The notes under the pieces were generated by a model. That model did not search any database. It worked only from the letters and a program-made list of their open reading frames with translations, and was not told where the DNA came from. 64,000 bases of DNA from Octopus vulgaris (Eukaryota), in contig OX597822.1 of NCBI GenBank assembly GCA_951406725.2, positions 16,554,001 through 16,618,000 on the forward strand, given 5' to 3'. The first letter of the stretch is position 1. The number at the start of each line of letters is the position of its first letter. This document shows positions 1 through 64,000 of this stretch, piece after piece. The translations under genes were made by a program, and so were the position numbers.

Positions 1-508
1 TATTAAGAAATACATGTAGAAGTGCATGTAGAAGAAATACATGTAGAAGTTCAAAAATGAATGAGAGTGCCGGTATAACCCGGTTGAATTGGTTTTCTCT
101 CAGAATGTGCCAGTTTTCATGTATACGACCTAAAGCGGCATTTTATTTTGCAATCATTTTAAATGCCGTACTCTGAGTGCGTTATTATGGTATTCTTTCT
201 ATATTATATATAAAATGCATCAATGGTGTAGCAGTCCCAGTAATACATGAGCGATAGGATTTCGACTGCTGCCTAAGGAGCCCAGAACGACAAAACAGGA
301 AGGCAAGAAAAGTAATGACTGCATAGAATTGACCAACCAAAAGTTGAATGCTATATTTATCATAGCTACAAGGAGGTAGGAGCTTCAGGAAACGATTATG
401 AAATAATCTTTGCATGTGACGCTGGTCCTTTGAAAACTTCAAGGCGAGCAATTCTGAAAGGCGGTGACAAGTCGCTTACATCGAACCGGGTTCTTAATAT
501 TGTACGTT

Positions 509-644
509 ATTTTATTTTATCGACGCCGAAGGGACGAGAGACAAAGTTGAACACGACAGGATTTGAACTCGGAAGGTACAGCTTCAAAAGGAACCCTATA
601 AAACATCCTGTCCAACGTCCTAACTATTCAGCCATCTCGCCGCC
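509..644 (-). mobile_element. Degenerate tRNA-derived SINE (family B-like)
   Basis: Reverse complement reads ggcggcgagatggctgaatagttagg...gagttcaaatcc...cgtcccttcggcgtcgataaaata, similar to the copies at 19187 and 54486. Confidence 0.55.
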
Positions 645-1366
645 ATGTTTTACGGTTTACTTTCAGTTTTCTTATTTCTTTTCTATATTTTATTCTTGTT
701 TTATATATTTGGGTGTAGTTTACATTCCGAATAATTTGACTTTTGTTGTTTGTTTTGTGATCGCTACTTTTCTTTATGCATTCTTCCTTCTAAAGCCTAC
801 CATTTCGATTCCGATATCACTTTATGCCCTGAAAATGTATCGTCGCAGGTTAGTTGCTCAGCTGGGATCCAAAGTTGCCACGTTTAAGTAAATCAGCGTT
901 GCTTCCTGGTCACGAAGAAAGCAAAAAGAAAGTTCTCGGTATTTGTGATGTGGTTGAGTTGGAATGTTGGTAGAATCGTTGATACAAGCACCCAAGTGTG
1001 TGCATCTACTCACATAAGAATCTCAGATGGAGAATTTTTGCAATGCCTTGCAAATCCTCAATGTGTCCCTAATAGATTGGATTTGAGGAATCCGTGTCAG
1101 TTTCTTTTGCACTTTTTCCGTGAAACCCAGTATTCCAAGGTCTTTGTGCAATCTAATGATGATAGATACAAACGGGAATTCAAGTCAGGGCGCAAGAGCC
1201 GAAAGTTCCGCATTAATTCACCATAAATATTCTCTTGTTTCTTTTGACTGTGCATTTATGCATGTATGCATGTGTGTATGTATGTATGTATGTATGTATG
1301 TATGTATGTATGTATGTATGTATGTATGTATGTATGTATGTATAAGGTCGTGAGGGCCACAGCTGG

Positions 1367-1633
1367 CTTCATTATAGCCTCGGACCGACCAAAACTTTGT
1401 GAGTAGATTTGGTAGATTTGGTAGACGGAAACTGAAAGAAGCCCGTCGTATATATGTATATGTATATATATGTGTGTGTGTGTCTGTGTGTCTGTGTGTG
1501 TCCACCCCCAGCATCGCTTGACAATCGATGCTGGTGTGTATACGTCCCCATAACTTAGCGGTTCGGCAAAAGAGACCGATAGAATAAGTACTAGGCGTAC
1601 AAGAATAAGTCCTTAGGGCGATTTGCTCGACTA
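1367..1633 (+). mobile_element. 5'-truncated SINE family A with internal microsatellite
   Basis: tatagcctcggaccgacc...gacggaaactgaaagaagcccgtcg (TA/TG)n ...gaccgatagaataagtactaggc matches the other family A copies. Confidence 0.8.
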
Positions 1634-1646
1634 CATTGTGCGTATA

Positions 1647-1696
<50 letters not shown>

Positions 1697-1993
1697 TACA
1701 CGAGTGCACCAAACAACACGCGTGCGTATACTTACCTTTTCGCGGCTGCTTGTATGAGCGAGTGTACACGCGCCATGCAGCTTGCGCGAGGGCGTTTATA
1801 CATCCATATCTGTTAACGGTTATTTTTCATACCTTTATCGCTGTATTGCGTGTTCGTTTCTCTTTTCGCCATCTGTGATTTTATTCTTGATCTTCTATGT
1901 AATTGAAGATTTTCCCTTCGTTATGCTGCTTTTCTTTCTACGAAATGAGAAGTTATATTACGGAACTGTTGTTGCAATGAGTTGTGTCTATTT

Positions 1994-2087
1994 ATCACCC
2001 GATCAGATACATCTGCACCGCTGGATGCTCCTGAGTGTCCCACCCGTCAGGGCTCCATACTAGATGTGTCAAAACATTTGTCGTGAT
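1994..2087 (+). ncRNA. Degenerate minimal hammerhead ribozyme (Penelope-like terminal repeat remnant)
   Basis: Stem I atcac/gtgat, core ccgatca (CUGAUGA decayed), stem II gatacatct/agatgtgtc, aaaa in place of GAAA, ca..tg, TC, then aataaa. Confidence 0.45.
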
Positions 2088-2794
2088 CAATAAATTCTCG
2101 TATATTCCATCTCCCATCTTACATTTACCATACATATATACATATATATATATGTAACATTTTCTAACTTTGTTTTACCGGAATCGTTTGCAAATGTTTC
2201 GTATTTTATGTTCTACATGAAGGATGTAACTGAAATATAGGATAAATAAAAAAATTCTTTCTTATAAATGTTTTTTTATATATTATAAACTATACGTAGA
2301 CTTCTTCCAGAACCGCATGTAATAGTTTTTCTACATTCTCGAGAGCTTTCCTAATTTCACATAGCAAAAAGGATATCAGTGTAATGAATGCGACAAGTAT
2401 TCAGGTGTCTTAGTTCTCATCTTTAATGTAATATTGATATTACAAACTCACACGCACATATGTATATATGGGCAGATATATAAATACATATATGTGTGTA
2501 TACATACATGCATATATACATACACACACACACACTCATATATATATATATGTATGTATATATACACAATTTCGCGCCATGTATATATATATAGATGAAA
2601 GGATATTTGTTTGCGTGTAAGGAATACATTGTGACGTATATTTGCCATTTAAATATGGCTAACCCCTAAGGGTGGATGCTACTATAGTTTATAGCCCCCG
2701 GAGGACACCTCCTCCAGCTGGCTTTAGACACACTTTCTGTGCCCTATCAGTATTTGCAAAGAGAAGTCATCCTTCCCGTCTTCAACTTATGATA

Positions 2795-2839
2795 CACACG
2801 GACTCGAGTTTCTGAGTATTGACCCGTCATCGGCATGTG
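2795..2839 (-). ncRNA. Minimal hammerhead motif (left arm of foldback)
   Basis: rc: cacatg ccgatga c gggt caat actc a gaaa ctcgag tc cgtgtg. Confidence 0.55.
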
Positions 2840-2979
2840 ACAATCACAGTTGTCGATGAAAAGTAGGTTCCCTTCACAAATACTTATCCCTTTCCAGTAT
2901 CGTAAAGACACTGATATCGAATGGAAAAGGGATATGTATTTGTGAAGGGAACCTACTTTTCATCGACAACTGTGATTGT

Positions 2980-3024
2980 CACATGCCGATGACGGGTCAG
3001 TACCCAGAAACTCGAGTCCGTGTG
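2980..3024 (+). ncRNA. Minimal type I hammerhead motif (CCGAUGA core variant)
   Basis: cacatg ccgatga c gggt cagt accc a gaaa ctcgag tc cgtgtg: stem I cacatg/cgtgtg, palindromic stem III ctcgag. Confidence 0.6.
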
Positions 3025-4072
3025 TATCATAAGTTGAAGACGGGAAGGATGGCTTCCCTTTGCAAATACTGATAGGGCACAGAAAGTATGTCTAAAGCCA
3101 GCTGGAGGAGGTGTCCTCCTGGGGCTACAAACTACAGTAGCATCCACCCTTAGCTATTAGCCATGGCAAATATACGTCACGATGTGTTGCAGCTACTGTT
3201 TATAACTCGCTCTAAGATTTATTATTGCTTAAGGACTACATTTTCTTTCAGAAATGTTATACTGAAGTCAGCAATTGGACCAAACCAAGAATTCTATATT
3301 TCTTCTGTTGGGGATGCCATGCAAGTTATTCAGACCATTTAATTTAAACCGTCGACGAACGATTTGCAAACATCATCGATATTACTTCTCCCATCACAAA
3401 TGTATTAAAATTTAAGTAAAACATACACACACATACTTCCATAAATGTTCACACACGTTCAGAAACATATGCGCATTCATGGGACCACTTACTTCAGTAA
3501 TATATTTTCAATAAGCATGTTTTTACAACAAAAATAATAAGAAAGCGAAATGTTATGCGTGGCGTCGTTCCTTGAAGAACGACCTGTAAATTAAAATTTC
3601 ATTCACTATGTTCCAAAACCCAGTGGTTTTATCCGATTTTTTTTATACTTATCACCGCTCATTCATAATCTTTCGACTGTCAATATTCACAGAATGCAAT
3701 TACAAGTTTATAAAATCTGTTCATTAGACGTTATATAATATAATTTCGGATGAAAATGCAATACCTTCATGTAAAAGTGAAACTCATTAAATGCAACATA
3801 TAGGAATGCTAAGTAAAACTCATAGTGAGAAAATAAAATGAAAAAGGAAAAACCGAAGACGAAACGATACACGTCGAACTGACTGATATGTAATGCTAAA
3901 TCAATTTACTTAATTCATTTTCACTACTGATAATCTAATCTAATTTTCTCTCTTGAAAGGCCATGGATATTTTAACGTAATCAAAACGAATCACTAGATA
4001 TATAACACAGCTCCATTATGTTCATTGATTTCTGGAAGATTTACTTTATAATCTTCATTTATATAGGTGTTG

Positions 4073-4116
<44 letters not shown>
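4073..4116. repeat. (GTT)n microsatellite
   Basis: Direct reading. Confidence 0.95.
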
Positions 4117-4117
<1 letters not shown>

Positions 4118-4679
4118 AAGGGTTTTTGCTTGTTTTTCCTTTCTCAGTTTGCTTTCAGCACAATTTACATATAAGCTATTACTTATTAAATATTACATTT
4201 GTTGTTTTGCCTTTAAATATCACACTAAAAGCTTAATTATTTGTTATTAGAAATCTAATAACCACATCCGGAACGAATAAAGTATATTGCAATGCATCCG
4301 TTTCCAAATTAATTACATATTAGCTTCGTTGTAATATTTCCGGTTTATATTAACACCATCAGTGCCACCAATCAAAATAATTTCAGCAATATGTGCGAGA
4401 ATAAGAAAGATTTACTGCCTATTTCTGTATTTGTTTCTTCAAAAATCGAATATGTGGCAGTTTGATCGTTTTAAGTAGCGGTATCTAAATCTATCGGAAA
4501 GGCAATTTGCTTTCCTTTCGCCGATCCAGTCCTAGCTTGCAGCGTAATGAAGTATGTAAGTTTGTGCCATAAACAAATTAATTGCTCTTCAATGAGAAGG
4601 CAAACTGTCTACACCTGTAAATAGATACAGTTTTAAAATCGGTATTTGTATCTCTCACTTATATGTCTATCCTTTGAGT

Positions 4680-4890
4680 TTTACTTGTATCAGTCACTGA
4701 ACTGCGGCCATGCTGGGGCACCACCTTGAAGGATGTTTAACCAAACGAAGCGGTCCCTTCATACTTTCTCTATTGGTCCCTATGGGTCGCTTAGTCGAAG
4801 CAGACAGTTACGGGTACGTAATGAGCCAATACCGGTTATCAAGCAGCGGTGGGACAAACACAAACACAAAGACACACACACACGCATACA
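4680..4890 (-). mobile_element. SINE family A 3' part
   Basis: cagtcactgaactgcggccatgctggggcaccacc...gggacaaacacaaacac is the rc of the family A tail. Confidence 0.65.
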
Positions 4891-5013
4891 GTGATATGCA
4901 TACATATATTTTTTTCTTTTTTTTTTGTTAGAGGAAAAGGGTGAACAAAACTAAGGCAGGTCGAATACCTCAAGTCATTTATAATAATTTAATTAGGGTA
5001 AGGTGAATTTAAA

Positions 5014-5089
5014 GTCTTACAGCTGTTTCTGGGTTATCCCAAGTGATTGGCTAGCATGTCCGTACACTGGGTATTCCATCACCAGAGAC
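5014..5089 (-). ncRNA. Hammerhead motif with long stem II (Penelope-like remnant), core A6G
   Basis: rc: gtct ctggtga tgg...cca gaaa cagctg ta agac. Confidence 0.5.
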
Positions 5090-5194
5090 AATATATGTAT
5101 GAAAGTTTCAGACAGGGACATTCACAGCTTATAAGGAATAAAATAGAAGAATAAAGATTAAGAGTAGATAGAAGAAAACAGGCTGGAGAATATA

Positions 5195-5307
5195 GGAGTG
5201 TGGTAAGAAGCCTGCTTCCCAATCACATGGTTCTGGGCTCAGTCCCACTGCGTCGACCAAAATCTTTTGAGTGGATTTGATAGACGGAAACAGAAAGAAG
5301 CCCGTCG

Positions 5308-5351
<44 letters not shown>

Positions 5352-5547
5352 TGACTGTGTTTGTCCCCCACAATCGCTTGACGACTGATATTGGTCACCG
5401 TAATTAGCGGTTCGGCGAAAGAAACCGATAGAATAAGTATTAGGCTTACAAAGAATAAGTCCTGGGGTCGATTTGTTCGACTAAAGGCGGTGCTCCAGCA
5501 TGACCACGGTCAAAAGACTGAAACAACTGAAAGAATAAAAGAATATA
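5195..5547 (+). mobile_element. SINE family A
   Basis: tRNA-like head (gtgtggtaagaag...gggctcagtccc), body, internal (TA)(TG)n, tail ending aaagaataaaagaata. Confidence 0.85.
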
Positions 5548-5552
5548 TACTT

Positions 5553-5660
5553 CTTTTCAGTTTCCGTCTATCAAATCCGCTGGTAAGGCCTTGGGTCGCT
5601 CCAAGTTATAGTAGAAGACTGAACTCGGAACCATGTGGTTGGGAAGCCAATTCATCATTC
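5553..5660 (-). mobile_element. SINE family A fragment
   Basis: tttcagtttccgtctatcaaatcc...gaactcggaaccatgtggttggg. Confidence 0.6.
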
Positions 5661-7410
5661 AGTCACGCCTGAGATACGGGAACAAGAATCTCCGGTACAA
5701 TTAGCCTTATACAATGGGACGTGGCTTAGCATTTAAATTATTGATACAATCCATTTGATAGGTTTCCGCATAGTTTTCATCCGCTTTGTTTCACTCACAG
5801 TCTTTGGATTAACCCAAGGCAGTGGTGAGAGATGCTTATCCAAAGTGGAACGGGATAGAATTAGACATAGGATATCGTGATTGCAAAGAGAACTTGTTAC
5901 TGCATCCACACATATTTATAGACTTAGTGAGATGTTCGAAAAATGAAGAGGAGAACATTATTTTGTCTTCTTGCCAATCAAATCGAATGAACACTCGCAT
6001 TACAGTGACATTCATCAATAAGAGGGACGGTATAATAATAATATCCCTTTCGTTTGAGGGTTTTTAATCACTTTCTCATAGACGTTCCAAATGTGCCTTC
6101 CCCTACTGAAACATCCACCCCACTATTTATTTAATTTCAATGTTTAAAATTTCCTTATGGTTGAGCGCCGAATCAACCTTGATTAAGCAAGACCAATGGC
6201 AAAAACAATTCGACCATGAATACTCGTTTTCCCTTCTTTTCGGATATAGTGTATCAAAACCTGCAATAACTTTATTTAAGATAAGAAAGTGTGATTTGAG
6301 GGCGATTTTGGTGCTATATCTAATAGATCGCACGACCTCGTAGATGTGCCCTCATTATTTCTCTTGTTGCTGTTGTGGGTTTTGCTGCTGTGTAGCTCCC
6401 GCTCAGCCCTCGTAGAACAGACTAAGCAGAACAAAAGTATTCCAGATTCGTCCACCGTGTCGTTTTAGAGCTATACTATATTATCCACTGGATCCTTTCC
6501 TTATTAAAGATGTCAGGGTGATATTAGGGAAAGATTCGATTGCATCCTCATTATTTCTATTGTTTCATTCTTCTATTTCAAGCATGGATTACTTGTCAAT
6601 AAACTGCTGATAATGAATAGGCTTTATGAAGGAATCCATTTCCATTTTATTTCACTGGTTAATTATCTTGTAAATTACTCCATGACGTTAAACAAGAAGC
6701 GTCTTTCAGAACCAGCAAAATCGACTACCATGCATTTACAAACATATTATGGAACTTCATCATTGTTCTTCAAGTGGCTGCAATCGGGATGTGTTTATAA
6801 CACTAGAAATTTTGGTCTGTCGATAGTTTTGCCAGATCTTCAATTTCCTGCTGTGTATGTATCTCTGCTAATAACATCAAAATACCTGAGTGGTCATCGT
6901 CGCCAATTATGATGCACACATGTCATCAAAGCATAATATCCGATATGGCCTGTTGTTCAGTACAATAGTAGAGATGAGTCCTATATGTCCATAAATCGCT
7001 TTGGTATTCCGCTCACGCCAGGAGATATTCTGGGCTAAGAGTACGTACCATCAGCACGTGCTTTAAAATTACATTTTCTTTTAATCTCTCGTTCCCCATT
7101 TGACTTAACGGTATGGCAAACCGAAAACTCTATTCTCAATTTAAAGAAGTGCTGTATTCTAATTGATGCCAAATGCTTTTCAGGGGTCGACCAATACCAC
7201 AAAATATTTTCTTTATTCTCAAATAATTTTCCTTTTTCACTTACTGTAATAATGGTGTGGCCGGATCTCCTTCTATATTCTTTTTAATCTTCAAAACGTA
7301 TTTGCAAAATTCCAACATAACTGTCAACCATACCAGAAACCTCCTAAGCGGCATTTAACTCTGACGCATATTGGTAAGTAAGCTTCTAGCCACACGGCCA
7401 CTCTTGCGCC

Positions 7411-7487
<77 letters not shown>

Positions 7488-7603
7488 CTGTAAATGTAAT
7501 ATGTGACAATTATTCGGTAGCCATGATAAAACTACAAGTTTCAGATGCCGAGGTGGAAATCCATGCCGCCATCCCTTCAGTTATCTGACAACCGGAAAAG
7601 TGC
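7488..7603 (-). mobile_element. Penelope-like terminal repeat with hammerhead (7525-7585)
   Basis: Inverted copy of 8520-8637; rc gataa ctgaagg gatg...catc t gaaa cttgtag tt ttatc. Confidence 0.6.
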
Positions 7604-7960
7604 GAGCTTACTAACCGACCACACGGTTCCGGGTTCAGTCCCACTGCGTAGCACCTTGGGTAAGTATCTTCTACTATAACCTCGGGCCGACCAAAGCCTT
7701 GTGAGTGGATTTAGTACACGGAAACTGAAAGAATCCTGTCGTATATTTGCGTGTCTGTATTTGTCTCTCCCCACGATCACTTGACGACCGATGTTGGTAT
7801 GTTTACGTCCCTGTAACTCAGAGGTTCAGCAAAAACCGGTAGAATAAGTACTGGGCTTACAAAGAATAAATCCTGGGGTCGATTTGTTCTAATAAAGCCG
7901 GCGCTTCGACATAGCCGCAATCAAATGATCTGAAACAAATGAAAGAATACTAAAAGAATA
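7604..7960 (+). mobile_element. SINE family A lacking its first ~25 nt
   Basis: agcttactaaccgaccacacggttccgggttcagtcccactgcgtagcaccttggg... full body and tail. Confidence 0.85.
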
Positions 7961-7974
7961 TGTGTGTGTGTGTA

Positions 7975-8036
<62 letters not shown>

Positions 8037-8361
8037 TGTGTGTATATATGTATATATATGTACATACATAGAAGAAATATGTTACAAAAAGAAAATAGAA
8101 AATACTATTAGACCTGATACCGTTCATTAACCGGTGTTCATTCAAAGCAATGAATAGCTTATGACGAAACCATGGTATGCTTTATGACTCTTTAATCTTC
8201 TCATAATAATGACTTTTATTACGACCTCAGTCCATCTAAATGTATATATCTGTTGTTACCTTTCATAAAAAGCCTTTTCTTTTTTTATTTACAATGTGCA
8301 TTTTCGTTGATTTTTCTTATTTTTCCCTATACATACATATATATACATATATATATATATA

Positions 8362-8429
<68 letters not shown>

Positions 8430-8518
8430 TATAAAAGCTGGAAAGTGGTAAAACTATGAAGGAAGTCGGAGAGGAAGGATATAAGTACCTGGGTATCATT
8501 GAAAGAGATAAAATGAAT
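8430..8518 (+). pseudogene. ~90 bp RT fragment of an R4/Dong-like LINE
   Basis: Translates MKEVGEEGYKYLGIIERDKM; compare ENYKYLGVIEGEGI in the LINE at ~32100. Confidence 0.55.
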
Positions 8519-8519
8519 G

Positions 8520-8706
8520 CGAGCATTTTTCCGATGGCCGGACAACTGAAGAGATGGCGGCGTGGATTTTCACCTCGGCATCCGAAACTCGGAGTTTTAT
8601 CATGGCTACCGAATAATTGTCACATATTACATTTACAGATACATTCCTCTATTTATATAATATCGATGTCACTTTCATTCTTTTGTTGTCTTACCATTTT
8701 TATCAA
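8520..8706 (+). mobile_element. Penelope-like terminal repeat with intact-core hammerhead (8541-8601)
   Basis: gacaa CTGAAGA gatg...catc c GAAA ctcggag TT ttatc; same family at 7488 and 59493. Confidence 0.65.
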
Positions 8707-9119
8707 TATATATATATATATATAATGACTAAGTAATAAAATACAATATAATGTACATAATTTATGCATAAATTTCGCTTCATAATCTTTTGCCTGTCAA
8801 TCTCATTTTATTATCTATTATAGTGTATAAAATCCACATTGAAAGAAATGAACGTACATCCATACATTGACCTATCGCTACTATAACATTGAAATACACC
8901 ACTTGTGCATACAGTCTATTATCAACACGTGTGTATACGTTCGCTTTTCTTCATGCATGAATGAATTTAGTCACAGTTGCATACTTACGTACATACATAC
9001 ACACATGCATACATACATGCGTAAATACATACATACATACATATTTATATATAAATATAGAAACACACATCCAAACGTATACGTATATATATACAAATAT
9101 ATATACACGTATATATATA

Positions 9120-12974
<3,855 letters not shown>

Positions 12975-13572
12975 GTATGTATATACGCCCATGTGTGCAT
13001 ATGCATACTCACATACATATAAATATTCATAAATACACAGATTATCTTGTAGAATGATTTCCAGCCACGTCCCTTCTGTTGAAATACAAACCGCACTTAC
13101 TAATTCATGAATGCGGTTAGATGCAACGAATTTCATAGAAGAGCTGCCATGGAATAATCTTAACATATCAAATACATTGTGAAGCCAGAGAAAAGGATTT
13201 TCGTATTAATATTTCTTTCTTCCTTTCTACGAAGAATATTTTCATATGTACATTGATCATTGGTTTCCAATAGAAGGGTGGAAAACAAACAGCGTGGCCT
13301 AATAACAACTTCGTTCCAAAGAATTATTCATTGAGTCTCGGGCTGGTCAATACCTTGTGCCTTGGAATTTTGTTGATAGAGTCAATGCGGAAATACGTCA
13401 CGTATGTGCACATGTGTGTGCGTGTTTGTGCCCATATATCATATATATGTCAGTGAACAGGTCGCGGTCTCAAAGCGACGAAAATATTTTGACAAATTAA
13501 ATTTAAATGTTGAAGTGAATCTAACGGTTTTGTGTGTTTCTTAAATTGCTTATAAGCATCTTCCACGCTGCA

Positions 13573-13610
<38 letters not shown>

Positions 13611-13617
13611 CATGGAT

Positions 13618-14414
13618 CAATCACAGTTGTCGATGAAAAGTAGGTTCCCTTCACAAATACATATCCCTTTTCCATTCGATATCAGTGTCTTTACGATACT
13701 GGAAAGGGATAAGTATTTGTGAAGGGAACCTACTTTTCATCGACAACTGTGATTGTCACATGCCGATGACGGGTCAATACCAGAAACTCGAGTCCGTGTG
13801 TATCATAAGTTGAAGACGGGAAGGATGACTTCTCTTTGCAAATACTGATAGGGCACAGAAAGTGTGTCTAAAGCCAGCTGGAGGAGGTGTCCTCCTGGGG
13901 CTACAAACTATAGTAGCATCCACCCTTAAGGGTTAGCCATATTTAAATGGCAAATATACGTCACAATGTATTCCTTACACGCAAACAAATATCCTTTCAT
14001 CTATATATATATACATGGCGCGAAATTGTGTATATATACATACATATATATATATGAGTGTGTGTGTGCGTATGTATATATGCATGCATGTATGTATACA
14101 CACATATATGTATTTATATATCTGCCCATATATACATATGTGCGTGTGAGTTTGTAATATCAATATTACATTAAAGATGAGAACTAAGACACCTGAATAC
14201 TTGTCGCATTCATTACACTGATATCCTTTTTGCTATGTGAAATTAGGAAAGCTCTCGAGAATGTAGAAAAACTATTACATGCGGTTCTGGAAGAAGTCTC
14301 CGTATAGTTTATAATATATAAAAAAAACATTTATAAGAAAGAATTTTTTTATTTATCCTATATTTCAGTTACATCCTTCATGTAGAACATAAAATATAAT
14401 ATACGAAACATTTG
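13618..14414 (-). repeat. Inverted near-identical duplicate of 2191-2978 (includes hammerhead at 13757-13800)
   Basis: Sequence is the reverse complement of 2191-2978 with only a few differences, including the low-complexity part. Confidence 0.9.
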
Positions 14415-14930
14415 TATATATCGACAAGAAGAGGGTTTAACTATGGGTTCACCACTGTCACCAATAATAGCCAATATATACATGGAATTCTTTAAGAATT
14501 TGGCTTTAGGATCAACACCACTAAAACCAGCACTGTGATTGCAATATGTTGATGACACGTTCATACTCTGGCCCACCAGAGATATGTCCAAGTGCTGTTA
14601 GATCACGTGAACTCAATAAAGCCATCGATACAGTTCACAATGGAAAAAGAAAACACAATCAGCTGGCATTCCTGGACGTATTAATAACACGCACCGAGCA
14701 TGGATTCAGGACATCCGTATACCGCAAGCCGACCTTCGCTGGACGATACTTCAACTTCAACTCCCACCATCCATACAGTGTAAAGAGAGGGATTGCTCAG
14801 TGCCTAAAACATCGAGCAATGAATATAAGTAGCGATGGTGATACCCACCACGAAGAAATGATCAAGCTCAGTAACAATCTATTAAGCAACAACTACCTCA
14901 AAAAGCATACTCTCCACTCCAACATAGGAT
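14415..14930 (+). pseudogene. Penelope-like element reverse transcriptase fragment (disrupted)
   Basis: YRQEEGLTMGSPLSPIIANIYME...*LQYVDDTF...LAFLDVLI...SVYRKPT...NFNSHHP, which are characteristic PLE RT/thumb motifs; contains a stop and frameshift. Confidence 0.85.
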
Positions 14931-15468
14931 TTTGTAAACACGTGATGTTCCCCAGTGAACGTTAATAATAATAGCTTCTTCGTGATATTTGGCGGGATTA
15001 AATATTTGAATTTGAAACGAAGGAATAAAGTAAAAGATGCTCAGAATGAATTGTAACAGTAGTAAATAAGTTACACACTTAAATACATCAGGCTAAGTAT
15101 ACCGGGTAACAACAAACAATTCTGCCTCCTATACTACGATGGTGTATATTAAGCAGTTTAAGGTGTCACGTTGTTCTTGTCATATCCTACATTAAAATAA
15201 AGCAGAACAGCAAAATACAGATTAATGATTAAATGTAGTTTTGCAACCGGACCCTTGAGCTGATCTTGTTGTGACCACCAATAGCAGCTGAATCCTTGCA
15301 TTGTTAATTAATTTTAATTTATATTACATATGCTGTACAAGAAAGGCCTTCACACTGACAACGGAAGTGACAGAGGAATGTTTGTAAAGCAGTATTTAGC
15401 ATATGTTGTGAAAAGAAATGTATGATTACGTTGAAGGAAAAAGACATACTCGTACATTTGGTTTACAG

Positions 15469-15519
<51 letters not shown>

Positions 15520-18159
15520 AGTGTGATTCAAACGAAAGGATTTAAATTTCTAGTTTTAATAAAATATACAAACTCAACTAATGAAAACATTTTTATTTAT
15601 GCAAACATTCCCCAGTTTATAAAAATGTGTGAATGTATGAGAATGAGCAAGCATGCTTCTGATTGTGTGTGTATGTGTGTGTGAGTGTGTGTGCATGCGT
15701 GTGTGTGTACGTGGGTGCGTGTGTACGTATGTGTGTGTGTGTACGTGTGTGTGCATGTGTGCGAATGCATCGATATCATAATAGTCTGCCTAAGAAGCTT
15801 CAAAACTGGAATTCAGAATACAGAACGGTGTTATGAAAGTTGGATCTTCTTTTAAGAAGCGTATGAGAAGAAGACTTAGAGAAAATGTGATGAAAAATAA
15901 TTTGCCTCCGGAAAACAGGAGAGAATGCAATTATCTCCTTGTGCAGGAAAACTCATTTTCTTGAAACTAAAAACAAAAAATCAAGATTACTTCTCCATTT
16001 GAATTCATATCAGCGTAAGGAAAAAAAAAATGACAAATAAGTAAATTCGCTGTAGTTTAGATTAAGGACTTAAGAGCTAAACTATTGCATTTTAAGAATA
16101 TCCTTTCAAAATGATTAAAAACCAATATGTAGTTCAAAGTATTTAGTGATCTACAAAGGATGCATTTGGTGTTGTTTTGCAGATTAACATGCAACGTCTT
16201 ACAGAAATCAATTATACAATTATTTGTTTATATATTTTACTTGCTTCTGTTCTAAATGCAGTTTTCTCATTCATGCCTGGGAAGGTGTCCTTGGGCTTTT
16301 GATTTTTGCAAAGGGATGCACTTCTTTGAGCAAAATGTTCAACCAAGGGGTGAGTAAGCTTTTCCATTTTTCTCCTGTGATACAAGAGAACTGGGGCTGG
16401 AAAACAGCGTATGATCGAAGCTGGTCTTGATCAAAGGCAGAACATAAGGACAGACGTAAAAAAATAAGAAACCAGTAGTCTATTACATTAGCTTTTCAGT
16501 AAATCTGTCTAATATGATATAAAGTATAAAGTTAATGCAAGACACTCTATACAAAATTGTGAGTATAGAAAAACTGAAGCGCTACAAAGTAAATAAAAGA
16601 TATAAAAGACATTCGTGGCTAGAAGAATGATTACACAAGTTTTTAAACTCGTGTACATTATGTTCCTTTTCCCTTTGAGTCATTTGAATTTCATTTGAAA
16701 AAATCCATTGTAAGATTATAAAACACAATTATAAAATAATTGATATTGAGGCTTTTAATCTATAAGAATATTAAAAAATTCGGTTGTTTTTCTTTCGATT
16801 TTTTCGGGCACAAATCGAAAATCATCTTTGTTTAATATTTTAATCTTTTGCAAGTTTCACTCTTTAAACTGCAATCATAGTGACGCGCTCTCATTAGACA
16901 TTTTAGTCAATTAAATCGAACTCATATCTTTGTCTGGTACGTCACATATTGAAGCCTAGAAACCAAATCACTGTCTCCCAGTCGAAACGTGCACGGCACA
17001 CAATAGAAGCCCGTCTGAATACAGCATTATCTGAACATAAAACTTGAAGTAGTTCACCTATAAACTTTCTATTTAATAAATAATATAATATACACTATAT
17101 AGGCGATTCGATTCGCCACCTCATTTACAGTCATAACACCTGTGTCTCATGACTCAGATACCGCACCTGAACTTCCAATCAACCTCAAGAAATGAACCTA
17201 AATTTCCTAAACAGATTCATAACATACTTGAAGTTTATTATAGAAATGTTGTATGGACGCCCCAAGACGATGAAGTAGGCTAGCGCAATACGTAGATATA
17301 GAGGGAGAAGCCTAGACTTCGAGAGAGCAGAGTGGGTTGAGTAGAAGGCATCCGAACGTACGACATAACAAGAAAATATTGTTTTTAAAAGTAAAGGTTT
17401 TATTCATAATTAATAATCTTTTAATTTCATCTTCATATGATTTGATGACCCATATCAAAATTTTCAATAATTCAACACTAAAAAGTAATTTAGAAATTAA
17501 TTTACATTTTATTTAGTTTTCACACAGGTATAAAAAAAAAAAAAATAGTTTTTTTTTTCTTTTTTCTATCCGTGTAAGTTGCTTTTGATAAATCTACTGG
17601 TTTTTACACAATGTGTAATTAAATGCTCGTTAATATTTGTTAAATTCCAAACATATATTTCTATTGCTTATCAGATTTTCTTAAGCACTAATTCGGCCTT
17701 TAATCCTATTCACTAACAAATTTGTCGCTAATTATCGAAGTCAAACAATAGGTTAATCAATACTAAGTAATGCCCAATAAATCATAATTTAAATGAAGCT
17801 TCGATTAATTAAATTTTGCAGTGCCTATTTACGGCAAAAACAATGACGATAAGAAACCAGTTATGTTCTGTATATTTGCAAAATGGCATTTACAAAAGAT
17901 ATTTAAGAGAATATTTCAGTTGTTTGCTATTTCTGAGCAGCTTATAAAACATATTTTGAAAATGTGTAATGAACGAAGCATCAGAAATATTAAATAAAAC
18001 ACATTTGTTGGCTTCAGGTTAATTGCTTCTAATTACCGAGGTTCATTCATCTGCTCACAAATTCTTCAATAGCTTCTTTCATGATCAAACTTTCAGGATA
18101 TGTGCCAAAACAAACTGTTGCATAATATCAAATATAATATAAATGTTCAAATAATAAGA

Positions 18160-18160
18160 A

Positions 18161-18209
<49 letters not shown>

Positions 18210-18225
18210 TAATAATAATAATAAT
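18160..18225. repeat. (AAT)n microsatellite
   Basis: Direct reading. Confidence 0.9.
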
Positions 18226-18553
18226 GACATATGTTGATAATTCCTAACAAAAATTAAAAAGTATTTTAGAAATATGACTTTTAATTCTTTTACTTGTTGC
18301 AGTTATTGGACGACGGCCTTGAATCGTTTAGTCGAGTGAATCGACTCAGTCCTTATGAGTTTACTTATTCTGTCAGACACTATTGTTGAGCCACTAAGTT
18401 GTGGGGATGTAAGCAAGCCAACGCCGATCGTCAAGCGTTAGGGAGTGGCACATACACACAAACACTTATATATAGGTATGTATGTGTGTGTGTGCGAGCG
18501 CATGTGTATGCCTTTAAAAATGTGCATCTACATGTCTCCTATATATGCATACA

Positions 18554-19133
18554 CACAGACATGCAGGAAGTAAATAGACACCTTTAATTTTCTAAATCTT
18601 TTATTTGATATTAATTGGTTGAAGGTGAGGTTTTCTTCTAGCTGTTTGTCCATAATACCCAGGCTTATGCAGATATATAACACGCGTTGGTGGAGTAACT
18701 TCTAGCTGTTTTGCAATGTCAAAAGCCTTCGAGCAGGGTTCGTTTTCCACAATTCTCTTCAAACAGCGAAGCTTCCTTTCCGAGGGCCCAGGTCGGCCGG
18801 GACGAGAGTCGGTTGATTCTTTTCCTTGGCTTTTGAATTGCACTATAATTCTATTAACAGTAGCAAGAGGAATTTGATGATTTTTGGCAATTTTTCGCTG
18901 GCTAAGACCAGCCTCAGATTGTCCAGCAATACACAACCTCTCTGAAAATCTGATAGTTCTGCTGAATTTTTTGTGCGTGGTATGGTTACTCTTCGTAAAT
19001 GTTTAATATAATGACACCTGGAATGAAGAAGAATATTTGCATTGTAAATTCTACACCGCTGAAAACACATTAAGACGCTTAGATCAGAAATTTTGAAAAT
19101 TAAAGGTGTCTATTTACTTCCTGCATGTCTGTG
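18554..19133 (-). mobile_element. Internally deleted Tc1/mariner transposon (TIRs plus N-terminal HTH only)
   Basis: TIR cacagacatgcaggaagtaaatagacacctttaattttc at both ends; TA after the right end; ELSDFQRG / GLSQRKIAK...SRPGRP...ARRKP paired-like HTH; DDE domain absent. Confidence 0.88.
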
Positions 19134-19186
19134 TATATACATATATATAGACACACACACACACACGCACACACACACACATATAA

Positions 19187-19417
19187 AGGCGGTGAGCTGG
19201 CAGAAACGTTAGCGCACCGGGCGAAATGCTTAGCCGTATTTCGTCTGTCGTTACGTTCTGAGTTCAAATTCCGCTGATGTCGACTTTGCCTTTCATCCTC
19301 TCGGGGTCGATAAATAAAGTACCAGCTTCGCACTGGGTCGATGTAATCGACTTAATCCGTTTGTCCGTCCTTGTTTGTCCCCTCTATGTTTAACCCCTTG
19401 TGGGTAGTAAAGAAATA
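19187..19417 (+). mobile_element. SINE family B, full length
   Basis: ggcggtgagctggcagaaacgttagc (A box) ... gagttcaaattcc (B box) ... gactttgcctttcatcc..ggggtcgataaa... tail gtaaagaaata. Confidence 0.88.
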
Positions 19418-20290
19418 TATATGTATATGTGTGTATATATATATATGCACTTTTCTTCTAGCAAATTCTTGCACGCGGCATTTAATCTGCGTAATGGGAC
19501 TGAACCAGAAACTAGATGGTTGAAAAACGGACAGTCATGCCTGCATTTGGAGTTGATAAAATTACGATCCAATTTTTGTTTGATACGGTTTTATTTCTAC
19601 CTCCTCATCCTCCTCATCCTCCTCATCCTTTCCTTACCCTGAAATTATCCCTCTAAAATTCATTAGCGGAAAGGACTGAAAATGCTTTCCTGTTCTCATG
19701 AGTATCTCCATGATCACGTGGCCATTGAAAGTTCGGTGCAATGTATGACATAGAAAAGGATCTATGGCTTCAACCTCATTCAAACTGAACCATTTCTACG
19801 GCTCCAACTGTTATGATTGTTATTTTCTTTGGCTTGGAATTCTTCCATTTTTCATACAAATAAGTATTTCGCTACGGTTTATGTTGCCGTCAGCGATGAT
19901 GGTGGAATTGCGTATTTTGTGTGTTTCCTCAAACTTTTTAATTATTCTGAATATTTTATGTGAAAACAAAATTTTTGTAGACCAAAACGAAATCAGCTTA
20001 CATATTATTTATCTATAAATGCAAATATATGTACACACCTATTTATATCTATATTTATCAATCTATCTACCAATGCGTGTGTGCATGTGCGTGTGTGGAG
20101 TTGGTGTGTGTTGTGTGTGTGTGTGTGTGTGTGTATGACTCCACTGTTTATCTTTTTCTTATCTACTGGTTTCGATGTTTCTGGGTACATTTTTGCATTC
20201 AGTTGAATAAACAGACAGATATTTATGTGCTTGTATGCACGGGTATATGTTTATGCATACGTACACGCATACATTCTTGTAAACACACAC

Positions 20291-20321
<31 letters not shown>

Positions 20322-21685
20322 AACAGGCATAACTACGTATATTTGTTGTTTCGTGAGGATATATCATTTTCCATTCCTTCACTCAAATAGCATTATATTC
20401 AACTAAATAACAGAAGTTGCATGCAAAATCATGCAGGAGTTTTAAATATTCATACGAGCCAACATGAAATATACGCATTTCCACGCCCGCACACACCCAC
20501 ACATCCACACACATATACGTATACACAGACATGCGTATACCCTCACATGCATTTCATTCAAAACATATGACTACATCCAAATCTGTACGCCTAAGCAAAG
20601 CTTAATACGTATTCACAACCAAACACCCATCCACCAACCTCTAAAATCACATACACATCTCTTGTGCACATATATATACACATATGCAAAAGAGATGTAT
20701 AAACATGCTCATCTTCCTAAATGTTCGCGTGCACAGTCGTGTATATAAGCCTTTCGGTTGCTGCAAAGTAAGGTATGCACAAACGCACTCGAGTGCAAAT
20801 ATATATTACACACGCACGCATAAATCCAATCATATATATTGGCGTGCATGGACGAAAATTCAGTCGGCTAAATAAAGTGATCAATGAGATATTGGTTGCC
20901 TTGTAAATATCTACTTTAGATTTCTGCAAGCTGCCACTGAAGTACCAGGGGGTGGGGGAAAAGACGGAATACGTATTTGAGAACCTCGACGAATGAATCG
21001 AACCAAAATTTGGAATGTTTTTCGTAAAACTGAATGAACAGTGAAAGATATACGCTTGGATAGGTTTATTTTCCTCTGGCTTCCTCAGAGCATCAACACG
21101 TAGATAATAAAAAGAATTATAGATATCCTGATACTGGCCTATACATTTCTATTTATCGTCAGAAATATTTACGCACGATTCTTGCATCAGAATATTCTTT
21201 TTGTTTTGTTTTGTTTTGATTTTTTTTGTTTTCTGTCTTTTGGAGTATTTTTTTCTGATTCATTGATTTGATTTTGTAAACAAGGGTTTATTCATGACTA
21301 ATATTACACACATACACCTTGGATAATATGCAGAATTGAGTGCAATCTAATTTACATATTATTCGTGTACATATGCATACATGGCTATTTCCATTTATAA
21401 ACTCGTATATTTGTGCACGGTCATATATTCGTATATGTTAAATGGTTTAAAACCCAAGCGATTCAGCTATACACAGGTTTTCATTTTAAATATGAATAAT
21501 TATGCATATTGCTTCAGTGTACGTCAATATTGCGCATGTACGTGTTTGTGCAATGTAAGTATCAGGATATACACACTCATACAAACACGCAAACATGCAC
21601 ACACGAAGAAAAACGAAGACACGCAGACATGCACAAATACATAACACATTCGTACACACTTGCAAATACATATATATACGCATAG

Positions 21686-21739
<54 letters not shown>

Positions 21740-21769
21740 TTGCGTGTGTGTGTGTGTGTTATTTGCTGG

Positions 21770-23050
21770 TGAAGTGTTTAAGGTCTTTGCAGTCTGTCCA
21801 AGATTGGAGAGAGCGATGATGTTGATGTCATTATTTTCAATGCTTTCGCAACAACTGTGTTCTGCCGACACTTACAGGACTTACATATCATGGGAGGAGA
21901 GGTACTGAGTAAAGTAGTGAGAGCAGAATTTGGTGGGGTGAGGGAGCCATCATGTTGAAAGGGGGAGAGATGAGTGTGACTGGAATAGCTGAATGGAAGT
22001 GGTATGAGACCAACACCAATGAGGTCCGAGAAGCAGAGGATATTGTTGTTGCCATAGAAAAAGGCAGACAGTGGAAGCATCGTCAGCAGGTCTGAAGGCC
22101 AGAGGTTCGAGCTTGTCAGTGAGCGACTTCAAACCAATCAAACAAATGGTGTTTTCCTGGATCCTAATTTGTCTGTTCGTGGAAGATGGGAGCAGCACCC
22201 TGCGTTAAACAGGGATGAGGAGCGATTTTATTAATTTTACATGTTGATATCAGTAATACATGGGTATTTTTTGCTCTTGAAGACGGCAAGACAGTCATGG
22301 CCCCATTGAAGGATACTTTATAGATCTCTTCTCTTGAGGTCTTTACTGATTTGATGCGTCTAGATAACGCATGGTTGGAGGAGGCTTGAGAAAAATGAAA
22401 GATAACAGCATGTGCTGTGTTGGACCCGTCACCAAGTGGATTGGTGGAGAACAGAAGGAATAGAGTTGGGATGAGAACAAAATCCTGAAGCACAACAGAG
22501 CTGACAGAGAGAGGAGAAGGGGGAGAGAGAGAAAGAGAGGGCAGCATCGGTAGAGGTCGCTATAATGCATTATGAGTGAAAGCTTCGAATACAAAAAATA
22601 AGAGATGAATGAAGCTTATGATCGAAAGTTTTGACAGAAAATTCCTATGTTAGAGAAGGTCGAAATTCCCTGGTTGCAAAGCGAGATTCCCAACCACAGA
22701 GACATGCTAGCGTTCACTGTTTTTGGATAATAATGATAGAATCTATCGCTACCGGTACCATATTCCTCTGTACGCCCCAATGTAGTCGCTCGACTCCTTT
22801 CATAATATTGCAGGTTCGTCCTCAAATCAAATTCTATCACCATCAAGAACAGGAAGGATACTTTGCAGAATGCAGTCATGGAGGATCCCAAACAGATGAA
22901 ATGGTCATAGATAGAATTGATTTTATCATATTGTTGTATTTAGGAATGGTCATGACCATTCCTAAATACAACAATATCTGTTTCAACACACGATTTCCCA
23001 TCAAGAATCTTGCAAAATATGTTTTTTATCATGGATATTATTTTTAAAAG
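21770..23050 (-). mobile_element. Possible heavily decayed LINE (ORF1/endonuclease region)
   Basis: GC-richer block; minus frames give REFRP...FCQNFxH (knuckle-like) and QYLSSHD (APE-like); weak. Confidence 0.25.
22928..22977. repeat. Perfect 50 bp spacer-less palindrome
   Basis: atattgttgtatttaggaatggtca|tgaccattcctaaatacaacaatat. Confidence 0.95.
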
Positions 23051-24378
23051 TTTGAATTAAGACTGATCAGCAGTAACAATAAATTTCGTAACGCTTAATA
23101 AAGCAACGTTTGATAGTGTAGTCCAAGGTACAGCATGCCAAGAATGCTTTTGATTATTGGTGTGTTGCATTATGCCTGACTTGGGTCTAATGAACCGGAA
23201 CAACAACAATAAGAACAGCACAATATGGAGACTATCAGAAACCACAACAAAAAATAAACATTTATGAGTGAATAAGGGAGTCTTTATGCGATCGGCTACC
23301 CTACACGTCATAGCAGCTAAATCACCTTCCGATTATATATTTTCGTTTATAAAAAAGCAATGGTGTAATGCTTTTGACAAAAAACAAAGCATGATCATGT
23401 CTGAGATGATTTTGGTACAATAACGCTTGTACAGCGTTGAACTAGGGTTAAACCTGAAAATATCAGTATAATAAATATAACACATTTGCATCACCAGGAA
23501 GCGTGTTTCTTTTGATAAAGCCAACAGCTTCTGCAATCAATATTTGTTAGAAGACAAAGTAAAACTAGTTAAATTATACATCTAGTGATCTTCTGCAGCT
23601 CTGTAAGATCGCTCTGACTGTGTTTATGCGTCTGTGTGTGCGTGTGTGCGTGCGTATGAGAGAGGGGGAATGAGTAAAAGAGAGAGAGAGAGAGAGAGAG
23701 AGAAAGTGCGTATGTTTTGTGTGTGTGTGTGTGTGTGTGGTGCGGTGTTGTAATGAAACGAGTTCAGTTGGTGAGTGTACCTGGAAATCTTGAAAATATT
23801 CTCTCAGGTATTCTATATCAAAGGCTTAGACGAAATGCGAACAGTGATCGGAGAAATAAAAGCTAGAGTGCTGCTAGCATGGAAGCACATATTACTTAGA
23901 AGCTCTGTTCTATTTAAAGGCGGCAAATACAGAAGCAAGAGAGGCTGCAAGTACAATCCGAAGAAGTCTTCGATTGCATCGTTGACAGCCGTTGGCCCCG
24001 AACGATATGTAACAACAACAACTGTCATATAAGGTATCAGCTTTACATTTCTTTCTTTCTTTCGGGACCTTAGCTGTGGCGTTGGAATGGCGTAATCGTA
24101 ATTTGTTACAGTGGATGCCTTGTGGTATTTGTGTTCAAATCCCGCAGTTGATAATTGAATCCGTTATCCGGTTTTCGAGGAACCCACGCTTTTGCATGAT
24201 AGTTTTGGGGATTGAGAGTAACGTCCTCCCCACCCCTAGAGTCTTGAAGGCTCCGTAATTAATCAGGGGCCCCATATTCCTTTCTTATTAAAGAGACAAA
24301 AACCCAAAGGAGCCAACGATAGAATCTCTATGTGACAGCTCGAACTGCGAAAATTTGGAAATAAATTCTTCATTAATT

Positions 24379-24861
24379 AGACGCAGGTGCGGTTGTGTGG
24401 TAAGGAATTTGCTTTCCCACACATATGGTTCCAGGTTCAGTCCTACTATGTGGTACCTTTAGCAAGTGTCTTCGACTATAGCACTGGGCCAACGAAAGCC
24501 TTCTGAATGGATCTTATTGATGGAAACTGAAAGAAACCGTTGTATATGTGTGTGTGTATGTATTTGTGAGTGTGTGTGTGAGCGTGTGTCAGTATCTGAG
24601 TGTGTGCTTGTGTGCGCGCGCGTGTGTGTGCATGTGTGCGTGTGTCTTCGTGTCTGAGTTTATCTTTAACCACCACTTGATAATTGGCGTTGGTGTGTTT
24701 ACACCCCAGTGACTTAGCGGTTCAGCATAAGGGAACCATAGAATAAGTACTAAGCTTTTAAAAAGAGGAATTGGAGTCGATTAATTCGACTAAAATTCCT
24801 CAAGATGGTGCCCCATAATGGCCGAGGTCTAATGAGTGAAATATGAAAGAATTAAAAGATA
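24379..24861 (+). mobile_element. SINE family A (diverged, full length)
   Basis: Head ggttgtgtggtaagg...ggttcagtcc, body, TG-rich insert, tail. Confidence 0.8.
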
Positions 24862-25235
24862 ATTGCAATTTCTAGTCTTTAAAATACCATAAATACAATA
24901 TTCATGAAAAATGCGACGTGGTGGTCATGGTTTGGTTGAATGTATTTGTTCATGATTGCTTAGAACTAGAAAAACTAGAAAACCTATACATTAACACTGG
25001 TCACTACCACCACACACTTAGAAATAACAGCTAATTACCTCCAGCCATCTATTCTGTATAATCTTAAGAAAGAATGGAACGCATTGAAAAACTTGGTCTT
25101 TGATATAAAGCCGCTTAATCAAAAGAAAGACATGTCCAAGGGCTGAATATCTTTGACCTTTTGTATGTCTGATCAACGCTTCCCATATCCAACATCTTTG
25201 CATTTATTTAAGACTTTCAGCAAAATATAAACGCT

Positions 25236-25575
25236 GGGCATGGTTGTGTTGTTAATAATATCGCTTTGTAATCACGTGCTTCTGGTTTCAGTCCTGCTGT
25301 GCAACACCTTGTGCATCTTTTATTGTAGCCCCTGATCGATTGTGGGAGAATGTAATAGATGGAAACTATATAGAAGCTCGTTCTATATGTCTGTGTGTCT
25401 TTGTTGTTAAGGCTTCTTGTCCCACAGCTCTACAACCGGTGTTGGTTTGGTTACGGTGAATAAGATCGACAGAATAACGACTGGACTCAAAATAAGTATT
25501 GAGGTTTAGCTGTTCGGCTAAACCCTTTCAACACTGTGCTCCGGCATAGCCGCAGTTTAATTACTGAAATAAGGA
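25236..25575 (+). mobile_element. SINE family A, old copy
   Basis: Degenerate head, body and tail motifs in the same order. Confidence 0.55.
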
Positions 25576-26297
25576 GTGCCTAAAAGACAGACTATAAAAT
25601 ATATTAGTTATTAAAAGACCGTCTGTATGCTTACATAACACTTGTGAAAATTGTTTGTGGTCTTTCATTACTTTCCTTTGTCTGGTTATTTCTCGACTTC
25701 CTTGAAATATAATTATCAAATTGTTGACCTGCAATATCGCAAGAGATTAAATTATCTCGTAACTATTAATGACTATTTTAATAATTCACATCCTCAGCTC
25801 TTTGCCTCAAGTTCTTACTTGTCATGGAGAAAGCCATACAAGTAATTTCTACGCCATCTTCACAGAGGGACTACTCCAGCTGTTCAGTTCAATTTCTGTG
25901 AACATAAAGACACCTTACAGAACAAATACTGACTTAGACTACGAATCCTTTAAAATCGATTTCTCAACCAATATTCATTTGCATTCTTCCAATGTCACTG
26001 CTTAGCTTTTCACACTATTCGGAGCATTGCTAATGAGATATTCGCTTTTCAGGAATAACAAGGGAAAATATTGAATTCAAGCATCTTTATAGACATAAAA
26101 TCAATGATTGTGACTTCAGTTAAGACAATGTCTGAATATCGCGACCGGAAGAACCTAAATTATTTTTTACATTAATAAGTCTGCTGCCTGTATGTGTGTG
26201 TGTGTGTGTGACATGCTTTAATTTTTATAAAATTAAATAAATAAAATAAAATAATGATGAATACTCACGAATTCATGATGAACAAAATGAATAACAA

Positions 26298-26476
26298 TGA
26301 GAAGGAGGAGAAGAAGAAGAAGAAGAAGAAGAAGAAGAAGAAGAAGGTGGAGGAGGAGGAAGAGAAGAAGAAGAAGAAGAAGAAGAAGAAGAAGAAGAAG
26401 AAGAAGAAGAAGAAGAAGAAGAAGAAGAAGAAGAAGAAGAAGAAGAAGAAGAAGAAGAAGAAGAAGAAGAAGAAGA
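26298..26476. repeat. (GAA)n microsatellite
   Basis: Direct reading. Confidence 0.95.
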
Positions 26477-28151
26477 ATTGCCTTAATGAAGTAATAATGC
26501 CAGATTGGGTTAGAGGGAGGACAATACTGATTATGAAAGATATGAGCAAGGGTTATAAGCAGTTAGCATCTATGGAACAATCACTTGCTTACCATTAGTG
26601 TGGAAGATGTTAACAGGAATGCTTTCAGAAAGCATTTACGAACACCTTGACAACCAGAATTTACTGCCAGAAGAAAAAAAGAAAAACTTCCAGGAAGAAG
26701 GTGAGAGGAAGGCATGATCTATTATACATAGACAAATCAGTTCTAAATGAAGTAAAAACTAGAAAGAAAAATCTAACAATAGCCTGGATAGATTATAGGA
26801 AAATCCTACGACATGATCCCACATACGTGGATAAGTGAATGCTTGAGTATGTTCAGTAGAGCAGACGACATAAGAGAATTAATTAGCTTTGGCATGACGG
26901 AATGGAAAGTAGACCTCTACTCAAGTGACACACTGTTAGGAAAAATTAATATCAAAAGGGGAATTTTCCAGGGGAAATCGTTGTCCTCTTTAATATTTGT
27001 TGTATGTTTGATACTCCTCGGTTTAGTATGAAGGAAGGCAAAGGCAGGGTATCAGTTCAGAAATAGCAATGGAAAAATTAACCATTTGCTCTACATGGAT
27101 GATCTGAAGCTTTTTAGTAAGAATGAAACAGAGATAAATTCCTCACGACAGAATGTAAGACCCTTCTACAAAGATATAAGCATGGAATTTGGCGTAGATA
27201 AGTATAAAATATTAGTCATGAGGAAGGGACAGATAGTCAACAGTGAAGGCATCCAATTACGAGATGGTCAGACATTAAAATCATTAAAAGGATGAAAGTG
27301 TTATAAGTATCTAGGAGAATTAGAATTTGACAGAGTACTAACAATAGAAATGAAAAGGAGTACACCAGAAGGGGGAGGAAGCTAATGAAATCAAAGCTAA
27401 CTGGTCTGAATCTAGTGAAGGCTGTAAATATTAGGGCAATATTATTACTTAGATACTCAGCAGCTTTTGTAGATTAAAGAAAAACTGAATTAGCAAAGCA
27501 ACACAGAAGAACTAGGAAGGAATTCAATATAAATGGAGACCTCCACCGAAGGGCAGGAGTAGCAAGATTATACATACCAAAGAGGGGAGGCGGAAAAGAG
27601 CTGTTAGAGTCATAGCAAGAAATAGGGAAACCAAAGACAAAAATATGAACTTAAAAACCATAAAAATGAACAGAAATTACTTGACTGGCAGGTGAAAGAA
27701 TTACGTGGTAGATTCCCAAAGATACTTGCAGCAAATAGAAGTAGTGAGACATGGTTATGGTTGAAGAAATGAAAGCCGAAAAGGGAGACAGAAAGTTTGT
27801 TAGTAACAGCATAAGATCAAGCATTAAGGACTACTTGGATGAAAGCCAAGATAGACAAAACCAAGTAGAATCCCAGTGTAGATTATACAAATCAAAAGAG
27901 GAAAGCGTTGCTCATATACAAAGTGAATGTAGCACGCTGGTACAGAACGAATACAAGAAACGACATGACAACATAAGGAGAGTAATCTTTAGCTATGGTT
28001 TGAACATATTAATAAATGGTATGAAACATAAACCTAGGAAAGTACTAGAAAGAAAGAAATACAAGATGCTGTGGAACTTTAATATTCAGACTGACAGAGC
28101 AATAGAAGTTAGAAGGCCTGATTTAGTAGTAGTAGTAGTAGTAGTAGTAGT

Positions 28152-28228
<77 letters not shown>

Positions 28229-28590
28229 ATAAAGAGAATAGAACGTGCCAGACAACTAACTTTACAGTCCCGAATGATGAAAAAAATCAATATGAGAGGT
28301 ATCGGAAAAATAGCAAAGATCCAGGACCTAGCCATTGAATTACAGAGGTTATGAAAAGTACGGATAAAATGTATGCCAGTAGTTATAGGTGCATTGAGAA
28401 CTATCACTACAGATCTGAACAGACGGATAAAGGAAATAGGCATAAAACCCAGCCTAGTACAGCACCAGAAAATAGTGTTATGAGGGACGGCTAGGATATT
28501 GAGTAGGGTTCTTGGCATCTAAGGATACTTGCTGTAGACCCATGTTAGGATTCTTTTCTTTTCCAGCAGTTTAATCCGTTATGTGTAAAC
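26477..28590 (+). mobile_element. 5'-truncated decayed RLE-type non-LTR retrotransposon (R4/Dong-like)
   Basis: Fragmented frames: GRTILIMK, AWIDYRK, GIFQGKSLS, YMDDLKLF, CRL..EESVAHIQSEC, KKRHDN, LWNFNIQTD..RRPDLV; followed by a (TAA)n tail. Confidence 0.9.
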
Positions 28591-28591
28591 G

Positions 28592-28658
<67 letters not shown>

Positions 28659-28708
28659 TGATAATAATAATAATAATAATAATGATGATAATAATAATAA
28701 TAATGATG

Positions 28709-28774
<66 letters not shown>

Positions 28775-28826
28775 GTAATAATAAAATAATAATAATGATG
28801 ATAATAAAATAATTATAATAATGATG

Positions 28827-28862
<36 letters not shown>

Positions 28863-28925
28863 GAACATGACCACTTGACCGTGGCGATGGTGATGGTGAT
28901 GGGAATAAGAATAATAATAATAAGC
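28591..28925. repeat. (AAT)n/(GAT)n tract (LINE tail or target)
   Basis: Direct reading. Confidence 0.9.
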
Positions 28926-29006
28926 TACCGCTGTGACTACATGATGATGATGATGATGACGGTGATGATGATAATTCTTATTTTTGTTTGTTTCTCTTTT
29001 TTTTTT

Positions 29007-29299
29007 CTCTTTTTACTCATTTTCTTGTTTCAGTCATTTGACTGCGGCCATGCTGGAGCACCGCCTTTTCAATCGAGCAACTCGACCCCGGGACTTATTC
29101 TTTTGTAAGCCCAGTACTTATTCTATCGGTCTCTTTTGCCGAGTGACGGGGACGGAAAAAATACCAGCATCGATTGTCAAGCAATGGTGGGGGGACAAAT
29201 ACAGACACACAAACACACACACACAAACATATACACACACACATACATACATACATACATACATACATACATACATACATACATACATACATACATACA

Positions 29300-29335
<36 letters not shown>

Positions 29336-29503
29336 TACATATATACGACGGGCTTCTTCCAGTTTCCGTCTACCAAATCCACTCACAAGGCTTTGGTCGG
29401 CCCGAGGCTATAGTAGAAGACACTTGCCCAAGATGCCACGCAGTAGGACTGAACCCAGAACCATGTGGTTGGTAAACAAGCTACTTACCACACAGCCACT
29501 CCT
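29007..29503 (-). mobile_element. SINE family A, full length (uninterrupted reference for the target site)
   Basis: Ends ...ccatgtggttggtaaacaagctactt|accacacagccactcct; internal (CATA)n. Confidence 0.9.
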
Positions 29504-29559
29504 GTTTGTTTTTTGTTTTTTCTCGTATTTTATTCTCATTTTTTCGAACTAATACAGGC

Positions 29560-32500
29560 AGAGTGAACCTTTCATAAGTTTTAAAAAAAAAAAGGAAGAA
29601 AGAAAAGTGAATGAATAAATAAAAAGAAGAAGGGAAAACTATGCCCGGAGATAAAACTATCAACAAAAAAAATACAGACGAATACAGATCTGCTAGCCTT
29701 AGGAAACTGCGCTACGAACAATGTTTACGTGCAGAGAATCCTAAACTGACAGATCCGTCTCTTAATGTAAGAGTCGAAGCTCGTCATGCTTCAATGTCAA
29801 CAAAACAACCTACAATCCGCGATGGTCGGCGAGCGGACTACAAAAGACCACGTACCCAAAAATTGAACCAAAGTCTGATTGAAAAATCAGCTACTGGATC
29901 AAATCTTCCCGTCACACAGGAGCTGGACGTACTCCGCAACTGGAATATTCCAACAGATGGCCATCCATGCTCGTCACCAAACACTGAAAAGAAAAAGAAG
30001 GAAAAATGGACTAGGGAAGATAATAAAGAAGTTCTTGTGGCCTTCTACCATGCCATATATTTCCCCACAGATAAATCGAACACTATACAAACCTACATAA
30101 ACTGGAGACAGAAACACCTTGAAGTAAGACCCTACATAGACAGTAACAAACTTGCCAACGTCAGAAGAAACATTATAAAAAAGAATTACTGACTGAAGTA
30201 GAGATTGATCAAATTAGACAAGCAGTAACGGATAGAATGAACGAAGCTGCAGCTACAGAAGATAATACAGAGGAAATAATTATAGACCAGCTCAGAGCTA
30301 ATAAAAACGAAGTAAGGATTGAAAGAGTTAGTATAAGTGATAGGCAAAGTGAAATACTCCCTGAACCAAATATAAACACTAAGACAGATGAACATCAAAT
30401 AGATGAAGAAAGTCACACAAATATTGACCCGACAGAACTACATGAGCTAAAAAGTCAAATCATGATTGAATGGCTGAAAATTAAAGAAACCAGTATGGAT
30501 GAACGTGATACACTCCCTAAAATCCGCAACTCTAACCAAAACATGAAAATAATTGGTAAAACCCGGCTTGTACTGAAGGATATAATTTCAGCTAATGATG
30601 TTGATATCACAGATCTCAACCACCTATACTATGCATCCGCGAAAATCACAACGATCCTATGTGGTGAAAAGATTAGAAAACGGCAACATTTCCACAAAAA
30701 GCCTTCTTGGCAAGAGCGTTTGCAACAACAAATTAAACAATTTAGATCTGACATTGAATATTTGAAAAACCTTAAGGTTCATAAGACTACCAAACCTACA
30801 AAAACCCAAAAACTAATGAAAAAATATAATATGAAAACTATACTTGATATTGATGCCACCATAGAAACCATCAAGCAAAAGGTATCTGCTAAAGCTGCCC
30901 GCATAGCGAGGTATGAAAAGCGTGTTAGATTCTTCAGGGACAACAACATGTTCAAAAATAATCCCAAAAATTTTTACAGGAAGATAGGAAAAACAACAGT
31001 TACTGTAAAGTCTGTACCATCAAAAGAAGAAGTGCAGGGATTTTGGAATAAAATTTGGGCAGAAGAAAAAACACACAGCGAAAAGGCCCCCTGGATTGAT
31101 AGAATATCTACAGAACTGGACTCCTTAGAAGAGCAAAAGTGGGAGGGTGTCAAGGTAGAAGATATAAGATCTGCTCTCACGAGGTCAAGCAAATGGAAGT
31201 CTCCAGGAAAGGATAAAATCCCTAACTTTTGGTTGAATGCCTTCCCGGAGAGCCATGAACTGCTAACAGAACTTTACAATGATGTTTTGCAACACCCTAG
31301 TAGGATGCCTCCTTGGCTAGTTAATGGGTTAACATTCCTGCTTCCAAAAAGTGAAGAAACAAATGAACCAAAAAACTATAGACCCATAACCTGCTTAACA
31401 ACTATGTATAAAACACTAACATCTGTCCTGACGGAATATACCTATAGTTTTTTGACAGACAGCAGCATATTCCCTAATGAACAGAAATGATGTAAACGTG
31501 GATCCTACGGTTGTAAAGATCAACTGCACATCAATAAGATGATCTTAGAAGATTGTCACAAACGACACAAAAACTTATCAATAGCCTGGATAGACTATAA
31601 AAAGGCTTTTGATAGCCTACCACATAGCTGGATTAAGAAATGCCTAGAAATGTATAAGATAGCACCTACTCTGCGAAACTTTTTGTCTGTAAGTATGAGA
31701 TCATGGAGAACCACACTAACTTTGAACAGTGACAATGAATCTCTAAATGCTGGTGATGTAAAACTTTCATGTGGCATTTTCCAGGGTGACTCACTATCAC
31801 CACTCCTCTTCTGTTTAGCCTTAATACCTCTCTCAAAACTGCTCAATGACGCGCAGTACGGGTATAAAATGTTTGATAAAAATATAAATCATCTCATTTA
31901 CATGGATGATTTAAAGCTCTTTGCAAAAAATGACCAACAACTCAAGGGCTTACTAGCGATTGTCAAACAATTCAGTGATGACATCAGAATGCAATTTGGC
32001 CTCGATAAGTGTGCAAAAGCTTCCTTTATCAAAGGAAAAATGACAGAAACATCTAACGTTAACCTTGACCAGCAGAATGTCATAAAAGAATTAGACCCAG
32101 CAGAGAACTACAAGTATCTAGGGGTAATTGAAGGAGAAGGAATAAGGCATTCAGAGATGAAGGAAAGGATCAGGAGAGAATGTTATCGCAGAGTAAGAGC
32201 AATATTCAAGACAGAGCTGAATGCGAGAAACAGGATCGAAGCGATCAATGCATTAGCCATACCAGTTGTGACTTACAGTTTCAATATCGTTAACTGGTCA
32301 ATTACTGAAATATATAATCTTGACAGAAAAATTCGAAAACTGTTGACAATGCATAGAATGCACCACCCTAAGGCAGATACAGAACGACTTTATCTGCCAA
32401 GAAAAGAGGGAGGCCGTGGACTTTTACAACTGGCAATAACAATGAAGATTGCTACAATTGGCCTAGACACCTACCTGAAAAACTCTGAGGACTGGATGTT

Positions 32501-33636
32501 AAAACTTGTCTCAAAACATGAAAACAAGAAAGCATCATACTCAGTAACAAAACAGGCAAAGGAATATCTAAGTGAATTCCGAATACAACCAATTTCGGAA
32601 TTAGAGATAGACATACAAGAAACAGGCACAGAAAAAGCTAAGCGCATGAAAATCGTGCTAAATCTGCGGCCTTAGATATTCTGAATGATAAATGGCAAGA
32701 AAAACCTCTCTATGGCAAATACCCAAAGAGAGCAAATAATGCAGATGTTGACAAAGCCCTGACCCATCAATGGCTAATGGCCTCTGGCTTAAAATCTGAA
32801 ACAGAGGGGTTTATCATAGCAGCTCAAGATCAATGCCTACCAACAAGAAACTACCAGGCCAACATATTAAAGATCAGAAGCAGTCCAACGTGTCGTGTAT
32901 GCCAACAACAAAATGAAACCATTGACCATGTGGTCTTCAAGTGCAGTCTTCTAGCGCCTACAGAGTATCTCAACATACACGATATAGCTGCACAATATAT
33001 TCACTGGGTAATCTGCAAAAACCTGGACTTGCCCCATGAAAAAAACTGGTGGGAACACAAACCATCCCCAGTGCTTGAAAATGACCACATCTCACTCCTC
33101 TGGAACTTCACCATTCAAACTGACAGAAAGATAGATGCAAATAGGCCAGACATCATATTGAAAGACTTCAGACAAAAATCATGCCTCCTCATTGATATGA
33201 CTGTCCCAATCGATATAAACGTATCTACCTAAAACTGAGCAAATATAAAGATCTTGAAATAGAAATCAGCAAAATGTGGAACCTGAAGACTAAAACAATA
33301 CCTGTTGTCATAGGTGCCCTGGGAATGATAGCAAAGGGGGCTGATTGCTACCTAACTCAGATACCAGGAAATCCAAAAATGGCAGAAATTCAAAAGATAG
33401 TGCTCATGGGAACTGCTCATATCCTACGCAAAATACTTTCTATGTAATCTCAAGGTTTAAAACAAACAAAATTTTTTTTTTTTTAGACATTCATTAGTAC
33501 AACACCAAAAGCTCCCCCCAAAATATATGGCACACTAGGCATAACAACAACATGAACTTCCAACCTGTTGTCTCTTGAGGTCTCTGGGTGAGACTTGGAG
33601 CCAACTTGTACAAATAAAAGGCAAAACTCAAACATA

Positions 33637-33670
<34 letters not shown>
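29560..33670 (+). mobile_element. Near full-length RLE-type LINE, R4/Dong-like
   Basis: One long ORF broken by a few lesions, 3' UTR, (AAT)n tail; 5' boundary approximate. Confidence 0.92.
29641..33447 (+). pseudogene. LINE polyprotein: N-terminal Myb-like domain, RT, CCHC finger, restriction-like endonuclease
   Basis: KWTREDNKEV; KSPGKDKI; NYRPITCL; WIDYKKAFDSLPH; GIFQGDSLSPLLF; YMDDLKLF; YKYLG; CRVCQQQNETIDHVVFKC; RPDIILKD..DMTVP. Frameshifts near 30190, 32655 and 33228; TGA at 31488. Confidence 0.92.
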
Positions 33671-34240
33671 CTGATGCAGTACCAGACAGTGGCTCTCATG
33701 GCTTCTCATCTTAACTGATTGGAAGTGTTATCATGTACATTGTTTTGCCTTGGTATAAAAGATGGGCTACAGCAAATATTCTGCTCAATACCACAGATTT
33801 GCTTGTCAGTTGTTTGACCTTAACCATTTGAGCATGTCCCTTAGTGGCTGATGATATGTGCATCTCTGATCACGAGCAGAAGTAGTGGGGGAGCATCATA
33901 GCCATGTGTTGAAAGGAATTCTTAGAGTATTGGATAATTCACCTTAGGAAACATGGGTGTTTCGTTCAACACCCTTAAACAACCCTTATTCAGGGACCTC
34001 TTGAGCGGGATGGGTTACTCGACCAGAAGAAAATTCTAACTGGGCCCCACCTGCAAGGTCATGCGTTGTTTATCTTGATATGAGATCACCATGTCGCACA
34101 CATATGGTTGTGATGCATGTGCCTGGTGTACCCTTATCAGACGGGTAGTCATGATGGGTATACTGGGCTTCGTATATTTTACCCCAGTGTCCCTTTGATG
34201 GCATGCACTGCTCTCTCAATAATAACAATAATAATAATAA
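33671..34240 (+). mobile_element. ~550 bp non-coding element flanked by (AAT)n on both sides; candidate non-autonomous retroposon
   Basis: Higher-GC block starting inside the LINE's (AAT)n tail and ending ctctctc(aat)n. Confidence 0.5.
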
Positions 34241-35215
34241 CGTAATATAAATGAAATGTCAATTGTTTTGGTGTCGTGACATTTGGCCTACACTATGCAT
34301 GTGTGTGTGAGTTTATTTGTGAGTGCTTGCTTGCTTGCGTGTGTGTCTGTGTGTGTGTTTGTGTGCGCGCGCGCGCGTGTGTGTGTTTGCGTCTGCGTGT
34401 GGGTATTGCTGCTCATGTAAAAGTTCCATGACCTCTTTGTTAATGGATAAAGATGATTATTTCGTGTAACTTTTAACAGCCTGAATGTAATAACGCCAAA
34501 CAGTCAAAATGCAAAATTATCTCATTTGATCTTTTGTTTTTCTTTCTTTCTTTTTGGCACAAAACTTTAAATTTCTGCAACTGTGATCGGAAAAAAAAAC
34601 GTTTCAATTAAACAGATCAAACATCGAAAAGCAACAGAATATTATAAAATGTTGCAAATATAAAAAAAAACTTTTCTAAAGAACTGCAAATTGAGACTGA
34701 CCATTTTCCAATTAAAGAAGTCGGTGTTTTGAGAGACTGGTTCTTGAACATTACATAACATCTGAATGAACAACTGCAAAATAATTCTAATATTTAAAAA
34801 TGGTTGTCTAGACTAATGCTGGAGTCTCAATGCGCTCAACTGACCGGTTAGAAATTGCAGCCTAATCTACCTCTATCCCACCTTGCTGTTTTAAAAATAA
34901 GATAACAGTGGTCCTTCATATACTAAACGGCGGCTTCGTCACGGTTGGAACCTCTTTGATGATAGGTCTATTCAATCAAGATTAAACGGATGCGTAAAAA
35001 TAACAACACCAGAAACAGAATGTGTTGTTCATATATATGGGATGTGTGAATATATATTGTATACATGATGCGTAGATAGATACATAATGTATACAATACA
35101 TACATATTGTATATATGATGCGTAGATACATACATATCTGGGAACACATTTAGCATGACCGTTTTTTTTTTTACTTTTTCGTGCGTGTGGTTTGTGTGCG
35201 TGTGCGTGTGTGTGT

Positions 35216-35266
<51 letters not shown>

Positions 35267-35479
35267 CGTGTGTGTGTATCAGTGAAGAACCAATCTCAGG
35301 GAGTGGCTATTGACCGAAGTGATGTCATGCCAGTCCAATATTTTCGAATATTTTACGTCGCAAAGCAAACACTTCGTAATCTTATTGATTCCGATGATGT
35401 AAATAGCCACAATGTAAAGCATATATTTCATATATTCTCAAAACAGATCTCAAAATAGGAACAACATGAATCCACTTTA

Positions 35480-35611
35480 CATTATTTACATTTGACGATA
35501 TTTGTCTTCATCTTTTTTGCTAACACAACGTTTCGGCTGACACACCCTCCAGCCTTCATCAGGTGTCTTGGGGAAATTTCTAACCTGAATTCTCATTCCT
35601 AAGGTATTTTC

Positions 35612-35651
<40 letters not shown>

Positions 35652-35722
35652 TCACTGCCTGGAATCGAACTCGGAATCTTGGGGTTAGTAGCCCGCGCTC
35701 TAAACCACAACGTCATATGCCC
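35480..35722 (-). mobile_element. tRNA-headed element with (AAT)n linker and hammerhead-bearing tail
   Basis: rc: gggcatatgacgttgtggtttagagcgcgggctactaaccccaagattccgagttcgattccaggcag...(aat)n...cctgatgaaggctg...cagccgaaacgtt. Confidence 0.7.
35522..35567 (-). ncRNA. Canonical-core minimal hammerhead ribozyme
   Basis: rc: gacac CTGATGA a ggctg gagggtgtgt cagcc GAAA cg TT gtgtt. Confidence 0.75.
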
Positions 35723-35741
35723 GTATGTGGTTAAGATCATT

Positions 35742-35862
35742 GTGGTTAAGAGCGCGGACTACTAACCCTAAAATTCCGAGTTCGATTCCAGGCAGATGAG
35801 GACAAATATCCGTCAAATGTAAATAATGTACATAATTCCTCATCTCTTAAATATAGAGCTGT
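35742..35862 (+). mobile_element. Inverted, internally deleted second copy of the tRNA-headed element
   Basis: gtggttaagagcgcggactactaaccc...gagttcgattccaggcag joined directly to atgaggacaaatatccgtcaaatgtaaataatgta. Confidence 0.7.
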
Positions 35863-36169
35863 ATTATGAATCCAATTTGACCAAAATTGGTTGATTGGAT
35901 AGAAACAGCAGCATCGACAACATCCAAAATCCTAACTCTAGAAATAGTATTACATCTTGTCAGGTAAACTTAATGATCAGAAACTGTGGAGAAGCCCCCC
36001 AGGTGGATTGTAGGTTTATGTCAAAATCGACGTTTATCGCTCTTCTTCTCTACCAGATTTTTGAGGTTTGTTTTGTTTTTAAAATGATCATCGATGCTTC
36101 TGTGACATAAATTTCTAGACAGAGGTGCTGGCCCTGTACAAACCTGGTTTTACCTCTAGAAAAAATGGT

Positions 36170-36295
36170 CAGGATTAGTCTGGCCTCTACCCTTAGATTT
36201 GCTTGCATGGGAGACACCTCCTTGAGCAAGCACTCCACCGGAATATCCCGCAGTGTTGTTGAGGCACATAATCTCCCACAGCACACCAAGGACAA
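36170..36295 (-). mobile_element. Decayed RTE-clade LINE 5' end
   Basis: rc ccttggtgtgctgtgggagattatgtgcctcaac...ccggtgg...tctcccatgc...agggtagaggccagactaa resembles RTE 5' UTRs (recalled, not searched). Confidence 0.45.
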
Positions 36296-36597
36296 AACCT
36301 TAAAGTAGATTTCTGATGCGAGTAAAAGAAAAAACAGTTGTTTGTGTAACATGGGGCAGAACAAATAATACAAGGGACTTCGGTGGAAAATCACCAGTCC
36401 TCGGTTTATTCGCCATTTCTAACTTCACTGACAGACATCCTCCAACGATATATATACAGACATTCATACACGGACACACAATGGATGTGAGTGTGTGCAT
36501 GTGTGTGTGTGTGTGACTGTGTGTGCGCAATTAGTGTGTAAATGTGTGTGTGTGTGACTGTGTGTGCTCATGTAGTGTGTAAATGTGTGTGTGTGTT

Positions 36598-36750
36598 TGG
36601 TTGCGTGGTTATGAAGCTCGCTTTGCAACCATGTGGTGCCGTGTTCATTCCTAGTGCTCGGCACCTTGGTCTACTGTCTTCTATTATAGCATCGGTCCGA
36701 CCAATACTGTGTGAAAGAAAATGGCAGCCGGAAAATGTGTCGGAGACCAA
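36598..36750 (+). mobile_element. SINE family A 5' part, old
   Basis: tggttgcgtggttatgaagctcgc...gcaccttgg...tcttctattatagc. Confidence 0.5.
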
Positions 36751-37117
36751 CGTCTACATGCGCGTGTGTATATGTATGTGTGTGCGTGCGTGTATGTGTG
36801 TTTTCATGTGTGAATACTTAGTTTTATCTACCAAAATGCTTAACAAAAGTACCAATGTGGAATTGGATCAGAAATTACTAGTAGCATAGCAAAATATTTA
36901 TCGCAGCAAAGAGAAGCTTCTTAAACAGTTTTATGTCTTCTCAGCGTATTCTTCAGAAATTTGAAACGCTAAATATTTTAAATATTCTGCAGAACTCGAT
37001 GAAATATTTATCTACAATATCAATCTGTAATGGTATTTATCAGGTACACTCATGATTGGTTTGTAGGCATAGAAATATATAATGTAAGTTGGAATATAGA
37101 ATAGTATAGATGCATAA

Positions 37118-37178
<61 letters not shown>

Positions 37179-37574
37179 TGTATGTCTGTGTGTGAAGTAT
37201 ATAGACATTAACACAAATATTTACATAAGTAAACAATTAGTCTAGACACTCCGTATAGTTACAAAAGTGAGAAAGTGAATTTGAATATTATCTGCGTATT
37301 TACACTTTGCTGGTCAGATATAATACACTGAGCGGAGGCGTATGATTTAGTTTCGCTGCATGAGTCAGAAGTTATATTTATATAATCCACTTATTGGCAA
37401 AAAAAAATCATAGCCTATGCCCACTGTGCATCCCTAGCAAAACACGCAATCATGTTTCGTCCATGTTTTCCTGTCGTCTGCTAACCTCAGATTTTTCACT
37501 TTTACTTCATGTCCTTTCCTCAATCTTACTCGAACATCTTTTTGTCGTTTTTGGTCGCATCATTTTGTCACCTC

Positions 37575-37993
37575 TTTACTCTTACTCTTTTACTCTTTTA
37601 CTTGTTTCAGTCATTTGACTGTGGTCATGCTGGAGCACCGCCTTTAGTCGAGCAAATCGACCCCAGGACTTATTCTTTGTAAGCCTAGTACTTATTCTAT
37701 CGGTCTCTTTTGCCGAAACGCTAAGTGACGGGGACGTAAACACACCAGCATCGGTTGTCAAGCAAGGGGGACAAACACAGACACACAAACACATACGCAC
37801 ACATATATATATATATATATACATATATACGACAGGCTTCTTTCAGTTTCCGTCTACCAAATCCACTCACAAGGAATTGGCCGGCCCGGGGCTATAGCAG
37901 AAGACACTTGCCCAAGATGCCACGCAGTGGGACTGAACCCGGAATCATGTGGCTGGTTAGCAAGCTACTTACCACACGGCCACTCCTGCGCCT
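37575..37993 (-). mobile_element. SINE family A, full length
   Basis: Complete tail, body and head ...agcaagctactt|accacacggccactcctgcgcct (empty target site). Confidence 0.9.
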
Positions 37994-38841
37994 ATAACAA
38001 TTGATAGTAAACTTTCGTGATTTGTAGTGTTCCCCACAATTTTTTTTCTCAACTCTCTATTTAGTTGAAGTTTCGGTATATAACCGTCTGTGTATATTGT
38101 ATATACAGTGTTTTCTTGCGTAGAGAGATTTGTTTCCGGGCTGCATATTGTTCAAAAGCCATAGTGGAAACGAATTGTCTTTTCAAAGCTTTTTCAGAAT
38201 CTGTTATTTGAAGTATTTAAAAACTCCACACATATCTTCCGATTAGCGTATAGCAATAGCAGATAAGTGTGTAGCAATGTTGAAAGTATTGGCTGGCAAC
38301 CACACTGTTCTAGATTCGATTCCGGTGGACGCTACATTTCACATGTATCATCTGAGCGTCGAGTTGCGTTCAGAAGAAAATTTGATTAATGAGAAATGCG
38401 AGCAAGTCAATCAGTCACTTATATACATATATATATATAAAATACAAAATGGGATAAGAACGCAAAATATCCAAATAGACGATACAAAAAACACGGACGG
38501 GTCATTCGAAACCTTTAATCTTCAGTCAAGAACCGACCGGATCATCCTCGCAATTTCGGCTGATTTATCTTGAGATTGCTCCAATCTGGCCAGCCCCAAG
38601 GAAAAACTAAGCTAAGAGCATTAGATTCCTTGGAAAAAGGATCGAATGTATACGAAACAAGGACAGAAAAACGGACGATGTTACACGAATATAAATACAA
38701 AAAAAAAAAAAAAAAATACGAATATAAATACAAAAAAAAACAACAATAATAATAATAATAATAATAATAGTAATAATAATAACAGAACATAACAACAGGC
38801 GTCTTTCGACGAGAAACGAATTGAATTCAGCTGGCGTAATA

Positions 38842-38882
<41 letters not shown>

Positions 38883-39590
38883 GTGTATGTGTGTGTGTGT
38901 GCGAGTGTGCATGTGTATCCTTAGTCATTGAATCAGTGAATTGTGTGAGCAGTTGGCGAGCAGCCATTAAGGATGTCATTGTTCATTAAATATGACATGA
39001 AGTGACAATTGAAATAAACAGCCACAACATGGGAGCAGAACTTGTACAGGGAACAAAGAAATCCTCCTCATCCACAGCGCACTTTCCTTGTTTAAGACTC
39101 AATTCACTTGTCATTCCTCCTTTAATCTCCCATTATGCATCCAAGCTCCAAGGGTCATCGTTAAACTCTGCACTCAAATATTTTCCTCTTTGCAAATTTT
39201 GTTCCTGCAGGCATCAGCTGGCCACGGTTAAAGGTATTCATCTCAATAGTTTGGAAGGCTCTGCGAAGCCCATGCACGCACTCCCTTCTCCTATACCATA
39301 TTAATAAAATTACGTGTGTATTTGTGTGTGTGTGGGTGTATTTGTGTGTGTGTGTGTGTGTTATACAATGCATCATCACAATATATCCCATTTTACTCCT
39401 TGTGTCTGTTACAACGCGTGCATGCAACAAGTATATCGCAAAGAAATTGAGAAAATACTTTGACAGTTTGTCGTGCATATTTACCAAAGTACTCAACGCA
39501 TTTCCTTGTAAGGTCGAATTACATGAAGTTTTTAAAGTATGTAACCTAAAGGAAATGAAACGTCGGAAGGAATAATCCAGCGTTTACATA

Positions 39591-39741
39591 TGGCTTATTT
39601 GGTTGAGAAGCTCGCATCGTAACCATGTTGTCCTGGCTTCAGTCCCAGTAAGCGGTGCCTTGGGCAAGTGTCTCCTGCCATAGACTCGGCCCGACTAATG
39701 CTTTGAAAGGGAGTTTGGTAGACGGGAACTGAAAGAAGCCC

Positions 39742-39776
<35 letters not shown>

Positions 39777-40008
39777 TATGTGTGTGTGTGAGTGTCTGTG
39801 TGTTTGTTGCCCCAACGCTGGACAACCTGTATTGGTTTGTCAACGTCCCATCAATTGGTGGTTCGGCAAATGCAGCCGATGGAATATGTATCAAGATTCA
39901 AATATAAGTACTGCGGTAGATGTGATCGACTATACCCTTGAAAGGGTGCTCCATCATGGCCGCAGTCCAGTGCCACAACCTTTGGGCTGAAACGGATACA
40001 AGAATGAA
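39591..40008 (+). mobile_element. SINE family A (diverged)
   Basis: Head, gccttgggcaagtgtc, (TG)n, tail. Confidence 0.7.
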
Positions 40009-40019
40009 AAACGAAAATA

Positions 40020-40216
40020 TATTCTTTTATTCTTTTATTTGTTTCAGTCATTTGACGGTGGCCACACTGAAGCACCACCTTTAGTCGAACTTTGTAAGCC
40101 TAGTACTTATTCTATCGGTCTCTTTTGCCGAAGCGCTAGGTTACGGGGACGTAAACACACCATTATCAGTTGTCAAGCGATGTTGGAGGGACAAACACAA
40201 ATACACAAACATATAC

Positions 40217-40257
<41 letters not shown>

Positions 40258-40396
40258 ACGGGCTTCTTTCAGTTTCCGTCTACCAAATCCACTCACAAGA
40301 CTTTGGTCGGTCCGAGGCTTTAGTAGAAGACACTTGCCCGAGGTGCCACGCAGTGGGACTGAACCCGGAACCATGTGGTTGGTAAGCAAGCTACTT
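40020..40396 (-). mobile_element. SINE family A body, separated from its head (46965-46989) by the insertion array
   Basis: Matches 29007-29486 up to ggtaagcaagctactt, then switches to unrelated sequence. Confidence 0.92.
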
Positions 40397-42607
40397 TATT
40401 TCATAAATTTGTCATATAGACAGTACAAAGAGCTTTGCGGGCTGGACAAACAATTAATGAATGAAAATAAATTATAATGAATAAATGAGAGACGAAACCC
40501 AACACCCGCCGATTGGATTTTTCTCGAAAACATATTTTCTTTTTTTTTTTTAATCAATATAAAGTTTCGAACCTTTTACAAGGAGGAGGCACTAAAACCT
40601 CTTACTTAACATATTTTCTTTTTTCTTTCTTAAAACACAAAATTGAGGATATAAACCACTACAAAATAGTCCAATAAGGTGAGGTTTCAAACTCTGTAAC
40701 GAGGGTCTTTTACCTCCTACTCTTCGATATATCCATCGATATATTCATCATTATCTTCAATGCCGCTTGAGTTCCTGTATCCCACCATTTCCCATGCCTC
40801 ACTCATGTAGGACATGTAAGTCGTTTAAGGGCCACCCGGCCATATGCGACACTCCTCTCCAAATCCTTTAAGCCTTTCCCACAAGGGAAACCTTATGACC
40901 TCCACAGCTATCTGCGGAGGCCATTCGAGATCCCGTGTGAAGGGCATATCTACTGTTTCTTTAAGTTCTTCTACTATTTTTCCACCTCCCCGCCCTTGTA
41001 GAAAAAGATAATTAATTGATAATCTTTAAGGGTGGTGTGGTTTCTTCCACCGTGGGTGGAACAACTTCGGGACATGCAGTCGGCACATCATCTTCCTGCT
41101 GAGATGACCCGTTCTTCTTTCTTTTTTTCTTTTCTTCCTGGCTTTGGGAGAGTGGAGCCCTTCCGCTTTGTCCGGAGACTCTCCCTCGCCTCCCGAAGCC
41201 GTAGGTTCCTTCGGCGGGCAACTATTGTGTCCCGCCTTCTTCCTTTTTAATCCTTTTTGAGTTGAGGAGGCTTCAGCCTCCTCGACCACATCCACCTCTC
41301 CCTTTGACCGGGTAGGGGAGGTGGCATCTGGTGACTGTTCCAGGACCTTACCATGGTCCTGGGGGCAGTTCCTTTTAATGTGGTCTGGCTGCAGGCACGA
41401 GTGACACTTTGGGGGACGTCCCTCAAGTATCACCGGATACCTGCAGCCAGCCATTTTCAAGAAGTCTGGAAAAACCAGTTCTGTTGCGGCCGATGGGGTC
41501 CACCGGGTCAAAATCGCTTTTGACCCTTCCCAATCGACCGCCGGCAATACTATTACATTTAGAGCCTGGGCCCGCCATCTCCCAGTCCCCATCGGATGGT
41601 ATCTTCAATCCAATCCGCTTCGGTGCCCGGGGGGAGCCCACATATCCAGGCTCGTATTAATTTTCTTCCACAATATGACGGGAAAAACAGGATTTCCTTG
41701 CATGTTTGACACCACGGGATATATATATATTACAGAGGAGAAATGTTCTTTAAGTTCATTTTTTATGACTTGTTTTGGGAAGACGGTGATAGAATTAAGA
41801 ACTTTACAATATGTTCTAAGTACCATCGTCTTCTCTTCCATATCTTTTAACCATTGCTTAGGCGGGTTAATTTCCCACTCTAAGACAGAGTTATTCTTTT
41901 TAAGTTCCTTCTCTGCCATGTCAAAAAACAGTTCAAAAGTAGTTCAAAAGACAGTCTGCCAAAAAATTAAACCGAATAAAAATAAAACAATATAAAGGGG
42001 AGGGGAGGAAACTTAAATTAAAGTAATGAAAAGAATGAACCAAAAATTTTTAGAAAGAAAGAAATAATAGAGGAAGGGAAAAGTAAAAGAAAAATCTCAC
42101 AAATAGCAGACAGGGAATCCTTTGTATAATACTCCAAAAAGGTAATCCAAAAAGGTAATCCAAATGGCTTATTCTTATTTTTTTGGCGAGATACGCCCAC
42201 TAGAATTCACAAGAAGAATTTTCAAAAAATTTCTCAATTCACCGTTACGGCCAAAATTTAACACAACTGTAAGACAGTTAAAAAATCATTCTAAATTTCT
42301 TCTAGGTACTCCTTAACAGGAACAACACTATTTTCAAACAAATGGTAGGATACGCCTACCAAACCAATAATTTTCACAATTAAGTAAATAATATTTTCAT
42401 TCAGCCCCCGGCAGACTAAAGCCTAGTGAGGACTTGGTGCTTGTAAAAATAATTTGCAACATACAACAGGTCCCCACTAGACCCCCCAAAATTCTTACCT
42501 TACGGCTGAGTATTCAAAAGTCTTCAAATTAAGACGGCTTTCAAAAACACGTCTTACATCTTCGGTGTCAAGTACAACACTGACGTGCACATGCGCAGAA
42601 GCAACCT
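40397..42607 (-). mobile_element. ORF1-only retroelement copy E1 (decayed)
   Basis: Flanked by 15 bp TSD gtaagcaagctactt (40382-40396, 42608-42622); conserved 3' tail ending AAATA/AAG. Confidence 0.85.
40757..41919 (-). pseudogene. Disrupted ORF1-like zinc-knuckle protein (E1)
   Basis: LEWEINPPKQW..VLRTY; FPDFLKMAGCRYPVILEGRPPKCHSCLQPDHIKRNCP; C-terminal WPPQIAVE; deletions and frameshifts. Confidence 0.85.
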
Positions 42608-42622
42608 GTAAGCAAGCTACTT

Positions 42623-44758
42623 TATTTTATATAATTTGCCACTAGGGCAGCACACAGAGTAGTAGCTACGGGCTGGACAAGGACATTAATGGATGATGGT
42701 GGTGGTGGATGAAGATGGTGATGGGAGAAGTCGAAAGCGCCCGCCGACCATCGCTTCTCTAAAACAATGTTTCAATAAATACATTTAATAAAATGTTCAC
42801 AATGATTCAAATTACATATTTCAGAGGAGGCAACAAACCTCCTCTTCAACATGTTTAAAAATGTTCAAAACGTTCACAATGATTCAAATTACATATTTTA
42901 GAGGAGGCAATAACCCTCCTCTTCAACATGTTTAAAAAATGTTCAACAATTCTCCTCGTCAGGTCCCCGAAGCAAATTGTCTTGCCGCCTGCAGACAACT
43001 CTGCGACGACAAGTCGGGGCCTGCAAAGAGAAAAGTAAAATCTTTCCTCTCAAAGGTCTCTGCGACCCTTGACAAAATATCTTCCGTTACTTTTTCCGCA
43101 GCTACCCGCGGAGGCCATAACGGACTCCTTGAGCCGACCGTGCCCTTGCGTTCTCGGTCACCCAAGCCATTCAAAAATCTTTCCACCTCTTCTCCCTTGT
43201 GGTAAAGGAGGAGAAGCATCTCCTCTTCACAGGAAGGGACCTCACACTGCTCCGTCAGTGGCACACTTCCTACTGGCGGAGCCTTGTCCGCGGGTGGCAC
43301 ACATCCCACCCGCGGCTCCGTCGGCGACACAGAAACGTCAGTCGTCCGACCTCTCCTTTTTCTCCTCCTTCTTTTGGGGGAGACTGCTGACCCAGGGGAC
43401 TCCGTCACCAGACACGGGGGATTGCTATCCCCCTCCGCCACCTGAGCGTTCTTTGGCGGGCAACCATTGTTGCTCGCTTGTCTCTTTCTTTTCGTGGAGG
43501 CAACCTCTTCCACGACTTCCACCGTCTCCCCCTCCAATGAGGGGGCGGCGGGCGCCTTTTCCCCTTTCTGCTCCGGGGCACCACCACAACCCCCGGGACA
43601 ATTCTTCCTGATATGTCCGGGCTTCAGGCACAGGTGACACTTGGGTGGGGGGCGACCCTCGAGTATCACCGGGTACCTGTGCCCAGCCATTCTCAGGAAG
43701 TCCGGGAATTTCATTTCTCCCACGGCCACCGGTGCCCACAGGGTCAAAGTTGCCTTTGACCCCTCCCAGGCGACCGCGGGAGCCATTTTCACACTCAGTA
43801 GTCTGGGTCCGCTATCCCCCAGGTCTCGCCGGATGATCTTCTCGATCCATTCCGCCTCCGTTCCCGGGGGCAGCCCACACACCCAGGCTCTTTTTACCTT
43901 TCTGCCACAATACGAGGGGAGGAACAAAATTTCCTCTCCCTCCAGTGGCTCGCTAGCAAATCTGCTAGCTTCCTCGGGGGTATCAAATAGCAACCACACC
44001 GTTGCAAATTTAGTCCCCCGAGAAATAAACTTTATAGTTGGCAGGTGGTCCCCCAACTCTCTCTCTATAGTAATCCTGTCGAAGAGGGCGATGGCTCCAC
44101 GCGACCTAGAATAGGTTCGTAGGACCACCGTCCTCCTCTCAAGACCTTCAACCCACTGCTTGGGCGGGACAACCTCCCACTCCAAAGCAGTGGTTTCTTT
44201 CGTTGCCATGACTTTAAATGAAAAGAGAAAAAGAGTTCAATCAAAAGTTCAAAGTTCTAAATAAAAGTCCAATAAAAAACACAATGAAAGAACAGAAAGA
44301 CAGAGCAGAGAAAAGAACGAAGGAAGACAGTTCAGTCAATGGCAACACAGTTCTGCAACTCTGGTAATCCTAACGAAACAGGGTACTCCAGTCGCAGCAC
44401 AATTGGTCCTTTCAGCCTTGGTACTCCGTGGTAAATCCAGTGGAAAACACAAGCAAACAAATTAATTTTTGCGGAGGGGCTACGCCTCCTCAAAAAGCAC
44501 AATTCTCACTAAAGAGTGAGACCTTAGACACGACAACAGGCAGAGAAATATATCTGAAGCAAAGTGAAGTCTATTAACCGCAAAAAAATATTAATGCTAG
44601 ATAACGTTAACTGCTAAATAACATTAAGCAAGCAATAAACTTCACTATGCCTCTAAAAATACAGAACGTCTTACCTGTCGCCGAGTCAAAAGTTCAACAT
44701 TTCACGTTCAAACACGTGACATTTGCCGGAGCAAAAAACAACACGTCTGTCTGGTAAG
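42623..44758 (-). mobile_element. ORF1-only retroelement copy E2 (intact ORF)
   Basis: Lies between target repeats aagctactt; ~550 nt 5' UTR, 1251 nt ORF, ~335 nt 3' UTR. Confidence 0.88.
42959..44209 (-). CDS. 416 aa Tx1/L1-type ORF1-like nucleic-acid-binding protein (RRM-like regions, CX2CX4HX4C knuckle, basic linker, unknown C-terminal domain)
   Basis: Open 416 aa ORF; CHLCLKPGHIRKNC; RAWVCGLPPG RNP2-like; homologous to E1 and E3. Confidence 0.85.
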   Translation of the reverse strand: MATKETTALEWEVVPPKQWVEGLERRTVVLRTYSRSRGAIALFDRITIERELGDHLPTIKFISRGTKFATVWLLFDTPEEASRFASEPLEGEEILFLPSYCGRKVKRAWVCGLPPGTEAEWIEKIIRRDLGDSGPRLLSVKMAPAVAWEGSKATLTLWAPVAVGEMKFPDFLRMAGHRYPVILEGRPPPKCHLCLKPGHIRKNCPGGCGGAPEQKGEKAPAAPSLEGETVEVVEEVASTKRKRQASNNGCPPKNAQVAEGDSNPPCLVTESPGSAVSPKRRRRKRRGRTTDVSVSPTEPRVGCVPPADKAPPVGSVPLTEQCEVPSCEEEMLLLLYHKGEEVERFLNGLGDRERKGTVGSRSPLWPPRVAAEKVTEDILSRVAETFERKDFTFLFAGPDLSSQSCLQAARQFASGT

Positions 44759-44767
44759 AAGCTACTT

Positions 44768-46964
44768 TATTTCAAAACATTTGCCATAAAGGCAGTACAC
44801 AGATTAAGTTAGCTTTGCGGGCTGGACGAGGACATTAATGAGGTGAATGATAATGAAAGAAAGATGATAAGGATGGGAGAAGACAGAAAGCGCCCGCCGA
44901 CTTTTGCTTCTCTAAAACATTGTTCTTTTTAAAAAAGATTAACACAAAACGAGATATTAAACCTCTTACAATTTTTCCAATTTTGGGCTTAGCAGTCCAT
45001 TATTAATACAAAACGAGGTATTAATCCTCTTACAATTTTTCAATTTTTGGACTTAAGTCCATTACTAATAATACATATCGTCCTCGAAATAGCTTGTGCC
45101 CGCGCCCTCCACCATGCCTCCCTCAGAACGTAGTCAAGTTCCGAGTTCGCGTCGCCCGGGACCAAGTTATAGTCTTCATTGAGCTCCTTTAGCCCTAGCG
45201 TCACGTCGAACGCCACGGCCTCCACAGCTACCTGCGGAGGCCATTCGGGGTCCTGTGTGAAGGCTAAAGGTGCTCCCTTGTAGTGCTCTTCCATCACTTT
45301 TTCAATTTCTCCTCCTCTATAGAAGAGGACCAATACATTCAGTTCTTTCGTTGGCGGCACAGTTTCCGCCAACGGTATTCCTTCTCTTGTCGGTGGCACA
45401 ACCCCAACCGACGTAGTTCCGCGACATTCCGGTGCCACACTGACAGCCGGCAACGTCCCGTTTTTCTTCCTCTTTTTTTTTTTTTTCCCTTTTCAACTGA
45501 GGGAGGGTGCGTCTCCTCCGTGGCTGGAAGATTCGCCCTCCTCTCCTCATCCCTATTATCCTTTGGTGAGCACCCATTGTTGCTCACCTTCCTCTTTCGG
45601 CCTCTGTTTGAGGAGTCCTCTGCTTTCTCGGCCGTTATCGTTCCCTCTTCTAGAGGGGTTTTACTTAACTGTTCCGGGATCCTATTTTGTTCCCGAGGAC
45701 AGTTCTTCTTTATGTGGCCGGACTCCAAGCACCGATGACACTTAGGGGGGCGACCCTCAAGCATCACCGGGTACCTGCACCCGGCCATTTTCAAAACATC
45801 TGGAAAAACCAGATTGGCTGATTGGGTCCACAGGGTCAAAACTGCTTTCGAGCCAACCCAAGCAGCCGCAGGAAGAACTTTTACATTGAGGAGCTTAGTT
45901 TCGCTGTCACCCAGACCCCGGCGGATAGTCTCCTCTATCCACTCGGGTTCTATGTCGGGTGGCAGTCCGCAGATCCAGGCTTTCATCAATTTCTTTTTTT
46001 TGTAAGTGGGCAGGAATAAGATTTCCTTACCCTCCAAGGGTTCGCTAGCAAATTTGCAAGCCTCTTCAGGGGTGTCAAACAGCAACCACACCGTTCCATA
46101 TTTGACACCCCTGGAAATGAATTTAATTGTTGGCAAATACTCCTCCAACTCCTCCTCAATTGCCGTCTTTTCGAATAGGGCGATGGTGTCAAGTGCCTTG
46201 GAGTAGGTTCTCAACACCACCGTCCTATCTTCACGGTCCTTCAACCACTTTTTGGGTGGTATGATTTCCCACTCCAAAACTTTGTTATTTTTCATTGCCA
46301 TGTTTTTTAAAAAAATATATTCAAATTAGACTCAAAAGCAGGAAGAAAAAAGTTCAAAAGTCTAAATAAATTTGATAGATTTTTGAAAAAACAAAAAGGA
46401 GAAAGCACAACAGAAGGGAAGAAATTAACGGAAAGTCGCAATAAAGAAAAAACAAAGGGGGGGGGGGGGTTAAATGAAGTTCAAAAGAAAGTTAATAAAC
46501 AGAAAAAACACAGCAAAAATATTCTGGCCTTGCGGTACTCCCGGCCTGGGTTGAACCTGGAACACCGCAACTGCAACACAACCTCCACAAAAATGGGTCC
46601 GAAAGGTAATCCAATAGTGGCTTACTTTTATAATTTTCTTGCGAAGTAATAAAACACAAGCAAACAAATTAATTTTTTGCGGAGGGGCTACGCCTCCTCA
46701 AAAAGCACAATTCTCACTAAAGAGTGAGACTTTAGACACGACAACAGGCAGAGAAATATATCTGAAGTAAAGTGAAGTCTATTACCCACAAAAAAATTAA
46801 TGCTAGATAACGTTAACTGCTAAATAACATTAAGCAAGCAATAAACTTCACTATGCTTCTAAAAATACAGAACGTCTTACCTGTCGCCGAGTCAAAAGTT
46901 CAACATTTCACGTTCAAACACGTGACATTTGAAGGAGCAAAAAACAACACGTCTGTCTGGTAAG
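44768..46964 (-). mobile_element. ORF1-only retroelement copy E3
   Basis: Flanked by aagctactt (44759-44767, 46965-46973); conserved 3' tail. Confidence 0.88.
45040..46301 (-). CDS. ~420 aa ORF1-like protein (E3) with one frameshift in a poly-A run near 45480
   Basis: The 45339-46301 ORF (CHRCLESGHIKKNC) continues by homology in the 45040-45453 frame (LFYRGGEIE...WPPQVAVE); 1262 nt, so one base short of a single frame. Confidence 0.75.
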
Positions 46965-46989
46965 AAGCTACTTACCACACAGCCACTCC
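46965..46989 (-). mobile_element. Detached 5' head (A box) of the split SINE
   Basis: aagctacttaccacacagccactcc, identical to 29478-29502. Confidence 0.85.
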
Positions 46990-49100
46990 AGTGACATACT
47001 CTGCATGTAATATATCAGTCCACATTAGACTCTCCATATATCATGAAATGCACCCGTCATAAACCATAGAGAGATTTGGGGTCACGACTGGTAGCGACTA
47101 TGTGGGGTCGCGAGTGGGGTCATGAACCAACTAAAGAGTTACTATGTGGGATCGCGACTGGCAGAGATAACAGCCATGGTGCAATCAAATTATTATACTC
47201 CACCATACTGTCACCTTTATAATATAATTGACATATTTGTTAACAGTCCTCTACAGATTGTTCTTGAAAAAACTTGGGATGCTATAAGATTTAATGCTAG
47301 TGATGGTAACACTGCTGAATCTGAGCCGCATTGGATGGAAGGCTTTATAACAAGACTAACTTATACCAGTTATATTGATTAACCAAGCCAGATAATTTTA
47401 ATACAGCTCAGCAATTACAAATCACATCAAAAGCATTTAGCGATATAGTGATTTAATCCATCCAGTGATGAATGGAAGAGTATACAATATTAAGTCATGA
47501 AAGACGTAGTTTAATAACAAAATACTTTTGTAAAAGATTGCTAGTGTACATCATTGAAGATAAACTTTCAACAGTGACACTGGCTGGCAATAAAAGTAGG
47601 AACATTATTCCCATCACCACTTAAAACTGATGAAGTAAGACGACAGGAAATCCCTGGGAGGCTTACATCAAATAGGATTCAAATAAATGTCTATTAAAAT
47701 TTAATTTACAAAATACAAAACGGTTTTCAAAGGAAGGGGAAAAAACGAAAGTACAAATTAAATTTCTAGTGAAGTGTTTTAATGCTTTTGCTTTCTTCCT
47801 CTCCCGTTTGCCTTCTGGATTTTATGTTTGGTTTGGTTGTGTTTGTTTTTAGTTTTGTTTTCCTACTGCAGGCTGTTGAATATCTTTAAAGGAGATTTTC
47901 ACTGAAATAAGTCAATAAAAAGTAATGAAATCCTGTCAATGGAAGTATCATTTCAATTCTCAATTTGTCAGGAAATGAAAAGTTAAATGAGGAAAAGCTA
48001 AAAATCAGGAGAGAATAAATCTCAATAATGGATGGAAAAAACATTTACTCTTCATATGGATGAGAATCTGTTGAACATAAATGAACGGTTGCTGGAGTCG
48101 GCGTGGCTTAAGGTTTTCACAGAGCTTCCATTAAAATGAAGATGGGATATTTACTTTTATTTCTTATAATGTTTTGTAATTAAATTAAACGTACAGCACT
48201 TTTATCTAATTTGAAAAATAGAATGTATGACTCATGGTAATTTGCGTCACTCGTCTAGAAAGAAATCCGCAATGTGTAAGATTGTTATCAGTGATACAAG
48301 AACGACATTTTCATGTTACATCGTGGTACATAGTTGTGGACACAGGTGGGAAACATTCTTTGATTACCAAAGATGACTCTAATATTAGTTAAGACTGAGA
48401 AATGAAAAACTGAAATAACAATTTTCCATTCGGTTCATCAATTAATATAACGATTTGCTTGATAAAATATTCGAACTTAATTTAATCTACGCGGAATACT
48501 TGAGTATCGATGCGTTTAAATTTATACGACGACAAAGTTTGCTTTCTCTTACGGTAGGTACAAATACTGTTTATATTTAGTGGAAACATAGAGTTGCGTC
48601 CTTCACGCCTTTCTTAATGGAATTATAATTGATAGTAAAGTGAAATATTTTCAAACAAGACTCTAAAACATATCTTGATCTAGAAACATCACCAATTCAC
48701 TGGTGCTTTGCCAGTTATACTAACATGTCACTTCCTAGATATAATTTATCAGCGAAAAATGTTGATATAATCGCAAATTCGGCTCACTACAAGCTTAATA
48801 CTCATTCCAAGGGGGAATGAAATATGTCTAAACAACAGAAAATGTAAATTGTAACGTTTGAATTTATAGAGGAAATATGCTAAAAAATTCGAACTGCTTG
48901 GATGACATGGATATGAAATAAATCGTTCCGTGGAGACACATTCGATATGTCTTGGTCTAGAAACATCTTCTATTTAGATATAGTCGTGAGGGTAAAATGT
49001 TTGTTTCGCAATCCCTCGGATTCAGCTTCGATCACACTTCACAACACCTTCTCCAGTGTCCTCTAGCCTCTGGCTGGCCATTGCCTTGTGAAGCACATGC

Positions 49101-49133
<33 letters not shown>

Positions 49134-50270
49134 TGTGTGTGTGTGTGTATGTGTGTGTATGTGTGTGTGAGTGCCTTTGTGCTTATTTTTGGCTCTCGCC
49201 CTTTGGCAACCAGCGTCGGCTTCTTTGCGCCCCAGTAATCGTACATGAATCTAACCAAATCCTGAGCATTCAAAGTGTTTAGGCATTCTTATGGCTTTAA
49301 TGACAGTTTAATTCACTTCTTCGTAGATCAGAAGCGACAAATCCCGATCCACAAGCTTGGGCGAGAATTATATAAATATAAATATTCATTTTATAAAAAT
49401 CCGATATTATTTTTTTCATTTTTCCAGTGAAGATATGAACACTGTCAAATATTATACAATGAATTAGTTGGGATACCACTACAACAGAATAACAGGATGC
49501 TTTAGAATATTAAATTTCAAAAATCAAATTCTAAACTGCTAAGTAAATTAAGGCGATAACAAAAAAGAATTACACATATATATTCCATGCCGCTTCTTTA
49601 TACCTTAATTTCAAATTCTAGCTTCTAATCTGGCTGGATAGTCTGAATAAATGATTATCTCCCTTCTACTAACTCTCCGCTGGGGATACTCCATGTTCGC
49701 GGTATACAATATCGCTTGCTCATAAACAGAACGAAACACCGAAACTGGCCTGAATTCTTTGCTGCGCCTACAGCTATTCCAATATGTCTTCCAGTCTGCA
49801 GCGACTACTACTGTGACCACTACTGCTAGGTAGTAAAGTTATCAGTCCATCGCCAGCCATTGTGTCTTGCCATTACTGTATGTTTCCTGGAGACTTCAAT
49901 CTGAGACTTGTCATTTCTTAGCTTTCCAAACATCCTAACTTCCTCTTTCATCTTCCATCATATACAAACATCTTATTTTTCGGATCTTTCTTCTTTATTA
50001 TACATTTTTACTGTTTGTTCCTTGATTTTATTTAGTTTTTATGTTACTCATTTAAAAAAAAAAATGTTGTTGCTTCAAGCCAATATATTCACAATCTTTT
50101 TCATCGTAGCAAGCCTTACAGATAATGTGGCCTGAAATCAATTTTTGTTTTCTATCCACATGAAGCCACAAAAATTCCTGATAAAGAATGTATTTATATC
50201 TGAATGACTCCCAGTTTGCTTATATATTTCCTCCAGCCCTGCTTCTCCTCTCTAACTCTCATACATGTGC

Positions 50271-50310
<40 letters not shown>

Positions 50311-50431
50311 GCATACATACACACATACATATTCTTACGTATCTTAACATATATAAATATGTACATGTATGTATATATATATATTTGTATATATGTATTT
50401 ATATATATATATACACATGTATGCATATATA

Positions 50432-50467
<36 letters not shown>

Positions 50468-50719
50468 TGTATATACATATATGTGTGCGTGTGTGTATGT
50501 ATGATAATAATGAGATCGTTGTATATATATATATATGGATTTAAATAGAGAGATATACTTGCGTGTCTGTAAATATCTGTATATAAGTATATCTGTTATA
50601 GAAAGGGGGGAGAGAGAGAGAGAGAGAGCGTTATATGAATGAAAGAGATAAGAAAAGGAAGACTTAAAAGTAATTGGATAGGACAGTTGCCTGGATAGTG
50701 GCTGGACGTAACCAAATTC

Positions 50720-50802
<83 letters not shown>

Positions 50803-50821
50803 ATATATGTATGTATGTATG

Positions 50822-50888
<67 letters not shown>

Positions 50889-51510
50889 CATCCAGTATGG
50901 TCGTAATTGCAGCAAAGTGCTCGGTTTATTAATTGTATTGGTTTAGAGTCTAATTCATAAAATCGAAGGAAAAAAAAGAAGCGTCGTTGAGGACGCAGGA
51001 AGCAACGGTCGCATGAATTATTTAATCAGTCTGTCGGATATATCTTAATCTTCGCTGAGTATATATTACCCCCCGCTGATACTTTCTGCTGACGGTTTGG
51101 CCTATAATGGAACTTTCTTGATTAAGTTTCTCAATATTAGATGTGATTTTGCTTGGAGCGATTTAGTCTAATTAATTTCCGATAAATAGATTATAATAAC
51201 CTTATCATCAGAGAGTAATATTTAATAATGTTGATTCATAAAGTTTAAAATGCACGCATTAGCAGAGTATACACGGAGCGGAAGTTATCCAACATGACAT
51301 GAAATGAATGCGATCATTTCTGCATTTCTCTTTTGTTTGTGGTACTAAAACTTTGCTAACTTCAATAATTTACCGTAAAACCTTACTGGCGATATATTTA
51401 ATAGTATTACGTGACCATATTTCAATATTATACCACTGAGACGGTTTCGATGCGTTTCGTGGGTGTTTTTAACACCACGACGCTAAGATATGCGCAAAGT
51501 TACGGGCGCT

Positions 51511-51925
51511 GCACAGATTGCTGTGTAGTCTTATGATCAGAGGTTTGTTTCCCAATTACATGGTTCCAAGTTCAGTCCAACTGCGTAGCACCTTGGGCAA
51601 GTATTCCCTGCAATAGCTTTCAGTCGGCCAAATCCCTGTGTGTGGATTTTGCAGGCGAAAACTGAAGGAAGCCCGTCGTATGCATATATGTGTGGGGATG
51701 TTTTGTGCCTGTTTGTTCGCCACCGCCGCTTGACAACCGGTATTGGTGTTTAGATCCCTGTAACTTAGTAGATCGGTAAAAGAGTTCGGTAGGATAAGTA
51801 TCGGGTTTTAAAAGAAATAAGTCCTGAAACTGCGACCTGATTCATTCGAGTAAAACTTCTTCAGGGTTGTGCCCCAGCATGGCCTCAGTCGAATGACTGA
51901 AACAAGTAAAAGATAAAAGATAAAA
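51511..51925 (+). mobile_element. SINE family A
   Basis: Head, gcaccttgggcaagt, gaaaactgaaggaagcccgtcg, tail aaagataaaagataaaag. Confidence 0.8.
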
Positions 51926-52019
51926 GTTGCTGGTGAAACTCGAAACTGCGAAACCGGGAACTAAAAAATAATAAATTCTTGGCGATTAATGGACACGTGA
52001 TATTTATTCATTTTGTAAT

Positions 52020-52188
52020 GTACGTTGTGAGTTCAAATTCTGCTGAGGTCGACTTTGCCTTTCATCCTTTTGGGGTCGATAAATTCAGTACTAGTTACGC
52101 ACTGGGGTCGATGTAATCGAGTTAATCCGTTTGTCTGTTCTTGTTTGTCCCCTCTATGTTTAGCCCCTTGTGGGTAGTAAAGAAACAG
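52020..52188 (+). mobile_element. 5'-truncated SINE family B with 21 bp TSD
   Basis: gatatttattcattttgtaat on both sides. Confidence 0.88.
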
Positions 52189-52896
52189 ATATTTATTCAT
52201 TTTGTAATATGAATCAATATTTACGATACACAACTAAGTGGTTAAATGTAGGGCATTACAGATTCGTTACCGTCAGAATTCGTTTCGGAGCGATTTTCTT
52301 CTGGAAATCTTTGAAATTGTAATATTATTTTATGTATCAACAACAAATTATTGTAGAAGAAATAAGACCACTGTAAATGAATATACTTCTCCTTGGTGGC
52401 ACCAATTAAACCTTACTTTTCCTGATTAGTCGTAGTCTAACAAATCTATGAAGAAAGCCCTTCCAGTCATGGCCATCTCGTCATTTGTTTACCAGGAACT
52501 ATATTGTTGGAATTAGCTTTGATTTACGACTGTAAGGTGTGACTTGTGAACGTTTTTCTCTTCATTTTCAGTAGAGTGAGCGACTGTTTGTCTGTCGCAT
52601 TGTGTACCACGTTGTCTTCCATTTAACAATTCCGCTCTTCTCCCTTTTCCCCTTTGACTTAAACTATAGATTTAAAATCTTCAGCGTCATTGGTTTGACC
52701 TAACAGTTTAATTAAGTCCATTAGCAAAACGGTCACTTTTGAAAGCGAAGTCGGTTTTGAATTGTTTAGTCTAGGGAGGCTTATAGATAAAAGGTTTAGC
52801 TACATAAGTACTACAGTATTATTACTAGTACATACTGTACGGGAACGTATTATGGTATTAGGTAATAACGTACAAATGGTATTAGGTAATAATACG

Positions 52897-53059
52897 AGAT
52901 GCTTAACGGTATTTCGTCTGCTGCTACGTTCTAAGTTCAAATTCCGCAGAGGTCGATTTTGCCTTTCATCCTTTCGGGGTCGATATAATCGACTTAATCC
53001 GTTTGCCTGTCCTTATTTGTCCTCTCTGTGTTTAGCCCCCTGTGGGTAGTAAAGAAATA
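52897..53059 (+). mobile_element. 5'-truncated SINE family B
   Basis: Family B body; ggtattaggtaa upstream and downstream. Confidence 0.8.
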
Positions 53060-53641
53060 GGTATTAGGTAAATGAGCACAATTTTGTTTACATGTTAATA
53101 ATTAGTCTTACATTATTTTATCCTCACAAAGTGTTGGAGGTCTGCGAATCCTAATGAGTAATTAATTAAGAATGAAGCCAATCAGTTCGATCATCATTCG
53201 AAGGTGCCTAAAATCCATTATGAACTCAATTTCAAAACAATGTCCCATACATGGCAATATGGATCCAAATAGTAATCTATTCATAATCGAACTGGTACCC
53301 CATTAATTACATTCACAGTTGTCGAAATAAACACTGCAGTTTAATAAAACGCCCGCACGTTCTACGACATTAGACCTGCTTTCTAATGAAAAGCTAAATT
53401 GTTGAGTCGATGTGAAATCTCACTTCCTGCATGTCTAGGGCAGGGAAGAAAACCTTTCCAGTGGTCGGGACAAACTGGAATTGCTTAAAAATCTATGAAG
53501 CGATTATAGTAATATAAGAAAATTAATTCCAATTTTATGTTACGACGAACTTCACCACTGCAACGCAGATTAAATTATTGTTTTGTTCTTAAGAAATGAA
53601 AGGGGTTTTTTTATGGAACGGATTTTTAAAGATTTCCGATA

Positions 53642-53831
53642 CAGGCAAGGCTGTGTGGTTAAGAAGTTTGCTTTACAATGACATGGTTTCAAGTTCAATC
53701 CTACGGCAAAGTAGCTTGGGCAAATGTCTCCTACTTCAGCGCCGTGCCATTAATGCATTAGGAGTGACCTTCGAAGACGGGAACTGTGCATAATCTCACA
53801 CACACATGCACGCACACACGCACGCGCACAC

Positions 53832-53865
<34 letters not shown>

Positions 53866-53977
53866 CACCACCACCACCACCACCACCACCACCACCACCA
53901 TAACCACACACACATACACGCATTCATACAAAGCCATGCAAGCGGATTTGGTTGACAGAAACTGAAAGAAGCCCCTC

Positions 53978-54019
<42 letters not shown>

Positions 54020-54260
54020 TTATGTATGAGTCTCTTTGTGCTTATGTGTGCGTGGGTCTTTGTGTTTGTCCCCCATCACCGCTTAACAACCGATGTCAGT
54101 GTATTTACATCCCCGTAACTTAACGATTCGGCAAAAAGAAGCTGATAGAATAAGTCGGAAACTTTAAAAAGCCAAGTGCTGGGGTCGATTTGTTCGACCA
54201 AAGACAATTCTCCAAGGTGGTGCCCCAGTATGGTCGCAGTTTAATGACTGACACGTTCAA
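53642..54260 (+). mobile_element. SINE family A pieces (head 53642-53790; body and tail 53940-54260) with CA/CAC repeats between
   Basis: Family A motifs. Confidence 0.65.
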
Positions 54261-54486
54261 GAAAAGAGAAATGAAAGAAAGCTATAAATGCGTGTATGTC
54301 TGTCAGTCTGTCTGTGTGTCTGTGTGAGTGTGCGTGTCTGTGTGCGTGCCTGTCTGTGTGTGTTTGCGTGTGTGTGCGTGTGTCTGTCTGTCTGTATGTA
54401 TGTATGTGTGTGTGTGTGTGTATGCACGCGTGTATGTCTGTGTGATTTTGTGTTTGCCTCCTTCACTGCCTGGCAACCGGTATTGG

Positions 54487-54715
54487 CGGCGAGCTGGCAG
54501 AAACGTTAGCATGCCGGGCGGAATGCGTAGCCGTATTTCGTCTGCCGTTACGTTCTGAGTTCAAATTCCGCCGAGGTCGACTTTGCCTTTCATCCTTTCG
54601 GGGTCGATTAAATAAGTACCAGTTACGCACTGGGGTCGATATAATCGACTTAATCCGTTTGTCTGTCCCTGTTTGTCCTCTCTGTGTTTAGCCCCTTGTG
54701 AGTAATAAAGAAATA
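54487..54715 (+). mobile_element. SINE family B nested in a family A tail (54440-54895)
   Basis: Full-length B flanked by ggtattgg duplication; the A tail resumes afterwards. Confidence 0.88.
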
Positions 54716-56203
54716 GGTATTGGTTTGTTTAAGTCCCTCCCCCATTACATAACAGTTCAACAAAAGTAACCGACAGAATAAATAGCAGACTTTAAAAAAA
54801 AACAATTTGTGATTTTTATTTGCTTGACTAACACTCTTCAGTGCGGTACTCCAACATGGCCACAGTCCAATGAATGAAACAAGTAAAAAGAAAAATAGAC
54901 TATTTTGAAGTATGAATGCGGACCAAAGTTTGTTGCCAGATGAAGGGTTGCAACTTCGTATCTAGAATATATGATGGAGCCACTTGTTTCTTTGAACGAT
55001 GTCTCGCCGCCCGTCCTCCCTTTCAGCTCATTCCTTCTTCTCTTTTTTTAAAAGATTTCCTTCTTTGGTTCTTTCTATTGATTCGGTGTTGCACGCTGTT
55101 CCATTTCAGAAATAAGTATTCTTCACATTACAACACACACCTTCACTGCAATATCACACCTTCACTTTACCTATGATCTAATTAAAATACATGCTTCATT
55201 ATCATTCCCTATTACAATTTTTACGCCAGTGTTTTTACTTATTTATATACTTTAATTATCTCATTGAAGTTCCTCATAAATAAATCCTGTAACTCTGAAT
55301 ATATTTTATCACAATTTCCAATTTGTTTTCGTTATTGATCTAGTCAATAGAAATTAACTCGTTGTTTTAAGCATAATCGATGCTTTCGTCAGTCTTCCTG
55401 TTTGCTTTCTCTTCCATCACCTATTCATCAAAATTATCACCACCATTATCAGTAGCGCCATTCTTCCAAACTATTATTGTCTGACGTTCTTTACTCACTG
55501 AAAGCAGTTTCCAGCCGTTGCAACCATTGTTTTTAATGTTTTCTACGACAAATTGTTTTAGTACTCACTGTCTACTATTTTGCTTTATATCACGCCGTCT
55601 TTCTCAAAATTTATTGTTCGAAAGCAAGTGTGCTTACAAGAATAAAGTGATATTTCACATCTGAGTATTAATCACTGATTTCTTTTATTTGACAATACCT
55701 ATTCCTAAACGAGACAATATTCTCAGAGTCGTAACCATTTTAGGATCTTTTTTATACTCAAAACACTGGAAAAGAGCAGACATTTGACTTCTGAAAGTAA
55801 AGATGCTTTTTTACGGCTGTTTTATTACATCTATCACAGAAATAAGCCTCAGCAAGGGAATATCTGACACCGAAGTTTTTCCTTTATTCCAACTTACATT
55901 TTACCACTTTTTTCTATATGTGCGTGTGTGTACGTGTTTATATAGATACACACGTATAACACACTCACACACAAGCACATATATAAACATATATGTATAT
56001 AAACACATTTGTATAAAAACACGCTCACAAAAATATGTGTGTGTGTATATTTATATATACATATAGAAATATACATATTTATCTCTTCTACTGAGTATTT
56101 ATATAAAACTTTACGTATCTCCTTCGCCTTATTTTGTGTGATTTTTTACTTTTATTGTCTGATAACTGTTATTGATGATATGAGGTGAAATAGTAAAGCT
56201 TAT

Positions 56204-56246
<43 letters not shown>

Positions 56247-57597
56247 TAGAAATATGGGGAAAAGCAGAAAATAGAAATAAATTTTATGTTTATATGCAAC
56301 ATAAATATAAAACTTTGTCGGTGCTCGGTGAATGTACATGGAACTTATTTTCTGCACGCACACATAAAAAAATATATATATATGCACTCACATAAACACA
56401 TACACATGCACACATATATATATATCTATACACATAAGCACACACACACATACACAAACACACACAACACATTTAGCTAGATACGGCTAAGTTCAAGACG
56501 TTGCTTCACTTGCTGGAAACAACAGCCAAATCCCCCTTAACTCGCATTCAACTTCTTAAGATACTTCGAAGACTTAAGGCAGCCCAAAACATACAAAAGA
56601 CGTCATTTGCGAAATGTCTGTGGATCAATTCCGGTCCAGGGCCACGCACATATCCACAGTCCTGAAGAAGAAGAAGAAGATAAGCGGGGAGACACTAAGA
56701 GCAGCCATTACAAAGCAGGAAATGGATAATAAGAAAACAACAAGAGCTGAAAACGAGGCTGCGAAACGTTCATTAATATCTGTGAGCAAATGAGAGCTTA
56801 GAGTAATATGTTTTCTCTTTATGATTTCGGGTAAAACGTTCAACGGTGATGTTTGATGACTCCATACACAGTGAGATGAATGTCGCGACTTATTAAAATG
56901 GTCAGCTTGGGTTTGTTGATCAGTTGATTGTATTGGAATAAGGACCAAGTAATCGGGCCGGTGGTGTTTATTCGGTGATCAGCGAAACTGTCGTCTGACC
57001 GGCGTCCATTTCATTCATCTTTACGTAATAACAACGCTTACACTCGATACGACTTCGGTGTTTGTGCAATCAAAAATGATCAGAGAAATGGAATTAAGCT
57101 TTAGAATTAGTTATAAATTTCTGTTCGAGATGAAGGGCAAGTAAACCGTTCAAAATGGAATGGGGAAGAGCTAAGTATCGCAGAAAGGAAAGAATCACAT
57201 CCGATCTTGTTTATTTTGAAAAAGTGAAAGGTTTAGAATAAAAGATGGCGCTTCAATGAGAAAAAATAAACGCTGCAGGGGATTGATGGAAAGGTAAAGT
57301 TAGGGTATAAGACAGAAGAGAAGAGGAATATGATAGGGAGTGTGTGTTTATGGTAGATGAGACGCTTTCAATGGTGTAAGCTTGTTGGAGTGCGGAGCTG
57401 CCTTATGATACGGAGTGACTCTACGTGGGGAGGAAATTTCGTATTTCACAGAATTTAAGAAAGAAATCCAAGATGTTATTATAATTAGGCGTCAGAGCAG
57501 AAGACATTTCTACAATAGAAGTTTATTGTTGGGTGGCTGAGAGGAAGACAAGTCAATGTTGGAGAGTGACTGAAGGGATTTATTATTAATTGAAGTA

Positions 57598-57800
57598 TAG
57601 GCTGGCGAGCTGGCAGAATCGTTAGGACGCTGGACAAAATGCTTAGCGGTATTTTATCCGTCTGCATGTTCTGAGGTCAAATAATGCCGAGATCAACTTT
57701 ATCTTTCAATACTTTCGCGGTCTTATGAAGTAAGTAACAGTTGACTTACTACCTGACTCGAAATTGCTAGCCTTGTACCAAAATTTGAAACCATGATTAA
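57598..57800 (+). mobile_element. SINE family B-like, diverged
   Basis: ggctggcgagctggcagaatcgttaggacgc...gaggtcaaat. Confidence 0.65.
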
Positions 57801-59120
57801 TCAAAGTAAGTTGAATGAAACAACGAAATGGTGAAGTCATTAGAGAAACGGGTGCAACGGGTGCAACGGGTGCAACGGTTGCCATGCATTGCTGAATTTC
57901 TTCCTGAATCTGTAGGCTCTGAGATCAAATATTATCGAAGCCAAATTTGCTTGTGATGGTTGTTCTGGCCCCTTTGTGTTCTAAGTGCAAATCCCATCAT
58001 TGGTCTGCTTCGGTGGTAAACCTTATTCCGTGCTCAGAGTAACACCACCACTTGACATCTTTGGATACCTTTAGCGAAGTCCATTCCGTTTTAAGCATTT
58101 GAGCCATGTCACCAATTTCTTCATTTCCACAAATCCCAGAAGTTCTATAAAGAATCATCAGCCCAGCCTTCCCTCCTAACTAAAAGATGGAAAATCTTAA
58201 GAAGAAAACATACAGATAGTCAAACCTGATTATGTGTAAACTAATCTTAAGGACATCAGGCTAAATATAGAATCTTCATACTGGTGATATACACAGTATA
58301 TTACTGGTATTTGTTCATTCTGGTGGTGGGGGCACTTTGGCCGCATGTAAACTAAAATCTAAATTTCCTTTCTGGAAATTACTTATAGAAATTGTATCTG
58401 CACGTTATTAATATCACAAGGTTCAGTGTGTAAAAGAAGGACGAATAAAGTTTATATCATTTCAGGTAAACAGCGATTAAACTGTGGGAAATTATGACAT
58501 GGAATTGGTTAACCTTCAGCTTGTGCCTATTCTAAACAACTTTTTCCCCTCGTTTCACGCAAATTTGTCCGCAATTGCACCATTTTCACGTAGGCAATAT
58601 TACAGTCACTAGAACTCGGAAAATGTTGAGTTTCTTTTCAGTCAGTTATCTACGAAAGTTAAAATCAATAAATTTAATCTTCCTGCTGCTATTTTACAAA
58701 ACAACAACAATTCTTTTCGATTTTTTTTTCTATTTCACACTTTATATATAGTGATTATATATTTAAACGTGGCCAATAAAAAAAAATTAGCATGTTTTTC
58801 AAATCATTGTTTTCAAACAATTTTCGTTGAATTAGCGATGCTAACGTTGTTCTTGCTGTTGTTGTTTCTGTGTTTACTGTTAGAGTTTACTACTTTACAA
58901 ATTTGCCACCATTTAACACTTAAAACTCGAAGCTTTCTTTTTTGTAGAACTTATTTTCACTCTACAAAGTTAAGAACCTGCACATCTGCAGGTGGAGACT
59001 GTGTGGTTAAGAAGCCTTAGTTGCAACCATATGGTTTTGGGTTCAGTCACATTACACGGTACCTTTTATCACTGGTCAGCATATTTACAAAATATCTTTT
59101 AAGGTGAAAATTACAAACAT

Positions 59121-59425
59121 CTTATAAATAAGGGCAAAAGAAAAATTCTTATGCCAAAATTCCGAGAAATAGATTTTAAATCGTTATATAATGACATATA
59201 ATTCATCACTAAAAGCACGCATTTCGAAGCACGCTGACAGAAAATTCTAAAATATTCCGTTATCACTGAATCGTCCCGATTTCTAAGTTAATTCATAAAG
59301 AATTCTCTCGTCATCAGCGGTAAATACGATAAGAAATAAATGAAATACTTACCTGCACACACGAAACAAGCATACGCAAAGCTATATTTGGAATAAGAAT
59401 TTTTTCTTTTGCCCCTATTTATAAG
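59121..59425. mobile_element. MITE-like element with ~40 bp terminal inverted repeats
   Basis: cttataaataagggcaaaagaaaaattcttatgccaaa / tttggaataagaatttttcttttgcccctatttataag. Confidence 0.65.
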
Positions 59426-59426
59426 T

Positions 59427-59477
<51 letters not shown>

Positions 59478-59492
59478 ATGTGTGTGTGTGTG

Positions 59493-59664
59493 TGTAAAGG
59501 TAATATGTGACAATTATTCGGTAGCCAAGATAAAACTCCAAGTTTCGGATGCCGAGGTGGAAATCCACGCCGCCATCTTGTCACATATTAACTTTACAGA
59601 TAAATTCCTCTATTTACATAATATCGAGGTCTCTTTCTTTCTTTTGTTATCTTACCGTTTTTAT

Positions 59665-59667
<3 letters not shown>
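59493..59667. mobile_element. Inverted pair of Penelope-like terminal repeat fragments (same family as 8520-8706)
   Basis: Minus copy 59493-59578 joined to plus copy 59579-59667. Confidence 0.7.
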
Positions 59668-59747
<80 letters not shown>

Positions 59748-59919
59748 ATATATATATATATACATATACAAACATATATCTTCCTTTTCTCTTGGAAGAG
59801 CTTTGCTCGAAACGTAAAACACTCTTTTTCCCTCCCTCTTTTAATACTTCACACGTACCTCTGCGCGCGTTGTTGCTTTTTCTTGTTTTTTTCTTCGTTT
59901 TTTTGGGGGGGGGCGGATT

Positions 59920-59973
<54 letters not shown>

Positions 59974-60564
59974 GCATGTGTGTGTGTGTGCGCGCGCGCG
60001 TTGATTGATGTAACCCAGACTACATTGTACGATGGATTGGAAAGATTATGGAGTGTATATATGCTTAACTGCTATTTCTAGAACATCGCATCATTTAATG
60101 AGTTGGGAATTTTAGTTCTGCAGTCCACATTTTCTGTCAAATTTTTCCAGAGGGAAAGAAACTTGTAAAGAAGTGCTGCATATGGACATATTGAATGGCA
60201 CGATAAGTGAATGGTTATACAACGAAATTGCAAAGTCTCTGCATTTCCTTACACTGGGCGCCAAACAATCTTTTACTTGCTTGAAAATGATTATTTCATT
60301 TCTGTCCATGAAACTAACAATGCGTCTGTAAATAATATGTGTCGGGGATGACCAGCACATCCGCATGATATCTGTTTCAGACTCGAGACGGATTGTGCAA
60401 TTATAAAGTAATTTAGTCTATCGAGGGCGTAAGATGAAGACAATAGATAACAACATGATTACAATATGTTTTTAGTAATTAAGCTGGGGACATGTTATCT
60501 TTGATAAAATGTATATTAGTAATGAACATGACTTTGAATTATATACGCATTGGGTGTTTTCCTG

Positions 60565-60680
<116 letters not shown>

Positions 60681-61580
60681 CATATTGAAATTAAGAAAAA
60701 AATCTCGTCGGAATACTTTAGTTTCATCAGAATATATTTTCTAATTTGACACTCGCCAGGAAAGTGGAATAAAATAGAGATTTCCCAAAACTGTGGCACT
60801 AACAAATTCATCACCAGTCACTGTCTCACATCGTGTCCTCACCTAAAACTATTATGTCTCATGAAGTTGTATAGAAACACTTTTGAACGACATAAATCAA
60901 GTGACAATGCTTCATTGTGTTGTAAGAATTTTGCCAAGAACACATATTTTCCATGTTAATGACGCTCTAAGCAGATGCAATATTAAATTTAGTGAATCTG
61001 TTAGGGCTCGGTTGCAAACGCGAATAATTGGAACACGTTTCGGATATTTTGGATTAGCCCTTCTGATAACAAAAGGGTATGTCAAAGAAAAATACATTAA
61101 TCCATAAGAAGGAAAACTCAACGCCGGAAGACGTTGAACTACTCGGAGTTGAGTAATGTTTCGTTAGCTATCATCTTAATAACAATGATTTCTAGTGCAG
61201 GCATCAGATCGCTTGGCTCTAATTTGCCGTGTGTTTTGAGATATGTCCCTAGATTGCTGACTTGTAGTGCTGTTTATTGGTTCTGGGCAATGAAAGGATC
61301 TGTCGGTCCTGAAGAAAGGGTGTTTGAAATGAAAACTTTAAAGTTTTTAGCTAAACTCTGCAAATCCTTTTCTACCTTAGAATTTACCAGCTCAACTAAC
61401 CCTCTCCTTGTATCTATACATAACATGGAGGATAGATTCTAGTTAGAGAATTAACCTGTGATATCATATTCAGATGACGTGGCAATGTCTCGTGAGATTA
61501 TAAGTAATAGTTAGGACAGAGAAGGATCTGGTCTATTTAGATGACTGGCATCGAGGATAACTTCAAGTTATGCAAAGACT

Positions 61581-62121
61581 TGAAATATGAACTACCTAAC
61601 TGAAGACACAATTAAAAAAAAACTCTTCAATGAGTAAAGATTAATCCACCTTATTGAGATTCCAAGCTAAATGAACATTACTCAATTCTGACTATATGAC
61701 TTGAAAGGATGGAGCGGAGAAGCATCACAGGTTTAAGTAAGGAATTCATTCTGAGATGATTGCGTGATTGAATCTTTCTAATAATATGCATTGCTTGTTC
61801 GATTCTATGGTCGTTGCTCTTAGTGTCTGGAGAGCAATAAATATGGTAGAACCTTGTTTTACGGTTTTATTGGATAACAATCAGTTAAACCAGAATATCG
61901 ATGGAATTTTTTTTTCCATTTCTCTCTCATTCTGTTTCCATCATTGTATACTGGCCAAGCTGGGGCTCGCAAAATTACTGTGCGCAGCTTTCAAAATAAT
62001 GAGTTTTGAAATATAAACTACCTAAATGAAAACACAATAAAAAAACCCTTCAGTGAGTAAAGATTAAACCATCTTATTGAGAGTTCTAGCTAACGAAACA
62101 TTACACAATTCCTAGTATGAC
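61581..62121 (+). repeat. Diverged ~120 bp direct repeat (61581-61700, 62007-62121)
   Basis: tgaaatatraactacctaa...tgagtaaagattaa...cttattgaga...agctaa...acattac.caatt. Confidence 0.75.
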
Positions 62122-62309
62122 GATCTAGATTTTCTTCGTCATAAATATAATTTTTTTTAAATGATTTTGCAGTTCTTGAACGTTAAGTAATATTTCATGA
62201 AGCTCTTCTTATCTAAAAACTTGTTTTAGTAAAAGCTCAGTGAAGATCCGAATCTCGGTTTGTCAGGATATAGTGTTAAACTGACTGACGCATTAAGTCT
62301 ACCACCAAA

Positions 62310-62535
62310 CTAGGCCTTGGTGGGGTTTCAATTACGAATGCAAAGAACGAGAACAAATATCAATATCATAGAATTCCGCCAATCCACCTCCTGAGATGGA
62401 AAATTCTTTGATCGACCCCAAATGAAGGAAAGGTAAAAGTTGGTTTTTGCATGATTTGAACTCGGGGTGTTTTGAGTTGGAAGAATACTACGACGCATTC
62501 TGTCAAACACTCTAATAACTCTGCCAGTTCACCTC
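62310..62535 (-). mobile_element. SINE family B-like, old
   Basis: gatcgaccccaaatgaaggaaagg...atttgaactc...ctctgccagttcacc. Confidence 0.55.
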
Positions 62536-62599
62536 AATATTCAATAAAATGCAAGACTTGAGAACTTTTGGGGATAGATTTTGTAATGCAGTGATGCCT

Positions 62600-62915
62600 T
62601 AAACTCTTCAGAAGAGTTAGAACTGGGAATATATGAATTAATGTTCGTCCGTCGGTTACGACAACAAGCTTTCCAGTTGATCCGATCAACGTGCAAGTGG
62701 CCGAACACTCCACAGACACATGTACCTTTAACGTAGTTCCCAGCGGGACTCATCGTGACACAGAATGTAACAAGGCTGGACCCTTTCAAACTCATTTTTG
62801 CCAGCTGAGTGGACTGGAGCAATGTGAAATAAAGTGTCTTGCTCAAGGACACAAGGTACCGCCAGAAATAGAACTCGCGATCATGACTCGAATTGCCGAA
62901 CCACGAGCATTCAAC
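62600..62915 (-). mobile_element. Third tRNA-derived SINE family
   Basis: rc gagttctatttctggcgg..gtgtccttgagcaagacactttatttcacattgctccagtccactcagctggcaaaaatgag. Confidence 0.65.
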
Positions 62916-62966
62916 GGGCATGTGTGTGTGTATGTGTGTTATGATTAAAGGTTAAATTTAAATTTA

Positions 62967-63038
<72 letters not shown>

Positions 63039-63554
63039 ATGTGGTGGAATGTATATTATAATTAAAGTTTCGATTTGAATTTAGAACTCTAAAAATTTAA
63101 ACTGCGTTTTTGGGTATGTCCCAAGTAGTATGCCGGCAAAGCACGTTCAGTGTTTATGGCTACCTAGCGTCATCCACCGAAATTGGACAATCGTCGTTGG
63201 ATCGACGCGAGGAATTCTATAGCGCACGTTGAGTATAGTAGAAACAGTATGTCCCAAGTAGGGAGCTGTGCAAGATGTGTCGAAACGATTGTTGTGATAA
63301 ATAAAGTTTCTAGTATATTCCATCTTTTGAATGAATTGTTTCCACTATATTTGTGTGTGTGTGTGTGTGTATACACCTGGTTTGAACTATTGATAAATTG
63401 TGAATCATGGTGGGAACTAACAGAATAGTAGAATAGTCAGAACACCGGGAAAAACTGCAAAGCAAGATTTCGAATCGAGAACAAACCCCAAAATTACTTT
63501 CACAAAATAAATAAGCCAGTAGCAATATCAAGAAAATGACGAGTCTTTCTCCTC

Positions 63555-63605
<51 letters not shown>

Positions 63606-64000
63606 CTCCTTCCTCTCTTTTCCTGTCTTTCTAATCTTCTATATCTTTATGCTTTCTACGTCTCATCCTTCCCCAAACATATTTACGCACGTCGAGAGTA
63701 TGCTTACTGTCACGCATTCATAAACGAACTAATCATAATTGATAATAAAGACGGTACAGCAAGCAGCCATATGTACTTGTATGTATATAGACTTACGTGT
63801 AAGCATACGGTCGTCTTGTCATATTTTTAAGGAGACATACTATTACCTAAAGTCACGACATTGAGAATTAGAAGAGCAGATTTATCTATGCACCAACCAC
63901 ACCTACCTAGTCATTCAAATTATCTAGTTTGTCGGATGTTGATATTTCTTAATTTTACTGATGTCAGTCATGTCGACACATCAGCTTCAAGACATAACTT

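Follow-up and report, generated by a model that had tools for sequence, protein, structure and literature searches.

ORF1-only retroelements of Octopus vulgaris have the landing site, terminal hairpin and target-complementary word of a complete LINE

Three ORF1-only retroelements stacked inside a tRNA-derived SINE of Octopus vulgaris (hereafter passengers) share a hairpin close to their 3' end, a short word complementary to the target and the landing site itself with a complete LINE and, as far as sequence comparison can tell, they probably borrow the reverse transcriptase (RT) of that LINE through the hairpin. Their conserved tail of 140 nt is not a single signal; it is made of three parts, namely an end of ~40 nt with the hairpin, the target-complementary word, and a structure formed by two GC blocks. 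In an earlier note on the window, that is, the whole 64,000-nt stretch of DNA analyzed here, the entire tail was read as the cis signal recognized by a partner RT. That reading is supported for the hairpin, which covaries and is shared by the LINE, and not for the 140 nt as a whole.

Three stacked units in a host SINE

Positions 40397-46959 of the minus strand are occupied by three units of ~2.2 kb in the order E3-E2-E1, stacked at one base of the head of a tRNA-derived SINE, with copies of AAGTAGCTT(G)CTTAC between the units and on both flanks, inside the SINE head. The joined, empty form of this SINE is present in public contigs; the public runs listed for the elements include none of RNA, and four of them consist of contigs alone, from which no RNA 3' end can be read. 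The features are as follows, the pieces of the host SINE bearing names (A-box, B-box) that we presume to apply.

46974..46989, minus strand: head of the host SINE, 5' piece, A-box-like
46960..46973, minus strand: target-site duplication 5' of E3, the variant shorter by one base
44768..46959, minus strand: unit E3, ORF1-only retroelement; ORF1 at 45339-46301, 320 aa
44754..44767, minus strand: target-site duplication between E3 and E2, the same one-base-shorter variant
42623..44753, minus strand: unit E2, ORF1-only retroelement; ORF1 at 42959-44209, 416 aa, with two predicted RRM-like domains and a CCHC knuckle
42608..42622, minus strand: target-site duplication between E2 and E1
40397..42607, minus strand: unit E1, ORF1-only retroelement; a stop splits ORF1 into 41605-41919 and 41026-41604
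40382..40396, minus strand: target-site copy AAGTAGCTTGCTTAC 3' of E1
40257..40381, minus strand: host SINE continued on the 3' side, with B-box-like GGTTCAGTCCC and an approximate lower end

The single ORF of each unit matches CCHC weakly, and a domain comparison of that ORF found no RT. The N-terminal 195 residues of ORF1, in a predicted structure with a pLDDT of 82, resemble tandem RRM proteins with weak Foldseek scores, and the sole homologue returned for the passenger ORF1 is a protein of Octopus sinensis (66%). One further copy, L047, has an open frame of 420 aa, compared with the 320 aa of ORF1 in E3.

The conserved tail that had been described for all three units is borne out by alignments of E2 with E3 (77% over 159 nt) and of E1 with E3 (71% over 168 nt); the tails of E1 and E2 gave no match to each other at E ≤ 1e-3. 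Genome-wide, the E2 tail returned 1121 first-look candidates, the 40 that were scored being 97-100% identical and many of them lying in 2-kb arrays. The same note had stated that the units lack poly(A), and indeed the A-run at the junction has three bases in 126 and four in 7 of the 133 junction-bearing tails, the other 15 of 148 tails having no junction match. It had also stated that AATAAA is completed by bases of the target, which is what is seen where element and target meet. Junctions of tail and target number 1002 genome-wide, against 17 in the control, and the target duplications comprise 7-17 exact bases in 25 elements. Because AATAAA is completed only by the target, priming on read-through sequence at the junction is likely.

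The terminal hairpin

A terminal stem-loop shared between elements is a textbook feature. All three hairpins that had been reported in the window were located, 13-14 nt from the ends of the units:

40410..40422, minus strand: E1 terminal hairpin, UGUC/GACA
42637..42649, minus strand: E2 terminal hairpin, UGCC/GGCA
44782..44794, minus strand: E3 terminal hairpin, UGCC/GGCA

The compensatory pair change noted among them amounts to one event in the window alone and to several in the genome-wide data, which were collected with patterns requiring both bases of one stem pair to differ from the common state. When both bases of the outer pair are changed, 34 of 40 tails still pair (22 C-G, 11 G-C and 1 A-T), five of the remaining six pair in a shifted register and one is unpaired. 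The second pair is Watson-Crick in 16 of 26 such tails, and the third is T-A in 96 of the first 100 listed of 142, which represent few families. Among 14 hand-picked types of stem and loop, both sides change in three of the four pairs, with the closing C-G invariant, and a tree of 90 rows, for which the stem positions were masked, counts 7, 2, 3 and 0 switches from one Watson-Crick state to another for the four pairs. The check for covariation in many tail copies thus shows that the terminal hairpin covaries. The folding energy of the whole tail is unremarkable (z from -0.75 to +0.41 for the three window units) and the 4-bp hairpin by itself is marginal, with a pair probability of 0.01 in E1 when read-through sequence is left off; such an energetically weak stem would be compatible with a protein-bound hairpin. 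A pairing of TTGTC with the 3' strand of the hairpin, which is predicted in E1 but, by eye, does not track the GGCC families, was rejected.

The RT-encoding partner

A search for an RT-encoding element with the same tail led to a LINE that shares both the hairpin and the target. RT ORFs are present in 7 of 20 array stretches, and five show a 5.4-kb element ending in TGCC-N5-GGCA..GAAATA joined to AAGTAGC; the hairpin of this LINE is TGCC-TAAAT-GGCA, followed by ..GAAATA, at the target used by the passengers. Its ORF2 contains APE, RT and zf-RVT domains and, among solved structures, is nearest to L1 ORF2p (1e-66), with R2 farther away (1e-20 to 1e-18). We tentatively take this APE-RT LINE to be Tx1-like on the basis of its architecture. 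Traits of the Tx1 clade that it displays are the combination of APE, RT and a C-terminal zinc motif, an ORF1 with CCHC, and sequence-specific insertion with target-site duplication (the 1002 junctions). Another LINE in the window, at 29623-33640, was rejected as the RT partner, the tail motifs being absent there.

The ORF1 of the partner is ~26-30% identical to that of the passengers, and there is no 5' UTR match of note. At the other end, the tail of the LINE copy L037 overlaps that of E2 over 27 nt at 85% and that of E3 over 37 nt at 78%; the E1 tail has no match to L037 at E ≤ 1 and is common to the LINE as a structure only. What passengers and LINE have in common is, as aligned, only the last ~40 nt together with the word AAGCTAC.

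When a distant piece of ORF2 was used as the query for a block-bearing RT element, a sister LINE that inserts into TATC repeats was found instead (30 loci among the 150 scored matches listed). It is ~60% identical to the partner in the C-terminus of ORF2 and ends in AGCC-N6-GGCT, then AATAAA.

A word that matches the target

Between the terminal hairpin and a GC-rich box described below, the tails carry (A)AGCTAC(TT), a word of 6-9 nt that is the reverse complement of AAGTAGCTT:

40428..40435, minus strand: E1 target-complementary word, lacking one base of the nine
42661..42667, minus strand: E2 target-complementary word AGCTACT, 7 nt
44806..44815, minus strand: E3 target-complementary word, 9 bases and one extra

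AGCTAC is present in 23 of 26 RT-bearing LINE tails, and in the LINE the word reaches, at its longest, a perfect complement of 9 nt. In searches that did not fix the target base, 96 of the first 100 listed of the 694 tails with AGCTAC lie on AAGTAGCTT, and 94 of the first 100 listed of the 222 tails with AGCTTC lie on AAGAAGCTT, where one exception is the opposite-strand reading of a copy in the AGCTAC listing. The change in the word falls exactly at the base complementary to the target, and 190 of these 200 listed copies agree. Both variants of the SINE also occur as empty sites (24/30 and 6/30, the A variant accounting for the six). In a subset found without using the target, from which previously collected tails were left out, agreement was seen in 34 of the 37 scorable tails, 16 of 53 being unscorable.

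After near-identical tails had been thinned (90 of 106 retained) and the word base masked, the tree has 8 changes of the word and 10 of the target. A tree-aware test of word against target is not significant (five independent pairs on strong branches; sign test, median p 0.25), in a tree that deliberately includes discordant copies and for tails that may swap by recombination. In the AGCTACTTT subfamily an A word is found together with an A target (4 of the first 100 listed), and the TATC sister carries a similar word, AAGCTCTAC, which does not match its own target. In fold predictions the word pairs with read-through sequence at 0.3-1.0 in five of six tails and at 0.08 in one. Two off-target copies of T-word families (L214 and L205) have duplications that begin with AAGAA and GAGAAGC.

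The GC blocks of the passengers

Two conserved blocks had also been pointed out, and GCGGGCTGGA(C) and CCCGCCGA do occur in all three units; the two-block pattern has 977 exact copies genome-wide and none in a reversed control. They correspond to the loop of an upstream hairpin and to the box:

40489..40525, minus strand: E1 upstream hairpin, loop 40503-40512
42725..42759, minus strand: E2 upstream hairpin, loop 42738-42747; most of the cluster keeps two stem pairs that this copy has lost
44877..44912, minus strand: E3 upstream hairpin, loop 44891-44900
40437..40446, minus strand: E1 box TCCAGCCCGC, which is predicted to pair with the loop in a pseudoknot
42668..42677, minus strand: E2 box TCCAGCCCGT
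44817..44826, minus strand: E3 box TCCAGCCCGC

TCGGCGGGYG is the loop of a hairpin of 12-14 bp, whose six loop-adjacent pairs have a covariation score of 0.772 versus 0.323 in shuffled data (0/500) across 39 clusters with 37 distinct rows. The stem is 82% paired, against 40-62% when slid. Since the shuffles ignore relatedness, counts on the tree are the safer measure, and there the three pairs of the inner stem show 2, 6 and 4 changes; G-U pairs point to the sense RNA. On this comparative evidence, the upstream hairpin is a real RNA structure of the passenger lineage. It lies, like the target-complementary word, outside the earlier reading of the tail.

The GCGGGY of the loop is complementary to GCCCGY in the box ~60 nt downstream, and the linker measures 56-64 nt in 90% of 148 tails. 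The helix of loop and box displays wobble changes only (among 39 clusters, 5 with G-U and 7 with U-G), in tails that were picked by these very motifs, and the copies L153 and L161 share one mismatch in it. Given the wobble-only variants and the shared mismatch, we grade the predicted pseudoknot as likely and no higher.

Among 196 junction tails, the GC blocks were found in none of the 26 that bear ORF2. Conversely, none of 148 distinct block-bearing tails has an ORF2 upstream (106 have ORF1 and 42 gave no match); a weak ORF2 match at L161 was gone once the upstream sequence was trimmed at the previous target copy. A second ORF1-only family at the same site (L035, L283) has neither word nor blocks. 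Candidate 5' junctions gave no convincing sign that truncations gather at the upstream hairpin (3-4 of 41, some of them with microhomology). A scan with Rfam gave 21 matches at E ≤ 10, none of them on the tail and none reaching the gathering score, with no ribozyme, SECIS or SRP Alu domain; we also dropped the idea that the tails resemble pistol, twister or the Alu domain.

Role of the tail

We propose that transcription would continue past the end of the element into the re-created target, as suggested by the completion of AATAAA only in the target. ORF2p would bind the last ~40 nt, and the nicked bottom strand would prime on the read-through sequence, which would yield a junction that is fixed and lacks poly(A). 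For the word inside the tail, the simplest pairing with target sequence would be a fold-back onto the read-through while the RNA is free, and the word may then switch to the displaced top strand of the DNA as insertion proceeds. A likely role for the upstream hairpin, with its predicted pseudoknot, would be that of a platform for the assembly or stability of the RNP, rather than that of a minimal RT signal, and this role is the least supported step of the mechanism.

Were the whole 140 nt the recognition signal of the RT, it would have come from a block-bearing LINE that is unsampled or extinct. The maintenance of the blocks across 39 clusters agrees with such a source, as do a comparable hairpin, with loop CTTTTCTTT and a complementary box AAAGAAAAG, recognized by eye in the 3' UTR of the sister LINE, and the lack of an RT partner for the old A-target families, no RT-bearing copy having been found on the A target (0 of 41). 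However, the absence of the blocks from 26 of 26 ORF2 tails, together with the absence of ORF2 upstream of all 148 block tails, argues that the 140 nt as a whole are not the RT signal, and the young E2 family, with copies 97-100% identical, shares its arrays with a block-less LINE; we regard a whole-tail signal as very improbable.

The specificity of APE-type LINEs is normally assigned to the endonuclease. If the endonuclease alone picked the site, with the word not paired to the target, the match between them would stem from shared age and tail exchange, in keeping with the outcome of the tree test, the discordant AGCTACTTT subfamily, the families that lack the word, the similar word of the TATC sister, and the rule stated for Tx1 elements in the available part of PMC4494074. 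This reading fits poorly with the position of the changed base, which is exactly the complementary one and agrees in 190 of 200 listed copies, with the presence of both word states in several lineages (8 changes) and with the perfect 9-nt complement reached in the LINE, and we consider it unlikely. The same covariation in the listed copies would be expected of a guide on the top strand of the target DNA, aiding site selection with or without read-through RNA. By eye, the complement in the LINE tail extends, with a bulge, toward bases upstream of the cut (AAGCTACTTCACC), which would be missing from read-through RNA, and the off-target duplications of L214 and L205 speak for a guide as well; yet the word has only 6-9 nt and is missing or imperfect in some families, fold-back on the read-through fits the data equally, and sequence alone cannot separate RNA-RNA from RNA-DNA pairing; we consider a guide role doubtful. 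In its most far-reaching form, the word of LINE and passengers would pair with the displaced target strand, the RNA stem swapping partners with the DNA duplex at the nick, and a single base change in the RNA would shift the preference between the two SINE variants. Such partly RNA-guided targeting is offered as a speculation that we do not expect to hold.

Comparison with known systems

With borrowing of the RT through the hairpin as the preferred reading, the system would by analogy work like the tail of a stringent LINE/SINE pair, on HAL1-like passengers, in a setting like that of Tx1-Mar and SINEU. Stringent pairs with a common 3' stem-loop, represented in the excerpted text of PMC3747384 by eel UnaL2, SART1 and a maize L1 lineage, likewise have a short 3' tail common to autonomous and non-autonomous elements and a compensated hairpin; unlike them, the passengers here encode ORF1 and are not SINEs, they have no terminal repeat or poly(A), and a target-complementary word stands upstream of the hairpin. 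The bipartite non-autonomous LINEs that possess ORF1 (HAL1, HeT-A and Ag-Sponge, of the L1, Jockey and CR1 clades, in the accessible parts of PMC5786205 and PMC5753468) resemble the passengers in having ORF1 only, the 3' end of a LINE and a need for RT in trans. They differ in that the passenger ORF1 is only ~30% identical to that of the partner, insertion is site-specific and the 3' UTR has a structure of its own. HAL1 proper, of mammalian L1 origin, was rejected as an identity for the passengers, given the Octopus sinensis protein as sole homologue and the missing poly(A).

LINEs of the Tx1 clade that target transposons, such as Tx1 in Tx1D, Tx1-Mar with SINEU and Tx1-9_AMi (PMC4494074, in part), offer the precedent of an APE-type LINE that enters another mobile element at one set position, accompanied by passengers that share the target and by tandem insertions; here, in contrast, the target is the head of a tRNA-derived SINE, and an RNA word that tracks the target is absent from that account in its available part. 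Also similar, in the structure of the 3' end and in priming on target sequence reached by read-through, are R2Tg, whose 3' UTR has a pseudoknot and a required 3' homology (PMC12222951, partial text), and R1Bm, with its requirement for downstream target (as cited in the portion of PMC7265360 at hand). In R2, however, the endonuclease is restriction-like and the pseudoknot belongs to the autonomous element, whereas the blocks described here are confined to passengers. In PMC13282606, 13 recently active L1-Tx1 families are reported, and the word 'target' is absent from the accessible part of its text. Our literature search returned no description of this octopus system, whose families may be contained in Repbase entries or in the supplements of PMC13282606.

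Implications

The many natural families of this system constitute a ready-made mutational map of the RNA end of a site-specific LINE. If it is true that the word pairs at insertion, RNA would contribute to target choice in an APE-type LINE, an idea that is directly testable and that bears on retrotransposon-based gene insertion. With an upstream hairpin confined to passengers, one may ask by what means parasites that have only ORF1 compete for an RT that prefers its own RNA in cis.

3' regions of the LINE, its relatives and the ORF1-only units

The following 3' features and related elements were delineated.

L042:2814-3150 (-) and the remaining aligned LINE rows: conserved 3' UTR block of the LINE (the 5.4-kb APE-RT partner element), directly 3' of ORF2
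L035:1587-3033 (-), also L283: second ORF1-only family
Window 40540-40620, 42800-42930 and 44930-45050: repeated short GAGG..CCTC motifs in the unit 3' UTRs, upstream of the conserved tail

The LINE block follows the pattern AAGG..TCTACC..GG..CCTT, which is kept across the aligned rows and probably forms a hairpin. The sister LINE (L251-L280), which inserts into TATC repeats, has a hairpin loop of its own, CTTTTCTTT, complementary to AAAGAAAAG, upstream of the terminal hairpin. In the ORF1-only units, the GAGG..CCTC motifs could possibly represent small hairpins. At three loci (L056, L076 and L077), the terminal hairpin has its 3' half duplicated in tandem together with the bases that follow, as if reverse transcription had restarted at that point. 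The second ORF1-only family, with an ORF1 40% identical to that of the LINE and a tail similar to the LINE tail, is likely of separate origin.

Other repeats in the window

29623-33640 (+): LINE copy ending in (TAA)n, with RT and zf-RVT matches and a PD..D-like motif
26500-28590 (+): second LINE copy ending in (TAA)n
2248-2986 and 13610-14349: inverted repeats of about 700 bp (90-98%)

We take the (TAA)n-ending copies to be R4/Dong-like. The inverted repeats enclose an AT-rich microsatellite array, a structure that is possibly a DNA transposon.

5' ends and order of copies within arrays

E2 44445-44753 and E3 46652-46959: shared 5' segment, the first ~309 nt of each unit

Over this segment the ORF1-only units E2 and E3 are 96.8% identical, and they have a shortened target copy in common; despite these near-matching 5' ends, their ORF1s are ~65% identical. 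The 5' ends are likewise shuffled among families in other arrays. In arrays (L031-L033, L037-L038, L040-L041, L045) the young E2 family sits 5' of E3 or of the LINE, an order which suggests that new insertions go into the 5' target copy, the one retaining upstream SINE sequence.
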